From a virus, in the IMG/VR virus record IMGVR_UViG_3300027714_000004, positions 32,001 through 96,000 of that record: a DNA stretch of 64,000 nucleotides; one strand, written 5' to 3'. Shown piece by piece: positions 1 through 64,000 of this stretch. How positions within the stretch are numbered: position 1 is the stretch's first letter; the number at the start of each line of letters is the position of its first letter. The position numbers and the translations under genes are program-made. The notes beneath the pieces were generated by a model. It was not told where the DNA came from and made no database searches. It worked only from the letters and a program-made list of their open reading frames with translations.

Positions 1-2192
1 CTAATAAGATCGAATTCGATCGTGACCTAATTCGAGTCGCCAATATCGACATCGAGGTTTATAGTAAGGAAGGTTTCCCAGAGCCAGGCAAGGCTGCATA
101 TCCTGTGACCTCAATTGCAATGCGCAAGAACGATGGTTCCTACTGGGTGTGGGCATGTGGTGAGTACAAAACTACTCGTGACGAAGTGGTCTATATCAAA
201 TGCGACCACGAGATGGATCTTCTCCGCAAGTTTATTGAGCACTGGTCTCACTATTCCCCTGATATCCTGACGGGTTGGAACAGTCGGTTCTTCGATATTC
301 CCTATATCGTTAACCGTTGCGTTAACCTCTTTGGTGATGACACGTTGTTGAAACGACTATCTCCTTGGGGTGCGGTACGTGAACGTAATGTAACTATTCA
401 AGGTCGCGCCAATCAGGAATACGTGATTGAAGGTGTCGAGCACCTAGATTACATTGAAATCTTTAAGAAGTTCACACTCAACACTCTGGGTCAACAAGAA
501 TCCTATCGTCTAGACCATATCGCCCACGTTGTCTTGGGTGAACGCAAGTTGTCCTATGAGGAGCACGGAAACCTCCACGCTCTTTATGAAAACGACTTCC
601 AGAAGTTTATTGACTATAACATCAAAGACGTGGAGCTGGTGCACAAGATCGATGAGAAACTCGACTTGATTACTCTGGTACTCACTATGGCGTATCGTGG
701 TGGTGTGAACTATGGCGACACTCTTGGTACTACTAATATCTGGGACAGCATCATTTACCGTATGCTGAACAAGATGAAGGTAGTTGTCCCTTCCAAATCC
801 GAGAAGCCTAAGACTTCATATCCGGGCGGTTATGTTAAAGAACCTCAAGTTGGGTCACACGACTGGGTCACCTCTTTCGACTTGAACTCCCTGTATCCAA
901 ACATCATTGTGCAATACAACATGTCCCCTGAGACTGTTATGGACGGTTTCCATAATGGTGTTAGCGTCGATAAGTTCCTTGATGGGTCGTACAAGGTCTC
1001 TGAATCTAACGTCTCTATCGCGCCAACTGGGGTCGCTTTCTCGCACGACCGTGTGGGTGTTATCCCTACGGTGATTAAACAATATTACACTGAACGTCGA
1101 GTTATTAAGACCGAGATGCTGAAACTCCAGCAGGAATATCAGAATGCTCCGACTAATGCTTTGGCATATAGGATATCCTCCCTAGACAACCAACAGATGG
1201 CGATCAAGATTCTGATGAACTCCCTCTATGGTGCGCTGGGTAATCGATACTTCCGTTACTTCGATCAACGTGTTGCAGAGTCAATTACTCTTGCAGGGCA
1301 ACTTGCAATCAAATGGGCAGAGAGGGCCGTTAATAATGAGATGCAGAAACTTCTTAAAACGGATGAAGACTACGTTGTGGCAATTGACACCGACTCTCTT
1401 TATATTCGTATGGCTGCCCTTGTTGATAAGTTTTCTCCTAAAGATCCTGTTAAGTTCCTAGACAAGATTTGCTCCGAGCACTTCGAGAAAGTTTTGGAAA
1501 CATCTTATGCGGAGATGGCACTCGTCACTGGTGCGTATGAGAATCGTATGGAGATGGGTCGTGAGGTAATCGCAGACCGTGGTATCTGGATGGCGAAGAA
1601 ACGATACATCCTGAACGTGCATAATAACGAGGGTGTCCAGTACGCAGAACCTAAACTCAAGATGATGGGTATCGAGGCAATCAAGTCCTCGACTCCTTCG
1701 GTTGTCCGTGACAAGATGAAAGAAATCTTCCGCGTCATTGTAGAAGGTACCGAGGAAACCACCCAGAGATTTATCCGTGAGTTCAAGACTCTGTTTAATA
1801 CATTGCCTCCCGAAGATATTTCATGGCCCCGTGGTATCTCTAACCTCGATAAGTGGAAAGACCGAGAGACTATTTTTAAGAAGGGTACTCCCATACACGT
1901 TCGCGGTGCGTTATGTTATAACAATCTAATCAAGGAGAATAATCTTGGTAATAGATATGAACTGGTCAAGCCAGGCGAGAAGGTAAAGTTCGTCTATCTA
2001 AAAGTACCGAATCGTCTGGGTGAAAACGTTGTGGCATATCCTCAACATCTCCCCGAAGAACTGGGCCTGGGTAAGTATATCGATTACGACTTAATGTTCA
2101 GTAAGACTTTCATTGACCCTCTCGAACCAATTCTTGACGCAGTCGGTTGGTCTTCAGAACCTCGTGCCACACTGGAAGACTTCTTCGGTTGA
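1..2192 (+). CDS. 43: Family B DNA polymerase (T4 gp43-like), 5' end outside window
   Basis: Frame open from base 3 with ExoI DIEV, ExoII NSRFFD, and polymerase motifs [21 protein letters not shown]-terminal clamp-binding LEDFF. Confidence 0.97.
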
Positions 2193-2217
2193 CAGACACC
2201 AAACTTTATGATATAAT
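2189..2217 (+). promoter_or_regulatory. Sigma70-type early promoter
   Basis: TTGACA-17 nt-TATAAT. Confidence 0.8.
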
Positions 2218-2223
2218 AGCCAC

Positions 2224-3165
2224 ATGAATTACGAATTAACTATATTTAAAAATCAGTTCGATAACAAGACCCATCGCCATATGGTTCTTGACGATTGGGA
2301 TAAGTTCGTAAATGTCCTGAAAAACATGTATAAAGAGAAAGGAGAAAAAGGTGGAAATAATTCTAGTCCTCTTATTAGTCCTGCTGTTTTCGAAGTGGGT
2401 AAGACGCGTAGTAATAAATCTACTGGTTATTGGGGTGGGTGGTGCTGCGTTGATGTTGACGATCATACTTTTTCTAGAGATGTTCGAGTCCTTAACCAAG
2501 AGTTGCACGAACTCTTTAGGGAATACGACTACGTTGTGTACAACACTGCATCAAGTCGAGACGAGAATCTCAAATTTAGGATCGTATTTCGATTAGATGA
2601 ACATATTGAAAACGAGCGAATCAAGGCATTTTGGTTTGCACTGAACACTAAACTGGGTGAACTAGGAGATCCACAGACCAAAGATCTCGCACGTATGTAC
2701 TATGTCCCCGCTCAGTATCCTAATGCGACTTCGTTCTTTTTCACCAATCAAGGGACTTCTATTAACACGTCTGAGTTGATGGCGAAATATCCGTATCACG
2801 AAAAGACTGGTAATTCCTTCTTAGATAGACTACCCCCAGAGATGCAACAGGCAGTTGTCGCACATCGTAAGAACAGTCTAAATAATACCGACTTCTCGTG
2901 GTCATCGTACCGAGACTGTCCCTTCTGGCCAAGAAGGTTAGGTGCAGAGTATCAGCAGATCAGTGATGGTGGTTGGTACTCCCAGATGTATAAGATTATG
3001 CTTGCGATAGCAGGTAACGCGTATTCGAAAGGATACCCAATAACCGCTTCTCAAATCTCTGTTATGTGTCAAGAGTTTGATCGAGAGACTGGTAATTGGT
3101 ATGAGAATCGTCCCCTGACCGTAGAGGCGGACAGGGCATTAGAATATATTTACAGGAATAGTTAA
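2224..3165 (+). CDS. AEP-superfamily primase/polymerase-like protein
   Basis: VDVDD (DxD), YNTASS..KFRIVF and DPQTKDLARMYYVP resemble AEP motifs I-III. Helical C-terminal domain. Confidence 0.6.
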   Translation: MNYELTIFKNQFDNKTHRHMVLDDWDKFVNVLKNMYKEKGEKGGNNSSPLISPAVFEVGKTRSNKSTGYWGGWCCVDVDDHTFSRDVRVLNQELHELFREYDYVVYNTASSRDENLKFRIVFRLDEHIENERIKAFWFALNTKLGELGDPQTKDLARMYYVPAQYPNATSFFFTNQGTSINTSELMAKYPYHEKTGNSFLDRLPPEMQQAVVAHRKNSLNNTDFSWSSYRDCPFWPRRLGAEYQQISDGGWYSQMYKIMLAIAGNAYSKGYPITASQISVMCQEFDRETGNWYENRPLTVEADRALEYIYRNS

Positions 3166-4107
3166 ATGAAGAAAGTATTAGTAACGGGTGCTGCCGGATT
3201 CATCGGGTCTCAGCTCTCAAAGCGTCTAATGAATCGTGGACTCCATGTAAAAGGAATTGACAACTTTAACGAGCACCTGTATACTCCTAGATTAAAAGTA
3301 GACCGAATGAATCACTTTGTTCTGGATATCTGGGGATGTGATTTACGAGATGAAGTTAAACTGGAAGCACTATTAAGAGACTTCCAACCAGATACTATCG
3401 TCCACCTTGCCGCAATGGCAGGGGTTCGTGACTCTATGGGTAAAGAGAAGAGTTACCACGAGAACAACATTGACGCGACCCAAAACCTTATTGACATCTG
3501 CAAAGAACATTTACCGGAAACTCGTATAGTATATGCGTCGACCTCTTGTGTATATGCTGGTTCTCCTGTTCCGTGGACTGAAGGTCAGGAGTCAGGTAAG
3601 CAGTTAAACGCATATGGTTACACCAAGTGGGCGAACGAATGTCAGATGCAGTCCTCTGGTCTTAACAATATCGGTCTGCGATTCTTCACAGTCTATGGCC
3701 CATGGGGTCGACCTGACATGGCGTTGTTCGATTTCACCAAGAATATACTTGACGAGAAGGAAATAATCGTGTATAATTATGGTGATATGAAACGTGACTT
3801 TACTTACGTGGACGATATTCTTGACGGTATTGAGGTTGTCCTAGACAACACTGAAATCCCATCTAATGAGATCTTTAACATCGGTCGCGGTGAACAGGTC
3901 GCGTTGATGGACTTTATTGGAGAAATCGAGAAGAATACTGGGAAAGACGCGATCAAGAAACTTGCTCCTAAACATCCTGCGGATACTCTAGAGACTTGGG
4001 CAAACACTTCCAAGTTGCAAGCCCTAGGTTATAAACCAAAGGTGGATATTGCGGAAGGTGTTGAGCATTTTTATGAATGGTATAAAACTTATAATGGAAT
4101 TAAATAA
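3166..4107 (+). CDS. NAD-dependent epimerase, UDP-glucuronate 4-epimerase-like
   Basis: TGAAGFIG, HLAAMAGVR, YGYTK (YxxxK), LRFFTVYGPWGRPDMA, RDFTYVDD. Confidence 0.9.
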   Translation: MKKVLVTGAAGFIGSQLSKRLMNRGLHVKGIDNFNEHLYTPRLKVDRMNHFVLDIWGCDLRDEVKLEALLRDFQPDTIVHLAAMAGVRDSMGKEKSYHENNIDATQNLIDICKEHLPETRIVYASTSCVYAGSPVPWTEGQESGKQLNAYGYTKWANECQMQSSGLNNIGLRFFTVYGPWGRPDMALFDFTKNILDEKEIIVYNYGDMKRDFTYVDDILDGIEVVLDNTEIPSNEIFNIGRGEQVALMDFIGEIEKNTGKDAIKKLAPKHPADTLETWANTSKLQALGYKPKVDIAEGVEHFYEWYKTYNGIK

Positions 4108-5093
4108 TGTCTGATACAACACAGGAAGGTGGAATCTCTAGATTCCGAATAGGTATCGTAGGTCATGGTTTTGTCGGTCAGGCAGTGGAGTATGCATTTA
4201 ATCACCCTCTGGTAGACTTCAATTACTATGACCCAAAATATGAAACTAGTCTAGACACTCTCGGTGATTTCTCTGCTGATCGACATCCTAGATGTTTCTT
4301 TATATGCGCTCCTACTCCCTCGAATGATGATGGGTCGGTCAATTCTAGTATAGTGGAATCTGCGGTCATGGAGTGTTTGACCCAGACCGATGCCTTAGTT
4401 GTTGTCAAATCAACGATTACACCGGAATCTATTGACAGCCTTTATGCAGGAATGAGCAGAGAACAAACTAATCGTTTCGTCTATAACCCTGAGTTTCTAA
4501 CGGAGAAGAATGCTAAGTCAGATTTCGTGAATGCTAAGTTTCATGTCATCGGTGGTATGCCAAATCCCGCACAGGAACTTATTGATATCTATGAAATCTT
4601 TGGTGGGTGTCAGTCTGATGACTATCACCGTATGACTGCGTATGAAGCATCCTTTGTGAAATATACTATCAATTCATTCCTAGCAACCAAGGTAACCTTC
4701 TTTAATCAGTTGTATGATCTGGTTAATATGTACGGTTGCAACTATAATAATATCGTCCGAGCAGTAGGTAAGGACGATAGAATAGGTATGGGTCACACCC
4801 GTGTGCCGGGCTTTGATGGTAAACGAGGATTTGGTGGCGCATGTTTACCCAAAGATACACGGGCATTCTTAGACTTTTCAACACATGAGTTTGCTGACGG
4901 AACTATGACTAGTTTCGATTTATTGGAAAAAGTACTTGACATCAATGGTGCTTATCGTGTACAATATGACCTTGATGAAAGAGAAAGAATTAATAATATA
5001 ACATTTGTAGATTTTGGAGGCAAGAATGAGCATAATGGACAAACTAAAGAAGAACTCGAAGATAAAGGAAACAGCGATACTATCGACGAGTAA
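4107..5093 (+). CDS. UDP-glucose 6-dehydrogenase-like protein (short form)
   Basis: GHGFVG, VVKST, NPEFL, catalytic GFGGACLPKD. Confidence 0.88.
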   Translation: MSDTTQEGGISRFRIGIVGHGFVGQAVEYAFNHPLVDFNYYDPKYETSLDTLGDFSADRHPRCFFICAPTPSNDDGSVNSSIVESAVMECLTQTDALVVVKSTITPESIDSLYAGMSREQTNRFVYNPEFLTEKNAKSDFVNAKFHVIGGMPNPAQELIDIYEIFGGCQSDDYHRMTAYEASFVKYTINSFLATKVTFFNQLYDLVNMYGCNYNNIVRAVGKDDRIGMGHTRVPGFDGKRGFGGACLPKDTRAFLDFSTHEFADGTMTSFDLLEKVLDINGAYRVQYDLDERERINNITFVDFGGKNEHNGQTKEELEDKGNSDTIDE

Positions 5094-6072
5094 ATTCTTC
5101 ACAGAGAAAGATATGGTACCTACTGACGTTCCTATGGTGAATGTCGCGTTGTCCGGTACCGTAGATGGTGGTGTCGCGCCAGGACTTACAGTTCTAGCAG
5201 GGCCATCTAAACACTTTAAGACATCGTTTGCATTATTAATGGCAAGCGCATATCTTAATGCTAAACCCGATGCAGTGATGCTGTTCTATGATTCCGAGTT
5301 TGGATCTCCTCAGTCATACTTCACCCAGTTCGGTATTGATACTAGTAGAGTGTTACATACACCTATTGCTAACGTCGAAGAACTGAAGTTTGACCTGATT
5401 AATCAGTTAGAGGCCCTAGATCGTAGTGATGATGTTATTATCGTTATCGATTCTATTGGTAACCTTGCGTCTAAGAAAGAACTTGACGATGCACTGAACG
5501 AGAAGGGTGTTGCCGATATGTCTCGTGCGAAAGCACTTAAAGGTCTATTCCGTATGTCGACTCCGTATCTGGCGATGAAGAATATCCCGATGCTTGCAAT
5601 CAATCACACTTATAAAGAGATTGGTTTGTTTCCGAAAGATGTAGTTAGTGGTGGTACTGGTATCTATTACTCTGCCGACAATATCTGGATTATCGGTCGT
5701 CGACAGAATAAGACTGGTACTGAGATCATGGGTTATGATTTTGTGATCAAGGTCGAGAAGTCACGATTTGTCAAAGAGCAGTCTAAGATCCCTATTACCG
5801 TCTCTTGGGATGGTGGTGTTGAGAAAAACTCTGGTCTACTTGAAGTTGCATTGGCTGGTGGATATGTTATCAAACCAAGTAATGGTTGGTACTCACGTTG
5901 TCACGGTACCGAAGCAGAAGATAAGAAGTTCCGTACTAAGGATACTTTGTCCAATGAGTTCTGGGCTCCTATTTTCGAAACAAGTGACTTTGCTACATTC
6001 CTACAGAAGACTTATCAGATAGGATATAAAAGCGAGATCAACCCTGAAACCTTTGTCGAGGAGGCATTGTAA
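5026..6072 (+). CDS. uvsX: RecA-like recombinase UvsX
   Basis: GPSKHFKT Walker A variant, DSEFG, IDSIGNLASKKE. ATG 5026 follows GGAGG. Confidence 0.95.
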   Translation: MSIMDKLKKNSKIKETAILSTSKFFTEKDMVPTDVPMVNVALSGTVDGGVAPGLTVLAGPSKHFKTSFALLMASAYLNAKPDAVMLFYDSEFGSPQSYFTQFGIDTSRVLHTPIANVEELKFDLINQLEALDRSDDVIIVIDSIGNLASKKELDDALNEKGVADMSRAKALKGLFRMSTPYLAMKNIPMLAINHTYKEIGLFPKDVVSGGTGIYYSADNIWIIGRRQNKTGTEIMGYDFVIKVEKSRFVKEQSKIPITVSWDGGVEKNSGLLEVALAGGYVIKPSNGWYSRCHGTEAEDKKFRTKDTLSNEFWAPIFETSDFATFLQKTYQIGYKSEINPETFVEEAL

Positions 6073-6434
6073 TGAAAGAATTGAATTTGGATAAACCATC
6101 CGAGAATCTAGACTATAAACTAGTACCTGTTGTCTTAGAAGGAGTGGAGGGTTGGAATGTCGACCTTCTACGTGCTCCTTATGAAGATGTGACCATTCGT
6201 TTTAATAACGTACGTGTCAATGGTGATGAACAAAATATAACTTTTAACTTCGATGTTGTTGACACGGACGAGCCAAACGTGTATAATATAGACAATAACG
6301 ACCTACAAGGGTTTGTGGGTGAAGTTTTAACTGATATTTTAGAATCAGCAATTGAGACTGGTTCAGTAGACATTAAGGATTCAAATGACGGAAATCAATC
6401 TGGAACAAACGATTCTACGGAATCTTCTGACTAA
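6072..6434 (+). CDS. Acidic hypothetical protein (position of T4 gp40)
   Basis: Coupled ORF between uvsX and gene 41. Function suggested only by synteny. Confidence 0.6.
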   Translation: MKELNLDKPSENLDYKLVPVVLEGVEGWNVDLLRAPYEDVTIRFNNVRVNGDEQNITFNFDVVDTDEPNVYNIDNNDLQGFVGEVLTDILESAIETGSVDIKDSNDGNQSGTNDSTESSD

Positions 6435-7785
6435 CGATGCCTACATGAGGAAGGTCGCCCCCTTCCTCGCTCCTGAATACTTTGAAGGTGCTTACAAAAG
6501 TATCTTCAAAGAGTTCAATGCATACATTGCAAAGTATAACAATCTTCCGTCCAAAGAGGCTCTCAAGATCGAGATCGACTCTGAGGGTAGAATGTCTGAC
6601 GAGCACTATCGTCATACTATGGACATCCTACCGGACATCTTCACATATGCCGAAGAAGACCTTACGTGGTTACTAGAACGCACTGAGAAGTGGTGTCAAG
6701 ACCGTGCGGTATTCAATGCAGTGATGGAGTCTATTACGATCATTGACGGTAAGCACCAAGAACTGTCCAAGAACGCAATCCCCGAAGTACTGTCTAAGGC
6801 ACTGTCGGTATCGTTTGATACTAACATTGGACACGACTATCTGGAGAATGTCGATTCTCGTTGGGACTTCTACACTATGGACGAGGAGAGAATGCCTTGG
6901 GACTTGGATTACTTCAACCGTATTACTAAAGGCGGTTTGCCCAATAAGACCCTGAACATTGCTCTTGCAGGAACTGGTGTTGGTAAGTCTTTGTTTATGT
7001 GTCACGCTGCGGCAGCTGCGATGAGTCAGAATAAGAATGTTCTGTATATCACTCTAGAGATGTCCGAAGAACGTATTGCAGAAAGAATCGATGCCAACTT
7101 ACTGAACGTCCCTATTGACCAGTTAGAGCATCTCACCAAAGATATGTTTGCAAGTCGTGTTAAGAAGGTGGCAGATAAAACTACGGGTAAACTTATTATT
7201 AAGGAATACCCGACTGGTAGTGCGCACTCAAACCACTTCCGTGCTCTTCTAAACGAGTTGAAACTAAAGAAGAAGTTCACTCCAGATATCATCTTTGTCG
7301 ACTACCTGAACATCTGTTCGTCGTCTAGGATGAAGGCTATGGGTGGTGCTATTAACTCATACACTTATATCAAGTCTATCGCAGAAGAGTTGCGCGGTCT
7401 TGCTGTTGAGTTTGATGTTCCGGTAGTATCTGCGACCCAGACTACACGTTCTGGTTATAGTAATGATGATGTTGGTCTAGAAGATACTTCGGAATCCTTT
7501 GGACTACCTGCTACTGCTGACCTTATGTTTGCTCTGATTAGTAATGATGAACTGAACGCGCAGGGTCAGATAATGGTCAAGCAGTTAAAGAATAGATATA
7601 ATGATATCGGTCAGAACCAAAGATTCGTTGTAGGTATTGACCGAAGCAAGATGAGATTGTTCGACGTAGACCAAAATGATTCTCCCCTAAATAAAGAAGT
7701 AGATCATGGCCCAGTATTTGATAAATCTAACTCAGGCCAACGAATTTCTTCTGAGAAGATGAACTTTGACGGTTTTACTTTATAA
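6385..7785 (+). CDS. 41: Replicative DnaB-like helicase (gp41)
   Basis: AGTGVGKS, LEMSEE, VDYLN, SATQTTR, SESFGLPATAD, KQLKNRY. Confidence 0.96.
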   Translation: MTEINLEQTILRNLLTNDAYMRKVAPFLAPEYFEGAYKSIFKEFNAYIAKYNNLPSKEALKIEIDSEGRMSDEHYRHTMDILPDIFTYAEEDLTWLLERTEKWCQDRAVFNAVMESITIIDGKHQELSKNAIPEVLSKALSVSFDTNIGHDYLENVDSRWDFYTMDEERMPWDLDYFNRITKGGLPNKTLNIALAGTGVGKSLFMCHAAAAAMSQNKNVLYITLEMSEERIAERIDANLLNVPIDQLEHLTKDMFASRVKKVADKTTGKLIIKEYPTGSAHSNHFRALLNELKLKKKFTPDIIFVDYLNICSSSRMKAMGGAINSYTYIKSIAEELRGLAVEFDVPVVSATQTTRSGYSNDDVGLEDTSESFGLPATADLMFALISNDELNAQGQIMVKQLKNRYNDIGQNQRFVVGIDRSKMRLFDVDQNDSPLNKEVDHGPVFDKSNSGQRISSEKMNFDGFTL

Positions 7786-7795
7786 GGAGTCCACT

Positions 7796-7984
7796 ATGGA
7801 TCCATACGCACATACAATCATCGCCTTGGCATTACTATTTATTTCCCATGTCGTAGGAAAGAAAATAGGAAGACAAGAAGGAATAACTTCGGCAGTCAAC
7901 TATCTCATGGAAATGGGCGCCCTCAATGAAGCAGATCTGAAAAGAGCGAATGAAAAGTTTGCTGAAAATGAGGAAGACCTTTAG
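7796..7984 (+). CDS. Small membrane-anchored hypothetical protein
   Basis: AAGGAG RBS, N-terminal hydrophobic helix. Confidence 0.65.
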   Translation: MDPYAHTIIALALLFISHVVGKKIGRQEGITSAVNYLMEMGALNEADLKRANEKFAENEEDL

Positions 7985-7986
7985 TA

Positions 7987-8667
7987 ATGAGTGAAGTTAA
8001 TATTAGGAATAAAGAATTCCTTAGTGTCCTGAATAGTTTCTCTGATGAGATGTTATCAAAACCTTCTTACAATGATGAGAAGTATTGGTCATATTTTAAT
8101 CGTGAAGATATCTATAAAGGAAAAGAATATACTTCTAGAGAGTATCTAGACGAATGTCTTTCCAGATATCCTCAGTTAGTAGGTGCACCAGACAGATTTT
8201 TTGCACAAGCTATTTCTAAGATGGTTCGTATAGATCCTGATATGTGGGGAGACTTTATGCAGAAGGTCAAGTATGACTTCGCTGCGGAGATTGGAGCACA
8301 CACATCTGCATTACTCTCCTATTACCCGCCTGGCGGTTATGTCGGATGGCATACTAACTACAATGCGAATGCTTATCAGGTCTTATTCACGTGGTCAGAG
8401 ACCGGAGATGGGTACTTCCAGTACTATGATAAGAAGACAGACAAGATAGTCCGTATCCAAGATGTTGCGGGATGGCAATGCCGACACTATTACTTTGGTG
8501 CGGAACATGAAAAAGATTTGCACTGTTGGCACTCTGCTTACGCAGGATGTCAACGCATCACCCTAGCATACAAGTTCGTTAATGGTGGTAGTGTGAATAA
8601 CCCTGAAGACGCGCAAGCGAGAGCAATGCGTGATATGTTAATTGATGAAATAGAGAGTGAAGAATGA
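7987..8667 (+). CDS. 2OG-Fe(II) oxygenase-like (cupin) protein
   Basis: YYPPGGYVGWHTN ... WHSA ... RITLAY pattern. Confidence 0.6.
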   Translation: MSEVNIRNKEFLSVLNSFSDEMLSKPSYNDEKYWSYFNREDIYKGKEYTSREYLDECLSRYPQLVGAPDRFFAQAISKMVRIDPDMWGDFMQKVKYDFAAEIGAHTSALLSYYPPGGYVGWHTNYNANAYQVLFTWSETGDGYFQYYDKKTDKIVRIQDVAGWQCRHYYFGAEHEKDLHCWHSAYAGCQRITLAYKFVNGGSVNNPEDAQARAMRDMLIDEIESEE

Positions 8668-8942
8668 AGAAAAGTGATGTAGTAACAGTAGTGACAGTGA
8701 GTGGTGAGTATGTTGGTCGCCTAGATACAGTTCATAGTGATGGGGCAATTACCCTTAAAGACCCACGTATGTTGATCCACGGTGAGCAAGGTATTGGTTT
8801 TGCACGTGGTGTTTGCATGACCAGTAAAGAGAACCCAGAGAGTGTTAAATTTCAACAATACGTATTATGTACTGAGACGAACGATGACTTCTCGGCAGCA
8901 TGGTCAGAAGCAATTAGCGGATTAAAGTTGGTGGTGTCATAA
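8664..8942 (+). CDS. Small beta-rich (Sm-like) hypothetical protein
   Basis: VVTVVTVSGEYVGRL..ITLKDPR, coupled ORF. Confidence 0.55.
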   Translation: MKKSDVVTVVTVSGEYVGRLDTVHSDGAITLKDPRMLIHGEQGIGFARGVCMTSKENPESVKFQQYVLCTETNDDFSAAWSEAISGLKLVVS

Positions 8943-9181
8943 TGATAGTTCAAGATAAAGAAAAAGTCGCAGCTGCGGTACGAGAAATGTCCGATAGTAT
9001 GTTGCGTATCGACGCAGAGAAAGAACTGATGAAAGACATCGTTGATGTTACTGCCGAGAAGTACGAGATTGACAAGAAGCAATTCCGTAAGATTGCTAAC
9101 ATCTTCCATAAGAGAAACCTCGAAGAAGCTCGTACTGAGACGAATGAGGTTTTTGAGTTGTACGAGGAACTTTTCAAGTAA
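8942..9181 (+). CDS. dsbA: dsDNA-binding protein, T4 DsbA-like
   Basis: 79-aa helical protein EMSDSMLRIDAEKELMKDI..FRKIANIFHK..LYEELF. Confidence 0.7.
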   Translation: MIVQDKEKVAAAVREMSDSMLRIDAEKELMKDIVDVTAEKYEIDKKQFRKIANIFHKRNLEEARTETNEVFELYEELFK

Positions 9182-9972
9182 TGTTATTAACTGCCGGTTG
9201 TAGTTTTGTCTGGGGGGATGAGTTAGAAGGATTTGATAACTCTCCCCCCACCCATTGGGATCTCACGTTTACGGCAATAACTGCTCGTGCGTTAGGCGTT
9301 GATTACGTAAACCGTGGTATTTGCGGTGCTTGTAATGAAAAGATCTTCCGTGAGGTTACGGACTTTCTCCACACGACCACTGAACCTGTCACCCATCTGG
9401 TGGTAATGTGGTCTGCGTGGCAACGAAAGGAACACGTCGAGTACATGCCAGAGATTGCGGAATTTAAACTCGGTAGACAAAATGATGTTACTCAATTTTC
9501 TTCACTGCGCACTAATGCTATACACGGCCGTGAGATGAGAACTTCGATGGAACATTGGTACTTTACTTCATATGATTCTAAGACTGATATTATGCACACT
9601 ATCAGTAATATGAAAGCACTAGAGATTATATGTGAAGCATCGGGAATCAAACTGATTCAAGGGGTGTTTCATAATAGGAACTGGTCTAACTTAATGTCTA
9701 TATTAAATGGACGACCTCCTCTTGACGCTACCAGAGATGCTAATGAAGATGAGATCTTTGATATAAACGATACCCCTGAATATAAGAAGTGGATTACTGA
9801 TTCTCTAGGGTCTCTCAAATCCACTAGTCGGGTAGGTCTCGGTAGGGGCAAAGATCTTTTCACAATAGGACTTGAATTACAGGACATACGAGAATTTGGA
9901 CATCCCGGCGAAAGAAGTCAGGAAGTCTTCTCTGAGTTTCTTTTGGAAACATTTGAAAACTCTAGTGATTAA
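9181..9972 (+). CDS. SGNH/GDSL-hydrolase-like protein
   Basis: GCSFVWG block I, G-ACN block II, C-terminal GHP. Confidence 0.55.
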   Translation: MLLTAGCSFVWGDELEGFDNSPPTHWDLTFTAITARALGVDYVNRGICGACNEKIFREVTDFLHTTTEPVTHLVVMWSAWQRKEHVEYMPEIAEFKLGRQNDVTQFSSLRTNAIHGREMRTSMEHWYFTSYDSKTDIMHTISNMKALEIICEASGIKLIQGVFHNRNWSNLMSILNGRPPLDATRDANEDEIFDINDTPEYKKWITDSLGSLKSTSRVGLGRGKDLFTIGLELQDIREFGHPGERSQEVFSEFLLETFENSSD

Positions 9973-9977
9973 TAAGT

Positions 9978-9985
9978 ATAAATAC
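9978..9985 (+). promoter_or_regulatory. T4-type late promoter
   Basis: Intergenic TATAAATA. Confidence 0.7.
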
Positions 9986-10022
9986 ACTTATAATAATTGA
10001 CATTAATATTAGGAATAGTAAG

Positions 10023-10337
10023 ATGGGTATTGAATTGAATACGACAGATATAGTTTCTTTGGCTGTAGGAGGTATTGCTATATTACTTGCGGTTTACTGT
10101 ATTATAGGTGTATTGCGATGGCCGCCTGAGAAGAATGAATCGGCAGACACTACTACTCCAGACATTGAAGATACTTTCGAAGATCAACGAGTACAGTTTG
10201 ATAAAATGACCGTGCCTCAGTTAAAGAAGCACGTCAAAGAAAATAAAAATAAATTAGTCGAACCAATGGGACGTATGCCTACTAGGAAGGCAGATCTTGT
10301 TGAGACCTCTCTACGTATATGGACTCATGAAAAATGA
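10023..10337 (+). CDS. Membrane-anchored hypothetical protein
   Basis: One TM helix. C-terminal MTVPQLK..RKADLV resembles a SAP/Rho-N-like helix pair. Confidence 0.65.
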   Translation: MGIELNTTDIVSLAVGGIAILLAVYCIIGVLRWPPEKNESADTTTPDIEDTFEDQRVQFDKMTVPQLKKHVKENKNKLVEPMGRMPTRKADLVETSLRIWTHEK

Positions 10338-11005
10338 AACTACAATCTTTCAATTCCTTCTTGAACGAAGGTGTAAACGACCCAGCAATCTTTAAGGCAA
10401 TCTTCCTTGCAGGCGGGCCAGGCTCAGGTAAGTCGTTCATCGTCGGTAAGACGGGTCTGACTTCTATGGGTTATAAGGTGGTTAACTCTGATGATTCGTT
10501 TGAGAACGCTATGAAGAAAGCATCGATGGAAATGAATCCCGATAACATCTTCTCGGTCAAAGGTCAAGAACTCCGTGGTAAGGCAAAGAGTCTCACTGGC
10601 ACCAAACAAACGATGTACATCAAAGGTCGTCTAGGTTTGGTTATCGATGGTACTGGTAAAGACCCAAGTAAGATCGCAGCCCAAGCAAAGGAACTCAAGA
10701 AACTGGGTTACGATGTCGCAATGATTTTCGTTAACACCGATCTTGACACTGCAATCTCTCGTGATGCGCAACGTGCACGTACACTAGGTGCTAAAGGCGT
10801 TACTGAATATTGGAAAGCAGTACAGGCAAATATCGGTAAGTTCCAAACTATGTTCGGTAAGACGAACTTCCTAGTTGTGGATAACTCTGAAGGTAAGGAT
10901 TACCAGAAAGAGACACTACGCGCATATCGTGATGCTACCAAGTTCACCCAGTCACCTGTAGACAACTCTAAGGCAAAGAAGTGGATTGCCGGAGAAAAGA
11001 AATAA
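10334..11005 (+). CDS. P-loop kinase (zeta-toxin/PNK-like) with internal-protein-like N-terminus
   Basis: AGGPGSGKS, VNSDD, LVIDGT. N-terminus MKLQSFNSFLNE. Confidence 0.8.
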   Translation: MKLQSFNSFLNEGVNDPAIFKAIFLAGGPGSGKSFIVGKTGLTSMGYKVVNSDDSFENAMKKASMEMNPDNIFSVKGQELRGKAKSLTGTKQTMYIKGRLGLVIDGTGKDPSKIAAQAKELKKLGYDVAMIFVNTDLDTAISRDAQRARTLGAKGVTEYWKAVQANIGKFQTMFGKTNFLVVDNSEGKDYQKETLRAYRDATKFTQSPVDNSKAKKWIAGEKK

Positions 11006-11034
11006 TTGACATCCGTGGTACATTGTAGTATAAT
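11006..11034 (+). promoter_or_regulatory. Sigma70-type promoter
   Basis: TTGACA-17-TATAAT. Confidence 0.75.
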
Positions 11035-11176
11035 AACTTCATTAATCAAATGAATTATAGGAACTGCAATGTACTACCATACCACCCCCCACCTCCCAAA
11101 CTTTCTTTACAATTCCCTTGACTTCTAACTAAAATACGTGTATAATACCTCTTTAGATACCACTTTGGAGAACTAC

Positions 11177-11701
11177 ATGGTACGTTTAGCAGCAGCACTG
11201 TCTTTACTTTGTTTCTTTGGTTACATCAGTATCGTTGATGCAGAAACCCCAGACATAACAAAGAATAATGATCTCGAATGTCTCGCCCTGAATATATATC
11301 ACGAGGCCCGAAGTGAGAGTCTCGCGGGTCAGTACGCAGTCGCAGATGTCACCCTCAATCGTGTACAAGATCGACGATACCCGTCCACCATATGTGGAGT
11401 AGTTAAACAGGCAGTATTAAGTCAATGGGGTTTAGACCGAGGTATGTCTATCCCAAGGAAAAATATGTGTCAGTTCAGTTGGTATTGTGACGGTCTCGCA
11501 GATGAACCAGTAGAAACGTATTCTTGGTTACGTGCACAGGACATAGCACGAGACATGATATTTGTCCGGAAGTACCGAGGAATAACCGAAGGGTCTACTC
11601 ACTATCATGCAAATTATGTTAACCCTAAGTGGAGTTCTCATGAAAGTATGCGACTGATAGGTAGAATAGGCGATCACATTTTCTATAAAGAGGAATACTA
11701 A
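11177..11701 (+). CDS. SleB-like cell wall hydrolase
   Basis: CLALNIYHEARSE, AVADVTLNRV, CQFSW, HYHA, IGDHIFY. Signal-like N-terminus. Confidence 0.9.
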   Translation: MVRLAAALSLLCFFGYISIVDAETPDITKNNDLECLALNIYHEARSESLAGQYAVADVTLNRVQDRRYPSTICGVVKQAVLSQWGLDRGMSIPRKNMCQFSWYCDGLADEPVETYSWLRAQDIARDMIFVRKYRGITEGSTHYHANYVNPKWSSHESMRLIGRIGDHIFYKEEY

Positions 11702-11958
11702 TGCCTGTAGACTATGACTCAATACCGACCGGAAAGTTCCCTGAAGAAACTGACTTAGATCAAGTATATATATTATACGATCACATTGGCGGCATGATAG
11801 CCGTGTATGGTGACGGAGACCGAGCGATTGAACGTGCGGTCGATGAGATCACCAAAGACTATGACTACGACACCGTACATGTTGATATCTTTGATTGGGC
11901 TATCATGGTACGAAGTAATATTGGAGAGATCACAATATTAATTGAAAAAATATACTAA
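11701..11958 (+). CDS. Hypothetical protein
   Basis: Coupled ORF with RBS. Confidence 0.6.
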   Translation: MPVDYDSIPTGKFPEETDLDQVYILYDHIGGMIAVYGDGDRAIERAVDEITKDYDYDTVHVDIFDWAIMVRSNIGEITILIEKIY

Positions 11959-12005
11959 AGGGTATTGACACAACAAGTTTCTTTTGGTACAATAACCACT
12001 TAAAT

Positions 12006-12081
12006 GTCCCGTTCGTCTAGAGGCCTAGGACACCGCCCTTTCACGGCGGTAACAGGGGTTCGACTCCCCTACGGGACGCCA
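12006..12081 (+). tRNA. tRNA-Glu(TTC)
   Basis: Cloverleaf, loop CTTTCAC, GTTCGA T-arm, CCA end. Confidence 0.96.
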
Positions 12082-12143
12082 TTTTTAGTTAAAAGTCGTT
12101 TCTTGTATAAATAGTAGAAACACATTTATAATAGGAGGTCATT

Positions 12144-13766
12144 ATGTCTAATGATATCACAGCACCAAACGTTAGTAATAATGGCGAAACTAACGTCCCT
12201 ACTAATTTAGCACAGCAAAGCGGGTTACCCAATATGACAAGCACAAAAATATTCACCGTACAAACCGATATGATCGTCGAAGGTGACCTGTGGGCGACCA
12301 ACATCTTCGGGGCCGGCGGGGCCCCTCTTTCTACATATGCGATAAAGGTAGGATATAACCCCAGCGATCCTTCGGATCTTTCTTCTGTTCTATTAGATGC
12401 TGGTACTGACGGGACTGATGGTCAACTTACTATCACAAACATTACAGCAGACGGTACTGTAGACTTTACTGGTGCAACTTTAGTTGGCATTTCTGCTGGC
12501 GGAATTGACTTGAATGACCTTTCCGTATCTGTTGATGCAGCCGGTACCGCAAACCTTGCATACAATGACCTCACTGGTGTCTTTACATATACTCCACCCG
12601 ACCTATCATCTTACTTGACTGCAAGTAGTACAGATACTTTGACTAACAAGTCTGGTAGTAACTCTCAGTGGACTAATGACGAAGGTTTTACTACCAATAC
12701 TGGTACGGTTACTGATTCAAGCACCGATACTTTCACCAATAAATCTGGTAGTAACTCTCAGTGGACTAATGACGAAGGTTTTACTACCAATACTGGTACG
12801 GTTACTCCTTCTAGTACTGATGTGTTTACTAACAAGTCTGGTAGTAACTCTCAGTGGACTAATGACGAAGGTTTTACAACTAACACCGGAACAACTACAG
12901 CAGACAACGTTCAAACGTTTACTAACAAGTCGGGAAGCAATAGTCAATGGACTAATGACGAAGGTTTTACAACTAACGTAGGTGACATCACCGAAGTGGT
13001 TGCAGGAACCTCCTTATCAGGTGGTGCTACAAGTGGTTCAGCAACACTGGACGTAGCAAACGATGGTATTACTGCGACTCAACTTAGTGTAACAGGAAAC
13101 GGAAACGCTGGTCAGGTATTATCATCTGACGGAGACGGAACTTTCACTTGGATCGCTAGTGGCGCTGGTGGTGGCATATCCCTGACAGATCTGTCAGTAA
13201 CAGTTGCGGCTGTTGGTACTGCAAACCTTGCATACAATGGCCTCACTGGTGTTTTCACATATACTCCACCTGATCTGACAACTTACTTAACAGAAAGTAG
13301 CACATCGACTCTGACTAACAAGTCGGGAAGCAATAGTCAATGGACTAACGATGAAGGCTTTACTACCAATACTGGTACGGTTACTCCTTCAAGCACAGAC
13401 GTGTTTACTAATAAATCTGGAAGCAATAGTCAATGGACTAACGATGAAGGTTTTACAACTAACGTTGGTGACATCACAGAAGTAGTTGCCGGGACAGGTT
13501 TAACGGGTGGTGCTACAAGTGGTTCTGCTACTTTAGATATCGATTCTACCGTAGCGACACTAACGGGAGCACAGACTCTTACTAATAAAGCATTAACCTC
13601 TCCGGCTCTTACTACTCCAACTATTGAGGGTGGTACTAGTGATTGGCAGTTCTCTGTCTCTGGTGATGATCTCATCATTAGTTACGGTGGTGTCTCTAAG
13701 GCGAAGTTAACGACAACGGGTGACCTTGTTGTAGCAGGTAACCTAACAGCGTATGGTACTATCTAA
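12144..13766 (+). CDS. Repeat-rich virion fibre protein
   Basis: Thr/Gly/Ser-rich, six 31-aa repeats, C-terminal GDLVVAGNLTAY, upstream TATAAATA. Confidence 0.75.
   Translation: MSNDITAPNVSNNGETNVPTNLAQQSGLPNMTSTKIFTVQTDMIVEGDLWATNIFGAGGAPLSTYAIKVGYNPSDPSDLSSVLLDAGTDGTDGQLTITNITADGTVDFTGATLVGISAGGIDLNDLSVSVDAAGTANLAYNDLTGVFTYTPPDLSSYLTASSTDTLTNKSGSNSQWTNDEGFTTNTGTVTDSSTDTFTNKSGSNSQWTNDEGFTTNTGTVTPSSTDVFTNKSGSNSQWTNDEGFTTNTGTTTADNVQTFTNKSGSNSQWTNDEGFTTNVGDITEVVAGTSLSGGATSGSATLDVANDGITATQLSVTGNGNAGQVLSSDGDGTFTWIASGAGGGISLTDLSVTVAAVGTANLAYNGLTGVFTYTPPDLTTYLTESSTSTLTNKSGSNSQWTNDEGFTTNTGTVTPSSTDVFTNKSGSNSQWTNDEGFTTNVGDITEVVAGTGLTGGATSGSATLDIDSTVATLTGAQTLTNKALTSPALTTPTIEGGTSDWQFSVSGDDLIISYGGVSKAKLTTTGDLVVAGNLTAYGTI
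12642..13470 (+). repeat. 93-bp coding tandem repeats (4+2 copies)
   Basis: TNKSGSNSQWTNDEGFTTN units start at 12642, 12735, 12828, 12921, 13314, 13407. Confidence 0.95.
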
Positions 13767-14374
13767 TGGCACTGCCTACGAGTGGTACTATAACACTGGA
13801 CGAAATCCACATTGAAGCTGGAGGTACTACTAGTACTCTAGCAACAATAAACGATGTGGATATTCGTGCGTTAATCGGCAAGGCAGCTGGTGTCGAGATG
13901 TCCTTTGATGAGTGGTATGCAGTCGCGGCACAATCCTTCACGGTAACTGAGGCCTCAGACCTATTCCTGACTACGTCATACTACGGTTTAAGAAATGGAG
14001 GTACCGCTGGATCTGCGTCTCCCACCAATATAACTGTTGCTGGTAATTCTCATCTGATAAAAGATTCTTTCCGAAGATGTGCTAGTTCAGCTGGTATCGA
14101 TGACGATACTACGTCAGCATTTTATTTCGGACTTTATTACACCGCTGCTGATGACCGACCTGCTGATAATTGGTTCACCTCACTTGACATTGATGCTACA
14201 GGGGGTACTATAAATATACCTCAATCGACTGCATCCATCTTCTTCACTGGTAGTGGGGCGACAGGATACAAAGAGTGGCGTTGGTTCTCTAGCGATTTCA
14301 CAACACAAGAACTCATTGACCTTTCATCTCAATGGGATGGTTCCGGTACTTCTGACGTAACAATAAACGAGTAA
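13766..14374 (+). CDS. Putative fibre-associated virion protein
   Basis: MALPTSGTITLDEI N-terminus, coupled to the fibre gene. Confidence 0.6.
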   Translation: MALPTSGTITLDEIHIEAGGTTSTLATINDVDIRALIGKAAGVEMSFDEWYAVAAQSFTVTEASDLFLTTSYYGLRNGGTAGSASPTNITVAGNSHLIKDSFRRCASSAGIDDDTTSAFYFGLYYTAADDRPADNWFTSLDIDATGGTINIPQSTASIFFTGSGATGYKEWRWFSSDFTTQELIDLSSQWDGSGTSDVTINE

Positions 14375-14379
14375 TAACA

Positions 14380-14574
14380 ATGGCTATCACTCTTACATAC
14401 GATACTCCTGTCACCGGACAAGATAGACTATCCGGTACGGTAACCTTTGATACAGGCACAGGTGAATTTTCCTGTCCTATTATCTACAATGCTGAGACGA
14501 TGGATCTGCCAGCAACCGAAGCAAGGATGACACTACATATACAGGAATCAACAGATCCTGAAACAACCCCTTAA
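14380..14574 (+). CDS. Hypothetical protein
   Basis: ORF in the fibre operon. Confidence 0.55.
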   Translation: MAITLTYDTPVTGQDRLSGTVTFDTGTGEFSCPIIYNAETMDLPATEARMTLHIQESTDPETTP

Positions 14575-14587
14575 TAGGAACTATATT

Positions 14588-14800
14588 ATGCCAATGAAGT
14601 ACCAAGAAGATATTGTAACTAAAGATCGTAAGACCCTTAGATTATCAACCCAAAGATTTTATATGCACACCCTTAGTACCCCATCTTTATGGGAAGAGTT
14701 TGGAAGATGCCGTACCCCCAAGATTAAGGCTAAGTTTCGTAATGAACTCGTGAAGCGTGGGTTTTCAGATCAAACAATATTATCTAGTCAGTCCTCTTGA
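14588..14800 (+). CDS. Hypothetical basic protein
   Basis: AGGA RBS, 70-aa ORF. Confidence 0.6.
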   Translation: MPMKYQEDIVTKDRKTLRLSTQRFYMHTLSTPSLWEEFGRCRTPKIKAKFRNELVKRGFSDQTILSSQSS

Positions 14801-14835
14801 CATAGAGGTCTAACTGTAGTATAATACAGTCTTAT

Positions 14836-14910
14836 TCCGAAGTAGCTCAGTGGTAGAGCAGTTGACTGTTAATCAATTGGTCGTTGGTTCGACCCCAACC
14901 TTCGGAGCCA
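14836..14910 (+). tRNA. tRNA-Asn(GTT)
   Basis: Cloverleaf, loop CTGTTAA, CCA end. Confidence 0.95.
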
Positions 14911-14914
14911 GAAT

Positions 14915-14999
14915 GCGGGTGTGGTGGAATTGGTAGACACGCTAGATTTAGGTTCTAGTGTCGCAAGACGTGGAGGTTCAAGTCCTCTCACCCGTACCA
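14915..14999 (+). tRNA. tRNA-Leu(TAG)
   Basis: Long variable arm, loop TTTAGGT, CCA end. Confidence 0.95.
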
Positions 15000-15023
15000 A
15001 TACAGTAATATTATGAGTGATAT

Positions 15024-15455
15024 ATGAAAATAAAACGAAGAATGTACGCGCACACTCCCCCATTCAGCTATGTCCGCCATAGCAATGAAGAAATTTATCC
15101 TGACCCTATCAGCGAGACTCTAGAGTTCGAAAGATACTCGGATGGCGTTTCTATGAAAGATGTAGAAGACGGTCTGGATCATATCGATTACAAGTTCAAT
15201 GAAGGCGAACTTATTCAAGAGTTTAAGGATTATATCGACTCTACATACAACGCACACTATTGTACTTCTGGGATTCAATCCAGTGAAGTCATTATTGATC
15301 GTGGGCATGGTATGGGTTTCTTTCTAGGTAATGTGGATAAGTATAATGCACGTTATGGAAACAAAGGTGATGTAGTAGATCACCGAAAAGACCTTATGAA
15401 GGTATTACATTATGCTTTATTAGCATTACACACACATGATTTGGAAAATACGTAA
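15024..15455 (+). CDS. DUF3310-like protein (T7 gp1.7 nucleotide kinase family)
   Basis: HY..GFFLGNVDKYNARYGNKG..DLMKVLHY. Confidence 0.7.
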   Translation: MKIKRRMYAHTPPFSYVRHSNEEIYPDPISETLEFERYSDGVSMKDVEDGLDHIDYKFNEGELIQEFKDYIDSTYNAHYCTSGIQSSEVIIDRGHGMGFFLGNVDKYNARYGNKGDVVDHRKDLMKVLHYALLALHTHDLENT

Positions 15456-15460
15456 AGAAC

Positions 15461-15655
15461 GTGTCTGGTAACTCAGACTAGTAGTATGTTGTTCCTTCTA
15501 CGATGAGAATGAGGATTAGTTGCCTCAAATAGGAACACGACACCAAGTAGGTCGGTAACTGGTACCGTTAGTCAGAAGCGCTGGAGATCGTGCGCGTGAA
15601 TGGTTATAAAGATAGGTTATCTTTAACTAAGGTCAAGGAAGGGGTTATGGCACCA
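15461..15655 (+). ncRNA. Candidate ~195-nt multibranch structured RNA
   Basis: No ORF, closing stem, several internal hairpins, ends in ACCA. Confidence 0.55.
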
Positions 15656-15665
15656 GATAAATTAT

Positions 15666-15742
15666 GGACTGGTAGTTCAGTTGGTTAGAATATCGGCCTG
15701 TCACGCCGAGGGTCGCGGGTTCGAGTCCCGTCCAGTCCGCCA
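15666..15742 (+). tRNA. tRNA-Asp(GTC)
   Basis: Cloverleaf, loop CTGTCAC, CCA end. Confidence 0.96.
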
Positions 15743-15759
15743 ATTAATGATTAAGGAAA

Positions 15760-16029
15760 ATGATGAAAGTCTTACATAATAATGTTTTAGTTACACAAGA
15801 TAAAGCAAAAGAATCCACAACAGCTAGCGGTCTGATTATCTCATCTGCAAAACCTACTGGACAAACTCCAGCCAAGGTAATTAGTATGAGTATCGAAGTT
15901 GCGTCAAAGAATACTATCGCAGCGGGTAACACCGTATACTTCGATTGGAGTAAGGCGATTGCAGTAGAACTGGACGGTATCCAGTGTGCAGTTATTGATT
16001 ATAACGACATTAAGTTGATTGTAGACTAG
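15760..16029 (+). CDS. groES: GroES-like co-chaperonin
   Basis: KVLHNNVLV..TTASGLII mobile loop, C-terminal IDYNDIKLIV. Confidence 0.85.
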   Translation: MMKVLHNNVLVTQDKAKESTTASGLIISSAKPTGQTPAKVISMSIEVASKNTIAAGNTVYFDWSKAIAVELDGIQCAVIDYNDIKLIVD

Positions 16030-16065
16030 TAGTTACTTTGTGTCTATATATGACATGGTATATTC

Positions 16066-16102
16066 GAAGGGTCTGATTCCCCTTTAAAAATAACTGAATC
16101 AG
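16066..16102 (+). other. Predicted H-type RNA pseudoknot
   Basis: S1 GAAGGG/CCCTTT, 1-nt loop, S2 CTGATTC/GAATCAG, A-rich loop. Confidence 0.5.
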
Positions 16103-16127
16103 TGGTGCCCAGTAGAGCATAGTTGTA

Positions 16128-16202
16128 TGGGGTGTCGCCAAGTGGTTAAGGCCTCGGGTTTTGATCCCGATATCGGAGGTTCGAATCCTCCCACCCCAGC
16201 CA
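16128..16202 (+). tRNA. tRNA-Gln(TTG)
   Basis: Cloverleaf, loop TTTTGAT, CCA end. Confidence 0.95.
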
Positions 16203-16221
16203 ATCTTTTTTTAAATAAAGG

Positions 16222-16250
16222 TTGACAAAGAGAAGTAATTAGTGTATCAT
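16222..16250 (+). promoter_or_regulatory. Sigma70-type promoter for tRNA-Ser and the cytochrome gene
   Basis: TTGACA-17-TATCAT. Confidence 0.7.
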
Positions 16251-16263
16251 ACGTAGTTGAAAT

Positions 16264-16351
16264 GGAGAGTTGGCAGAGTGGTCGAATGCACCTGACTTGA
16301 AATCAGACGAACCGCAAGGTTCCATAGGTTCGAATCCTATACTCTCCGCCA
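16264..16351 (+). tRNA. tRNA-Ser(TGA)
   Basis: Long variable arm, loop CTTGAAA, CCA end. Confidence 0.95.
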
Positions 16352-16380
16352 TTTTATATAATACATTGATGAGATATACT

Positions 16381-17817
16381 ATGAATACTAAAGTTTTACT
16401 ATTGCTATCCTCTATATTCCTAACTGCATGTGGTGGTGACGAGTCGTCCACAACTCCTTTAGAGTCTGTTGCCAATACTCCGTCCACACCAACTGTTGCA
16501 GAACCTACGGATTTAGAGATTGCGTTAGAAGATCTCCAAGATATCATGAACGCAACGTCTCCGACTGGTTCCTATGAGGGTTATATCCTCCCAGAGAGCG
16601 ATGACTTCCTCAACATCCCCCAAGACCCCAACAACCCAATTACTGCTGAAAAAGTAGCACTAGGTAAGCTGATATACCACGAAACTGGTATCACTTCTGA
16701 TGGTCTGGGTAAGACCGATATGGATAACACGTGGTCTTGTGCGTCTTGTCACAATGGACAGAACGGGTTTAAGTCTGGTATTCGACAGGGTATTGGTGAA
16801 GGTGGTGTTGGATTCAACCATCGAACTTTTGCCGAAGGTATGGAAGAACTTGCTGATATCCAACCTGTAACATCCCCTACTGTTCTTAATACCGCATATC
16901 AAGAAGTGATGTTATGGAACGGTCAGTTCGGTAATGTTGTGGGTGGTATCGTTAATGTTGGTATTGATCCAGAGAGACACTTTACCGAAGGTACTCCTAA
17001 AGGCGAGAACTTACGTGGATTTGCAGGACTTGAAACTCAAGCACTCGCTGGTTTAGTGGTTCACCGAATGAATGCAGCAGAACCGGACTCTATACTATCT
17101 ACTAATGAGAAGTATCAGATGATGTTTGAGGCGGCATACGGAACATCACGACCGAATGATATGTTAGAGGCAGCTGCTCTTGCGATTGCCGCATACGAAC
17201 GTACTATACTTGCAAACCAAGCTCCTTTTCAAAAGATGTTACGCGGTGACGCAAATGCATTATCTTTAGAAGAAGTTGAAGGTGCGAAGGTATTCTTCGG
17301 TAAGGGTGGTTGTGCGGGTTGTCATAATGGCCCTGCGTTATCTTCACCAGTTGGTTCCTTGGCAAGTGAAGTCTTTATGACACTGGGATTCAATGACTTG
17401 GATATGTGGGAAGATACAGTTGGAGAAGTCAACCAAGCGACAAAAGAAGGTCGTGCTGGATTTACGGGTGATGAGATGGAGAAGTATGCTTTCAAAGTTC
17501 CACCACTATATAACCTCAAAGATACGAACGTGTTTGGTCATGGTGGTTCATTCACCTCTGTAGCAGATGTTGTTAGATACAAGATCATGGCAGTGGCAGA
17601 ACACTCTGAAGTCGAAAGTACAAACCTAGACCATCGTTTCGTCCCTCTGGACTTGACTGATGAAGAAGTATCTAACTTGGTGACTTTCCTAGAAGACGGT
17701 CTACATGATCCGGATTTGATGCGGTATGTTCCTGAAGAACTTCCTAGCGGTAACTGCGTAACTAACAACGATGAACAGTCTAGAGAAGAATTAGGGTGTA
17801 CCAATAATGGTCAGTAA
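16381..17817 (+). CDS. Di-heme cytochrome c peroxidase/MauG-family lipoprotein
   Basis: Lipobox FLTAC, CASCH and CAGCH, NPITAEKVALGK, MLWNG, FKVPPLYN..HGG. Confidence 0.9.
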   Translation: MNTKVLLLLSSIFLTACGGDESSTTPLESVANTPSTPTVAEPTDLEIALEDLQDIMNATSPTGSYEGYILPESDDFLNIPQDPNNPITAEKVALGKLIYHETGITSDGLGKTDMDNTWSCASCHNGQNGFKSGIRQGIGEGGVGFNHRTFAEGMEELADIQPVTSPTVLNTAYQEVMLWNGQFGNVVGGIVNVGIDPERHFTEGTPKGENLRGFAGLETQALAGLVVHRMNAAEPDSILSTNEKYQMMFEAAYGTSRPNDMLEAAALAIAAYERTILANQAPFQKMLRGDANALSLEEVEGAKVFFGKGGCAGCHNGPALSSPVGSLASEVFMTLGFNDLDMWEDTVGEVNQATKEGRAGFTGDEMEKYAFKVPPLYNLKDTNVFGHGGSFTSVADVVRYKIMAVAEHSEVESTNLDHRFVPLDLTDEEVSNLVTFLEDGLHDPDLMRYVPEELPSGNCVTNNDEQSREELGCTNNGQ

Positions 17818-17974
17818 GAACGATATCACCGGAGATGCGATTCGATCCAAAACTCTATCTCAACAAGGTAGGGACAATTGGGACAACATCTTCGGTAAGA
17901 AGGATAAGGTTGATACAATTATACCTGAAACGAAAAAAGAAATCGTTATAAATAAAGATAGTAAGAAAGTATAA
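17807..17974 (+). CDS. Small hypothetical protein (55 aa)
   Basis: MVSKNDITGDAIRSK..NWDNIFGKK, read by hand. Confidence 0.6.
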   Translation: MVSKNDITGDAIRSKTLSQQGRDNWDNIFGKKDKVDTIIPETKKEIVINKDSKKV

Positions 17975-17994
17975 ATATAATTAAGAAGTTCACT

Positions 17995-18070
17995 GGGGGT
18001 ATAGCTCAGATGGGAGAGCGTCGCCCTTGCACGGCGAAGGTCTGCGGTTCGATCCCGCATACCTCCACCA
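17995..18070 (+). tRNA. tRNA-Ala(TGC)
   Basis: Cloverleaf, loop CTTGCAC, G3:U70, CCA end. Confidence 0.96.
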
Positions 18071-18073
18071 TAT

Positions 18074-18240
18074 TCCCCACCGTACGGGGCTCGGTACTAA
18101 AGAGATGAACCACGCGCCTTTCATCGCGCACTAACTTGATAACTGCGATCTCTCATAACGTGCATGTTAAAAATGCCAAGCAGTTGAGTTAAGGTTCTCC
18201 AACCATAATAGTACCATTAAGAGCCCCGTACTCGTGGGGA
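18074..18240 (+). ncRNA. Candidate rod-shaped ncRNA with 6S-like geometry
   Basis: Nested complementary blocks, central bubble, trailing T-tract. Confidence 0.65.
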
Positions 18241-18281
18241 TCTTTTTGCCTAAAATAATGTAAAATAATTGATATAAGCCC

Positions 18282-18310
18282 TTGACAATACATTCGTATT
18301 GGGGTATAAT
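18282..18310 (+). promoter_or_regulatory. Sigma70-type promoter
   Basis: TTGACA-17-TATAAT. Confidence 0.75.
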
Positions 18311-18339
18311 ATAGTATATTAAATTGAATTGGATATATT

Positions 18340-19059
18340 ATGTTTGTACATGCTCCTGTGACCTTGACCGAAATGACTGCTGTTACTACTGACACTGGTC
18401 GTCAATACATGACACCCGAAGGTGTGAATCTACCTTCTATCACTACTGTTCTTTCTATTCTCTCTCGCGACTCCATTGCTAAATGGCGTGCTCGTGTCGG
18501 TGAGAAGGAAGCAAACCGCATCTCCTATCGCGCATCTACGCGTGGTACGTCAGTTCACGAAATCTGTGAGAAGTACGTAAACAACGATCCTGACTGGAAT
18601 AAGTACATGGCAATCAACCCTGATAATGGGGAAATGAAGATGACCAAACGTACTCCTGATTTAATCGATTCGTTCTTGAAGATGAAACCAATCCTTGACG
18701 AACGTTTGACTACTGTTTATGCTCAAGAAGCTCCACTGTACTCTACCCATCTGGGTGTTGCGGGTCGTGTGGATTGCGTTGGTATCTTCGATGGTAAGTT
18801 ATCTATCATTGACTACAAGACTGCTATGAAACCTAAACGTCTTGACTGGATCAAGAACTACTTCATGCAAGAGTCTGCATATGCGATCATGTGGGAAGAG
18901 CGTACAGGAATGCCTATCACTCAGTTGGTGACTATCATCTCTGTCGACAATCACGAACCTCAAGTATTTGTAGAACACCGTGATAACTGGGTGCGGCCAC
19001 TTCGTGATACTATTGCTCAATATAACGAAGAGAATTCCGCAAATTCATTTGACATATAA
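18340..19059 (+). CDS. PD-(D/E)xK exonuclease
   Basis: PSITTVL, RGTSVH, GRVD..IIDYKT, QESAYA. Confidence 0.85.
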   Translation: MFVHAPVTLTEMTAVTTDTGRQYMTPEGVNLPSITTVLSILSRDSIAKWRARVGEKEANRISYRASTRGTSVHEICEKYVNNDPDWNKYMAINPDNGEMKMTKRTPDLIDSFLKMKPILDERLTTVYAQEAPLYSTHLGVAGRVDCVGIFDGKLSIIDYKTAMKPKRLDWIKNYFMQESAYAIMWEERTGMPITQLVTIISVDNHEPQVFVEHRDNWVRPLRDTIAQYNEENSANSFDI

Positions 19060-19102
19060 ATAGTATTATAATATACTAACCGCATTGATTATGGGAAAAA
19101 TA

Positions 19103-20398
19103 ATGTTAAAATTTGCATCATATCTATCAGAAGCATCTCTAACCTTTGGTGAGATAACTCGTGAAGATAGAGAGTTTCGTCTGGAGTTGTTCTTGCGCAA
19201 ATACAAGAGCAACGAACCATTTGATCTGACTGACGGTGGACAAGTTATACTGAAGTATAATGCAGAGATTGAACGAGCGATGAAGTCAAGAGATTCTAAG
19301 CGTGCTACGGCAATTGGTTTAGAAACTATGGATGGTGACAAGATTTCTTTTGGTAAGCTTCTCAAGACTGGTGAGTTTGGTGGTGGTCGTGGTACTGGGG
19401 GTGGTTCTCTTAACACTCGTGCCACCGAGTCCGCGCAATGTGTCTATCTACAGGCAATTTGGGATAACCCCCAAACTAACTTCTCTCCTGATGAACTACG
19501 TACTGCATATACTAAAACCCATACGGACGCAACACTAGACGAAGTTCTATTGGGTGATGATGCGTGGATATCCTCCTCTATCAATGCAGCGAAAGTATTG
19601 CATAAGGTGTTGAAGAAGAAGCAATACTCTTTCCACCGTGGTTCTAATTGGGTTAGTATCCTTGATAATAAGTTTAAGGAAGTTAACAGAGAAGAGAAAC
19701 AGTTCTCTAATCTAAACAAATGGAATCCTTCTGACATATGGATGGTCGCAAAGGGTGCAGAGAACAAGTACGATATCGAAGGTGCTAAGACACTACAGTA
19801 CTTGAACAATGAGTTGCTCAAGGCATATGCCGCACGTGACATCATTGGAGTATCTCTGAAGAAGGTAGGTAAGAAGGCTAAACTCACTCAAGTGAATTAT
19901 AAGAAACCCTTTGCTTCCCCAAAATTCACCAAGGTGTCATACGGTAAGAGAGACTTCTTCAAGTCAAAAGATGGTTACCTAATGTACTCTGGTGGAGAAA
20001 TCCAGTTTAGAACATACCCAACATTCCAGTGTGAAATCATTGGTAGAGATGCAAAGCACGGTAAGCTGAGTCATGGCCCCATTGACGCTGCTTTATATGC
20101 GACCACTCGTAATATGACGGACAACCGAAAGAAACTAGAAACTATGATTAAGAGTGACCGAGATGGGTTCCTCAAAAAGTTCTATGGATTCTATGACGGT
20201 GCTGTTGACAAACCTGTGGACTATGATACATTTACCAAGAACCTAGAAGATAAGACCACCGAATGGTTGGTGTCAAAGTATTATGTGACATCAATATTTG
20301 TGATGGTTAAGGGAAGGGAACAACAGTTCTTGGAATATCTGTATAGAGGGGCAAAATCACAATCCAAACTTTCATCAGTTCATTTGAAAGTACAATAG
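19103..20398 (+). CDS. Putative restriction-endonuclease-fold protein with internal-protein-like N-terminus
   Basis: WNPSDIW...IIGVSLKK, N-terminus MLKFASYLSE, late promoter upstream. Confidence 0.55.
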   Translation: MLKFASYLSEASLTFGEITREDREFRLELFLRKYKSNEPFDLTDGGQVILKYNAEIERAMKSRDSKRATAIGLETMDGDKISFGKLLKTGEFGGGRGTGGGSLNTRATESAQCVYLQAIWDNPQTNFSPDELRTAYTKTHTDATLDEVLLGDDAWISSSINAAKVLHKVLKKKQYSFHRGSNWVSILDNKFKEVNREEKQFSNLNKWNPSDIWMVAKGAENKYDIEGAKTLQYLNNELLKAYAARDIIGVSLKKVGKKAKLTQVNYKKPFASPKFTKVSYGKRDFFKSKDGYLMYSGGEIQFRTYPTFQCEIIGRDAKHGKLSHGPIDAALYATTRNMTDNRKKLETMIKSDRDGFLKKFYGFYDGAVDKPVDYDTFTKNLEDKTTEWLVSKYYVTSIFVMVKGREQQFLEYLYRGAKSQSKLSSVHLKVQ

Positions 20399-20417
20399 AA
20401 TAGGAGTATAACATACA

Positions 20418-21776
20418 ATGGCACAATTTAGTGTAGAGAGACAACAGAGTTTATTCAACGCAGACCTTCACGAGGTCAACTTATTGGCACGATCTGACGG
20501 GTATCCTATCAAAGAAGATAATTACCTGCACGTTGGTGAATATACTTCGAAGAACCGAATTAAGGTATCTGGATACGAGACAGTATTTTTCAACACATTT
20601 CAGTACGGTAAAGAGTCTGATGTTTGGGATGAAGCGACTTCTGGGGATGCTGACGCAACCCATAACCTTAACTCAAACATGGTTGCCCTACGTGTTGGCG
20701 GAACTGCTGGCGCATCGGTCTTTAGACAAACTCGAAATGTACAGAGATATATTCCTGGCCGACAGTCGCAGTTAACCTTTGCAATAAGAATGGAAGCTCC
20801 TGTTACTGGTATTCGTCGAAGATTTGGTTTGTTTGAAGAAAATAATGGTTTCTTCTTCGAGGATGCTGGCGTTGAGGTCGAGGGGATTCCTCAGTACAAC
20901 GTAGTCATTCGTTCTAAAACAAGTGGTTCTGTTGTTGAAACGCGAGTACCTCGCGAGGCATGGAACGGAGATAAGTTAGATGGTACTGGCCAGAGTGGCA
21001 TCATTGCTGATTCTACTAAACAACAATTAATATCATTTGATTATGAGTGGTATGGAGCAGGCCAAGTTAGAGTTCTATGGAACATTGGTGGGAGAAATAT
21101 ACTTATTCACACCTTCAATCATTCTAATATACTACCTGACGTTTGGTGCTCTACCCCATTCTTACCCATTAGAATGGAACTTGAATGTATCTCTACGATT
21201 GGTGGTGATCATTATATGTATCAAGGGTCAAACAGTTTGGTCAGTGAAGGTGATGGTGGATACGGACATAAGATCGGTATCGCAGAGAATGTTAGTTCTC
21301 CGATCACAGGCACTACAACTAGTTCTGCAAGCATATGGTATCCTATACTAAGTATTAGATTAAAACCTAATGATTTAAAGGGTGTCGTATTACCAACATT
21401 TTTTCAAGTAGCAACCGCTGATAACACTAACTTGTTCTATAGAGTTGTTCGCAATGCGGTGATACCCACTGAGGTTGTTGCTGGACAAGATGGGCCGCAA
21501 CCTTGGTTAAATCAAAGAGACGCTGATGCTTTCACCCAGTATCAAACCTACATTTCTCCTGTGGCAATCGCTGATAATACCGATCAAGGGGTTTCTATTG
21601 ACTCAGGATTCATTACTGGTTCGGGGGGTGATCGAATTTCTGTAGATCCCAATACTCAGTATCAACTCGGTAGAACAGGAATGGGTACTGTAAGTGATAC
21701 ATATACCATACTATGCGCAACAACAGGCTCAAATAAATCTGTTCTCGCGGCAATGACGTGGATTGAACAGAGATAA
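20418..21776 (+). CDS. Beta-rich putative virion protein
   Basis: 452-aa ORF with RBS. RYIPG, DYEWYGAG, PFLPIRME. Confidence 0.55.
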   Translation: MAQFSVERQQSLFNADLHEVNLLARSDGYPIKEDNYLHVGEYTSKNRIKVSGYETVFFNTFQYGKESDVWDEATSGDADATHNLNSNMVALRVGGTAGASVFRQTRNVQRYIPGRQSQLTFAIRMEAPVTGIRRRFGLFEENNGFFFEDAGVEVEGIPQYNVVIRSKTSGSVVETRVPREAWNGDKLDGTGQSGIIADSTKQQLISFDYEWYGAGQVRVLWNIGGRNILIHTFNHSNILPDVWCSTPFLPIRMELECISTIGGDHYMYQGSNSLVSEGDGGYGHKIGIAENVSSPITGTTTSSASIWYPILSIRLKPNDLKGVVLPTFFQVATADNTNLFYRVVRNAVIPTEVVAGQDGPQPWLNQRDADAFTQYQTYISPVAIADNTDQGVSIDSGFITGSGGDRISVDPNTQYQLGRTGMGTVSDTYTILCATTGSNKSVLAAMTWIEQR

Positions 21777-21842
21777 AATAAAGGTTGCATAACCACTAAC
21801 AGTATGTTATAATAACATATTCCTTACTAGATGGATAACATA

Positions 21843-23063
21843 ATGGAAAACTTCGCAGATTTCATAACGGAGCAAAAGAATACGCATATGACTCACATTG
21901 AGGACAAAGTCCTGTACGGTGGAGTTGATGGTACGCGTCAGGCTATTAATGCTCTGCGAAGTCTGCGAGATATGTTGTCCGGTAGTTCAAAGGGAAGCGT
22001 CTCAGTAAAGTGGGACGGTGCTCCTGCAATCTTTTGTGGCACCGACCCAAGTGACGGTAAGTTCTTTGTTGCTAAGAAAGGTATCTTCAATAAGAACCCA
22101 AAGGTCTATAAGACTAATGCAGACATCGACGATGATACGTCAGGTGACCTAAATGCAAAGTTAAAGGAAGCATTACTATATCTTCCTGAGTTGGGAATCA
22201 AGGGTGTAATTCAGGGAGACTTCCTGTTCGGTAAAGGAGATGTGTCCACTAAGAACATCGACGGACAGAAGTATACCGTGTTCCACCCAAACACTATTGC
22301 GTATGCAGTGCCGTACGACCAATCTAAAGAAGTGCGCGATGCTAAGATCGGTATCGTGTGGCACACTACCTATAAAGGTAAAGACTTTGAGTCAATGTCT
22401 GCTTCATATGGAGTGGATGTTTCTAAACTAAAGAAGTCTAGAAACGTATGGTCTCAGGACGCGATGTTGCGAGACGCGACTAAAGCAACAATGTCGGAAA
22501 AGGATACCAAAGAAGTCAATGGTCTGTTGACTCAGATAGGGTTGTTGTTCAAACAAACCTCTTCCACAACTCTACGTGCACTAGAGAGCAATCCCAAACT
22601 AGCGCAATCTATAGAGACATACAACAATTCCTTTGTTCGTGCGGGTGCATTACTTCCGGACTCAAAAAGGCATGTTAGCGGATTGATAAGTAATAGACAA
22701 GCTTACTACAAGAAAGAGATAGACAGTAAGAAGTCTGAACGTGGTAAAGAGACGTGGAAACAGAAATATGCCGATGAAATGGAGTTTTTCTCTCCTTCTA
22801 ACCGTGCTAATCTAGTTAAAATGTTCGAATTGCAAAAATTAATAGTTTTGGTTAAATTAAAACTTATAAATAGTTTAGACAAATTAAAGTTGATTGACAC
22901 TTTCGTGAAAACTTCTAAAGGTTATAAAGTGACTGGTGAAGAAGGTTATGTAGCAATTGACACACTTGGTGGTGACGCGGTGAAATTGGTTGACCGTATG
23001 GAATTTTCATACAACAACTTTTCGTCCGATATATTAAAGGGCTGGGACTCAGCTCGAAGATAA
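21843..23063 (+). CDS. Ligase/nucleotidyltransferase-fold protein with internal-protein-like N-terminus
   Basis: SVKWDG (KxDG), IQGDFL, EEGYV, VKLV follow the order of ligase motifs I, III, IV, V. N-terminus MENFADFITE. Confidence 0.6.
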   Translation: MENFADFITEQKNTHMTHIEDKVLYGGVDGTRQAINALRSLRDMLSGSSKGSVSVKWDGAPAIFCGTDPSDGKFFVAKKGIFNKNPKVYKTNADIDDDTSGDLNAKLKEALLYLPELGIKGVIQGDFLFGKGDVSTKNIDGQKYTVFHPNTIAYAVPYDQSKEVRDAKIGIVWHTTYKGKDFESMSASYGVDVSKLKKSRNVWSQDAMLRDATKATMSEKDTKEVNGLLTQIGLLFKQTSSTTLRALESNPKLAQSIETYNNSFVRAGALLPDSKRHVSGLISNRQAYYKKEIDSKKSERGKETWKQKYADEMEFFSPSNRANLVKMFELQKLIVLVKLKLINSLDKLKLIDTFVKTSKGYKVTGEEGYVAIDTLGGDAVKLVDRMEFSYNNFSSDILKGWDSARR

Positions 23064-23096
23064 TAATGGGATAAACCAACAGAAGGATTATATGAC

Positions 23097-23468
23097 ATGT
23101 TGTCATTTAAAGATCTAGTAACGGAAGTACTCGACGTACAACAACGTCGAAAACTTGCGATGCGAATGAAAAGAAACAAATCTAGAATAGCAATTGCGCG
23201 TAAACGTTCTGAAAAGAAGATTGCTAACATGGACACGTTAAAGAAACGTGCACGTCGACAAGCACGTAGCGCAGTAATATCCAAACTCACTAAAGGTAAA
23301 GACAAGGGAGAGATGTCGATAGCTCGTAAGAAAGATATCGAGAAGAGACTAGAACGCCCTGCTTTACAATCCCGTATCGACCGACAAGCTAAGAAACTTG
23401 TGAAGGTAGTTCGTAAGCAAGAAATCGAACGCAAAAGAAACAGGTCTAGAGGCGGTGATAACAAGTGA
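23097..23468 (+). CDS. Highly basic putative internal head protein
   Basis: MLSFKDLVTE followed by an Arg/Lys-rich body. Confidence 0.7.
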   Translation: MLSFKDLVTEVLDVQQRRKLAMRMKRNKSRIAIARKRSEKKIANMDTLKKRARRQARSAVISKLTKGKDKGEMSIARKKDIEKRLERPALQSRIDRQAKKLVKVVRKQEIERKRNRSRGGDNK

Positions 23469-25138
23469 TTAAGAATTTTAGTCAATATCTTATCGAAGAA
23501 GAACGCGAAGTCTACTTCACGTTTGGTCGTATGAATCCTCCTACGATTGGTCATGGTAAGGTAATGGATATGTTAGCGAAGAAGTCTGGGAAGTCAGACT
23601 ATAAAGTATTTGTGTCTCAGTCACAGGACGCGAAGAAGAACCCGTTATCATACTCCGATAAAATCAAGCACACAAGAAAGATGTTTCCGAAACATGCACG
23701 GAATATCATGGTGGATAAGTCTGTTAAAACAGCTATCAACGCCATGGTCGCATTACACGATCAAGGTTACCAATCAGTAACTATGGTTGTGGGTGACGAC
23801 AGAATTACAGAATTCGATGTACTATTAAAGAAATACAATGGTGCACAGGCCAGACATGGTTTTTATAACTTCAAGAGCATTAAAGTAGTATCTGCCGGTA
23901 AGAGAGATCCAGATTCTGCTGGTATTGAAGGTATGTCCGCATCCAAACAAAGAGAGAACGCGTCTAATAACGATTTCGTTTCTTTCTCCCAAGGTGTTCC
24001 TAAGACAATGTCAAATCCTGACACACGTAAGTTGTTTAATGACGTGCGTAAGGGTATGGGTCTGAAGGAAGCCAGTGAATTCCGTAATCACCTAGAACTA
24101 GAGATAGTATCTGAAACACGAGAGAAATTCGTGCAAGGAGAATTGTTCGAGGTAGGCGATATAGTAGTAATCAAAGAAAGTGAAGAGGTTGCTACTATAT
24201 CCGTCCTAGGTGCAAACTATGTCATCGTTGAAACTAACGATGGTAAGAAGATGCGTAAATGGTTAGAGTCTGTAGAGTTAATCTCCGAAGACGTGACCCA
24301 GAAGCAACTTAATGATCTAGAGAAGTTCGGTGACCGTCTATTGAAGAAGTTCAATATCGACATCGAGTTTACTCGACACTTCGCAGACCGTATGAATGAT
24401 ACCCGTAATAGTCCTGCTATTAAGGTAACGGAACTTCAACGTCTGTTTAAGAAGATTGCAAAGAACAAGGGCAAAGGCATAAAACAGCATGGGGATGCTG
24501 AGGCAGTACTGAAAGATATGCAGTCAGACCTAAATCTACCTGTCGTTGTAAACTATAAGGACGGTGAGTTCGAAATGGTTAACAAGACTATTATGCGTAA
24601 GAAGGGATTCAAGACTAGCAGTCCAGTCATCCAGTATGAAGGACAAGACCCTGATATCAAAGACCGCGAAGGTACTCAACCAGCACGTTATCACAAAGGA
24701 CTTGCGAAGTCCACCAAGGCAAAACGTGATGCGCACTTCAAAGCAAAGAAAGATGGCCCTGCGCCAGGCGATGCTAACGCAAAGACCAAACCTTCCAAGT
24801 ATACTAAATCCTTTAAGGACATGTATGACGAAGATTGTTGGGACGGTTACAAGCAAGTCGGTGTGAAAAAGAAAGGTGGTAAGACCGTACCGGATTGTGT
24901 TGCAGAAGAGAATAGTCAAGGTATTAACGAAGGGTTCATGGACACAGTAAAGTCTAAGACCATCAATAAAAAACAATACCAACATGCGTTGATGACTTTG
25001 AAGAATCTTCTGACTCGTAAGAGTGATGAGAATAACCTGACTCATAGTACAGAGTATTATGCACAGAAGGTCGCCAAAACATATTCGGGTATGGACACTA
25101 AAGTACTGCACCGTATGTTAGGGAATTGGAAACCATGA
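23465..25138 (+). CDS. HIGH-class (cytidylyltransferase-like) nucleotidyltransferase with appended domains
   Basis: FGRMNPPTIGH, VVGDDR, GMSASK. N-terminus MIKNFSQYLIE. Confidence 0.85.
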   Translation: MIKNFSQYLIEEEREVYFTFGRMNPPTIGHGKVMDMLAKKSGKSDYKVFVSQSQDAKKNPLSYSDKIKHTRKMFPKHARNIMVDKSVKTAINAMVALHDQGYQSVTMVVGDDRITEFDVLLKKYNGAQARHGFYNFKSIKVVSAGKRDPDSAGIEGMSASKQRENASNNDFVSFSQGVPKTMSNPDTRKLFNDVRKGMGLKEASEFRNHLELEIVSETREKFVQGELFEVGDIVVIKESEEVATISVLGANYVIVETNDGKKMRKWLESVELISEDVTQKQLNDLEKFGDRLLKKFNIDIEFTRHFADRMNDTRNSPAIKVTELQRLFKKIAKNKGKGIKQHGDAEAVLKDMQSDLNLPVVVNYKDGEFEMVNKTIMRKKGFKTSSPVIQYEGQDPDIKDREGTQPARYHKGLAKSTKAKRDAHFKAKKDGPAPGDANAKTKPSKYTKSFKDMYDEDCWDGYKQVGVKKKGGKTVPDCVAEENSQGINEGFMDTVKSKTINKKQYQHALMTLKNLLTRKSDENNLTHSTEYYAQKVAKTYSGMDTKVLHRMLGNWKP

Positions 25139-25407
25139 TTAATTTTAAGAAATACCTTGACGAGGGACGTTATTCAGTGTATGATACGCTTGAACTGGAC
25201 GAAGGCCCAGACGGTATTGCAGGAAAAGCAAAGAAGTCCGGTATCTCTTCGGAGGTATTGCAGAAAGTTTATAACCGTGGAGTTGCAGCATGGAAGACGG
25301 GTCACAGGCCCGGCACAACACCCCAGCAGTGGGGTCATGCACGAGTGAATGCCTTTATCGTTAAAAAGAAAAAGGGTGGTCTCAACCACGACAAAGATCT
25401 AGCATAA
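25135..25407 (+). CDS. Putative internal head protein
   Basis: MINFKKYLDE, VYNRGVAAW..QWGHARVNAF. Confidence 0.7.
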   Translation: MINFKKYLDEGRYSVYDTLELDEGPDGIAGKAKKSGISSEVLQKVYNRGVAAWKTGHRPGTTPQQWGHARVNAFIVKKKKGGLNHDKDLA

Positions 25408-25473
25408 GATCGCTAAATATTAATACTATTAACCGAGCACCTACTAAGGTGTTTCGCATCTAGAGGAAGTTAA

Positions 25474-26730
25474 GTGAAAAGTTTTAAAGATATACGACTA
25501 TCAGAATCTGTTGACCTAGACGAAGCCAAAGATAAAGACAACGACTATCGTAGAGTGTCTAAGGCTATAACCCAGACCCCTAAACATAAACGAGACAAGA
25601 AAGCAACCGATGCAACCCCTGCCAAGACAGACGCGAAAGCAGTTGCTCGACGCAAAGCGATTGAGAAGCACCAAGCACGATCGAAAGCGAAGAAAGATGA
25701 CTACTCATATGAGTCGGTTGAAGAAGACGCCTCTGGAATGACTGCTGCTCAGAAGAAGAAGTTCGATACCCTCTATAAAAAAATGGATGGTGGTAAAGAA
25801 CACAGGGCAATCAGACAAAAGATTCATAACCCAATCAAAGCAGACGATGCATTTCATGGTCTAGTCAAGAAGATGGCGATGGAATCTATTGACGAGAGTG
25901 CCAAAGGTCTGGTAGGTGGATTCACCGTAGAGATACCAAAGCAAACTATCTCTGGTAAAACAATCGGTGGTGGTAAAGGCGGAATCTTTGTTAAGGCGAA
26001 GACTGCTCGTCAAGCAATCAGCATGGCGGCAAAACGTCTGGGTGTTGATTTCATGATGCTTAAAGTCGGTAAGGTAGTTAAAGAAGGTGTCGAATCATTT
26101 TCTGAGTCGGTAAACCTTGAAGAAGGAAAAATGAAAGAGTTTCATGACTATATCGATCAAGGTAAATCTGCACAGTGGATTGCTAAGAAGATGGGTCTGG
26201 ACATGAAGACGGTAAAAGAATTGATGGCAGACATGAAAGAGTCTGTCGAACTTGACGAAGCATACCAACAATTCTTGGATAAGGCTCCTAACTGGGGTGA
26301 AGACAAGGCAATCTCTTATGGACGCAAGAAGGGTTACAAAGAGATTGGGGTATGTGGCCACGGTAATATAGATGGTATTGTATTGTTCGGTATGGATGCC
26401 GGTGACAAATCATATGTCGGTAAGGAAGCAAAGGTTAAGACTGGTCAAACAGTATTCCGTTATGCTACTAGACGTACTGTCGCAGGCGATATATTCCCTC
26501 TAGTTAAGATTGATGTTAAGAGAGGTATTCTATATAACCTGTCTCAGAAGTCTAGTGAAGGGGAGATTGAACACGCAGAGTTTGAGACTAAGGGAGTCAA
26601 GTTACGTTATCTTCGTCTTCTCGCTAGTGCTAACCTCCGAGACATTACTGGGTTCGATCCTGGCTTTGGTTCAATGAAAGAGTCTACTGCACTTAAAACT
26701 CTTAGCGATATCCGAGAAGCAAGATCTTAA
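25474..26730 (+). CDS. Modular putative internal head protein
   Basis: MKSFKDIRLSE, repeated ESVxLxE-type linkers. Confidence 0.7.
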   Translation: MKSFKDIRLSESVDLDEAKDKDNDYRRVSKAITQTPKHKRDKKATDATPAKTDAKAVARRKAIEKHQARSKAKKDDYSYESVEEDASGMTAAQKKKFDTLYKKMDGGKEHRAIRQKIHNPIKADDAFHGLVKKMAMESIDESAKGLVGGFTVEIPKQTISGKTIGGGKGGIFVKAKTARQAISMAAKRLGVDFMMLKVGKVVKEGVESFSESVNLEEGKMKEFHDYIDQGKSAQWIAKKMGLDMKTVKELMADMKESVELDEAYQQFLDKAPNWGEDKAISYGRKKGYKEIGVCGHGNIDGIVLFGMDAGDKSYVGKEAKVKTGQTVFRYATRRTVAGDIFPLVKIDVKRGILYNLSQKSSEGEIEHAEFETKGVKLRYLRLLASANLRDITGFDPGFGSMKESTALKTLSDIREARS

Positions 26731-27407
26731 TGAGAAGTTTTCGTTCTTTTATAACAGACAGTGTTGATGCCGAGAAAGAATATGGTGCGTCATTTGTCGC
26801 GTCTGCCAAGTCAGTTGGTGTGCAACGTAAGTTGACCAAAGAACTTGGTGTTAAACTCAAAGAGGTAGAGAAGTCTTTGGGTCATGGTGGTGGCGGTAAT
26901 GGACTTACGCCGGACAATGTGAAGTCGAACCCTAAGTGGAAAGCGGCAAAGAAAGCATTGGATGTCGCATTTAAGAAAGAACAACAAATGAACCAAGCGA
27001 TGTCAAAGGCGTTTGGTAAGCAGATGAAAGACTTCCGCAACAAAGATCGTAGAGGGTATATGTCTTTGTTTATCGGAGAGTCTACAGAAGTTTGTTGTGA
27101 AGACTGCGTAGAAGAACTCATCGTTGAAGACGGTGTATTCATCAACGAAGATGGTAAGAAAGATAACGTGAAACTTAACAATCCTACCCGTGGTGGTAGT
27201 AAGAAGTTTTACGTATATGTAAAGAACGAGAAAGGCAACGTGGTTAAGGTTTCTTTCGGAGATCCCAATATGGAGATCAAAAGAGATGATCCTGCACGTC
27301 GAAAGAGTTTCAGGGCAAGGCACAACTGTGCAGACCCTGGCCCGAAGTGGAAGGCACGGTACTGGTCATGTTATCAATGGCGAGCCGGTGCTAAAGTAGA
27401 TAATTGA
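26730..27407 (+). CDS. Putative internal head protein
   Basis: MRSFRSFITD, KVSFGD..RRKSFRARHNC..ARYWSC. Confidence 0.7.
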   Translation: MRSFRSFITDSVDAEKEYGASFVASAKSVGVQRKLTKELGVKLKEVEKSLGHGGGGNGLTPDNVKSNPKWKAAKKALDVAFKKEQQMNQAMSKAFGKQMKDFRNKDRRGYMSLFIGESTEVCCEDCVEELIVEDGVFINEDGKKDNVKLNNPTRGGSKKFYVYVKNEKGNVVKVSFGDPNMEIKRDDPARRKSFRARHNCADPGPKWKARYWSCYQWRAGAKVDN

Positions 27408-27412
27408 TAGAT

Positions 27413-27420
27413 TATAAATA
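27413..27420 (+). promoter_or_regulatory. T4-type late promoter
   Basis: Intergenic TATAAATA. Confidence 0.7.
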
Positions 27421-27533
27421 CACAAGTAACTTTTAACTAATAAGTCAACTAATATTATATTACTAATTATATCACTATATTAATAATTATATCAAGTAGG
27501 ACTTATATCATTCACACAATGGGCTGATCGAAA

Positions 27534-27842
27534 ATGGCAGATAATAACATATTACAAGACCATGTACAACGTGAAGAGTCTCGACTCGCAAGAATCGAAG
27601 ATAAGATTGACAAACTCTCGGATGCAATGATTGACCTTGCACGAGCAGAAGAAAAACTTATCAATATAGAGAAAGCAAACTCACAACATTTTGAACGAAT
27701 GAACCGTTTCTCCATGCGAATGGATGATATGGAAGATTCACTTCAAGAACAAGGAAAGACCGTTAAAGTTATGCAGTATATCATTACTCTAACTACTACG
27801 ATCTTTGCTGGTATAGTCGTCAAAGTTTTCTTTGACGCATAA
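27534..27842 (+). CDS. Coiled-coil protein with C-terminal TM helix
   Basis: Heptad pattern, hydrophobic C-terminus. Confidence 0.7.
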   Translation: MADNNILQDHVQREESRLARIEDKIDKLSDAMIDLARAEEKLINIEKANSQHFERMNRFSMRMDDMEDSLQEQGKTVKVMQYIITLTTTIFAGIVVKVFFDA

Positions 27843-27859
27843 TATATTTAACGGAGACT

Positions 27860-28747
27860 ATGATGTCACACAGTACTACTAAAATTATGGAGGCTTACTT
27901 GTCAATGAAGGTCTCCGAGCAAGAAGCACTTGCCGAAGCTAAAAAGTTGGATGCAGTAGACGATAAGGCGAACGATAAGAAGTTCACTGATCGTAAAGAT
28001 AAAGATATAGATAACGACGGTGACGTAGATTCATCTGATGAGTTCTTACATAAGAAGCGTAAGGCAATCGACAACGAGATTGACGGTGGAGAGAAACCTG
28101 CTGACAATGCTAAACCTAAGAAGGGTGTTAATCCTTTCAAGAAGGAAGAAGTTGAGACTGACGAAGCACGTCAAATGAAAGATCCTAAGAAAGATTCTAT
28201 GGTCACTAAGGGTGGTAAGACTATCGTAATCGACAAGTCTAAGGAAGCAGAATACCTCAAGAAGGGTTGGACTCTATCCGAAGAAAAAGACGAAGAAGAA
28301 GATGATGTCGAGACTGATAAGAAACCTTTCCCACCTAAGAAGAAGAAGCCTGCAGATGTGGATGGTGATGTTGAAGAACCAGAAGCTGACGGAGATTCCG
28401 ATATTAAAAAGAATCCTAAGACTGCTGATAAGAAAGCAGAGATCTCTAAGATCGAAAGTGTAGATACTCGTTCTGCGTTTGAAAAGATGTGGACTGAGAT
28501 TGCTGAAGCAATGGACGCTAAGAAGGCTGCAAAAAATGCTACTGCACCGGATAAGTATGACGATACTGCTTCACCAAACGATAAGAAATTTATCGACATG
28601 CATAAGAAGTCTGACAAGAAGATCGAAGATGGCGAAGAAGCTGGACACGATGTGACCTTTAAAGCTGGTGGTAAGACTATGAAACAAGCCCCTGCTCGAA
28701 GTGGTGCAGACAATCTAAAGAACGGTGATACAAAGTCACCAAAATAA
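27860..28747 (+). CDS. Charged low-complexity protein with EF-hand-like loop
   Basis: DIDNDGDVDSSDE, K/D/E-rich. Confidence 0.7.
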   Translation: MMSHSTTKIMEAYLSMKVSEQEALAEAKKLDAVDDKANDKKFTDRKDKDIDNDGDVDSSDEFLHKKRKAIDNEIDGGEKPADNAKPKKGVNPFKKEEVETDEARQMKDPKKDSMVTKGGKTIVIDKSKEAEYLKKGWTLSEEKDEEEDDVETDKKPFPPKKKKPADVDGDVEEPEADGDSDIKKNPKTADKKAEISKIESVDTRSAFEKMWTEIAEAMDAKKAAKNATAPDKYDDTASPNDKKFIDMHKKSDKKIEDGEEAGHDVTFKAGGKTMKQAPARSGADNLKNGDTKSPK

Positions 28748-28766
28748 ATGATTAGGAATTGATGAC

Positions 28767-28997
28767 ATGTTTACTGATATTTTCCACTATGTTTTAAATC
28801 TATTTCGTCAGGATGATCCCACTAAAGTAGTTAGTGAAAAGACTCCTACGGCAGATACCAATCTTCGAATGATAGAAGATATGACCAAACGTGAACTAGA
28901 TGAACTAGGTAACGCTAATGGTTTGCACCTAGATCGTCGTCGTAAGAAGACTATCATGATTGCAAAACTACAGGAAGCTGGAATCCATCACGGATAA
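28767..28997 (+). CDS. Hypothetical protein
   Basis: RBS, MTKRELDELG..LDRRRKK. Confidence 0.65.
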   Translation: MFTDIFHYVLNLFRQDDPTKVVSEKTPTADTNLRMIEDMTKRELDELGNANGLHLDRRRKKTIMIAKLQEAGIHHG

Positions 28998-29133
28998 TCC
29001 AGATCAGATCAAACGAACCACAGTCAGTATCGACCTTTGACTGTGGATTTCTTGTGTCTGTAGATATGTATTATCACGTCTTATCTTAGAACTAAATACC
29101 ATTTAATACTATTTAGTTTAAAGACCCCATACT

Positions 29134-29502
29134 ATGAAGTTAAATAAGAATAACCTTGTTATCTATGCTGCAAAGCACTACTACAACCCCACCCATATCG
29201 ATGGTGAAGAGTTCTTTGATGATCTCAAACGTTTTAAATACGTCAAGAGACTTGTCAATCGATATCAACTGAATGGTGACCTAGCGGAACGTCTCATTCT
29301 AAACCACCTCATTGTTATCTTCAATGTGTTTGGTCATGAGGCGGGAGTAGAGATGTTGGCATTAAAATTGCCGTTAGAACAGTGGCCAACAATCAAACCA
29401 TTCCTTGTATTTCTTCAGGCGATAAAAAATGAGGACATTACAGGTATTGATATGGATAAATACGTAGTAACCAAATTGAGAGAATTACGATGGGCATCCT
29501 AA
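29134..29502 (+). CDS. Hypothetical protein typical of T4-like phages
   Basis: YAAKHYYNP..DLKRFKYVKRL..RLILNHLI. Confidence 0.75.
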   Translation: MKLNKNNLVIYAAKHYYNPTHIDGEEFFDDLKRFKYVKRLVNRYQLNGDLAERLILNHLIVIFNVFGHEAGVEMLALKLPLEQWPTIKPFLVFLQAIKNEDITGIDMDKYVVTKLRELRWAS

Positions 29503-30083
29503 AGTCTGCGGTAGACGTAGTATATACAATTAGATTTCTGAAACTACTCGTCACTAAGTTCGAGGATACAGGTGCGTTTAAAGCTGGTATCATTGATAAA
29601 GACGGGAAGAAAAACCCAGACTTCACTACCGATCGTATGGATGATCGCGAAGCATACCGCGAACACTATACCGCATTCCATCGTCTAGTGTTTAACCTAA
29701 AGAAGATCATGGCAAAGGCCCCTGGCGGTACTTCGGTAGTCGCTCGATATGGTGCTGCACTTGCATTGATTAAGGAACACGGAGACCTCTCGGACTCTAA
29801 TCTACAGAAGATTCATGAAGCGTCTGGTATAGATGTCATGGATATTCTAATGGAAAGTTCTCAGTGGTATGTACTGGAGAACGGGTGTGTTGGTCAGGGG
29901 GTGTACCGTATGCGTAATGACTCTATGACGACCTCTGCGGACGAACTAGTACGTAAGGGTGACCAGATCCGTATCGCGGAGGACAACCTATCACATGACG
30001 TTCTAGGCATCTCCATTTTTGAAGGAACCCACTTACGAACAGGTAGACGTGTACTGTTCTCTGCTAATGAGATAACGAAATGA
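29490..30083 (+). CDS. Hypothetical protein typical of T4-like phages
   Basis: RFLKLLV..AFKAGIID..FHRLVFNLKK. Confidence 0.75.
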   Translation: MGILKSAVDVVYTIRFLKLLVTKFEDTGAFKAGIIDKDGKKNPDFTTDRMDDREAYREHYTAFHRLVFNLKKIMAKAPGGTSVVARYGAALALIKEHGDLSDSNLQKIHEASGIDVMDILMESSQWYVLENGCVGQGVYRMRNDSMTTSADELVRKGDQIRIAEDNLSHDVLGISIFEGTHLRTGRRVLFSANEITK

Positions 30084-30262
30084 AAACCTACGAAGAATTC
30101 ATGAAACAGTTCGACGAAGAGATCACTAACAACACCACCGGAGTAGCTGGTGCAGGTGATAACCCAGAACAAATTGTCGTTGTACGCAAAAAACATGACC
30201 GTAAGAAGAAGCGCAAAGATGCTGCCGCTATACTCCGAAGAATATTCCCCGATAAATTCTAA
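30080..30262 (+). CDS. Small putative internal head protein
   Basis: MKTYEEF closely resembles the T4 capsid-targeting sequence. Confidence 0.7.
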   Translation: MKTYEEFMKQFDEEITNNTTGVAGAGDNPEQIVVVRKKHDRKKKRKDAAAILRRIFPDKF

Positions 30263-30334
30263 AAAAAATAGATTTACCCCTTTACAGAGTACTCATAATA
30301 CTATATAATCTATACCTACACTAAGGATTATATT

Positions 30335-30685
30335 ATGAAACTACTGCACCACGCTGACTACATGATAGTCATTCTCGAAAAGATGAATGATGTTGAAGAA
30401 GTTCTTGAAGAACTAGTTCCACACCAATTTTGTGAGAGCAATATAATCTATGTTGCTATGCAAGGTTACTCCGTTTTTGACAGAGTGTCCAAAGAAAGAT
30501 TCCTAGTACAAAATCCAGAGAGCCCGTTCAGTAATCATCTGATGTGGGAAGGACTCTTTGACTCCGCAGAACAGGAAGACTATATACAAAAGTGTTGCGA
30601 GAAGTTCTGGAACACTGGTAAGAAGATGGTTATCGAAGATTACGATTACCAAGAAGATGAACCTTTTTACGATTATAGCAAGTAA
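30335..30685 (+). CDS. Hypothetical protein
   Basis: AAGGA RBS, upstream TTTACA-17-TATAAT. Confidence 0.65.
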   Translation: MKLLHHADYMIVILEKMNDVEEVLEELVPHQFCESNIIYVAMQGYSVFDRVSKERFLVQNPESPFSNHLMWEGLFDSAEQEDYIQKCCEKFWNTGKKMVIEDYDYQEDEPFYDYSK

Positions 30686-30690
30686 AGGGG

Positions 30691-30719
30691 TTGACAAGTA
30701 GAGTCCCCTAGAGTATAAT
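30691..30719 (+). promoter_or_regulatory. Sigma70-type promoter for nrdAB
   Basis: TTGACA-17-TATAAT. Confidence 0.75.
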
Positions 30720-30797
30720 ATAGCAGATCTACTACATAGAAGACATCACTAATAAAGATGTCCTGATATAACTTACACGCAATATAATGGAATAATA

Positions 30798-32795
30798 ATG
30801 ACAGTTGAAGTGAAATATGAACGGGACGAATTACTCACAGATTATGCTGTGGGTATGCTAAAAGACTTCTATATGGTCGACGGAGAGACCTCTCCTCAAG
30901 ATGCATATGCCAGAGCAGCGACTGCTTGGTCTATGTATAAAGGTCAGTTGGATGAAGTGTTGGCACGAAGACTGTATGAGTATGTTTCCAAGAAATGGTT
31001 CATGTTTTCCTCCCCCGTACTGTCAAATGCTCCGGTAGGTGATAAAAAATCTAAAGGATTGCCGATCTCATGTTTCCTTACATACGTACCTGATACGTTA
31101 GAAGGTTTAATCGAGCACTCTTCTGAGTTGCGTTGGTTGTCCGTGATGGGTGGTGGTGTCGGTGGCCACTGGGGTGACGTGCGTACGGTGTCTGACATTG
31201 CGCCTGGCCCGATTCCTTTCCTACACACAGTAGACGCAGACATGATTGCGTATCGTCAAGGGAAGACCCGTAAGGGGTCATATGCGGCATACCTAGATGT
31301 GCATCATCCAGACATTATAGAATTCCTAAATATACGTATCCCTACTGGGGACGTACAAAGGAAAGCATTGAACATTCACAATGCTATAAATATTACTGAT
31401 GAGTTTATGACCGCAGTAATAGGTAACACAGATTTTAACTTGCGTGACCCCAAAGATGGTTCAGTAAAAGAAGCTATCGATGCACGTAAGTTATGGGAAA
31501 GAATCCTTGAGGTTCGATTCCGTACGGGTGAACCGTACTTAAACTTTATTGACGCTGCGAATCGCGATCTCCCCCAACCTCTAAAGGATAAGGGACTAAA
31601 GATTCACGGGTCAAACTTATGTAATGAAATTCACTTACCGACATCAGAAGATAGAACTGCGGTATGTTGTCTGTCTTCCCTCAACTTAGAGTACTATGAG
31701 GATTGGAAGGACACCAACATTGTACGAGATATCGTCCGTATGTTGGATAACGTTCTTGAGTACTTTATTGAGAACGCACCGGACAGCATCTCTAGAGCAA
31801 GATACTCTGCGGAACGTGAAAGATCAATTGGATTGGGTGCAATGGGATTCCATTCACTCTTACAGAAACACTCTGTTGCTTGGGAGTCTGATAAAGCTCG
31901 GGAAATTAATAAAGTAGTTTTCGAGAATATTAAGAAACAAGCAGTAGAAGAGTCTTGGCTCCTTGCGAAAGAGCGAGGTGAATACTCGGACGGTTTAGGT
32001 TCAGGGGTGCGTAATTCGCATCTACTTGCAATAGCACCTAACGCATCGTCGGGAGTCATTTTATCAACGTCACCATCGATCGAACCACTGAAGGCTTGTG
32101 CATACACGCACAGAACTCGTGCTGGTTCTTTCCTAGTGAAGAACGTCTATCTGACCAAACTCCTACGGGATAAGGGTCATGATAACGCGTCCACGTGGAC
32201 TAGTATTATCACCAAGAAGGGGTCGGTGCAACACCTACCCTTCCTGAACGAAGGTGAGAAGGCAATATACAAGACCGCGGCGGAACTAGACCAGAATTGG
32301 GTGGTGACTCATGCAGCCGACAGACAACCATTTATCTGTCAGGGGCAGTCCGTTAATCTATTCTTCCCATCGGGTACACCTAAGAGTTATGTTAATAAGG
32401 TGCACTTCAACGCATGGAAGAAAGGATTGAAGGGATTGTACTATCTACGTACAGAAGCAAGTTCCCGTGCAGAGACCGTGTCAGACAAAGTAGAACGTGT
32501 TGCGTTACAAGAAGACAACCGTACTATAGTCTATGGAAAGGACAACTGTCCGTTCTGTAAAATGGCAGTAGAGGAACTTACGATACGCGGGATAGTATTC
32601 GATTACATTGATCTTGCGGAGATTAAGAAAACTGCCGCAGAGGTTACGGGTCGATCTGTAACGTCAGTTCCTCAGATCTACTATGAGGGAAGATATATCG
32701 GAGGTTACGAAGATCTCATGATACATCTCAAGGGTGGTGCCGACTATGAGTTGGTGCAAGGGAACGACGATGAGTGCAGGGCCTGTGAAGGGTAA
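30798..32795 (+). CDS. nrdA: Ribonucleotide reductase class Ia alpha subunit with glutaredoxin domain
   Basis: ISCF, SNLCNEI, IAPNASS, QGQSVNLF, LYY. Grx CPFC..VPQI..IGG. Terminal CRAC. Confidence 0.95.
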   Translation: MTVEVKYERDELLTDYAVGMLKDFYMVDGETSPQDAYARAATAWSMYKGQLDEVLARRLYEYVSKKWFMFSSPVLSNAPVGDKKSKGLPISCFLTYVPDTLEGLIEHSSELRWLSVMGGGVGGHWGDVRTVSDIAPGPIPFLHTVDADMIAYRQGKTRKGSYAAYLDVHHPDIIEFLNIRIPTGDVQRKALNIHNAINITDEFMTAVIGNTDFNLRDPKDGSVKEAIDARKLWERILEVRFRTGEPYLNFIDAANRDLPQPLKDKGLKIHGSNLCNEIHLPTSEDRTAVCCLSSLNLEYYEDWKDTNIVRDIVRMLDNVLEYFIENAPDSISRARYSAERERSIGLGAMGFHSLLQKHSVAWESDKAREINKVVFENIKKQAVEESWLLAKERGEYSDGLGSGVRNSHLLAIAPNASSGVILSTSPSIEPLKACAYTHRTRAGSFLVKNVYLTKLLRDKGHDNASTWTSIITKKGSVQHLPFLNEGEKAIYKTAAELDQNWVVTHAADRQPFICQGQSVNLFFPSGTPKSYVNKVHFNAWKKGLKGLYYLRTEASSRAETVSDKVERVALQEDNRTIVYGKDNCPFCKMAVEELTIRGIVFDYIDLAEIKKTAAEVTGRSVTSVPQIYYEGRYIGGYEDLMIHLKGGADYELVQGNDDECRACEG

Positions 32796-32853
32796 TCCAA
32801 CAGATTAATTTTCGGGGGTCAATGCACCCCCTTACTATATTACAAGGACACAT

Positions 32854-33828
32854 ATGTCATTATTAAAAACTTCAGAAACATACAAACCTTTCCTATACCC
32901 ATGGGCGGTAGATCTGACAAAGAAGCACGAAGAGATCCACTGGGTCGAAGATGAAGCGGAATTGTCCGAAGACGTACAGGATTGGAAGACCAAACTCTCT
33001 GATAAAGAAAAAGTGTTTATCACTCATGTGCTACGATTGTTTACTCAGTCTGACGTACAGGTAGGTGAGAATTACCATGAGCTTCTAATACCTAAGTTTA
33101 AGAATAATGAAGTTCGTAACATGTTAGCATCCTTTGCTAATCGTGAGGGAGTACACCAACGTGCGTACGCCCTGTTGAACGACACCCTAGGGTTACCCGA
33201 CGAAGACTTCCACGCATTCCTAGAGTACAAAGAGATGGCGGATAAGATCTCCTTTATGAAAGAGGGTAACAGTTCTAGTCATATGGGTCTCGCACTATCT
33301 CTAGCACAATCTGTGTTCAACGAAGGTATGTCTGTATTTGCATCATTCGTTATGTTACTTAACTTCCAACGTTTTGGAAAGATGAAGGGTATGGCAACAA
33401 TCGTCGAGTGGTCAATCCGCGACGAGACTCTTCATGTACAAGGTAACGCGAAACTATTCCGTGAGTTCTGCGAAGAGCATCCACGGGTCGTTAACGACGA
33501 ACTGAAGTCTAAGATCTACCAGATGGCTGAGAATGCTGTTGCACTAGAAGACAAGTTCATTCAACTTGCATTTAAAGGGAATGAGGTACAGGGTCTAACT
33601 AAGAAAGAAGTCCGCGACTATATTCGTCATATTGCGGATCGTCGTCTACTTCAGTTAGGTATGAAACCTTCATTCAAACAAAAAACAAATCCTCTACCTT
33701 GGTTGGACTGGGTACTGAACGGAGCATCACACGACAACTTCTTTGAGAAACGTGTTACAGAATATTCCGCGAATGGTATGGAAGGTGAAGACTTCGGTTG
33801 GGATGAACTGGAACAAGAGGAATCGTAA
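32854..33828 (+). CDS. nrdB: Ribonucleotide reductase class Ia beta subunit
   Basis: EGVHQRAY, NEG, RDETLH, NFFEKRVTEY. Confidence 0.96.
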   Translation: MSLLKTSETYKPFLYPWAVDLTKKHEEIHWVEDEAELSEDVQDWKTKLSDKEKVFITHVLRLFTQSDVQVGENYHELLIPKFKNNEVRNMLASFANREGVHQRAYALLNDTLGLPDEDFHAFLEYKEMADKISFMKEGNSSSHMGLALSLAQSVFNEGMSVFASFVMLLNFQRFGKMKGMATIVEWSIRDETLHVQGNAKLFREFCEEHPRVVNDELKSKIYQMAENAVALEDKFIQLAFKGNEVQGLTKKEVRDYIRHIADRRLLQLGMKPSFKQKTNPLPWLDWVLNGASHDNFFEKRVTEYSANGMEGEDFGWDELEQEES

Positions 33829-33965
33829 TGGAAATCGAGTATACTATTGACTGTCCCATATGTGATATTCAAACGATTGTTCGGGTACCATACGAAGATG
33901 ACATCCCACGTCACTGTCCTATGTGTAGTTCGGACATTGAAGCTGAGTCATCCGAAGAAGAGTGA
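33828..33965 (+). CDS. Small zinc-ribbon protein (45 aa)
   Basis: CPIC..CPMC, coupled to nrdB. Confidence 0.7.
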   Translation: MEIEYTIDCPICDIQTIVRVPYEDDIPRHCPMCSSDIEAESSEEE

Positions 33966-33989
33966 GTTATCCTACCTATAAGTAGGTGT

Positions 33990-34406
33990 ATGAACTGGAC
34001 ATTTGAAAATACCCCCTTTGACCCTGAAGAGTCTTTCCTCGAAGACTTTCAGGGTTTCGTTTATCTGATTACTGAGCTCAACACGGGCAAGAAGTACATC
34101 GGAAAGAAATTCTTTTGGAAACCTAAAACACTGCCAGTGACGAAGACACGAAAGCGTAAAGTAAAGACGCGAGTAGTGTCGGACTGGAAGAAGTACTATG
34201 GATCTAGCCTAGAACTGAAGACGTTAGTAAAAGAGAATGGTGGGGACAACTACAAACGAGAAGTACTCAAACTGTGTCGCACCAAAGGAGAATGTTCCTA
34301 TTATGAGGCGAAACTACAGTTTGAGTTTGATGTTCTACTCAGAGATGATTTCTACAACGCGTTCATTGGATGCAAGATCCACGCGAAGCATCTCCCTAAA
34401 GATTAG
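33990..34406 (+). CDS. GIY-YIG nuclease (endonuclease II-like)
   Basis: GFVYLI..KKYIGKK, YYGSS, FYN. Confidence 0.8.
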   Translation: MNWTFENTPFDPEESFLEDFQGFVYLITELNTGKKYIGKKFFWKPKTLPVTKTRKRKVKTRVVSDWKKYYGSSLELKTLVKENGGDNYKREVLKLCRTKGECSYYEAKLQFEFDVLLRDDFYNAFIGCKIHAKHLPKD

Positions 34407-34720
34407 ACATCCGCAGTAAAGACCTCGTCGAATCCAACTGGCGCAACTTCATAAGTCGAATTTCCGAGAATCATCATATCGCCCATTGACGTTGAACGTA
34501 GTCCGTACGTCTGGCCATCGATCTCTGGCAACGAAGTTAGCACAGTAACGTTTACCGAAGAATCCGGATTACCTTTACGACTCCACGAACCCTTCAGGTT
34601 TTGTGTGCGCAAGTATGCATAGGACAATGCCTCCTCACCAGTACGCTTGCCTACATTAACATCAGCAACCATCTTAGGGAATTTCTCGAACGCTTGGTGT
34701 ATCACGGTAACCTTATTCAT
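34403..34720 (-). CDS. Hypothetical early protein
   Basis: LRSTSMGD motif, coupled to the upstream ORF. Confidence 0.7.
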   Translation of the reverse strand: MNKVTVIHQAFEKFPKMVADVNVGKRTGEEALSYAYLRTQNLKGSWSRKGNPDSSVNVTVLTSLPEIDGQTYGLRSTSMGDMMILGNSTYEVAPVGFDEVFTADV

Positions 34721-34857
34721 TATTGAAACCCTCCTAGGGCAGTAATTTCCTTAATAAGTGCAGAGTACTGTCTATTGTACTCCGCTTCACTGTAAATCTC
34801 TGATGCCTCAATCAGCATCGCAAGGTCGTTCATTAGGTTAGAAATATAATCAGTCAT
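34720..34857 (-). CDS. Small hypothetical early protein
   Basis: ATG follows the minus-strand promoter cassette. Confidence 0.65.
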   Translation of the reverse strand: MTDYISNLMNDLAMLIEASEIYSEAEYNRQYSALIKEITALGGFQ

Positions 34858-35069
34858 AACAATTCTCTCTCTCAACTCAATTTGTACAGCTATTATAGTC
34901 CTTTTGGGAACATATTGCAAGGCATATATCATCTTTCTTTAGAACCTTTTTGCATATAGGGGGTAGGTATATAACAAAATGGTCTATATGTTATGGAAAT
35001 AAGTGTTGACATTTGTTTCATAAACAAGTATAATAGCTACATAAAGTCGAGTTGAGAGAGAGAATTGTT
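34858..35069. promoter_or_regulatory. Divergent pair of early promoter cassettes
   Basis: Minus: TTGCAA(34920)-17-TATAAT-AGCTG. Plus: TTGACA(35006)-17-TATAAT-AGCTAC. Both are followed by GAGTTGAGAGAG..TTATG. Confidence 0.85.
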
Positions 35070-35216
35070 ATGATTAAATATGTATTGAGAAACGTTGTTA
35101 ATGACCAGTTAATTAACTGTAAGATGTTTGACACTGCTGTCGATGCCATGTGGTATCGTCATACTTATCTTGAACGTGATACTGCTTGGGTTGACCATGT
35201 GGAGATTGAGAAATAA
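35070..35216 (+). CDS. Small hypothetical early protein
   Basis: 48-aa ORF after cassette. Confidence 0.6.
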   Translation: MIKYVLRNVVNDQLINCKMFDTAVDAMWYRHTYLERDTAWVDHVEIEK

Positions 35217-35221
35217 AAGCC

Positions 35222-35280
35222 TTGCTTTTTGTGAAACCCTGTGGTATAATAGCTATACAAATTGAGTTGAGAGAAAAATT
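35222..35280 (+). promoter_or_regulatory. Early promoter cassette
   Basis: TTGCTT-17-TATAATAGCTA..GAGTTGAGAGA. Confidence 0.8.
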
Positions 35281-35784
35281 ATGAAAATTGTTATCCAGAC
35301 ACAACTACGCGAGAACTATGGTGCCCATACGTGGGACGGTGAAGGTAGATGTCCTCAACACTGGAAGTGTAAGGGTGGTAACACCTACTTCGTCGACTGC
35401 ACCTTAGAAGAGGCGCAAGACCCAGGCTACTGGTGTGAGTTAGCGTCTCTCATTAATGTACGTGACGAGTACTCTGATGAGTACATAATTAGTGACGCGT
35501 TAGTGGATGCGATTGATTTCGATCCATCTAACTACCTCGAACATTGGGAGAACCCAATCTATTTGGAGAGAACCAATGGGGTTAATTGGGACGCTCAACA
35601 GATTTCTGAGTACAGTGAATACTTCCCTGCTCATGGGATTCTGAAACAGAAAGTGACTTCTTGGATGATGTTCCCAAATGGGATTATAGAACACCACTCA
35701 GTTCTAGTCGAGACATGTGAGGGTGACTGGATGAACTGGAAAGACGCAAACGAATATTACTCTAAAATGAAAGGAAATGTATAA
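35281..35784 (+). CDS. Hypothetical early protein
   Basis: ENYGAH..WKCKGGNTY. Confidence 0.75.
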   Translation: MKIVIQTQLRENYGAHTWDGEGRCPQHWKCKGGNTYFVDCTLEEAQDPGYWCELASLINVRDEYSDEYIISDALVDAIDFDPSNYLEHWENPIYLERTNGVNWDAQQISEYSEYFPAHGILKQKVTSWMMFPNGIIEHHSVLVETCEGDWMNWKDANEYYSKMKGNV

Positions 35785-36008
35785 TGAATAAGAATGGTAT
35801 GGCATATTGCGATTACATCGCACACACAATTATTAGACCAGCAATGTTAGAAGACGGATACAATGAGTGTGGGGGTGTTATCAGAGAGGTAGGTCACGTG
35901 AAGATGGATCTGGAGCCTATAGATGGGTATATGTTATCCACCGACAAGACTTTGGACGTGATAGATATGAACGGTAAGAAGTATCGAATCACGGTTGAGG
36001 AAATTTAA
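35784..36008 (+). CDS. Hypothetical protein
   Basis: Coupled ORF. Confidence 0.65.
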   Translation: MNKNGMAYCDYIAHTIIRPAMLEDGYNECGGVIREVGHVKMDLEPIDGYMLSTDKTLDVIDMNGKKYRITVEEI

Positions 36009-36011
36009 TTA

Positions 36012-36096
36012 ACTTATTTTGAAAATAAGTGTTGACAAACGTTTCGATAAGATGTATAATAGCTACATAAACTGATAATGAGAGAGAGATTTGACT
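36012..36096 (+). promoter_or_regulatory. Early promoter cassette with upstream palindrome
   Basis: ACTTATTTTGAAAATAAGT, then TTGACA-17-TATAATAGCTAC. Confidence 0.85.
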
Positions 36097-36369
36097 ATGG
36101 CTACTAACTACTTCGGTCTAAGAAAAAACCCTGAGTTCACCAACTTCCGCAACTACGTTCTGTCGTTCTATGCGTACGACGGTCTTTACCCTGTAGAAGG
36201 TCTCAGCGTTGAAGTCGTTGAACGTGCTATTGTTAAGTATATAGAAATCTGTTCTAGTCCTGCTCAACCAGAGTCTTGGGGTAATGGAGACTCTCTTGAC
36301 CGTGAGAGAGTCCGTGATCTGATTATCGACCCAACTTCTAGTAAACTTAAAGTCAAGGAGACTGTGTAA
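36097..36369 (+). CDS. Hypothetical early protein
   Basis: ORF after cassette. Confidence 0.7.
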   Translation: MATNYFGLRKNPEFTNFRNYVLSFYAYDGLYPVEGLSVEVVERAIVKYIEICSSPAQPESWGNGDSLDRERVRDLIIDPTSSKLKVKETV

Positions 36370-36641
36370 TGAAAGCAATCACTTATATATCTGACCCAAG
36401 CCATTCGTACCTGAAGGTTGATGTACGCACTGTAGAGAACCTAGGGTTCATGAACAAGATCTCTGAGTATTCTTTCTTCAATGACAAGAGCATATGGTTA
36501 GAGTGCGACTGTGATGCGCAACTGTTCTTCGATGCGTTAGATGAACGCGGCCTCCCCGAACCAACTATCTACATGAAATCCATTAATAGTCAGGGACGGT
36601 TCCGATTGTACCCACGGTTCTCTGCGAAGGCGGCCGCATGA
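36369..36641 (+). CDS. Hypothetical early protein
   Basis: DPSHSYLKV..LECDCDA, coupled. Confidence 0.7.
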   Translation: MKAITYISDPSHSYLKVDVRTVENLGFMNKISEYSFFNDKSIWLECDCDAQLFFDALDERGLPEPTIYMKSINSQGRFRLYPRFSAKAAA

Positions 36642-36793
36642 ATATGGACGTAATGAATCTTGAATGGGTTGACAGTTTAGGGGAGAGACATATTGTGTGG
36701 AATGTCCAGAACCCCGAAAAGATGAAGCGAGACCTCATCGCCCTCAACGTTCCGGAAGATAAGATTGAAATCTACGAAAAGGACGTATCTTAA
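36638..36793 (+). CDS. Small hypothetical protein
   Basis: ATGA overlap, fills the gap. Confidence 0.55.
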   Translation: MNMDVMNLEWVDSLGERHIVWNVQNPEKMKRDLIALNVPEDKIEIYEKDVS

Positions 36794-36801
36794 ATTAATT
36801 C

Positions 36802-36884
36802 ACTTATTTTCATAATAAGTCTTGACAAGTAATGAAAACAAGTGTATAATAGCTGTATAAATTAATCAAAAGAGAGAATATATT
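36802..36884 (+). promoter_or_regulatory. Early promoter cassette with upstream palindrome
   Basis: ACTTATTTTCATAATAAGT, TTGACA-17-TATAATAGCT. Confidence 0.85.
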
Positions 36885-37838
36885 ATGTCTATGAATGATG
36901 TGCTTCAAATCGAAACTTCCGCGACTGTTGGTAAATGCCCTTGGGGTATCGGTACCGAGGTCTCTAACGATCTAACTCCTATCCAGATGATGCAGAAAGC
37001 AGGCGTCGATTGGTCAGTTGAGAAGATCCCTACTTACGCTCGACACAACCTTGTTGAAGTACCTACAGGTATGGAAGCACTTGTGCGTTCTACTGACAGC
37101 AAGATCCTAACCCAAGTGGGTGGTAACTGGAACCCAGTTCAAAACGAAACCGCATTCGAATTCTTCAACGATTACTGCTCTGCCGGTGATATGGAAATGA
37201 GTTCTGCTGGATCTTTGAAAGATGGTAAGATGGTCTACGCAATGGCTAAGGTCAAAGAGTCATTCGACATCCTTGGTGGTGATCAGGTCGATTCATATCT
37301 TTTATTCTCTAACCCACATGAGTACGGTAAGTCAATCGATGTTCGGTTCACTCCGGTTCGTGTAACTTGTATGAACAGTCTGTCCCTTGCGCTGAGGACT
37401 GGTTCGGTTAACTCAACTAAGATCAACCACCGTAAGGCATTTGATGCGGAGCAGGTTAAGGTCACTATGGGTCTTGCCCACGAGAAGTTTGACCAATACA
37501 AAGAGATGGCAGAGTTGTTATCAAAACGACAGTTCACTGCTGATACTCTTATTCAGTACTACAACTCTCTCTTCCCCGCACAAGCTCCTGCGGAAGAAGT
37601 TAGACACTATAATGACCTCGCACCGAATGCCAAGAAGGCATACGAGTTGTTAGAGACTCAGCCAGGCGCTGAGTACGGTCGTGGAACATGGTGGCAGGCG
37701 TTTAACTCAGTTACGTATCTAACTGACCACCGATTAGGTCGTACCGCTGACAGTCGAATGACTTCTGCATGGTACGGTGCAAACCAAGTCAAGAAGAAGC
37801 GTGCAGCTGAACTTGCAGTAGAAATGGCGGTGGCATAA
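36885..37838 (+). CDS. DUF932/DUF945-family protein
   Basis: PWGIG, PVQNETAF, TPVRVTCMNSL, GTWWQAFNSVTYLTDH. Confidence 0.85.
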   Translation: MSMNDVLQIETSATVGKCPWGIGTEVSNDLTPIQMMQKAGVDWSVEKIPTYARHNLVEVPTGMEALVRSTDSKILTQVGGNWNPVQNETAFEFFNDYCSAGDMEMSSAGSLKDGKMVYAMAKVKESFDILGGDQVDSYLLFSNPHEYGKSIDVRFTPVRVTCMNSLSLALRTGSVNSTKINHRKAFDAEQVKVTMGLAHEKFDQYKEMAELLSKRQFTADTLIQYYNSLFPAQAPAEEVRHYNDLAPNAKKAYELLETQPGAEYGRGTWWQAFNSVTYLTDHRLGRTADSRMTSAWYGANQVKKKRAAELAVEMAVA

Positions 37839-38110
37839 TGTATACTAGTAATCGAGAATATACCAATCGTTACGGGGACAAGTATGAGTTTGTCCCTTCC
37901 GAAGATGAACCTAAAAAGTATTACCTTGAAGGTGAACTGCAACATATGCGATGTGGTGGGAAGGAAGGTGTTGAAGGAATAGACATGACTGACTTGGGTA
38001 TGATAGACCCCAGTGGAGGCCCATACATAGATATTGGAACTATACTTGACGGTAAACCAATCACTCGACTTGGATTATATGCTGAAGTTGTAAGGGTGGA
38101 AACAGAATGA
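37838..38110 (+). CDS. Hypothetical protein
   Basis: NRYGD..IDPSGGPYI. Confidence 0.7.
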   Translation: MYTSNREYTNRYGDKYEFVPSEDEPKKYYLEGELQHMRCGGKEGVEGIDMTDLGMIDPSGGPYIDIGTILDGKPITRLGLYAEVVRVETE

Positions 38111-38496
38111 AAAAGACTAGATTTGACTTAGAAGATGAGATCATGGACTGCTGGGGAGTAGTCTCAGATTTGTCAACTGTAATGGAGTATTTGGATGACG
38201 ACTTCTTTGAAGGAATGTCCTCTGCTCAACAAGACAAGCTTCAGAACCTGTTGTTAGGTATGACAGAGATGTACGATGTCAAGTTCGCTAAGATGTTTAA
38301 TACCTTTGAAGGATGCATCGAGGAATTTGATGGCGAAGTGGCTCAGATACCTCTCGCTAAATCGTGGAAACTCTTTCCTGATGACGGTGATACCCCTCCG
38401 TGGAACTTAGAAGATGATGATTATGATTACGATCACGAGACTCGACTGAACGATGCAACTCCCAGTGAATGGGATAAGGCAACCGACCCGAAATAA
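38107..38496 (+). CDS. Hypothetical acidic protein
   Basis: RFDLEDEIMDCW, coupled. Confidence 0.7.
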   Translation: MKKTRFDLEDEIMDCWGVVSDLSTVMEYLDDDFFEGMSSAQQDKLQNLLLGMTEMYDVKFAKMFNTFEGCIEEFDGEVAQIPLAKSWKLFPDDGDTPPWNLEDDDYDYDHETRLNDATPSEWDKATDPK

Positions 38497-38545
38497 CGTC
38501 ATTAACCTCTCCCTGAGTATAAATAGTTTTAAAAGGGAGAGACTT

Positions 38546-38803
38546 ATGAAAACATCTCATTCGGTTATGTTGTGCTTCGCACTTTGGGTTGGTGGTACAT
38601 CACTTTTAATTAATGAATATATACATGTAGGAAAAGAAAAAGATGAAGCACTTCAGATATTAGAGAATGAAGTGCTTCGCTTAAAAAACATTAATATAGT
38701 ATATGATAGCATTATGCAAGAGTTTGTTTGGAGATGCGGAAACAAAGAAGAGATTCGCATCTCTGGACTATCTTTCATGTGTTATAAAATTGATAAGGTA
38801 TAG
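38546..38803 (+). CDS. Membrane/secreted hypothetical protein
   Basis: Late promoter at 38518, hydrophobic N-terminus. Confidence 0.6.
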   Translation: MKTSHSVMLCFALWVGGTSLLINEYIHVGKEKDEALQILENEVLRLKNINIVYDSIMQEFVWRCGNKEEIRISGLSFMCYKIDKV

Positions 38804-38805
38804 CA

Positions 38806-39240
38806 ATGATTACATTTCGTAAAGAAGTCTTTGAAGTTTTCGAGGAATATAAAGAAGCAAGTTCCAGAGAAACTCGATTAGATGTTTTGAAAAAATATTC
38901 AGATAACTGGGCATTCCTAGATATTCTCCGTGGATCTTTCGACGACTCACTAGAATTCAATGTACCGGCCGGTCGACCCCCGTTCACCCCGAACAAACCA
39001 GAATCCTCACCTTCTACCCTCTTGAAGCAACACAAGCAGTTTGTGAAGTTTATTAAGGGTACTAAATCCGGTGACAATACACCTACCTATCGTAGAGAGA
39101 ATCAATTCGTCCAGCTTCTAGAATCTATTCATCCAGAAGATGCCGAGTACGTTCTGAAGATGGTGGCAAAGAAACCACCATGTCGTTACATAACCAAGAA
39201 AATAGTACAGGAGGCATTTCCAAATTTAATACGCGAGTAA
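38806..39240 (+). CDS. Hypothetical protein typical of T4-like phages
   Basis: PAGRPPF..RRENQFVQLLESIHPEDA..VQEAFP. Confidence 0.75.
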   Translation: MITFRKEVFEVFEEYKEASSRETRLDVLKKYSDNWAFLDILRGSFDDSLEFNVPAGRPPFTPNKPESSPSTLLKQHKQFVKFIKGTKSGDNTPTYRRENQFVQLLESIHPEDAEYVLKMVAKKPPCRYITKKIVQEAFPNLIRE

Positions 39241-39274
39241 TCTTTTCGACTAACTAACTTCTGAGGAGAACCAT

Positions 39275-39370
39275 ATGTCGAGTGATGTACAACAGTTGAA
39301 CCAAGTAATAGTAACAAAAACCCAGTATTGTAATTTACTGGATACCTATACTCAACAACTTTCTCGTTAG
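39275..39370 (+). CDS. 31-aa peptide
   Basis: GAGGAG RBS. Stop codon overlaps an extended SD-like element. Confidence 0.5.
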   Translation: MSSDVQQLNQVIVTKTQYCNLLDTYTQQLSR

Positions 39371-39446
39371 GAGGTGATCATCTCTTCAGGAGCGTACAGT
39401 GAGTCTCCTGTCGTAGTGATTGAAAATAATTTGGAATGGATATATA

Positions 39447-39689
39447 ATGCCACAGTATGATTTTAGAAACAAGGAAACCGGAGAGGTCACGGAAGTGCTT
39501 CTCCGTATTTCTGAATACGACCAATACCTAAGTGACAACCCTGAGTGGGAACGTTACTTTGCCGCAGAATCCGCACCTAAGATAGTAGCGGGAGTCAAGT
39601 CCACTATGGCGATGGCGGGTAAAGGATGGGAAACACATCTTACCAATATCAAGAAAGGTTCTGGTAGGGATAATTCAATCAAGGTTTAA
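39447..39689 (+). CDS. FmdB-like small regulatory protein
   Basis: MPQYDFRNKETGEVTE..YLSDNP. Confidence 0.7.
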   Translation: MPQYDFRNKETGEVTEVLLRISEYDQYLSDNPEWERYFAAESAPKIVAGVKSTMAMAGKGWETHLTNIKKGSGRDNSIKV

Positions 39690-39694
39690 ATGAA

Positions 39695-39898
39695 ATGAAA
39701 TTCTTTAAGTGGTTAAAGTCCGGCCCAACGGGTGGTAGAAACATCGTAGACTCCTCGGGCCCTGATCCCGATGATCTTACGGTAGAGAATGCGTATAAAA
39801 CTAGGTGGGTATGGTATCACACTATACTCGCTCTCGAAATTTTAACGACCAACATCTTGTTGGCGTCTATCTTGGTGGTTCTTGCTATCAAGTTATAA
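39695..39898 (+). CDS. Small membrane protein
   Basis: C-terminal TM helix. Confidence 0.65.
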   Translation: MKFFKWLKSGPTGGRNIVDSSGPDPDDLTVENAYKTRWVWYHTILALEILTTNILLASILVVLAIKL

Positions 39899-39906
39899 GG
39901 TATATT

Positions 39907-40206
39907 ATGTTAATTAATGAATTGATTGAAAAGACTATAGAATGGCACCACGCTCGTAACCTAATCGACGGTGCGAACGATAAAGACCAATACATGAAAC
40001 TCATCCAAGAGTGCGGTGAGTTGTCCGACAACATCTGTAAGCAACAAGACATCCGAGACGACATTGGTGACATCATGGTCGTGTTGATTAATATTGCCGA
40101 GAGAAATGGAGTTACCCTTGAAGATTGTTTGGCCGTGGCGTACGACGACATTAAAGACCGTAAAGGAAAAATGGTCGATGGTGTCTTCATTAAAGAAGAG
40201 AAGTAA
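39907..40206 (+). CDS. MazG-like nucleotide pyrophosphohydrolase
   Basis: KLIQECGEL..DDIGDIMV..IKDRKG. Confidence 0.85.
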   Translation: MLINELIEKTIEWHHARNLIDGANDKDQYMKLIQECGELSDNICKQQDIRDDIGDIMVVLINIAERNGVTLEDCLAVAYDDIKDRKGKMVDGVFIKEEK

Positions 40207-40210
40207 TACG

Positions 40211-40654
40211 ATGAACCGCGAAGCAGTATACAACCAACTCAAGATCGACGAAGGAGTGGTATATGAGATTTACCTCGACCACCTCAACTATCCAACGTTC
40301 GGAGTCGGTCACCTTATTAAGGAAAGTGACGGCGAGTTCGGAGCTAAGGTCGGAACAAAAATATCCCCCGAAAGAGTTAGCGAGGCATTCCAACAAGACC
40401 TCGACATCTCAATCAACGAATGTGTTGTACTATACGGAGAACGGTTCGATTGTTTCCCAGATGAGGTACAGCAAGTCTTGGTTAATATGATGTTTAACCT
40501 AGGTAGACCCCGACTGAGTAAGTTTAAGAACATGTATGCTGCGGTTCTCGAAGGAGACTGGAAGACTGCCGCTGTTGAAGGTCGCGATTCGAAATGGTAT
40601 CGTCAAGTAGGACTCAGGTCTGAACGATTAATGAGAAGGTTAGAGAATGTCTAA
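40211..40654 (+). CDS. T4-type lysozyme (GH24)
   Basis: LKIDEG..YLD..PTFGVGH, NMMFNLG, SKWYRQV. Confidence 0.9.
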   Translation: MNREAVYNQLKIDEGVVYEIYLDHLNYPTFGVGHLIKESDGEFGAKVGTKISPERVSEAFQQDLDISINECVVLYGERFDCFPDEVQQVLVNMMFNLGRPRLSKFKNMYAAVLEGDWKTAAVEGRDSKWYRQVGLRSERLMRRLENV

Positions 40655-41495
40655 TAATGTAATATTCCAATACATGATTGTAAATGATGCAGTCGATGCT
40701 CGTGGTAATATTAGAGGTTGGCTTGGTACACGGTCTTCCTTGTACAGAGAAGTAGCAGATATCTCTCGTACATCATTTGAAAAGTACGCAAAGAAGATTG
40801 GTGCAGAACACATCTATTCAGATGAACGAGTCGCTACCAAAGGTCACGAGTGTTCTACCTCACTCTTGCACGAGTGCGCACGTGTCTGGTTAGACCCTAT
40901 GTTCGACCAGTACGACAACCTACTATTCGTCGACACAGACATCGTGGTCAACACCGAAGAGAACATCTTTGACGTGATGGAGTCCGGTGCAGAGGTCTAT
41001 GGTGTCCTAGAGTCGGACTTTGTTACTGCAAATGGTAGCGGGTACAATGCATGGGATGGTGACGAAGAGAACTATAGGAACTTCTGTCGTAAGTTCGAGA
41101 TGCATGACTGTCCCATAGTCCCTGCAATGCCACCTAACAGACCTTCTAAGCTTACCATCATGAATACCGGAGTTGTACTCTGGACTAAGGAAGCGCGTCT
41201 ACGCGCACGTGAACTGTTCATGTCGTGGGAAGACTGGTGTTACACTGGTGACTTCCACATGTCTATTATGAACGACCAACCCTATATCTCCGCACAGTTG
41301 ATGAAGCACGAATTCGACGTAGAGACTATCGATACGACTTGGAACGATAGTCCACACTACGCAACGGTATCAGAGTTCTTCGAGAAAGCAAGGTTCTGTC
41401 ACTACACAGGTGGTGAGTGGAAGACCGATATGGTACGTCACTGGGAAGAGAAACGGTTCAAAACGACCCCTTGGGAACGCAGTCTTATCCCATAG
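40647..41495 (+). CDS. GT-A fold glycosyltransferase
   Basis: FVDTD, NTGV, NDQPY, WN, HY. Confidence 0.75.
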   Translation: MSNNVIFQYMIVNDAVDARGNIRGWLGTRSSLYREVADISRTSFEKYAKKIGAEHIYSDERVATKGHECSTSLLHECARVWLDPMFDQYDNLLFVDTDIVVNTEENIFDVMESGAEVYGVLESDFVTANGSGYNAWDGDEENYRNFCRKFEMHDCPIVPAMPPNRPSKLTIMNTGVVLWTKEARLRARELFMSWEDWCYTGDFHMSIMNDQPYISAQLMKHEFDVETIDTTWNDSPHYATVSEFFEKARFCHYTGGEWKTDMVRHWEEKRFKTTPWERSLIP

Positions 41496-41509
41496 AGCCT
41501 AAATACTTC

Positions 41510-41558
41510 ACTTATTTTGAAAATAAGACTTGACAAACCTCTCCCATCTTGATATAAT
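41510..41558 (+). promoter_or_regulatory. Early promoter with upstream palindrome
   Basis: ACTTATTTTGAAAATAAGA, TTGACA-17-TATAAT. Confidence 0.8.
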
Positions 41559-41585
41559 ATAGTCTGAAATGTGAGAGGTTTTTTT

Positions 41586-41762
41586 ATGTCCGAGTTAAAT
41601 ACCACCAAGATAGAGTTGGCGACCAACTTAGTTAACCACTATATCTATGAACTAAAGAACCCCGATTGGGGACAATTGATGAGTTCCCTGCTAAATGAGG
41701 GGTTGACTTCTTCGGAAGTGTATGTTATAATGAACAAAGTAAAACAAGAGGGGGTTGTGTGA
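41586..41762 (+). CDS. Hypothetical protein
   Basis: GAGG RBS. Confidence 0.6.
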   Translation: MSELNTTKIELATNLVNHYIYELKNPDWGQLMSSLLNEGLTSSEVYVIMNKVKQEGVV

Positions 41763-42334
41763 AAAATAAAGTAATTTTAGTAGACTGTGACGGTGTGTTG
41801 TTGGATTGGATGTATTCATTCCAAGCTTGGATGAAGCGTCACGGGTATGATGCGATTGATGTTGATAAGTACAAGATCCATGAGATCTTCGGTATCTACA
41901 AGACAGAAGGTAAGAAGTTGTGTCGTATGTTCAACGAGAGTGCAACGATCCGTAAGGTTCCGCCTCACAAAGATGCGATCAAGTACGTTAAGAAGTTGCA
42001 CGAAGAAGAAGGTTACATATTCCATGCAGTGACCTCTTTGAGTAACGATGAGTATGCACAACACCTACGTACCAAGAACCTATGTGAGTTGTTCGGGCCT
42101 ACGGTCTTCGAGAAGTATGTCTACCTAGACACGGGTGCTGACAAGGATGAAGCACTTGCAGTGTACAAAGACACCGGATGCATCTGGGTCGAAGATAAGG
42201 TGGAGAATGCACAGGCTGGTGCTGCGGTTGGTCTAGAGTCTTTAGTGATGAAACATGCGTACAACAGTGACTGTACCGAGTTTCCTCTGATGAACAACTG
42301 GAAAGAGATCTACGAGTACATTAAAGGTAAGTAA
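41759..42334 (+). CDS. HAD-family 5'(3')-deoxyribonucleotidase-like protein
   Basis: DCDGVL, VTS, K, WVEDK. Confidence 0.8.
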   Translation: MKNKVILVDCDGVLLDWMYSFQAWMKRHGYDAIDVDKYKIHEIFGIYKTEGKKLCRMFNESATIRKVPPHKDAIKYVKKLHEEEGYIFHAVTSLSNDEYAQHLRTKNLCELFGPTVFEKYVYLDTGADKDEALAVYKDTGCIWVEDKVENAQAGAAVGLESLVMKHAYNSDCTEFPLMNNWKEIYEYIKGK

Positions 42335-42352
42335 TCCATTTAATTTCCTTTT

Positions 42353-42376
42353 GGGAGTCTTCGGACTCCCTTTTTT
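42353..42376 (+). terminator. Intrinsic terminator
   Basis: GGGAGTC-TTCG-GACTCCC-T6. Confidence 0.9.
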
Positions 42377-42384
42377 ATGGGTGG

Positions 42385-42392
42385 TATAAATA
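42385..42392 (+). promoter_or_regulatory. T4-type late promoter
   Basis: TATAAATA directly after the terminator. Confidence 0.75.
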
Positions 42393-42412
42393 TAGATTTA
42401 ATGAGGTGTCTG

Positions 42413-43870
42413 ATGAGATACGTAGGGTACAGTGAGTTTTATCATGATGCGGGTCTAGCTATCATTAGCGAAGACGGTGTGGTAGAATTTGCGACACACG
42501 GAGAACGATACTCTAAGAAGAAGAATGACCCTAGACTCCCCCAAGGGCTTTGGAACATGGTGAATGGAGATGACCACATCTCTTTCTATGAAGATCATGT
42601 AACCAAGTTCGATATACGTGGAGGGTTCGACGGTACCGGATATCCTAAAGACGCTGAGTACGATACATTCCATATGCATCACGAATCTCATTGCGCAACC
42701 GCATTCTATACCCGTCCGTGGGACTCGAAGGACGATACTGTCCTCGTCTCGATTGATGGGGTAGGTGAACTACAGACTGCGGTCATCATGGACTCTAACT
42801 TCAACCTAATCAAAGAGTGGCACTACCCTAAGTCGGTAGGACTAGTCTATACCCTTACTACTAAGTTCCTTGGTCTACGTCCACTTGAAGATGAGTACGT
42901 GGTAATGGGACTGTCTGCCTATCAGGATACCAACGAAGAGTCTCGTGCTATCACAGACTGGTTGATTAAATGGTACAATGAACTAGAAGACATCGCACCG
43001 GAGGTAGCACTAGGTGCTACAGTTGGGGGTGTAGACTCTCAACGTGAGAAAGATCGTCTACTATGGAGAGCAGAGTTCGAGAAGAAGATCCTCGCAGTAG
43101 AAGATAAGGTAGCGGCACGTGCTACCCAAGACTTTGCTGACTATGCGATCATGCAGATCATGGGTACGGCAGCGCAGTACGGTAAGAAACTATGTTACTC
43201 CGGTGGTTGTGCACAGAACGTGGTGATCAACTCTAGGTTGTTCGAACTGTTCGATGAGGTACATATCGCATGTTCACCTACAGACGCTGGGTCGGGTCTG
43301 GGTACAGCTGCACGTTCATGGGCAAAGGCAACGGGTAAGGATAAGTTGATCTGGTCTCCGTACTGTGGGTACGATATCGATAGTCCAATCAACCCTACCG
43401 AGGTTGTAGACCACCTACTCAACCATAAGGTATGTGGTATTGCGAACGGTAAGGCAGAGTTCGGGCCTCGTGCATTAGGTAATAGATCCCTGATTGCAGA
43501 CGTACGCTATGACGTACAGGATACAGTGAACGGAATCAAACGTAGACAGAAGTATCGTCCGTTTGCTCCTGCCATCCTAGAAGAGTATGCAGAAGAGTAC
43601 TTCAGCGGCCCTATGAATGACCATATGCAGTTCACCTCTAAGGCACTGCATGACTACGCACCTGTGACCCACGTAGATGGGACTGCACGGGTACAAATCG
43701 TGAAGAAGGACTGTGAGTCTATCTTCAGAAAGGTAATTGAAGAGTACCATGATAGAACTGGTGTTCCGATGCTACTCAATACATCTCTCAATATACGAGG
43801 CAGACCTATGGTCAATGACGAACATGATGCTGCGTTATGGGAACAAAAATACGAAGTAAAGGTATTCTAA
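42413..43870 (+). CDS. O-carbamoyltransferase (NodU/CmcH/TobZ family)
   Basis: HDAG, HHESH, DGVGE, GGCAQN, EFGPRALGNRS, RPFAP, HVDGTARVQ, LNTSLN. Confidence 0.93.
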   Translation: MRYVGYSEFYHDAGLAIISEDGVVEFATHGERYSKKKNDPRLPQGLWNMVNGDDHISFYEDHVTKFDIRGGFDGTGYPKDAEYDTFHMHHESHCATAFYTRPWDSKDDTVLVSIDGVGELQTAVIMDSNFNLIKEWHYPKSVGLVYTLTTKFLGLRPLEDEYVVMGLSAYQDTNEESRAITDWLIKWYNELEDIAPEVALGATVGGVDSQREKDRLLWRAEFEKKILAVEDKVAARATQDFADYAIMQIMGTAAQYGKKLCYSGGCAQNVVINSRLFELFDEVHIACSPTDAGSGLGTAARSWAKATGKDKLIWSPYCGYDIDSPINPTEVVDHLLNHKVCGIANGKAEFGPRALGNRSLIADVRYDVQDTVNGIKRRQKYRPFAPAILEEYAEEYFSGPMNDHMQFTSKALHDYAPVTHVDGTARVQIVKKDCESIFRKVIEEYHDRTGVPMLLNTSLNIRGRPMVNDEHDAALWEQKYEVKVF

Positions 43871-44196
43871 TGACCGAAGAACTAAAACCAATCAAACAAA
43901 AGATTGAACTTGAAGTAGAGTTCGATACCACCCAAAAGGAAGTGATCCCTAGTAGGTTCAGTGTCCTATTGGACTTTGCGGACGTGATCGATGCGTATCG
44001 ACTATTCCCACGTGCCTTCATAGCAACCTACCTGTTCCTATTGATCGATACCGCAGAATGGTTCATGACCATACCTGAACCTAATGCATCACAGGCAGGT
44101 CTTATCTCTGTTATCATCGGTGCGGGTGCTGCATGGTTCGGTCTATACACCTCTACAGGTTCTGGACGTTCATCAAAGAGTACTAAGTCTAACTAA
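43870..44196 (+). CDS. Two-TM membrane protein (holin-like)
   Basis: Two hydrophobic helices. Confidence 0.6.
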   Translation: MTEELKPIKQKIELEVEFDTTQKEVIPSRFSVLLDFADVIDAYRLFPRAFIATYLFLLIDTAEWFMTIPEPNASQAGLISVIIGAGAAWFGLYTSTGSGRSSKSTKSN

Positions 44197-45080
44197 TGAA
44201 ACCTTCCGAATTAGTAACTTGGAGAGGTACGCCAGGCGTAGGCGATTTCATGTGGGCATTGAATTGCTGTCACCAGTACGCAGCCGATCACAATATTCGG
44301 AAGATCAACTTAGAGCTTCATTGGGAGCATGGTGAAGACCACCTCCATCACTTCGAAGATCCAGAAACGATCATCGAACGATGTAATTACATACACAACT
44401 TCTATTACCAACAGGAACGGGTAGAGGTACATCATATATTCAATGCTCAAGGTAGGTATAGAGATTGGAAGTTTAATGATGATATTGTTTTGGAAACAAA
44501 TGGTGAGCGTAGAATAGTTGCGATAAAGAAACCTAAAGCGCGATATTATTTTGAATCCGGATACTACAATGACCAGCCGAATAATGATGTTCCTGATAGT
44601 AACTGGATATTCAGACAAGACGCATTTCAAGACTACGACCCCAACCGAATAGTTTTCTGGAGACCAACTTGGAATGCAGAGAAACCCCGCACTTGGAAAA
44701 GACTATTTTCAAATGACGATTGGGATGAGTTGATCGGACACTTCACGGATAAGGGGTTCAATATGCATGAAGTCTCCTATCGCACCCCCGTAAGAGAAGT
44801 GATGCATCTAATAGCAACTTCACGTATGGTTATATGTTACGATGGCATATGGCACTACATTGCAAAGAACTTTGCTAGACCACTCGCGGTAATCAGTGGA
44901 GAAGGTGTTACTAAATACCATACACCAAATGCCCTAAGACTGAATCCAGATATAAGGTCTATAGAAAATGGCGTCGATGTATGGTGGTGGATAGATCATA
45001 TGGAAGATTTGCTACAAGAGACCAAAAGAAGATCGGTAGAATACGAAGATAGAATAAGGACTCGTTATGGAAATGACTAG
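44196..45080 (+). CDS. GT-B (GT9-like) glycosyltransferase-like protein
   Basis: PGVGDFM N-terminal motif, YDGIWHYIA. Confidence 0.5.
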   Translation: MKPSELVTWRGTPGVGDFMWALNCCHQYAADHNIRKINLELHWEHGEDHLHHFEDPETIIERCNYIHNFYYQQERVEVHHIFNAQGRYRDWKFNDDIVLETNGERRIVAIKKPKARYYFESGYYNDQPNNDVPDSNWIFRQDAFQDYDPNRIVFWRPTWNAEKPRTWKRLFSNDDWDELIGHFTDKGFNMHEVSYRTPVREVMHLIATSRMVICYDGIWHYIAKNFARPLAVISGEGVTKYHTPNALRLNPDIRSIENGVDVWWWIDHMEDLLQETKRRSVEYEDRIRTRYGND

Positions 45081-46053
45081 AGATACATTTCAGATTGATC
45101 GTGCAGTAATCGAGGTTGCGGGTGGATGCAACTATTCTTGCTCTATGTGTCCACAAGACCTGCGTGAAGGTGGTCGACATAAAGGGTTTCGTCGTATCAT
45201 GAAACTAGATGAGTTCGAGAAGTATGTTGCGGACTGCGCACAGTACGGATTGAATGTAGTCAACCTAGATGGATCTGGTGAAGCCACTATGGCAAAGAAC
45301 CTACCTGAGTATATCAAGGTAGTGAAGAAATACGGTGCCAAGGCATTCATCTTCTCTAATGGATTCAAGATGGAAGGTCAGTACATGCGCGACTGTGTTG
45401 ACGCGGGACTAGACTTCTATCGATTCTCATTCGTCGGTGCGGATGAACAAGACTATAGTAAGTGGATGTACAACGCGATAGGTGGCCACTACGCACAGAT
45501 CAAACGTAACATCCAAGAGATGGTTGCGTACGTAGAAGAGACTAAGGCAGACTGTGTTGTATCTACCTACCATCTAATCACTGACAACGATAACATCGAC
45601 AGTGAACTAGACAAGTACAAAGCATTGGTAGATGAACTAGGTGTCAAGACCGAGATATGGAAGATGCATAACTGGTCTGGTACTTGGGACATCGGAGATA
45701 ATGCGCGAGATGGTAAGATAAAGACTTGTGGTAGACCGTTCTCTCCAGACGTAGTGATACGTGCGGGTGGACTTGAGAAGCAGACAGGTGCGGTACATCC
45801 TTGTTGTCAGGTACTAGGTCGAGACGAGGAAGCAGTGTTAGGTCACTGTTCAGAGGATAACATCGCTGACATCTTCTTTGGTGAAGCATACGAGACTCTA
45901 CGTGAACAACATCGAACCGGAGACTACCCAGACTTCTGTAAGAGCTGCGATTTCTTAATCGATGACCCCGAAGTGTTGGTCTATACCAACCATGAACGGG
46001 ATTTGATGAAAATGCATGGAACTAATTTTGATCTTAACGATTATAGAGATTGA
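45067..46053 (+). CDS. Radical SAM protein with SPASM/twitch domain
   Basis: CNYSCSMC, GSGEA, C-terminal CGRPF..PCC..CKSC. Confidence 0.9.
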   Translation: MEMTRDTFQIDRAVIEVAGGCNYSCSMCPQDLREGGRHKGFRRIMKLDEFEKYVADCAQYGLNVVNLDGSGEATMAKNLPEYIKVVKKYGAKAFIFSNGFKMEGQYMRDCVDAGLDFYRFSFVGADEQDYSKWMYNAIGGHYAQIKRNIQEMVAYVEETKADCVVSTYHLITDNDNIDSELDKYKALVDELGVKTEIWKMHNWSGTWDIGDNARDGKIKTCGRPFSPDVVIRAGGLEKQTGAVHPCCQVLGRDEEAVLGHCSEDNIADIFFGEAYETLREQHRTGDYPDFCKSCDFLIDDPEVLVYTNHERDLMKMHGTNFDLNDYRD

Positions 46054-46157
46054 ATCGTTATAAATAATATCACTTATCCGTATTCGACTGGCCAGTCCGA
46101 GATTTAATTCGCACCGTGCGGAAAGACACTTTTAAAAGAATATATAAAGGAATCCTC

Positions 46158-46871
46158 ATGGATAACGAACAAAGCATAGAAAAGTTAGCAGATCATTTTT
46201 TAGTCGGCAGCGCATTATCAGGACACTCATATGTCCAGAATCTATATGGCATGTATATCCGGTTCGAGCAAGAGATGGTAACCGAACGATCAAATATGTT
46301 TATTTCTAACGAAGCATATCATAAAGTATATAAACCCCTCATTGCAACCTCTCTCGATTTCCAGCCACATGGAGACACCGTTAATGTAGATGTCCTTAAA
46401 GAAGGTCAAGCATTAGGGAACCTTGAACCAGAGCAGTTGATGAGAATCACTCGTGACTATAAAGATGTGTTGGTGAACTTGTGGAAGACCCACTCTCCAG
46501 ATCTTTCTTGGGAAGACTTCATGCAAACTCCATTAGGGTTTGTTCTGATATCTGACTTCGAAACAGCGGCCAGTGAGTTTGTATATGATCTAGAGTTTTC
46601 CTATGAAGAACTTGTAACTTCTCCTCATCAGGTAATTACTTCTATCGTAGAGCACTTGCTTCCTAGAGAAAGTAATCCTGAACTAGAAACTTTTGGTCAA
46701 GCACATAGATCTATAAGTCTTAACGCTATTGATCGAGTTGTATCAGAATCCGCCATACGTACCCTACGTGAAGGACAGACTGACGGTATGCTAGATAGTG
46801 TAGGTGTTTACAAGCAGTTCTTGACACCAGATCAAGCTGGCGAAGTAGATGAGTTCGTATCGAACCTATAA
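46158..46871 (+). CDS. Sulfotransferase-like protein (divergent)
   Basis: SGHSY, RDYKDVLV, SYEEL. Late promoter upstream. Confidence 0.5.
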   Translation: MDNEQSIEKLADHFLVGSALSGHSYVQNLYGMYIRFEQEMVTERSNMFISNEAYHKVYKPLIATSLDFQPHGDTVNVDVLKEGQALGNLEPEQLMRITRDYKDVLVNLWKTHSPDLSWEDFMQTPLGFVLISDFETAASEFVYDLEFSYEELVTSPHQVITSIVEHLLPRESNPELETFGQAHRSISLNAIDRVVSESAIRTLREGQTDGMLDSVGVYKQFLTPDQAGEVDEFVSNL

Positions 46872-46896
46872 TCCACTAGTTAAATTTTAGATAGAT

Positions 46897-46930
46897 AAGA
46901 CGGGTTAGGAAACTTTCCCGTCTTTTTTTT
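46897..46930 (+). terminator. Intrinsic terminator
   Basis: AAGACGGG...CCCGTCTT with T-tract. Confidence 0.75.
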
Positions 46931-46944
46931 GTTTTGAGAATATT

Positions 46945-47604
46945 ATGGTTAGGAAGAGTTTTTTAACAGGATGTGACTATAACACCGAATGGCAACTGCC
47001 GTGGTTTATAGAGAACTTCATCGAGCATTCGACAGGGATCTTACAGATCGCTGACTTTGGTATGTCCAATGATATGTTGGACTTGATCGAGCACCACCCT
47101 AGGTTCGGTAAACAAATATACATCCTTAGTTTTGAAAACAACCTAAGTGGTTGGTTCAAGAAACCTCGTGCAATATACACTGCAACTAGTGATGGGTTCA
47201 GTATATGTTGGCTAGATACCGACTGTCAGATAGACGGAGACATAGATTCTATATGGGATCATTTCGAAGGCGGTAGACTGGGGATGGTAGTAGACCGACC
47301 TTGGACTAAGAGAAGACCAGACAACGGGGAGTGGTACAACTCTGGGGTCGTTCTAAGCGACCGCAACCCTACCCTGACATCTTGGATGCACTCTTGTGAG
47401 GAAGATCAGACGGAGTCAGACCAGTACGTCCTGTACCATATGCACACCCCCATAGAACGAATAGGTAAGATATATCCTATACCTCACGAATATAATACGT
47501 TACGATTAGACTACATAGATAATGTAGCTGTAGATAATCCTATCGTTATACACCATACAGGTAAGAAAGGTAATGATGTGATTAGACAACAGATGAATGT
47601 TTAA
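46945..47604 (+). CDS. GT-A fold glycosyltransferase
   Basis: WFKKP, WLDTD, YNSGV, DQ, YN, HHTG. Confidence 0.75.
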   Translation: MVRKSFLTGCDYNTEWQLPWFIENFIEHSTGILQIADFGMSNDMLDLIEHHPRFGKQIYILSFENNLSGWFKKPRAIYTATSDGFSICWLDTDCQIDGDIDSIWDHFEGGRLGMVVDRPWTKRRPDNGEWYNSGVVLSDRNPTLTSWMHSCEEDQTESDQYVLYHMHTPIERIGKIYPIPHEYNTLRLDYIDNVAVDNPIVIHHTGKKGNDVIRQQMNV

Positions 47605-47619
47605 TATTGGAGAAATAAT

Positions 47620-48090
47620 ATGTTAAGTGGCTTAATAGGTTCGCTTTTGGGATTCGGGGGTTCACTTGTACCTGCGATAACGGATCACTTTAAATCCAAA
47701 AGAGACAACGAATTTGAACTAAAAAAGATGGAGAAGATGGCAGAACTACGTGCTGCTGGATTCGACCATGATATGGAGATGTTTCAGACGCAAGCGGCAG
47801 ACAATGAACACGCTCGTTTGATTCAACACGACATTAGTATTAATCAAGGGACTGGAATTATCGCGAACCTACAGAAATCTGTTCGTCCGATAATCACGTA
47901 CTCTTTCTTTATTCTATTCGCGATTATAGAATGGAATTTATTACAACAGGCATTAGAAACCGGCGCACTCATGGGGGACGCATTGGACGCCTTATGGGAT
48001 GAAGATACCAAAGCGATATTCGCTGCGATTATTTCTTTCTGGTTCGGTTCACGTGCAGTAGAGAAGGCGCGAGAACGCCCAATGAAATAA
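47620..48090 (+). CDS. Three-TM membrane protein (holin-like)
   Basis: SVRPIITY..FWFGSR. Confidence 0.65.
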   Translation: MLSGLIGSLLGFGGSLVPAITDHFKSKRDNEFELKKMEKMAELRAAGFDHDMEMFQTQAADNEHARLIQHDISINQGTGIIANLQKSVRPIITYSFFILFAIIEWNLLQQALETGALMGDALDALWDEDTKAIFAAIISFWFGSRAVEKARERPMK

Positions 48091-48100
48091 GGTGAAGGAA

Positions 48101-48451
48101 ATGTATAGTTATGAAGCAAAGATCCGCAGATGGGTGGATGGCGATACCGTTGACGTTGATATTGATCTTGGGTTCGGTCTTGTTTACAGTAATCAGCGGT
48201 TGCGTCTATATGGGATTGATGCTTATGAGTCGCGCACACGAGACCTTGACGAAAAGAAGAAAGGTCTTGAGGCAAAGGATTACGTCAAAAAGATGGCTCC
48301 CGAAGGAAGTACGGTAAGTATCATCACCCACAAGACAGGTAAGTACGGTAGAATCCTTGCAGAGGTCTTCGTAGAAGTTTCCTACAACGACTGGCAAAGT
48401 ATCAATTCACTTTTAATAAAAGAAGGCCATGCCACAGAATATCTTATTTAA
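48101..48451 (+). CDS. Thermonuclease (SNase)-like protein
   Basis: VDGDT, RLYGIDAYE, GKYGRIL, GHA. Confidence 0.85.
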   Translation: MYSYEAKIRRWVDGDTVDVDIDLGFGLVYSNQRLRLYGIDAYESRTRDLDEKKKGLEAKDYVKKMAPEGSTVSIITHKTGKYGRILAEVFVEVSYNDWQSINSLLIKEGHATEYLI

Positions 48452-48510
48452 GATAATCTTTGACCTAGTGAATAGGTTATGGTATACTGTGGGCATTATA
48501 AGGAAGAATC

Positions 48511-49161
48511 ATGAGACGAGTTAATGTACTGGGTAATGGCGATCACGCCAGTCTATACAAGAAAGGTACTGAAGGTGAATTGGTGGTATGTAACATGCCT
48601 CCAATTGAACTGAGTAAGGAAGATGTCTATGCTTCATGCATGGTCGACTTCAAGATGATGTCTGCCCTAGAAGAGGGTCAAGTTAACCTTGGAGATTATG
48701 ACTGGGTATTGGGTGCACGACCACGTAGATGGATGGAGCTGAAACCATCGTTCTACCTAAAGTATTCCCAGAACATTAAAGGGTTCCATACCTATGTTCC
48801 ACCCTATGCCCAGTTGCCCGGCAACAAATTATCAGATGCTGCTACCAACTACTCCTGCGGACATATGGCAGTAGACTATGCGTGTCGTATCATGAAAGCG
48901 ACCGAGGTACATTTGTACGGGTTCGATGCGATGTTTGACATGAATCTAAACAGTCATACTGATAACTTCTTGAAGAGTGATAGAAGCGCGTTGAACGTGC
49001 ACCGCATGGCGAGTAACTGGCGTCCTATTTGGCACGGGTTCTTTAAAGAGTTCTGTAACGTCAAGTTCGTTATCCATCACAACCATTCTGATATTAAGTT
49101 AATTTTACCAGATAATACAACTGTTGAAGTAGGAGAGTTAGATGTTAGAGAAGATTCTTAA
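48511..49161 (+). CDS. Putative sugar-transferase-like protein
   Basis: VLGNG..CN..D..SCGHMA..LYGFD pattern. Confidence 0.5.
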   Translation: MRRVNVLGNGDHASLYKKGTEGELVVCNMPPIELSKEDVYASCMVDFKMMSALEEGQVNLGDYDWVLGARPRRWMELKPSFYLKYSQNIKGFHTYVPPYAQLPGNKLSDAATNYSCGHMAVDYACRIMKATEVHLYGFDAMFDMNLNSHTDNFLKSDRSALNVHRMASNWRPIWHGFFKEFCNVKFVIHHNHSDIKLILPDNTTVEVGELDVREDS

Positions 49162-49276
49162 TGATGTTCGAAAGTTCATCGAAGACACCGCACACGATTT
49201 TCAGTCGGTATGGGAGTTCAGACCCAATGTACTAATCTGGTGTATCATCTTTGGTACACTATTATTCTGGATATAA
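49142..49276 (+). CDS. Small membrane peptide
   Basis: AGGAG RBS, hydrophobic C-terminus. Confidence 0.55.
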   Translation: MLEKILNDVRKFIEDTAHDFQSVWEFRPNVLIWCIIFGTLLFWI

Positions 49277-49305
49277 AAAAAGGGAACCGCAATGGTTCCC
49301 TTCTT
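49276..49305. terminator. Terminator hairpin between convergent genes
   Basis: A-tract, GGGAACC-GCAAT-GGTTCCC, TTCTT. Confidence 0.8.
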
Positions 49306-49329
49306 CGTTCTTACTGTCGGGTAAGTTCC

Positions 49330-50175
49330 TTAGAATATTTTGATCATGTTCTTCATGATTTCGCATTCTTCCGGACGGCCTTCTGATATCCAATCATCCC
49401 ACGATGAACGTAGTGCAAAGGATATATCAACCATAGTCTGGTTGTCTTTCTCTTCACCATTGATCCACTTAACGGCAGATGATGCACCGTAGTAGATATC
49501 AATCATATCAAATTCTGGGGTACACATAGGTGCAAATATCTCACGGACTTGATCGTCTTCAAACCCTACTTCTTGGTCTTGCATAGGAACACCTAGGAAT
49601 ACGACTGCGTCGAACTTCTCGTGTTCACCTTCTAGAGACCAAGATGATTGTCCATGCTTGTACTGATGAGAACATGTTAATGTCTTATCAATCATACCTG
49701 AAGCCATATACATCTCATGCATAGCGCCTTTGTACTTAGTCTCTGGTGGACGGACAATAGTGAACTTCGCATTGTATCCATACATGTCCATCACTAGAGG
49801 GATGCTCTGAGCGATAATGTTCATGTCTGGGAAAGTTGTCATATGTGCACGTTCTGGAGGAAGTAGGTCAACCATTCTGTCAGCGCGATAACTTAACATC
49901 CAGTGACTCTGACCTTCGTTTACGTGACCAACAAACAATACATTCTTATATCCTTTGGACATAATTGCATTACAGAACATTGGTGCACGAGACAACATTT
50001 CTTCGGACATATTGATCTCGTCAGACTTATGACGTAGGTACTTACCTTTCTTGACAGTTGCTTGATTCAAGGCAGTATTCATCTGTAGAGCAAGATGCTC
50101 TTTCTTTCCTTTTGAAACGAATTTCTGATTTTCTCCATCGGTTAAAATGGTTTCATCTGATGTGTTAAAAAACAT
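49330..50175 (-). CDS. Hypothetical protein
   Basis: 281-aa ORF with AAGGA RBS. Confidence 0.75.
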   Translation of the reverse strand: MFFNTSDETILTDGENQKFVSKGKKEHLALQMNTALNQATVKKGKYLRHKSDEINMSEEMLSRAPMFCNAIMSKGYKNVLFVGHVNEGQSHWMLSYRADRMVDLLPPERAHMTTFPDMNIIAQSIPLVMDMYGYNAKFTIVRPPETKYKGAMHEMYMASGMIDKTLTCSHQYKHGQSSWSLEGEHEKFDAVVFLGVPMQDQEVGFEDDQVREIFAPMCTPEFDMIDIYYGASSAVKWINGEEKDNQTMVDISFALRSSWDDWISEGRPEECEIMKNMIKIF

Positions 50176-50178
50176 TGG

Positions 50179-50433
50179 TTAGGATCCCTTATAGATGTTT
50201 TGTATGTGTGTTTCGAATTGCTCGATCTTGTCCAATCGATTCGGCCATAAGATGTACTCCTTTTCAGGATTCGCCTTTAGGTTCGTCAATAACGGTTGAA
50301 TCGCATTGAATAGGTTATCGAGTCGTGTGTGGTAATCATCAGCATCAGAGGATATGGACTCTAACTGTTGGACAGCTTCGAGTTCCGACTCGTCTACTAC
50401 TGTGAAACCGAAATCAAATAGTTCTGTATTCAT
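50179..50433 (-). CDS. Hypothetical protein
   Basis: FDFGFT..YILWPNR. Minus-strand TATAAATA at 50439-50446. Confidence 0.7.
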   Translation of the reverse strand: MNTELFDFGFTVVDESELEAVQQLESISSDADDYHTRLDNLFNAIQPLLTNLKANPEKEYILWPNRLDKIEQFETHIQNIYKGS

Positions 50434-50522
50434 AGGGTTATTTATACCTTTTTTTTGGTCAGCCCTTGACAAAGCTTGATATATCTGTTACAATGTAGCT
50501 TCAGACCTAGAGGGGACTATAC

Positions 50523-51071
50523 ATGAATATTTTTAGATTACACGATGATCCAGTCATATCTGCACAGATGATGTGTGACAAGCACGTAGTTAAAATGGTT
50601 ACCGAGTACGGTCAACTACTCTCTACTGCACACCGAGTTCTTGACGGTACTGTCGAGAGACGACCTTCCAAATCCGGAAAACGCATGGTAGACCATTATT
50701 TAGTCGCTGAACAAGCCCGAGAGAATTTACTATACAAGGTTGCTCACAAGAACCACCCATCAGCAATCTGGTGTAGAGAGAACGATAAGAACTACCGATG
50801 GTTGTACAAACACTTTCAGGCAACTTCAAAAGAGTACACCAACCGTTACGGTCGTGTTCATATGACCTATGATAAGTTAGGTGGTATGTTATGGTTCGCA
50901 CCGAAGAATATTGACATACAATTGAAAGAAACTAAAATGCCTGAGTGTATGCCTGACTACTGTAAGACAGACAGTGTACCTGAGAGTTACCGCAAGTACT
51001 ATAACGAAGAGAAGAGTCACTTCGCAAAATGGTCTAACCGTGAGGTACCGGAGTGGTTTATAGAAAAGTAG
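50523..51071 (+). CDS. Pyrimidine-dimer DNA glycosylase (DenV-family)-like protein
   Basis: MNIF..DKHVVKM..HKNHPSAIW..YRKYY. Confidence 0.75.
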   Translation: MNIFRLHDDPVISAQMMCDKHVVKMVTEYGQLLSTAHRVLDGTVERRPSKSGKRMVDHYLVAEQARENLLYKVAHKNHPSAIWCRENDKNYRWLYKHFQATSKEYTNRYGRVHMTYDKLGGMLWFAPKNIDIQLKETKMPECMPDYCKTDSVPESYRKYYNEEKSHFAKWSNREVPEWFIEK

Positions 51072-51261
51072 GACTGTGGTCACTACGGGTTATGTTAATT
51101 ATCTGGTTAAGTTTCTCCCAGAAGGCTGACGATGACCTATTCGGAGTACTTACCAGTATCCGACGATTTAATGAATGTAAGAGAGTTGTACACTTGACAA
51201 CCCCCTAGAATGTATAGTATAATGTACATTGTACAGTTTATGAAACATATTGAGGTTTATT

Positions 51262-51558
51262 ATGATGCACGGTTCAATGCGACATACAACCACTGGTCGC
51301 AAGAAGAGTTACAATGCTTGGTCAACCAAGAAGAAAGTTGCCCCCAGATTCCAACCTATGGAAGTTGCTAGTGAGCCCTACAAAAGGGACAGTATAGTTT
51401 ATAACTCAGTAGATTCAGGTACTATGAATACCGAACGAAAGGAAAGAATGACCTACACCGGAACCTTAGTCAAAGGTATCGGTACCATGCACAAGTCGAA
51501 TGCGGTGCCCGTAATCGACGAACAACAGATGAAAGATTTAGCGAGGATGAGTCAATGA
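51262..51558 (+). CDS. Hypothetical protein
   Basis: YTGTLVKGIGTMHKSNAVPV, promoter at 51194. Confidence 0.7.
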   Translation: MMHGSMRHTTTGRKKSYNAWSTKKKVAPRFQPMEVASEPYKRDSIVYNSVDSGTMNTERKERMTYTGTLVKGIGTMHKSNAVPVIDEQQMKDLARMSQ

Positions 51559-51758
51559 CATTACCCTGTGAGAGACGATGGGCGGTGAATAACACACGAC
51601 AGTTCTTGATGGACTTACAAGATCCCAAGAAGACTCCAAGGATTCCGTCCGAGGTACGTAAACAGGCCTCTCGATGTCTTAGACACTACCCAGGCGAGTA
51701 CTATATGGAACGTGCCGCAGAAGATGCACCTAATGTATTTGGAGACTGGGGTGAGTGA
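51555..51758 (+). CDS. Hypothetical protein
   Basis: MTLPCER..LRHYP. Confidence 0.7.
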   Translation: MTLPCERRWAVNNTRQFLMDLQDPKKTPRIPSEVRKQASRCLRHYPGEYYMERAAEDAPNVFGDWGE

Positions 51759-52137
51759 CTATACACCAGACAATTGGGTTGTTATTAAGTTTACCCAACA
51801 AATGAAAAGTGGCAATACCGGATATGGTAGAACCGAAAAAGTATTTTACAAAGTACTTGGTGGATGGTCAGGTGGGTATCTTGGTAGTGATTCTTGGAGA
51901 CTGAACAGTGGCATCGTTGACGTTGAAGAGACTACTGATTCTTTCATCTTTATCGGTCATAGTGGTAGTCGGTACATATGCGACAAGACTCAGGAACGTC
52001 TAAGAATGAATACTGCTGGTATATGGGAACAAATGCAGGAAGTTAGTGAATCGACGGCCGGGGATGTTAAACTTGAGCTGATGGAACCTGATGACGAAAG
52101 AACTCGTAAAGATTGGAAGGTAATGCTATGTCTATGA
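51751..52137 (+). CDS. Hypothetical protein
   Basis: PDNWV..WSGGYLGSDSWRLNSGI..SGSRY. Confidence 0.7.
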   Translation: MSDYTPDNWVVIKFTQQMKSGNTGYGRTEKVFYKVLGGWSGGYLGSDSWRLNSGIVDVEETTDSFIFIGHSGSRYICDKTQERLRMNTAGIWEQMQEVSESTAGDVKLELMEPDDERTRKDWKVMLCL

Positions 52138-52553
52138 ACGAAGACGAACGAGTTGCAAGAGTAGAGGGTCAACTTAGTCCCGAAGTTCAATCGGAGTTCT
52201 CGGGCAGTACAATGTCCAAGGCAGGGAGACTTGCTATGGAACTTAATGTCGAACGCAAACGTCTCAAGCAAGAGATGGAAGAACTACAATTAGAAGTCGA
52301 AGACCTGAAACCTGCAACACCTACGGGTACGATTGACAGTTATGTTAAGTGGGGAGCGACTGTACTTGGTGTGGTTGGAGTATTCGCTATGAGCGCAGGG
52401 TTTGGTATCACCGGACAGATATGTTATGCGTCAGCCGCTACTGCATGGGTGTATGTCGGTCACTGTTGGAATGACAAAGCAATTATGATAGGAAGTGCTA
52501 TATCAGGTACATCAGTACTAATGAACCTAGTGGACACTCTAGTAGCATCGTGA
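52128..52553 (+). CDS. Membrane protein
   Basis: Coiled coil followed by about 3 TM segments. Confidence 0.7.
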   Translation: MSMNEDERVARVEGQLSPEVQSEFSGSTMSKAGRLAMELNVERKRLKQEMEELQLEVEDLKPATPTGTIDSYVKWGATVLGVVGVFAMSAGFGITGQICYASAATAWVYVGHCWNDKAIMIGSAISGTSVLMNLVDTLVAS

Positions 52554-52645
52554 CCAACTATCGCTGATTGGTCGAGCTTCTGCCTTGCATTATATCCAAA
52601 CCTATGAGATAATAGCTACCTAATTGACTGATAGAGAGATAGATT
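52550..52645 (+). promoter_or_regulatory. Early promoter cassette with GTGACC-N14-GGTCGA site
   Basis: TTGCAT-17-GATAATAGCTACCTAATTGA. Confidence 0.8.
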
Positions 52646-52945
52646 ATGACTGCATTTACTAAAGAAAACTTCACTTGGGACGGCATGTACTTGATGTATC
52701 AAGGTATGTTCGAAGGTTCTCGCACTATGGAGCAAGTTTCTCCTAACTGTCACTCATCTTGGCACGGTAAGCCAGAACGCACTTTCGTTGCACGATTCAA
52801 GTATGGTTCTAAGCCGTGGAAGTCGTGGATGAATCACCTAGTTAAAAACTGTACTGTTGAGCAGTACATTGAGTTGACTCGAAACACTAGTCCGATGGAA
52901 GCAATGGAAACCCTTGGTTTCAAACCACGTAAGAGGAGAGCATAA
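52646..52945 (+). CDS. Hypothetical early protein
   Basis: ORF after cassette. Confidence 0.75.
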   Translation: MTAFTKENFTWDGMYLMYQGMFEGSRTMEQVSPNCHSSWHGKPERTFVARFKYGSKPWKSWMNHLVKNCTVEQYIELTRNTSPMEAMETLGFKPRKRRA

Positions 52946-53151
52946 TGATAATGTACGGTTCAGTTGGTGAGATACTTTTATGGGAGACTCCTACTGGGGT
53001 CTCTTCTGGTGAGATCATGTTCGTTCATAAGGACATTGCGGGTGATGGTGTGGACTACTACAGTATTACATCTGGTTCCGAACCTATGGATCGATACTAT
53101 CTAGACAGTGATGCGATGTCGAAGATGAATGTGGTTAATCTATCTGCGTGA
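52945..53151 (+). CDS. Hypothetical protein
   Basis: Coupled ORF. Confidence 0.6.
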   Translation: MIMYGSVGEILLWETPTGVSSGEIMFVHKDIAGDGVDYYSITSGSEPMDRYYLDSDAMSKMNVVNLSA

Positions 53152-53240
53152 CTAGTTTCTTTGTTTGGGTCACGCTTATGCCTTGCATTCTACCCAAACC
53201 TATGAGATAATAGCTACCTAATTGATTGAGAGAGTAGATT
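53148..53240 (+). promoter_or_regulatory. Early promoter cassette with GTGACT-N14-GGTCAC site
   Basis: TTGCAT-17-GATAATAGCTACCTAATTGA. Confidence 0.8.
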
Positions 53241-53498
53241 ATGAAAGACAGAATATTCGACTATGCCAAGACTGATGATACCCAGTTCTTCTACTTTAAT
53301 CGTGTTGCAGACTGCTTCACTACCAAGATGGATTGGTATGACAATGATGACGTTGATATGATCGTTGTTGACGCAACTAATACCTCGCAAGAGACTGACA
53401 ACATTTTCTCTTTCCTCTACCAAACAGAACCTAACGCGGATCAGGTCTGGATGCGATTTGCCCAAGAATTCTACGGAGATGCATATGTCAACGCTTAG
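53241..53498 (+). CDS. Hypothetical early protein
   Basis: ORF after cassette. Confidence 0.7.
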   Translation: MKDRIFDYAKTDDTQFFYFNRVADCFTTKMDWYDNDDVDMIVVDATNTSQETDNIFSFLYQTEPNADQVWMRFAQEFYGDAYVNA

Positions 53499-53751
53499 TC
53501 TAGAAGAAGCCTGTCACTACTTGTGGCGCGAAGAGATTACGGATTGGGGTTCGTACACCTACGTCCAGAATCATATCTACATTAGTAAGGGTACCGACCT
53601 CGTAGGATTCGTTCCTCGCAGTACAGGTATCATTAAGATGTTCAATACCCCTAAGAAGTCTTGGTCAGTTGCTCGACGCAAGTTCCGCAAGTTTACCAAG
53701 AAAGATATAAAAAAGGTTATTGATATGCAAAATGGTTCTAAACAGGACTAA
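53485..53751 (+). CDS. Hypothetical protein
   Basis: GGAG RBS. Confidence 0.65.
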   Translation: MSTLSLEEACHYLWREEITDWGSYTYVQNHIYISKGTDLVGFVPRSTGIIKMFNTPKKSWSVARRKFRKFTKKDIKKVIDMQNGSKQD

Positions 53752-53769
53752 CTATTTAGCTACACGCCC

Positions 53770-53830
53770 TTGCTTTTTTAAAACAAGTATGAGATAATAG
53801 CTACCTAATTGACTGATAGAGAAATGACTT
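53770..53830 (+). promoter_or_regulatory. Early promoter cassette
   Basis: TTGCTT-17-GATAATAGCTACCTAATTGA. Confidence 0.8.
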
Positions 53831-54001
53831 ATGAAAATTATCCTTATTGATGACATAAAGAACGTTCGAAACTTCAAGTCTGGTTATGAGTTGGTCGAGT
53901 ATGAAGCAGGTACTGACCCTATGGACGGTTTCTGTCTACTGGGTTTCGATGAAGTCGGAATGTTCTGTACCAACCCTCGTTACGCTTTCCTTGGAGCTTA
54001 A
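53831..54001 (+). CDS. Small hypothetical early protein
   Basis: 56-aa ORF after cassette. Confidence 0.6.
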   Translation: MKIILIDDIKNVRNFKSGYELVEYEAGTDPMDGFCLLGFDEVGMFCTNPRYAFLGA

Positions 54002-54005
54002 TATA

Positions 54006-54680
54006 ATGTCAAACTACTTTAGTTACCCAACCTACGGTTCTGATGAACACAAATACAATCAGTACCTTGGTAACCACGTCAACAAACAAAACAAGGGTAG
54101 TCGCGGTCAGGACTCTGAACGCCAGAAGACCTACCGAGCAGAGTGGACGTTCCAGTCTAAGGTAACCAACCCTAAGTTTGCGTCTATCGATGAGGCTCAG
54201 AAGTTCGCCAAGAAGATCTATAAGTCCAAGACTTGGGTTAAGTTATGGAACAAGTCGATAGAGAATGACGTTAGTCGCATCTTCGGTGCGCAACCTAAAG
54301 TTGTCGCGATGGGTAGTCGTACGAAAAAGTTAAGTGGATTCACCGATGGATTCACTGTGACACTAGACTTGGTCACTGGTCTGAACAAGTACACCCTGTT
54401 ACACGAACTTGCGCATTGTCTTGGTCATATGCACCACGGTCGTTCGTTTCGACAATGTCTCTTGGGTCTGGTCGGTACCTTCATGGGATCTGAAGAGAAG
54501 AAGATTCTTAAAGGAGAGTTTAAGAAAGCAAAGTTGAAGTGCGGTGATGCTCGGAAACCTCAGACGTTCGAAGTCTGGATGGAGTCAAAGAAACGTATGG
54601 CTGCAATGCGAGAAGCAAACGAAAGTATGAAAGACGATATAAAGTTTTTACATAAGATGCGTAGCAAAGGTTGTATGTAA
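54006..54680 (+). CDS. HExxH zinc-metallopeptidase-like protein
   Basis: LLHELAH..HHGRSF. Confidence 0.7.
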   Translation: MSNYFSYPTYGSDEHKYNQYLGNHVNKQNKGSRGQDSERQKTYRAEWTFQSKVTNPKFASIDEAQKFAKKIYKSKTWVKLWNKSIENDVSRIFGAQPKVVAMGSRTKKLSGFTDGFTVTLDLVTGLNKYTLLHELAHCLGHMHHGRSFRQCLLGLVGTFMGSEEKKILKGEFKKAKLKCGDARKPQTFEVWMESKKRMAAMREANESMKDDIKFLHKMRSKGCM

Positions 54681-54847
54681 TGAATGAACAAATAGATACG
54701 TGCGAAGACTGTCGTATAGAAATAACCACCAAAGGTATCGAAGTTGACAGCAGTACAGGGAACTTATACCTAGAGGGAGTAGTTTTAGTGATAGTAATAG
54801 CAGTCTTATATATTGGTAAGAAACTAGTTGACAAATACATTAAATGA
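54680..54847 (+). CDS. Small membrane protein
   Basis: Coupled ORF, hydrophobic stretch. Confidence 0.55.
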   Translation: MNEQIDTCEDCRIEITTKGIEVDSSTGNLYLEGVVLVIVIAVLYIGKKLVDKYIK

Positions 54848-54961
54848 ATAGTTAGGTTTCCCTAGGTGGGGAAGGTATTACGGATATTGCTACTTATTGC
54901 TAAGTGTACTAACCCCACCATTTTTTATTCCAAATTGTTCTAAAGAAATGTGAAATAGCCC

Positions 54962-55020
54962 TTGTGTTTTCAAAAGAAGTGTGAGATAATAGCTACCTAA
55001 TTGATTGATAGAGAGTGATT
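54962..55020 (+). promoter_or_regulatory. Early promoter cassette
   Basis: TTGTGT-17-GATAATAGCTACCTAATTGA. Confidence 0.75.
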
Positions 55021-55215
55021 ATGAAAAAAGACTTCCCAACCCTTTGCGGACTCCTCGGAGCGATTCTTATGGCAATCTTTGCCTTTCACATGAATCCCGT
55101 GATCGCGATAGTTGGATTGTCTTTGTTGTCTGTTCAATCAGTTAATGCAAAGTTGTGGAACCTTGTCGCTCTGAACGCGATAAGCATTTGTGGATTTGTT
55201 ACTCAATTACTCTAA
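55021..55215 (+). CDS. Small hydrophobic membrane protein
   Basis: About 3 TM segments. Confidence 0.7.
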   Translation: MKKDFPTLCGLLGAILMAIFAFHMNPVIAIVGLSLLSVQSVNAKLWNLVALNAISICGFVTQLL

Positions 55216-55225
55216 GGAATTTATT

Positions 55226-55441
55226 ATGAATTTGATTGGTCAGAAAGTTGAAGCAAACTGGGGCGCAATGTACCCTATCGCAGAAGGTGTTGTATGCGGA
55301 CACTTCGGTAAGAATAATGTTATCATTCGATGGGAAGATGGTACCAAGAGTGAACTTGATGCCAATTCAATTCATGAACTTGGTTACCGTAGTGTGAATG
55401 GTTCACCTATCGGAGTATTCTTCGGTGAGGTCGCGGCATGA
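55226..55441 (+). CDS. Hypothetical protein
   Basis: AAGGA RBS, WGAMYP..SPIGVF. Confidence 0.7.
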   Translation: MNLIGQKVEANWGAMYPIAEGVVCGHFGKNNVIIRWEDGTKSELDANSIHELGYRSVNGSPIGVFFGEVAA

Positions 55442-55653
55442 TCGATAATATTAGTGTAGACTCTGATGGACTAATTGAACTCTATAACGGTGACAATCTC
55501 CTCGCAGCAGGTCGGTCACCACATTTCCTATCCTATGCGATACGACAACATGATGGCCCTGCTCCGGTGATTCGTACCTCGACTGCATGGCAAGAGTCTG
55601 AGATACTTGAGGAACTGGATTATATTTGGCAACAAACTTGTGAGTTACTATAA
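55438..55653 (+). CDS. Hypothetical protein
   Basis: GAGG RBS, coupled. Confidence 0.6.
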   Translation: MIDNISVDSDGLIELYNGDNLLAAGRSPHFLSYAIRQHDGPAPVIRTSTAWQESEILEELDYIWQQTCELL

Positions 55654-56066
55654 TGGATAGGGTAGTCAAACTAAACTTCGACCGTAAGGTGAGGTACCTC
55701 AAGGACAAGGATACTGAGGAGTGTCGTCGACTCTTTGAGAAGATAATGGATCACTACGGTCAGTTCCTAGAATCGCCACACGGGTGGGATCTTCGCTCTA
55801 TCGCAACGTATGAGAAGGTGGTACGCAATTGTGGACTATCGGTTAATGAGTTTCTGTCGGAGACCTTCACCATAGCAGCTCCCAAACCAAAGAAGAAGAC
55901 CGCTGTCAAGAAACCTACCGTGACCAAGAAGAAGGTTCCGGTCAAGAAACCTATTGTCAAGAAGAAACCTGTAGTGAGAAAGAAACCCACTACCGTGACC
56001 AAAAAGAAGACCTCGGTCACTAAGAAGACCCTTCCTAAGAAGAAATCGATAAAAAAGGTCGCATAG
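55653..56066 (+). CDS. Protein with histone H1-like Lys/Pro/Val/Thr tail
   Basis: KKPTVTKKKVPVKKP repeats. Confidence 0.7.
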   Translation: MDRVVKLNFDRKVRYLKDKDTEECRRLFEKIMDHYGQFLESPHGWDLRSIATYEKVVRNCGLSVNEFLSETFTIAAPKPKKKTAVKKPTVTKKKVPVKKPIVKKKPVVRKKPTTVTKKKTSVTKKTLPKKKSIKKVA

Positions 56067-56070
56067 GCCC

Positions 56071-56127
56071 TTGACATTTCCCCTCAGTATGATATAATAG
56101 CTACCTAATTGATTGAGAGAGAACGTT
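56071..56127 (+). promoter_or_regulatory. Early promoter cassette
   Basis: TTGACA-16-TATAATAGCTACCTAATTGA. Confidence 0.8.
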
Positions 56128-56538
56128 ATGAATCCAGTAAATATCGCAGGTCGCATCCGAGAGAAGAAACGCATCGAAGCGTATATCCATGCTATCGCGA
56201 AAGAGTTAGGTATTCACCGACTCTATAGCAAGGTTCTCCTTGTAACCTTCTCTACTAAACTCCCTGATGATGCCCAAGGTCTCTGCTGGGGTGACTATAA
56301 GAGTCACGCTGAGATCTCTATAGCCCGTACTTGTCAGGGTGAGGCATTCACCCTAGAAGAGATGATGCAGACCCTAGCGCACGAACTAGTTCACGCTAAA
56401 CAGTATCTTCGACGTGAACTGTGTGGTTACAGTTTTGCTTGGAAGGGACGTAAACCTCGCAACTACAAGTACGAGAACGCTCCTTGGGAGAAAGAGGCAT
56501 ACGGCCTAGAAGAAGAATTATTCAAAAAACACTGGTAA
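56128..56538 (+). CDS. HExxH zinc-metallopeptidase-like protein
   Basis: TLAHELVHAKQ..PWEKEAY. Confidence 0.75.
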   Translation: MNPVNIAGRIREKKRIEAYIHAIAKELGIHRLYSKVLLVTFSTKLPDDAQGLCWGDYKSHAEISIARTCQGEAFTLEEMMQTLAHELVHAKQYLRRELCGYSFAWKGRKPRNYKYENAPWEKEAYGLEEELFKKHW

Positions 56539-56544
56539 TAAGAT

Positions 56545-56736
56545 ATGAATCAAATAATGGAAGCGCACCAAGAACTGTTGGGTGATCTGGAACTAATCAT
56601 TGATACCCTATGCCATCCGGCTTACGAGACCTTTTCAGAAGAAGTTAAAGAGTCTATAACAAAAGAGCGCAATCGTCTGGAGATGTTACTCGAAGTTCTG
56701 GAAGAAGACCCGTTATATGAAAGGGGTTCTTTATAA
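56545..56736 (+). CDS. Hypothetical protein
   Basis: 63-aa ORF. Confidence 0.55.
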   Translation: MNQIMEAHQELLGDLELIIDTLCHPAYETFSEEVKESITKERNRLEMLLEVLEEDPLYERGSL

Positions 56737-56820
56737 CAAAATGGTCTAAAGAATATGTTGACTTTTGTTTAGGAAACAAGTATAATAGCTACATAAAGTC
56801 GAGTTGAGAGAGGAAATATT
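56732..56820 (+). promoter_or_regulatory. Early promoter cassette (near copy of the one at 35006)
   Basis: TATAACAAAATGGTCTA, TTGACT-17-TATAATAGCTACATAAAGTCGAGTTGAGAGAG. Confidence 0.85.
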
Positions 56821-57027
56821 ATGAAAGGTTTATTTGAAATAGTTTTTGGTGTTGCCGCGATGGTTGCCATTGGTTATGTCTTCGCTGCGCCGGGCATATG
56901 GGATACCCCTGATGTTCACTTCAGCAATCTGACACAAGAATGTGTGAAGGTTATCAATTACAAAACTGCTGACGTTTACAGCTGTACGAACCTTCCAGAC
57001 CTCTACACTCACGTGTGGGTGAGATAA
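56821..57027 (+). CDS. Membrane-anchored hypothetical protein
   Basis: N-terminal TM helix, two Cys. Confidence 0.65.
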   Translation: MKGLFEIVFGVAAMVAIGYVFAAPGIWDTPDVHFSNLTQECVKVINYKTADVYSCTNLPDLYTHVWVR

Positions 57028-57200
57028 TGGATATCCTACTTGAGGTTCTAGGGTGGTCTCTATTTAGTTTCCTTGCCTTCCTAATGTATATCAACCTTCA
57101 TATGGAAAACGAGAAACATGAACAAGAGAGACTTCCACTGATGTGGGAAGAAGGCGGGTTTTTGAATGATTTTTGGCAATGGCTAAAAAAGTTCAAATAA
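57027..57200 (+). CDS. Small membrane protein
   Basis: Coupled, TM helix. Confidence 0.6.
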   Translation: MDILLEVLGWSLFSFLAFLMYINLHMENEKHEQERLPLMWEEGGFLNDFWQWLKKFK

Positions 57201-57204
57201 TGCC

Positions 57205-57270
57205 TTGACTTTTGTTTCGAAAAGAAGTATAATAGGTACTTAGTTAATTGAGTTGAGAGAGAAAAAGATT
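57205..57270 (+). promoter_or_regulatory. Early promoter cassette
   Basis: TTGACT-17-TATAAT..GAGTTGAGAGAG. Confidence 0.8.
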
Positions 57271-57654
57271 ATGGCACATGTAACCCAAGAAGACAAAAAG
57301 AAGTTAGCCCCCCAAATCAAAGCTGTCTTGAAGAAGTACAAGATGAAAGGTAGCATTGCGGTTAAACACCACAGCACTTTAGTCTGTAACATTAAGAGCG
57401 GTGCGTTAGACATCCTCAAGGCAGCTGATGCTGCTCAGTACGGACGCGACTACATTCAAGTCAACCCTTACTGGATTAAAGACAACTACAACTGCCCGAC
57501 TGTTGTTGCGTTCTTGACTGAACTGAAAGCGGCAATGGAAGGAGAAGACTACTTCTGTGAAGACGACAGTCAGACTGACTACTTCTTCCGTAGCCACTAC
57601 ACCGATATCAACGTCGGAAACTACAACACTCCTTATGTATTGGATGCAGCGTAA
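57271..57654 (+). CDS. Hypothetical early protein
   Basis: QVNPYW..DSQTDYF..INVG. Confidence 0.75.
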   Translation: MAHVTQEDKKKLAPQIKAVLKKYKMKGSIAVKHHSTLVCNIKSGALDILKAADAAQYGRDYIQVNPYWIKDNYNCPTVVAFLTELKAAMEGEDYFCEDDSQTDYFFRSHYTDINVGNYNTPYVLDAA

Positions 57655-57821
57655 TGACTGATATGACTTTTCGTGCGTGGAGCAATCAGATGTGGTATGA
57701 TCATTGCGATGAGGTAGAGGTCTGGACTGGTAAACTTCCGAACTACACTGCTAAAGAATACTTTGTGAAGTATAAGTGGTTCCTGAAACGTGAATACCAG
57801 TACGCTAAAAAGTTAAAATAA
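57654..57821 (+). CDS. Small hypothetical protein
   Basis: Coupled 55-aa ORF. Confidence 0.6.
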   Translation: MTDMTFRAWSNQMWYDHCDEVEVWTGKLPNYTAKEYFVKYKWFLKREYQYAKKLK

Positions 57822-57824
57822 GCC

Positions 57825-57886
57825 TTGACAATTGTTTGTGAAACATGTATAATACTTGTATTGAATTGATAAAGAGAGAGATGATT
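57825..57886 (+). promoter_or_regulatory. Early promoter cassette
   Basis: TTGACA-17-TATAAT..AGAGAGAG. Confidence 0.75.
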
Positions 57887-58120
57887 ATGTTTTATGCGAA
57901 ACCAAAGATGACCAATCACCATGACGCAGCTTACTTCAACACCGTTACCGAAGCTGTTTCATTCCTAAACGAGTACAACCAGTTAGGCCCTGAACATGAG
58001 AGTGACGGATTTTCCAATAGTGTCGCTAAACTTCAAGCCGAAGACTTTTGGATGCTAGGTAAGTTGACTGGCCCAGAGGGTGTCCAGTTTAAGAATAACA
58101 AAGTAGTGGAGGTAGCGTAA
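57887..58120 (+). CDS. Hypothetical early protein
   Basis: ORF after cassette. Confidence 0.65.
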   Translation: MFYAKPKMTNHHDAAYFNTVTEAVSFLNEYNQLGPEHESDGFSNSVAKLQAEDFWMLGKLTGPEGVQFKNNKVVEVA

Positions 58121-58121
58121 C

Positions 58122-58439
58122 ATGGGTATGATTGCTGAGATTTTTCGTTCTGATATGAGTGACTGTTCTAACGGTGGTATGAGTTCACAGTACACTGCGG
58201 TGACTGTAGTGAATGTTGATGGCCCGTTCGAACCTACTGTTGGTCGACCTGCCGTTGAGATAGTTAAAGGGTACCTAGAAGGTACATGTCACATTCGTCC
58301 AGTTTACTTAGCGGAAGACCGTCCTATGATGGGTGGTACTTATATCGCGACATCAGATAGTCGATTCAATGAAAAGGTTAGAGAGATAACTGGTGGACGA
58401 CACGCTGGTGCGGTTCCTTTCCACGATAGGTCTGAATAA
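58122..58439 (+). CDS. Hypothetical protein
   Basis: GGAGG RBS, DCSNGGMS..MGG..SDSRF..HDR. Confidence 0.75.
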   Translation: MGMIAEIFRSDMSDCSNGGMSSQYTAVTVVNVDGPFEPTVGRPAVEIVKGYLEGTCHIRPVYLAEDRPMMGGTYIATSDSRFNEKVREITGGRHAGAVPFHDRSE

Positions 58440-58699
58440 TGTTAAAACATAATGATTCCTCGACTGAACTGTTAACCATCTTACAAGAAGAATGTGCAGA
58501 GGTTATTGTAGAAGTTTCCAAAATAAAACGATTCGGTCAAGATCAACAGAACATTGACCGTCTCGCCAAAGAAGTGGGTGACTTAGTCTGTATGATTGAG
58601 TTGCTCCAAGAATGGGAAGTGGTATCTTATAGTGCGGTTGAAGATGCACGTCAAGAGAAGCTTCTTAAACTTGCCAAGTGGTCTGACCTTCCTTTATGA
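58439..58699 (+). CDS. MazG-like helical protein
   Basis: QEECAEV..KEVGDL. Confidence 0.65.
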   Translation: MLKHNDSSTELLTILQEECAEVIVEVSKIKRFGQDQQNIDRLAKEVGDLVCMIELLQEWEVVSYSAVEDARQEKLLKLAKWSDLPL

Positions 58700-58713
58700 T
58701 TCGGAGAACTGAT

Positions 58714-58866
58714 ATGTCAAAGAAAACATCTGTAACAAGATCCAATCCGGTCGCGAAGTACGCGTCGAAGGTCAATCGTGCCGCTACTCACATGGATAGG
58801 AAGAAAGAATCCAAGAAGCAGGGGCAGTACTCTAAAGAAGAACTATATCCTAATAACGGATTTTAA
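58714..58866 (+). CDS. Small basic protein
   Basis: GGAG RBS, NPVAKY..HMDRKK. Confidence 0.6.
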   Translation: MSKKTSVTRSNPVAKYASKVNRAATHMDRKKESKKQGQYSKEELYPNNGF

Positions 58867-58908
58867 TTCTTCTTGCCCCTTGACACAAACCATATAATAA
58901 GGTATAAT

Positions 58909-59142
58909 ATGTCCATATCAAAAGAAGTACGTTATGCAATGATTCGACGAGCAGCACTGAAGATTCAAAAGCATAATAAGCACAGTAAGATTATTAAATC
59001 AAATAAACGTCTTGCTGATGAAGTAGTAAGTCTTGATCGACAGGACTATAAGTCGAACGTACGTTGGAGTGACGAAGAGAGATATGTTGATGCTCACTTC
59101 TCCGATGTACATAAAGCCACCCAAAATAAGGATTGGAATTAA
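58909..59142 (+). CDS. Hypothetical protein
   Basis: ORF present, start uncertain. Confidence 0.55.
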   Translation: MSISKEVRYAMIRRAALKIQKHNKHSKIIKSNKRLADEVVSLDRQDYKSNVRWSDEERYVDAHFSDVHKATQNKDWN

Positions 59143-59438
59143 TGTCTGAAGTACCAACAAACCTAATTGACCTAGGTCAATATCCGAAGAACGATGTAGA
59201 ACTGATCGCACGAGAGTTCCTACGTTGTGTCTACTTGGATACTCTAGATCTCTACGTCAAAGACTATTCAAGTCTAGGCGAAGATGATGAGTCGCGTAAG
59301 AATGTTATCGCTAGTCTGCAAGCTTTTGAATATACAATTTCCGTATTAGACGGTAATCAAGACTTCCTTGATGCTATCCATACAGAAGCAGAAGCTGCTG
59401 CAGCTAAACCAGAAGATGAAGAATTTGAACGTTTCTAA
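59142..59438 (+). CDS. Hypothetical protein
   Basis: Coupled ORF. Confidence 0.6.
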   Translation: MSEVPTNLIDLGQYPKNDVELIAREFLRCVYLDTLDLYVKDYSSLGEDDESRKNVIASLQAFEYTISVLDGNQDFLDAIHTEAEAAAAKPEDEEFERF

Positions 59439-59448
59439 GGAGAAACAC

Positions 59449-59721
59449 ATGTATAGTTATGATAAAGTAATTGAACAATTGAAGACCAATGTACTTCAGG
59501 TTACCTTTGACAAGGTAAATGGAGAGCGAAGAATTATGCCATGTACCCTACAGATTGATTACATGACTGACCCTTCCAAAGAATTGTCCGAGTCTAAAGT
59601 AAGCCAAGTAGAGTCCAAGTCGGTGAATAAATCTGTCATCCGTGCATTCGCAATTGATAAGCAATCTTGGAGATCTTTCCGAGTTGACAATATCTCAGCG
59701 ATTGAGGTAATAAATGGATGA
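59449..59721 (+). CDS. Small SH3/WYL-like beta-barrel protein
   Basis: VTFDKVNGERRIMPCTL..WRSFRVD. Confidence 0.7.
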   Translation: MYSYDKVIEQLKTNVLQVTFDKVNGERRIMPCTLQIDYMTDPSKELSESKVSQVESKSVNKSVIRAFAIDKQSWRSFRVDNISAIEVING

Positions 59722-59953
59722 ATTAAAACTCGAAGATAAACTGATCACCAAGAAGTCCTTCTCTTCTATGACAGAGAGTTTCGTGTTCCGGAACAGAATG
59801 ACCTATATGGATACTATAGTACATCTATGTGAAAAGAATAACCTAGAGTTAGAAGATGTTAAAAAATACTTGTCTACCACAATTGTGGAACATCTAGAAA
59901 GTGAAGCACGTCAGTTGAATTTCCTGCCAAAACAGAATCAACTAGACGTATAA
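59714..59953 (+). CDS. 33: Late transcription coactivator gp33
   Basis: YMDTIVHLCEKNNLELE..EARQLNFL, upstream of gene 32. Confidence 0.85.
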   Translation: MDELKLEDKLITKKSFSSMTESFVFRNRMTYMDTIVHLCEKNNLELEDVKKYLSTTIVEHLESEARQLNFLPKQNQLDV

Positions 59954-60032
59954 GTAGTACTGCCCTTATGGGTAATCTCATACATTGTTTATACATTGTT
60001 TATATTTAAGTTAATATTATTAAGGAAGTTTT

Positions 60033-60977
60033 ATGTCTTTTGCAAACCTCAAGTCCAAGTCTATGGACATCTCAAAGCTAGTCACCGCTGCAAACGTAGC
60101 AACCGGACAAGCAAGTAACACAAACAAATATCAAGACGATCGCAAGTGGAAGCCTACTGTTGATGAACAGGGTAATGGCTACGCAGTTATTCGTTTTCTT
60201 CCTGCTACTGAAGGTCAAGATCTTCCGTGGGTACGCTACTGGGATCACGCCTTTAAAGGTATTACCGGACAGTGGTACATCGAACGTTCATTGACTACAC
60301 TAGGTCAGAACGATCCATTAGGTGAGTTGAACTCTCGTCTATGGAACTCAGGTATCGAAGAAGACAAGGAAACTGCACGTAAGCAGAAGCGCCGTCTGCA
60401 CTACGTTACTAACATCCAAGTTATTAACGACCCCGCAAACCCTGCCAACAACGGTAAGGTAATGATCTACGAGTTCGGTAAGAAGATCTTTGATAAGATC
60501 ATGGATCAGATGCAACCAGAATTTCCTGGCGAGACTCCGGTCAATCCTTTCGACTTCTGGACAGGTGCTGATTTCGAACTGAAGATTCGTAAAGTTGCGG
60601 GTTACAGAAACTATGATAAGTCGGACTTCAAGTCGCCTTCTGCATTCCTAGGATCAGATGAGACTCAGTTGGAATCAGTGTATAACTCACTGTATGACTT
60701 AAACGAGTTCATTATCCCCAACTACCCGAACGCGTTTGACTCGAACTGGTTCAAGTCTTATGACGATCTCAAGTCTAAGTTGGAAACTGTACTAGGTCTT
60801 GCGACTGGTGCTGGGTCAACACTGAAGAACGAAGCATTAGCACAGACTGCTGAAGCTGCTCCGATTCGATCAGCAGTTGAACCTACTGTTGTCGCTGCTG
60901 CTCCTGCTGCGGTTGCTGCTGTCGCAGAAGAAGATGACACACTGTCTTACTTCGCGCAGATGGCTGCCGAAGATTAA
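60033..60977 (+). CDS. 32: ssDNA-binding protein gp32
   Basis: DDRKWKP, GYAVIRFLP, FGKKIFDKI, NYDKS, acidic tail. Confidence 0.96.
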   Translation: MSFANLKSKSMDISKLVTAANVATGQASNTNKYQDDRKWKPTVDEQGNGYAVIRFLPATEGQDLPWVRYWDHAFKGITGQWYIERSLTTLGQNDPLGELNSRLWNSGIEEDKETARKQKRRLHYVTNIQVINDPANPANNGKVMIYEFGKKIFDKIMDQMQPEFPGETPVNPFDFWTGADFELKIRKVAGYRNYDKSDFKSPSAFLGSDETQLESVYNSLYDLNEFIIPNYPNAFDSNWFKSYDDLKSKLETVLGLATGAGSTLKNEALAQTAEAAPIRSAVEPTVVAAAPAAVAAVAEEDDTLSYFAQMAAED

Positions 60978-61002
60978 TAATCCCAGTGTAGTGTGAAACC
61001 GG

Positions 61003-61030
61003 AAAGGGACTCGAAAGAGTCCCTTTTTTT
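61003..61030 (+). terminator. Intrinsic terminator (likely bidirectional)
   Basis: AAAGGGACTC-GAAA-GAGTCCCTTT with T-tract. Confidence 0.9.
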
Positions 61031-62531
61031 ATACTGATCTTCCTTGGTCGAAGGGATCCGCAGAATTATTCGAAGCTACGAGTACAGGGGCAGGAGCACT
61101 AGCAGCAGGTGCCGCAGATGTTCTAGAACTATTATCCATCATGACGATGTTAGCAGTCGCTTTAACTACATCGTTCTCCTTGACTGCACTATTTAACTGA
61201 TTTGATCCAGTTGGTTTGTTGGTTGCTCCCGCCGCAGAAATATCGTCCTTACCATTGAGAAGGTAATCCAACCCCTTTCCAGACTCACCCCCCGAACCGA
61301 TCAATATCGCTAAGTTCGCAAAGGAGAATACTTCCTTAGCTCTTTTAAATACTCTAGCCATCATTTCGGTCATATTGGTGAAGACTTCTTTCATAAACTC
61401 TACTGGCGAATCTATGAAGTTTGCAATACCTTCTTTAATAGACTCGTACGCTGCACCGAAACTGAATGAGTCTAAGAACGCCGAGAATTTCTTGAATCCG
61501 AGTTTTTCGGATACCCAAGAGATTGCGTCCTTAACCATATCCGCAAGGTCGACAACAAAGAATTTTAATAGGTCGTCTATGATATTTTTGAGCGTACCGA
61601 AACCAAATTCACCGGACATTAAATCACTAACAATATTCTTACCTACGATGAATGCAGCTGCTAGAGGGGCGAATATTTTTGATACTAGTTTAAAAACTGA
61701 CCCAAAGGTTTTCGCGAAAGAACCAAATTTAGTTCCTAGTTTCTGAAAGAACTCCATCACCTTTGCGATAGGGCCAGTAGTTTTACTTCCTCCTGCAAAG
61801 GAAAGGGTTTTCCCCAGAACTTCGAAGGGTTTCATGAATGACTTAAATCTCTCGCTCACCTTCGCTATAACTTGACCTAACTTACTTTCGGTGAACATGA
61901 CCTTTAACTTAGTTCCCCATCCAGATATCATTTTACCGACAAAGGTGAAACCCTCTCTTACTTTACCGAGTCCAGTCATGAATACTTGTGTTATCGCCTT
62001 TCCGATTTCGATAGGGAATTTTACGATCTTGGATATGAATTTAGGTGTCAGGAACTTGATAATCGCACCTAACGGTTTGAATAGTCCTGATATAGATCCT
62101 GCAAGAGTACCCATTGCAACTGCCGCAAGAGATGCGAACAGTCCTAATCTAGTTAGCATCTCCGATGGTTTGTCGTCTTTCTTCGGGTCGTCCTCTTCCT
62201 TCGAGGCACCTATATTTTGAATAGCTTCCAACAGGGAACTTTGCCAGATCTTAGTTTCGTTTCTACTTTCCAGATCATCTCCGGATGTATTAGATCCACC
62301 TTTAGATAGGTTTCTACGGATGTAACCAAGATGACCAAACATCTGACTCAGAAGATTCTCGCTACGACCCACGCGCATAACGACATTTTCCATGACACCT
62401 TTCAGTGCCTCAGAATTGCTGGTCTGTACCTTAGTCTGGTTTTCTTGCCCGTCAATAAGCACTTTACTTTGTACGGACTGTCCATCGCGGACAGATTCTA
62501 GTTTACCAGATACTTCTTTGAGAGTTGCCAT
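61029..62531 (-). CDS. Tape-measure-like / baseplate hub (gp29-like) protein
   Basis: Long amphipathic helical repeats with periodic F/K/G, follows gp26/gp51. Confidence 0.6.
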   Translation of the reverse strand: MATLKEVSGKLESVRDGQSVQSKVLIDGQENQTKVQTSNSEALKGVMENVVMRVGRSENLLSQMFGHLGYIRRNLSKGGSNTSGDDLESRNETKIWQSSLLEAIQNIGASKEEDDPKKDDKPSEMLTRLGLFASLAAVAMGTLAGSISGLFKPLGAIIKFLTPKFISKIVKFPIEIGKAITQVFMTGLGKVREGFTFVGKMISGWGTKLKVMFTESKLGQVIAKVSERFKSFMKPFEVLGKTLSFAGGSKTTGPIAKVMEFFQKLGTKFGSFAKTFGSVFKLVSKIFAPLAAAFIVGKNIVSDLMSGEFGFGTLKNIIDDLLKFFVVDLADMVKDAISWVSEKLGFKKFSAFLDSFSFGAAYESIKEGIANFIDSPVEFMKEVFTNMTEMMARVFKRAKEVFSFANLAILIGSGGESGKGLDYLLNGKDDISAAGATNKPTGSNQLNSAVKENDVVKATANIVMMDNSSRTSAAPAASAPAPVLVASNNSADPFDQGRSV

Positions 62532-62534
62532 ATC

Positions 62535-62723
62535 TTACCCTTGTTGTTTTGCTCTTTCGTTTTTCTCTTTGATGTCTTCTATCAACATCGTCAAGTAAAT
62601 CTCTCTCTCCCACGGAATCATTGTTTCGACCTCTTCCAACGAGTAACTAAAATTATTAAGAAGCTGGAAGTTAACCTGATAGTAATTCATCAGGTTATCG
62701 TGAGAGAGATTAACTAAAAAAAA
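62535..62723 (-). CDS. 51: Baseplate hub assembly protein gp51-like, probably expressed by frameshift from gp26
   Basis: LSHDNLMNYYQVNFQL..YSLEEVETMIPWEREIY. The only ATG (62690) lacks an RBS. Confidence 0.75.
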   Translation of the reverse strand, partial: FFLVNLSHDNLMNYYQVNFQLLNNFSYSLEEVETMIPWEREIYLTMLIEDIKEKNERAKQQG

Positions 62724-63421
62724 TCGTCCATCCCCTTCAATGTTCTTTCGTTCTTGTGGGAGCAAGACGTACATTCAAATTCTATTGTTTGTGTTACTGA
62801 AGGTACCGAACTAATGAAGTTGGTGATCTTCTCGAACTGTTCTGAAGACATCGAATCTATGAATCCCATGACCTCTTCCTTGGACTCATCTTTCATAGAA
62901 ATTCTTTCTTCTTCGGTTAAGACTGAGTCGATACATGCTATGGAGAGCTGTAACATACTTTCCATTTCTGACTTTGAATCTAACAGGGTATCATTCGACA
63001 AGAAATCTTCGTATGATGGGTACTTCATCTTGATAGATATTTTATCGTTGAGTGCAATTACGCTATCTACAACTTCCCCTACTACTTCGACCTTGTCTAT
63101 ATCAACTTTGACTTCGTTCTCGGTTTCACATTCAGAGCATTTAGCATTTATATCTGCTGACTCACCGACAGATTTTGCACGTATCTTAGTGAATAGGTAA
63201 TCTACATCGAAAGTTGCCAAAGTTCCTTTAATAGGTTCTTCTATACAAGCTTCAATAGTATTCACCACAGAACGCAACATGTCCTTACGGTCTTGTGTTT
63301 CGTATGCGATCATCAGTGCTTTCTGTTCTTTAACTAGGAAGGGACGAAAGGTCGTCTGCTGTCCAGTTGATGGTACGGTAACAGTATAACTTGGGGTATC
63401 ATTCAGTTTTGGTAATGCCAT
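62714..63421 (-). CDS. 26: Baseplate hub assembly protein gp26-like
   Basis: MALPKL..FRPFLVKEQK..IRAKSVGE, two CxxC, ends GMDDFF. Confidence 0.9.
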   Translation of the reverse strand: MALPKLNDTPSYTVTVPSTGQQTTFRPFLVKEQKALMIAYETQDRKDMLRSVVNTIEACIEEPIKGTLATFDVDYLFTKIRAKSVGESADINAKCSECETENEVKVDIDKVEVVGEVVDSVIALNDKISIKMKYPSYEDFLSNDTLLDSKSEMESMLQLSIACIDSVLTEEERISMKDESKEEVMGFIDSMSSEQFEKITNFISSVPSVTQTIEFECTSCSHKNERTLKGMDDFF

Positions 63422-63443
63422 GATTTATCCTATAATGTAATAA

Positions 63444-64000
63444 TTAAATATATTTTCCGAGATTGAGACTTATCTTGGGTTTTATCAGTTCTCTTTCATC
63501 CTTCACTACTTTCCATTTGGTGTAGGACAATTGTACCGAGAATTCTACTAGTTGGTCTGCTTCGTTAGACAAAGAGATCGCGTTCAATGATGTTGGGAAC
63601 GCATCTTCTAGTTCTACTGAGTATATAGAACTTCCTAATATATCGAAATCTATACTCAGTGGGCCGAGATCGAATCCGATCCTCATCTGAGGTTTGACAA
63701 GTTGATGTAAGGTGACCTTCTTCTGGTACTGATCCTTATATGCAATATTGCCTCTCTCTTCGTCAATCATCAACGATGTCCACTCGTCGAAGTACTTCTT
63801 CACGCCATAGTCGTTTAACATAATGAAGGTAAGGTTAACGTCCTCCATTAGAAACCCGTTAACGACCTTTTCATTGTACACTCCGACATTCCAATCAAGG
63901 GTTGTCAGTTGCTTGCCGGGCAGGTCAATAGACTTACATAGGACGTTAATGTCACGCCCACCCATGTCTTCTGTCAATGACGGTAAACCAATAGCAAACT
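63444..64000 (-). CDS. Tail-tube-fold baseplate protein (gp54-like), start outside window
   Basis: LCKSIDLPGK..YFDEW..LEDAFPTSL..FSVQLSY. Confidence 0.75.
   Translation of the reverse strand, partial: FAIGLPSLTEDMGGRDINVLCKSIDLPGKQLTTLDWNVGVYNEKVVNGFLMEDVNLTFIMLNDYGVKKYFDEWTSLMIDEERGNIAYKDQYQKKVTLHQLVKPQMRIGFDLGPLSIDFDILGSSIYSVELEDAFPTSLNAISLSNEADQLVEFSVQLSYTKWKVVKDERELIKPKISLNLGKYI

Follow-up and report, generated by a model that had tools for sequence, protein, structure and literature searches.

The window, by which we mean the whole 64,000-nucleotide stretch of viral DNA analysed here, contains seven tRNA genes, and three nucleotides past the last of them, a tRNA-Ala, begins a segment whose two ends pair into a long closing helix. 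What kind of RNA is encoded in this place, and what might it do for the phage? The initial annotation had likened it to 6S RNA: a plain rod with a central bubble, expressed late in infection, that would mimic an open promoter. We are highly confident that the segment represents a genuine, conserved, non-coding and structured RNA, whose family is absent from Rfam 15 and occurs 3' of tRNA-Ala(UGC) in uncultured marine T4-like phages. It is not a member of the 6S RNA family, and in the following we describe its structure, its relatives and its genomic setting, and weigh the functions that these features suggest.

Taken as the segment that the closing helix P1 bounds at both ends, the RNA spans 167 nt (18074-18240, + strand). 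Its minimum free energy (MFE) is -65.1 kcal/mol, versus -40.0 ± 4.0 kcal/mol for 200 dinucleotide shuffles of the same segment, none of which folds as well (z -6.25). The reverse strand also folds well (z -4.98), as is to be expected of a long inverted repeat. All helices of the initial annotation are located where it had placed them and recur in the MFE fold (Table 1), and the U-tract described there directly follows the RNA. The plain rod had to be abandoned: a side hairpin, P5, creates a three-way junction. This hairpin and a smaller one within the 33-nt apical loop (P8) had both been overlooked. Furthermore, the 5' strand of the internal loop could form a pseudoknot with positions 18148-18153 in the apical loop. 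At least 3-6 complementary bases are found there in every member of the main type of the family (type 1 in the following), but the apical strand never varies, and hence covariation gives no signal either way.

Table 1. Features of the RNA, of its locus and of the candidate target leaders (positions are those of the window)
Feature	Position	Strand	Remarks
P1	18074-18080/18234-18240	+	Closing helix; 5 of 7 pairs are G-C
P2	18082-18092/18221-18231	+	Both-side changes in 10 of 11 pairs (37-sequence alignment)
P3	18093-18099/18209-18215	+	Both-side changes in 3 of 5 pairs (37-sequence alignment)
P1-P3, 5' strands	18074-18099	+	Pair with 18209-18240; rod of ~25 bp with small bulges; P2 and P3 cells 97-100% paired
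Internal loop ('bubble')	18100-18106 x 18198-18208	+	In MFE fold
Internal loop, 5' strand	18100-18106	+	Purine-rich, AGAG-type; 5-10 nt in the family, always with an AGAG, GAGA or AGAU core
Internal loop, 3' strand	18198-18208	+	12-14 nt in 34 of 37 sequences; ACC(R)A and CAU(A)AA partly conserved
P4	18107-18111/18193-18197	+	Opens into three-way junction; both-side changes in 4 of 5 pairs
P5 side hairpin	18114-18129	+	Invariant GCGC/GCGC stem, variable loop; absent from type 2
P6	18132-18136/18187-18191	+	Compensatory change in 4 of 5 pairs
P7	18141-18146/18180-18185	+	Compensatory change in 4 of 5 pairs
Apical loop	18147-18179	+	33 nt; most conserved part of the molecule
Apical-loop single strand GAUCUCUCA(N)AAC	18147-18159	+	Candidate seed or recognition site
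P8 mini-hairpin GCAU/AUGC	18162-18176	+	Within apical loop; invariant stem, hence without covariation in type 1
T4-type late promoter motif TATAAATA	17970-17977	+	17 nt before tRNA-Ala
Second TATAAATA copy	17947-17954	+	Upstream of tRNA-Ala
tRNA-Ala(UGC), encoded CCA	17995-18070	+	ARAGORN; Rfam tRNA, 64.8 bits
U-rich tract UCUUUUU	18241-18247	+	Directly after P1
Consensus sigma-70 promoter	18282-18310	+	12 of 12 hexamer matches; starts next unit
PD-(D/E)XK exonuclease gene	18340-19059	+	Pfam PDDEXK_1
Di-haem cytochrome c peroxidase/MauG homologue	16270-17817		Pfam CCP_MauG, E 1.4e-23
UUGAGAGA leader motif, candidate target	35052-35059	+	Between TATAAT box and ATG
Further UUGAGAGA leader copies, candidate targets	35267, 53226, 56113, 56804, 57253	+	TATAAT-ATG context
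UUGAGAGA leader copy, candidate target	34868-34875	-	TATAAT-ATG context

Relatives of the RNA were collected by scans with exact core patterns, which returned 19 and then 30 viral contigs as well as 38 metagenome contigs, and with a covariance model (R1) for which ten sequences and a structure drawn by hand were used. The R1 scores of 50 loci, 37 of them distinct, range over 75-171 bits, and the family comprises at least these 37 sequences from marine viral and metagenome contigs. Covariation in related phages, which the initial annotation had proposed as a check, is found throughout the fold: across the 37 distinct sequences, 29 of the 47 pairs show changes on both sides and 93% of the pair cells are canonical, compared to 31-46% when the partners are slid by 1-3 columns. 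None of 500 shuffles reaches the observed values, with the proviso that the alignment was fitted to R1 and somewhat favours the structure. An independent MAFFT/RNAalifold analysis of ten sequences recovers 13 compensatory pairs. Within the cleanly aligned pairs, G-U cells outnumber A-C cells by 42 to 20, and 14 of those A-C cells belong to a single misaligned terminal pair; we place the RNA on the + strand because of this excess, the fusion to the tRNA and the U-tract, which together disfavour an RNA on the reverse strand. Members measure 154-188 nt from the first to the last paired base, some of them carry an extra hairpin on the 3' side after P7, and the family as a whole falls into three clades and a diverged sister type. 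This natural variation is sufficient to define both the fold and an invariant working surface.

Many of the homologous contigs originate from Tara Oceans and other marine assemblies. Among 50,697 GenBank phage records searched with blastn, the RNA is present in phage C48C1 (OQ984149) only, in the same arrangement as in the window. A 32-aa 'hypothetical protein' is annotated there over the 3' half of the RNA, and compensatory stem changes and frame-breaking hairpin insertions oppose this coding interpretation. In a set of 185,579 prokaryote genomes, the sole exact core match lies on a 3.9-kb contig (L127, CAZRAY010000083.1) of a metagenome-assembled genome labelled uncultured Piscirickettsiaceae; the contig probably represents phage DNA that was binned with this genome, and it hints only weakly, if at all, at the host.

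The family does not correspond to any RNA that we compared it with. Rfam 15 yields tRNAs and noise only, at gathering as well as at permissive thresholds, which disposes of the concern that the RNA might belong to another known family, and its presence as a single copy in the 145-kb genome rules out a miniature inverted-repeat element, the other possibility that the initial annotation had kept in mind. A tmRNA was considered as well: ARAGORN finds none, and a 14.8-bit match to tmRNA_permuted (18043-18092) is mostly accounted for by the 3' end of the true tRNA together with the RNA's first bases. Y RNAs such as YrlA, some of which are phage-encoded, likewise have ends that pair into a long stem bearing a structured effector module. 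The search returns no Rfam Y RNA match, and no TROVE/Ro60 gene occurs near the RNA or anywhere in the genome, while the control genomes score positive. Lastly, we found no mention of this RNA in the literature on C48C1, on phage-encoded 6S-like RNAs or on T4 species 1 RNA. The family extends the small set of structured RNAs described from phages by a new, solidly supported motif.

Its genomic setting is conserved as well, in the order of a TATAAATA late promoter, tRNA-Ala(UGC), the RNA, a U-rich tail and a consensus sigma-70 promoter. Among 42 distinct loci, tRNA-Ala(UGC) lies directly upstream of the RNA in 40, the exceptions being a truncated locus and a tRNA with a deletion, and an exact TATAAATA precedes the tRNA by at most 73 nt, mostly by 7-28 nt, in 39. 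In the window, TATAAATA occurs 13 times with 4.1 copies expected, and 12 of these are on the + (coding) strand. The two upstream motifs had already been noted in the initial annotation; the copy at 17970 is as described, and the other starts at 17947 rather than at 17948. Late expression, as proposed there, and in one transcript with tRNA-Ala, is well in line with the recurrence of the late promoter and with a gp55 homologue in the phage genome. The unit can also be reached by read-through from an early promoter at 16222-16250. At the other end, the GC-rich stem of P1 runs immediately into the U-tract, and by its sequence this combination resembles an intrinsic terminator. About half of the family has a GGGGAUCUUUUU-like tail and the rest a weaker AUUCUUAU. 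The tail is followed 10-45 nt past the RNA by a TTGAC -35 element in nearly all of the 42 loci.

In a complete 149-kb relative (G005, locus L107), both the RNA and tRNA-Ala are missing, and the genome has only two tRNAs, both for Arg; the two elements therefore travel as a module. The exonuclease gene downstream is a looser neighbour, as 35 of 80 exonuclease loci adjoin the RNA and 45 do not. Neither this gene nor the peroxidase/MauG gene looks like a partner of the RNA.

The phage itself is to be classed as T4-like, judging by the homologues that tblastn with T4 proteins finds in its genome, i.e. gp55 (the late sigma factor), gp45, gp44, gp46, gp47 and RegA (52% identity). By the neighbouring exonuclease, its nearest cultured relatives are T4-like cyanophages, at about 44% identity. 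AsiA and MotA are not detectable in its own genome, in the complete C48C1 genome or in a 91%-complete relative, while the T4 positive control is detected.

Within this phage group, the closest analogues of the RNA are rnaD and rnaC of T4 (species 2 and species 1 RNA), albeit by position only. In T4, tRNA-Arg precedes rnaD and then rnaC, with spacings of 1 and 6 nt. These are small stable RNAs of 119-139 nt; like the RNA described here, they share their strand with a T4-type tRNA cluster and directly follow its last tRNA. We reject homology, given that R1 has no match in the T4 tRNA region at E≤1 and that the predicted folds differ: rnaC features a T-arm-like hairpin and the fold of rnaD does not surpass that of its shuffles, whereas the RNA has its own late promoter and a three-way-junction architecture. 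To our knowledge, no function has been assigned to the T4 species 1 and 2 RNAs for some fifty years. A second, unrelated and much better conserved family in their place, in abundant marine T4-like phages, offers testable hypotheses for tRNA-linked phage RNAs: an exposed 9-nt seed, defined early leaders and a late promoter.

Further information comes from the diverged sister type (type 2). In eleven loci, the same position is taken by RNAs that score only 27-44 bits with R1 and fold just as well (z -5.9 and -6.5); one group of these loci has a different upstream tRNA, tRNA-Asp(GUC) as read by eye. Type 2 RNAs have no blastn match in GenBank phage records, and a loose type 2 pattern gave mostly chance matches and no new members. 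They retain the long closing rod and, in the apical loop, both the small hairpin and UCUCUCAA on the 5' side. The pair that flanks this hairpin changes from U-A to C-G, and the hairpin loop varies. The GCGC side hairpin and the pseudoknot complementarity are absent, and a one-sided 3' bulge replaces the two-sided loop of type 1. The apical module is thus kept and the 'bubble' is not, and any function common to both types therefore resides in the apical module, a placement that holds only if types 1 and 2 share a function.

The apical loop of 31-34 nt displays GAUCUCUCA on its 5' strand, which is unchanged in 37 of 37 sequences and has a mean predicted unpaired probability of 0.74. It is a conserved single strand, as a seed would be, and it is complementary to UUGAGAGA, which several early leaders contain where translation starts. 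The window has 10 copies of UUGAGAGA, with 3.9 expected and none of 100 shuffles as high; in the genomes of relatives, its total counts do not exceed those of a reversed-pattern control, and only its position in start regions is unusual. For seven copies in the genome, a TATAAT box precedes the motif by about 20 nt and an ATG follows it at a distance of 5-12 nt, and the same leader context is found in C48C1 and in a 151-kb relative. The downstream reading frames encode small proteins of unknown function, as is typical of T4-type early genes. Within the 25 nt that precede predicted start codons of the phage's own genome, TGAGAGA ranks among the five most frequent 7-mers; in C48C1 and in the 151-kb relative (G001), the motif is not one of the top upstream 7-mers.

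We compared the loop's duplexes of -9 kcal/mol or better with start regions to those of 200 composition-matched permutations of the loop in each genome. Among genomes with the RNA, 4 of 200 permutations do as well in the phage's own genome, 2 of 200 in C48C1 and 17 of 200 in G001, which is not significant alone; in G005, from which the RNA is absent, 39 of 200 do. The comparison favours the genomes with the RNA, in which the loop forms more such duplexes than the permutations; it is a modest test, and its three positive genomes have homologous leaders in common. The duplexes are short (7-8 bp, -10 to -13 kcal/mol), and with A, U, C or no base at the ninth loop position in different members, the window's own RNA pairs over 7 bp only. 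UUGAGAGA leaders also occur in related phages that have no such RNA, and they are present in related phages of the group of G005. Moreover, UUGAGAGA may simply be a purine-rich ribosome-binding motif, one to which any pyrimidine-rich loop would be complementary.

As a separate observation on these leaders, the regions 34868-36085 and 53226-57260 contain a repeated early promoter-leader cassette that consists of a TATAAT box, a conserved leader ending in GAGUUGAGAGAG and AUUAUG-type starts. The latter resemble the RegA operators of T4, and the cassette precedes small open reading frames of unknown function.

The 5' end of the RNA is probably set by maturation of the tRNA 3' end and its 3' end by termination, and the 25-bp rod probably protects a stable RNA, as in the T4 species 1 and 2 RNAs. 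The specific mechanism that we favour for the RNA, tentatively and with considerable room for doubt, is that of a late anti-leader riboregulator, whose invariant loop would mask the ribosome-binding regions of early messages. Its working part would be the invariant and exposed GAUCUCUCA(A) strand, displayed on the apical arm. Acting in trans, this strand would pair with UUGAGAGA, which in a set of early leaders driven by sigma-70 is found 5-12 nt ahead of the AUG. Accumulation of the RNA from the late promoter would mask these ribosome-binding regions and turn early proteins down, while the internal loop, with its purine-rich 5' strand, may cover the seed or engage it in a pseudoknot. Such an RNA would be the counterpart of the RegA/RegB shut-off in T4. 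Comparable pathways exist elsewhere: 3'ETS-leuZ of E. coli and C4 of phages P1 and P7 are regulatory RNAs that are freed from a longer transcript by the tRNA-processing machinery, end in an intrinsic terminator and act by short base-pairing, which in the case of C4 covers a ribosome-binding site. Both are much smaller and less structured and have no counterpart of the ~150-nt scaffold, and the pairing of the RNA described here is a predicted one only. The early shut-off regulators of T4-type phages are the proteins RegA and RegB; if the RNA indeed worked as outlined, it would constitute an RNA-based early-to-late translational switch, a regulator class not known in these phages. Two points count against this: to judge from its homologue, RegA is already present for early shut-off, and by analogy a long covarying scaffold with a three-way junction appears more typical of protein-binding RNAs than of seed-type sRNAs.

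The latter point leads to a possibility that we regard as about equally likely, namely that the RNA binds a protein other than RNA polymerase. The apical strand with its hairpin, and the partly conserved internal loop, might be recognised by a protein of the host or the phage, for instance an RNase, a chaperone, a translation factor or a defence sensor, for which the RNA would serve as a scaffold or decoy, the rod providing stability only. The long helices with their covariation, the three-way junction, the tolerance of hairpin insertions and the loop of invariant sequence make up an architecture of the ribonucleoprotein type, and the apical module is the only part shared with the type 2 RNAs. 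A partner is harder to name: no partner gene co-occurs with the RNA, its neighbours being a di-haem peroxidase and an exonuclease that stands without it in 45 of 80 loci, a TROVE/Ro60 gene is lacking, and no known protein-binding RNA family matches.

The terminator-like end of the RNA raises the further question whether all of its functions might be exerted in cis. It would then end the late tRNA-Ala transcript, protect the tRNA 3' end and separate this transcript from the next early promoter, as an elaborate terminator, insulator and processing platform with no function in trans. A GC-rich closing helix with a U-tract right before a strong promoter in all loci, and the joint gain and loss of RNA and tRNA-Ala, fit this well. 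Yet P1 alone suffices for a terminator, the U-tract is poor in about half of the family, and termination accounts neither for the 9-nt single strand and the side hairpin, both invariant, nor for ~150 nt of structure with covariation. We therefore consider a purely cis-acting element unlikely.

This brings us back to 6S RNA (RF00013), with which the RNA shares a similar length, ends that lie in a long closing helix and an internal loop in which both strands are unpaired. Cmscan with the 6S models of Rfam 15, the check suggested in the initial annotation, gives no match, neither for the window at gathering scores nor for 17900-18400 (501 nt) at E≤10. Unlike 6S RNA, the RNA is fused to a tRNA gene rather than being an independent gene, and its three-way junction and its large apical loop, which is invariant, are further differences. 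A functional analogue of 6S RNA could still have its internal loop mimic an open promoter, so as to sequester the sigma-70 holoenzyme late in infection and favour gp55-dependent late transcription. Such a role would agree with a size of 154-188 nt, with a two-sided loop of conserved size in type 1 (5-10 x 12-14 nt) next to a 25-bp helix, and with the dedicated late promoter; and in a phage that has consensus sigma-70 early promoters but neither AsiA nor MotA, an alternative way to switch off sigma-70 would be useful. The size and the two-sided loop of the initial proposal thus stand. Other findings count against such a decoy: besides the missing Rfam match, the distal side of the bubble carries a helix of only 5 bp before the three-way junction and no long second arm, conservation is strongest in the apical loop instead of the bubble, type 2 relatives have a one-sided bulge in its place, and the 5' strand of the internal loop may be engaged in a pseudoknot. 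We consider such a decoy quite improbable; if real, it would be the first phage-encoded 6S-like sigma-70 decoy, in phages without AsiA. Should either this reading or that of a riboregulator of early leaders be true, it would show how AsiA-less marine T4-like phages end their early programme.

Very improbable, finally, is a nut- or boxA-like antitermination site, in which Nus factors would gather on a pyrimidine-rich CUCUCAA box and the short hairpin that follows, with its A-rich loop, and RNA polymerase would be modified: the sequences do show a box, a short spacer and a small hairpin in this order, which, as we take it, recalls lambda nut sites and rrn boxA, but the boxA consensus is matched only partially, the hairpin loop varies in type 2, and the site would lie inside a long rod at the end of the unit, directly before its own terminator.

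The vicinity of the RNA offers several minor observations. The peroxidase/MauG gene, which is an unusual auxiliary gene for a T4-like phage, sits between tRNA-Ser and tRNA-Ala, and the tRNA region also contains a gene for a Cpn10/GroES-like co-chaperonin (15760-16029; Pfam Cpn10, E 3.6e-10), possibly the equivalent of T4 gp31. Before tRNA-Asp, a '195-nt multibranch RNA' had been noted at 15461-15655; with a z-score of 0.05, 104 of 200 shuffles folding as well and conservation in C48C1 limited to the tRNA-Asp part, this is probably not a structured RNA. In the subclade with RNAs that end in AUUCUUAU, an 8-bp inverted repeat (GTGACCAA...TTGGTCAC-like) is found between the RNA and the -35 element (L003:4860-4900 and relatives), which could be an operator or a second terminator. 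In another contig of the same phage as L003 and L056 (L048:1830-2500), the intact RNA, the promoter and the first exonuclease codons are followed by about 150 nt of unique sequence with its own sigma-70 promoter and a short terminator hairpin, and then by another copy of the RNA's 3' half, another promoter and the genuine exonuclease gene. The arrangement is a duplication scar with a captured small transcription unit.

Follow-up and report, generated by a model that had tools for sequence, protein, structure and literature searches.

A putative programmed -1 frameshift joins gp26 to a gp51-like extension in T4-like phages

The gp26-like gene of an uncultured T4-like phage probably (at a rough probability of 0.8) encodes a tail (hub/tape-measure) assembly chaperone and is read in two ways owing to a programmed -1 frameshift, as judged by comparative sequence analysis. 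A conserved slippery heptamer in a conserved register, the lack of a conserved start codon for the -1 frame, colinearity with T4 gp51 and a chaperone-like fold all argue for the proposal of the first-pass annotation that gp26 and gp26-51 are the equivalents of lambda G and GT. The comparisons thus support the assignment of the locus to the lambda G/GT type, in a phage group where the shift was thought to be missing.

The window, that is the whole stretch of DNA that was analyzed, comprises 64,000 nucleotides (positions 32,001 to 96,000) of the IMG/VR virus record IMGVR_UViG_3300027714_000004, which is 145,426 bp long and estimated to be 88% complete. The nearest named relative is phage C48C1 (Kyanoviridae; gp26 identity 56%), and the source is therefore assigned to an uncultured marine T4-like phage. 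The genes of interest are all encoded on the minus strand, in the order tube-like gene, gp26, extension and a gene for a helical 500-amino-acid protein, and the features of the locus are as follows:

63444-63998, minus strand: tail-tube-like gene (gp54-type tube initiator; Pfam PF23849 Phage_TTP_2, E 1e-4; phrog_45 'tail tube', E 1e-24)
62714-63421, minus strand: gp26-like gene encoding the short product of 235 amino acids (Pfam PF12322 T4_baseplate, E 3.7e-58; phrog_150, E 3e-60)
62732-62737, minus strand: Shine-Dalgarno (SD)-like AAGGGG, candidate frameshift stimulator, 8 nt 5' of the heptamer (its AAGG core 10 nt 5')
62723-62717, minus strand: slippery heptamer T_TTT_TTT in the gp26 frame, inside the T8 run 62716-62723
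62714-62716, minus strand: gp26 stop codon TAG, directly abutting the heptamer
62717-62538, minus strand: -1 frame extension ('gp51' domain) of 60 codons, followed by TAA at 62535-62537 (phrog_634, E 1e-22)
62688-62690, minus strand: internal ATG at extension codon 10, the sole candidate for separate initiation 3' of the slip site
62672-62697, minus strand: 10-bp hairpin that begins 19 nt past the heptamer, probably incidental
61029-62531, minus strand: gene of 500 amino acids, probable tape measure gene, starting 3 nt past the extension stop

The 3' end of the gp26-like open reading frame reads AAG GGG ATG GAC GAT TTT TTT TAG on the minus strand, and the T run comes to eight (62716-62723) because the TAG stop codon begins with T. 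Starting at base 62717, the -1 frame encodes LVNLSHDNLMNYYQ...PWEREIY... over 60 codons up to the TAA at 62535-62537, giving a predicted long product of 235 + 60 = 295 amino acids. The first-pass annotation had placed the end of gp26 and the T-TTT-TTT heptamer at 62723-62717 correctly to the base, and the other two elements it described are likewise present: the open -1 frame of 60 codons that encodes the gp51-like ...PWEREIY sequence (phrog_634, E 1e-22) and the AAGGGG at 62737-62732, 8 nt 5' of the heptamer. The match of gp26 to PF12322 scores 197 bits against a cut-off of 24.5 and covers model positions 2-218 of 219. The gp26-like gene is the single PF12322 gene in the 145,426-bp record, which leaves the extension without any other N-terminal partner. 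The window has no excess of T7 runs (13 seen vs 19 expected) and the signal therefore lies in the position and the conservation of the run at the end of gp26. The tail-tube-like gene runs off the end of the window and encodes 206 amino acids in the full record (the full open reading frame is seen in locus L089); its positional homologues are annotated as gp54 in phages phiM9, PX29 and nt-1.

A total of 66 distinct junctions between gp26 and the extension were obtained from 15 GenBank phages and 75 IMG/VR loci, the latter gathered with a single-protein query. The sample includes the Kyanoviridae, the Straboviridae (Vibrio and Aeromonas phages), the Pootjesviridae, phages of Stenotrophomonas, Desulfovibrio and the Methylophilales, and IMG/VR contigs. 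An in-frame T_TTT_TTN heptamer is located 0-2 codons ahead of the gp26 stop codon in 65 of the 66 junctions, and the -1 frame past the heptamer is open for 58-67 codons in every locus that is not cut short by a contig end. The alignment of junctions across T4-like genomes, which the first-pass annotation had suggested as a check, thus recovers both the slippery heptamer and the -1 register. The gp26 proteins of the diverged lineages in the sample are only 22-37% identical to that of the window, a level at which neutral sites are saturated. The probability that the heptamer was retained by chance is below 1e-6 by a rough estimate that assumes about 0.3 per lineage and a dozen deep lineages.

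The conservation extends to synonymous positions of the slip site. The codon ahead of the Phe pair ends in T in all of 61 junctions (AGT in 42, GAT in 14, AAT in 2, TCT in 2 and GCT in 1); the background frequency of T at third positions is 38%. All 61 junctions likewise use TTT for the first Phe, where the background frequency is 82%. The second Phe is replaced by Leu in three junctions, where the codon is TTG or TTA and the T run is preserved. Because the Phe pair is also conserved as a protein motif and the genomes have a high AT content, some of the T's would be expected regardless. A stop codon (TAG, TGA or TAA) adjoins T_TTT_TTT in all sampled members of the window's clade and likewise in the more distant Methylophilales phage Melnitz, while one sense codon separates the heptamer from the stop codon in most other lineages and two do so in Rhizobium phage LG08. 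The T8 form of the site (T_TTT_TTT plus stop codon) is the local difference in the window. Within a large marine clade the last codon of the 0 frame is variable (GGA, GAA, GTA, GAC, GCA and others, encoding Gly, Glu, Val, Asp and Ala) whereas the -1 codon that overlaps it is constantly CGN (Arg), which indicates that purifying selection on the -1 frame sets in at the first base past T_TTT_TT, that is, 5' of the gp26 stop codon.

The 61 residues encoded in the -1 frame give a hit to PHROG 634, 'baseplate hub assembly catalyst' (E 1e-22), and a further hit to positions 232-282 of phrog_150, 'baseplate hub', which is the family of gp26 itself. Matches to the extension over at least 80% of its length identify a split type of the gene in 537 GenBank phage records, mainly from cyanophages and further from Vibrio, rhizobial, Pelagibacter and other phages; a full-length gp51 type occurs in 1375 GenBank records, chiefly from phages of enterobacteria and Acinetobacter and from some Aeromonas phages. 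The extension alone aligns with residues 200-247 of T4 gp51 (E 3e-7) and the conceptual 295-residue fusion aligns with residues 64-247 (E 1e-12), free of gaps at the junction (...DDFF/LVNLSHD... opposite ...VDVF KLLVNPD..., the slash marking the junction). The gp51 domain part is joined to the gp26 part colinearly, as it is in T4 gp51, and the two would form a single polypeptide only if the predicted -1 shift occurs. The short form of the window is homologous to T4 gp26 (E 4e-9). In T4 gp51 (249 amino acids), residues 1-201 match PF12322 (E 4e-52) and the match to phrog_150 runs from end to end, and T4 gp26 (208 amino acids) matches the same two models without their last approximately 50 positions. 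This coverage, together with the colinear alignment, identifies T4 gp51 as the long form encoded by one gene and T4 gp26 as the short form. On these alignments, T4 gp51 is a full-length gp26 paralogue with an in-frame extension, and the 'gp51' of the window phage is only the last approximately 50 residues of T4 gp51. Genes 26 and 51 of T4 are transcribed divergently, which makes a fusion impossible in T4, and the equivalent site of T4 gene 26 reads TTC TTT, which is not slippery. T4 thus carries two separate genes and no slippery run, whereas the window carries one gene with an extension in the -1 frame and lacks a second copy of PF12322. In T4 and its close relatives the pair may have been resolved into gene 26, a short form that lost the heptamer, and gene 51, a long form in one frame.

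The structure of gp26 was modeled with AlphaFold2 from a 24-sequence alignment (pLDDT 87, pTM 0.81) and compared with 48,161 chains. The top three matches are 3fgx (Z 8.1), 2ob9 (HK97 gp13, Z 7.1) and 3klu (YqbN, Z 7.0), scores of 7-8 being the level at which the tool warns of a merely shared arrangement and not proof on their own. They cover gp26 residues 1-90, with 82-84 residues aligned at an rmsd of 3.7-4.2 Å and 11-16% identity, and all three structures are named tail assembly chaperones (PMC9603447). The fourth match is an uncharacterised protein of a PICI-like element (Z 5.2) and the next is unrelated (Z 4). A Foldseek search of the model against the PDB returned nothing at E 0.001 (2ob9 was found at E 1.1 with a probability of 0.75) and a sequence search of solved structures found no relative of gp26. 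Overall, the model supports a tail-assembly-chaperone-like fold for the N-terminal domain of gp26 (about residues 1-90). The likeness to HK97 gp13 (2OB9), Bacillus subtilis YqbN (3KLU) and Geobacillus stearothermophilus Rbstp2171 (3FGX) is limited to the N-terminal third of gp26, and the remainder displays only weak zinc-ribbon-like structural matches. Four Cys residues in two pairs in the C-terminal part are kept in the window's clade and are absent from the marine cyanophage clade.

The gene downstream of the extension had been called tape-measure-like in the first-pass annotation. Its position, its predicted helices and its neighbors in the ESM Atlas agree with that assignment, but a sequence similarity to T4 gp29 does not exist at a detectable level (BLASTP E 0.39; hhalign probability 0.3). 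The 500-amino-acid protein is predicted to consist of helices and coil with no strands (from an AlphaFold2 model with a pLDDT of 32, of which the secondary structure alone is usable), and in the ESM Atlas it lies closest to clusters named 'Tail length tape measure protein' (0.96), with a cluster of PF25671 T4_Tape_measure at 0.94. A Pfam search at E 0.1 gave no match for the protein, PF25671 (gp29) included, and its sequence matched no tape measure family. Based on position, helical prediction and language-model neighbors, the 500-amino-acid protein is probably the tape measure protein.

The database annotation follows a different scheme, in which the extension is a separate small 'gp51' protein of about 51-61 residues, made from ATG 62690 or by termination-reinitiation and never fused to gp26. 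This scheme is very unlikely for the locus in the window. Nine conserved codons precede ATG 62690, no SD-like sequence is located upstream of it, and the equivalent codon is ACG in phage C48C1, as a result of which the 'gp51' of C48C1 is annotated in the database as only 35 codons. Independent initiation at 62690, an outcome that would have spoken against the first-pass annotation by its own account, is thus not borne out. The first-pass annotation was right that the gp51-like sequence begins ahead of an ATG without a ribosome binding site but wrong that this ATG is the only one: a second -1-frame ATG, from which that frame is open, is found at 62774, inside gp26, where it results from the Glu-Cys codons GAA TGT, and a scripted scan identified no SD-like sequence upstream of it. 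All other 60 junctions lack a start codon 5' of the slip site. No ATG, GTG or TTG is present between the upstream -1-frame stop codon and extension codon 12 in 27 out of 61 junctions, and only one candidate start among the 61 is associated with an SD-like sequence (TTG in locus L014). A profile of the extension retrieved 1928 representative proteins with predicted N-termini that are spread across some 20 positions, and such scatter is the expected output of gene callers when a real start is absent. A separate gp51 would moreover leave unexplained why the synonymous sites of the heptamer do not vary, why an Arg codon of the -1 frame starts 5' of the gp26 stop codon and why the domain is fused in frame within T4 gp51. 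What the scheme does account for is an ATG that overlaps the gp26 stop codon in some lineages, together with the heptamer in phages phiM9, Atu_ph04, nt-1 and YB07 and without it in Pseudomonas phage Cygsa01, and these lineages suggest that a free extension may be functional in some phages, which is the chief biological caveat to the frameshift reading.

Two further explanations accept that the two parts belong to one protein and differ in how the frames are joined. Bacterial RNA polymerase slips on long A/T runs, which is used by some IS elements, by Thermus dnaX and by type III secretion genes of Shigella, and the addition of an extra U on the eight consecutive T of the window and its clade (62716-62723) would place both parts in one frame in a subset of the mRNA and yield an identical long protein. 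However, most members of the family contain only T6 (AGT TTT TTC and similar), a length at which polymerase slippage would be of little use, so that it cannot be the family-wide mechanism. The T6 lineages keep the in-frame X_XXY_YYZ register and the SD-like element, both of which are relevant to ribosomes and not to polymerase, and any stop codon placed after T7 necessarily makes a T8 run. Transcriptional slippage is therefore an unlikely replacement for ribosomal frameshifting, although slippage of the polymerase on T8 could add to the ribosomal route in the window's phage. The other explanation, that the frame break is a homopolymer error of assembly or sequencing or marks a decaying gene and that the true gene is one 295-residue open reading frame, has a close to negligible probability. 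Homopolymers are error-prone and a few metagenome-predicted proteins do carry both parts in one frame (P0209, P0127 and P0145), but the same break in the same run recurs in 65 distinct junctions, from isolates as well as metagenomes, and the identical 235-residue protein is encoded on 21 contigs. The nearest 120 protein clusters are almost all 235-236 residues long (with one entry of 222 residues), showing that the relatives of gp26 terminate at the same place. The sequencing error that the first-pass annotation had listed as a possible refutation thus finds no confirmation. A word-based search for longer extension-containing proteins near the window found no fused form; the few in-frame metagenome fusions, which came from a profile search, may be homopolymer errors and were excluded from the evidence.

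Under the preferred reading, a programmed -1 frameshift, most ribosomes would halt at UAG and release the 235-residue short form. A minority would slip back by one base on U_UUU_UUU (62723-62717), decode UUA as Leu and add 60 codons, resulting in a long form of 295 residues that ends with the 'gp51' domain. The slippage would most likely involve tRNA-Phe on U_UUU_UUU, shifting by -1 in tandem or in the P site. The U_UUU_UUN motif is the slippery motif of HIV-1 and is known to slip in Escherichia coli. The slip is probably aided by the upstream SD-like AAGGGG and by the stop codon after the run. At the equivalent Glu-Gly or Lys-Gly codons of the 61 junctions, Glu is encoded by GAG in 42 cases and by GAA in 4, compared with 25% GAG elsewhere in the same genes, a G-rich codon choice that is suggestive of a stimulator among related sequences that are not independent of each other. 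The stop codon is a second candidate stimulator and is adjacent to the run in the window's clade and usually one codon off elsewhere. The 97-nt stretch that contains the downstream hairpin has a folding energy of -21.9 kcal/mol (z -2.5). The hairpin was rejected as a stimulator: most members of the clade lack it, and consensus folding of three clades gave energies of only -0.9 to -1.9 kcal/mol and no conserved downstream RNA structure. The analysis shows the anatomy of the sequence, its conservation, its colinearity with T4 gp51 and the chaperone-like fold, while the occurrence and the rate of the shift, its stimulators and the binding partners of gp26 and gp26-51 are inferred.

Frameshifting in tail assembly chaperone genes is among the most conserved recoding events in viruses (PMC5009743), and the G-T frameshift is described as conserved in long-tailed phages 'except T4' (Atkins 2016, PMC5009743). 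The -1 frameshift that produces lambda gpG and gpGT has been reported in a series of studies (Levin 1993; Xu, Hendrix & Duda 2004, 2013, 2014, as summarised in PMC5009743), and gpGT is absent from the virion (PMC5009743). T4 gp51 is needed for hub assembly and is absent from the particle, and gp26 and gp51 are both given as hub assembly chaperones (Leiman 2010, PMC3004832). In the GenBank record MN709128 (Acinetobacter phage Berthold), gp26 and gp51 are both labeled 'tape measure protein assembly chaperone', which indicates that the chaperone assignment is already held by at least one annotating group. The statement of the first-pass annotation that the arrangement had not been described therefore applies to the frameshift and not to the chaperone role: no report of a gp26-gp51 frameshift was found in the full-text literature open to search (which excludes subscription-only papers), and none of the 14 frameshift-type GenBank records examined is annotated with a joined CDS.

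The locus resembles lambda G/GT in that the (probable) tape measure gene is closely preceded by two overlapping frames, the first of these carries an in-frame X_XXY_YYZ heptamer at its 3' end, the short product and the predicted long product have a common N-terminus, and the long form of T4 is required for assembly but is not part of the particle. It differs in several respects. There is no detectable sequence similarity between the lambda proteins and gp26 or the extension, lambda gpG is approximately half the size of gp26, and gpG has nothing that corresponds to the C-terminal two thirds of gp26. The heptamer is U_UUU_UUN in gp26 and G_GGA_AAG in lambda, with the stop codon directly after the run in the window's clade, and the T4-type chaperones, unlike lambda G/GT, have been described for hub/baseplate assembly. 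By analogy with lambda, the gp26 part that both forms share would bind the tape measure protein encoded by the next gene, the extension would recruit the tube or hub protein, and neither form would be retained in the virion. A second comparison is offered by dnaX of E. coli, where a -1 frameshift occurs on A_AAA_AAG with an upstream SD-like stimulator. The gp26 site is similar in its putative SD-like element (AAGG/GAGG core) about 10 nt 5' of a homopolymeric heptamer, but no conserved downstream hairpin was found at it. The shifted frame of dnaX ends almost immediately and the shift thus leads to a shorter product, whereas the shift in gp26 would lead to a longer one.

Taken across the family, it is likely that a G/GT frameshift is ancestral in the T4 superfamily, that cyanophages and pelagiphage-like, Vibrio, Aeromonas, rhizobial and other T4-like phages slip on U_UUU_UUN to make gp26 and gp26-51, and that T4 gp51 is the GT form made into a gene of its own after a duplication. 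If this is true, the short:long ratio in the window's clade (U8 with an abutting stop codon) might also depend on the speed of termination or on polymerase slippage. Hundreds of deposited T4-like genomes (537 GenBank records) would contain a mis-annotated or missing gene, for which the right annotation would be a joined CDS with ribosomal slippage. The exception of T4 to the tail-chaperone frameshift would vanish, gp26 and gp51 would gain a defined role, with a function for the long-puzzling T4 gp51, and the locus would provide a clear natural example of a frameshift pair that was resolved into two paralogous genes.

The gp26-like gene of the window (62714-63421, minus strand, 235 amino acids), a putative tail assembly chaperone gene, encodes one Cys pair near residues 95-98 and another near residues 217-220, an arrangement that suggests a zinc ribbon built from two distant hairpins. 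In the gp26 alignment both pairs are present in the clade of the window and in several other lineages but are missing from the marine cyanophage clade, and of the pair cysteines the first alone is close to invariant. T4 gp26 has kept the second pair but its first pair is reduced to one Cys.

The 3' end of the T4 gene also differs at the position of the proposed frameshift.

L012:3803-3830, T4 gene 26 3' end, protein end ...EFFELL

The T4 site reads TTC TTT and is not slippery, and the gene 26 stop codon overlaps the gene 25 ATG (TAATG). The residues that follow FF in T4 gp26 resemble those with which the gp51 extension begins (KLL), and the T4 gp26 end looks like a truncated remnant from the duplication. 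A single junction among those sampled, that of Pseudomonas phage Cygsa01, lacks the slippery heptamer and reads AGC ATT TTC ACC TAA TG. Here the extension starts with an ATG that overlaps the gp26 stop codon, the conserved upstream Gly is lost as well, and coupled initiation may take the place of frameshifting in this lineage. Three predicted metagenome proteins (P0209, P0127, and P0145) carry the extension in frame with the gp26 C-terminus (e.g., ...EFF-RISMAHEDL...) and come either from genes that are naturally fused or from assemblies with homopolymer-length errors.

In the deposited genome of Acinetobacter phage Berthold (MN709128), gp26 and gp51 are each labelled "tape measure protein assembly chaperone"; no source for this label was found in the literature searched.

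The 500-amino-acid gene that follows the extension in the window (61029-62531, minus strand), probably the tape measure gene, converges with a gp32-like gene.

60978-61030, stretch where the gp32-like gene (plus strand) and the 500-amino-acid gene (minus strand) converge

The two genes end at 60977 and 61029, respectively, leaving a gap of 51 nt, and a T7 run lies at 61024-61030. The stretch with this run is possibly a two-way terminator.

A large-protein gene occupies the tape measure position in Synechococcus phage S-PM2.

L005:1679-3181, S-PM2 large-protein gene after gp26/"gp51"

Its product carries an ADP-ribosyltransferase domain at the N-terminus (PF01129, E = 4e-6; PF03496, E = 2e-5), and therefore T4-like phages differ in the kind of protein that is encoded 3' of the chaperone gene.
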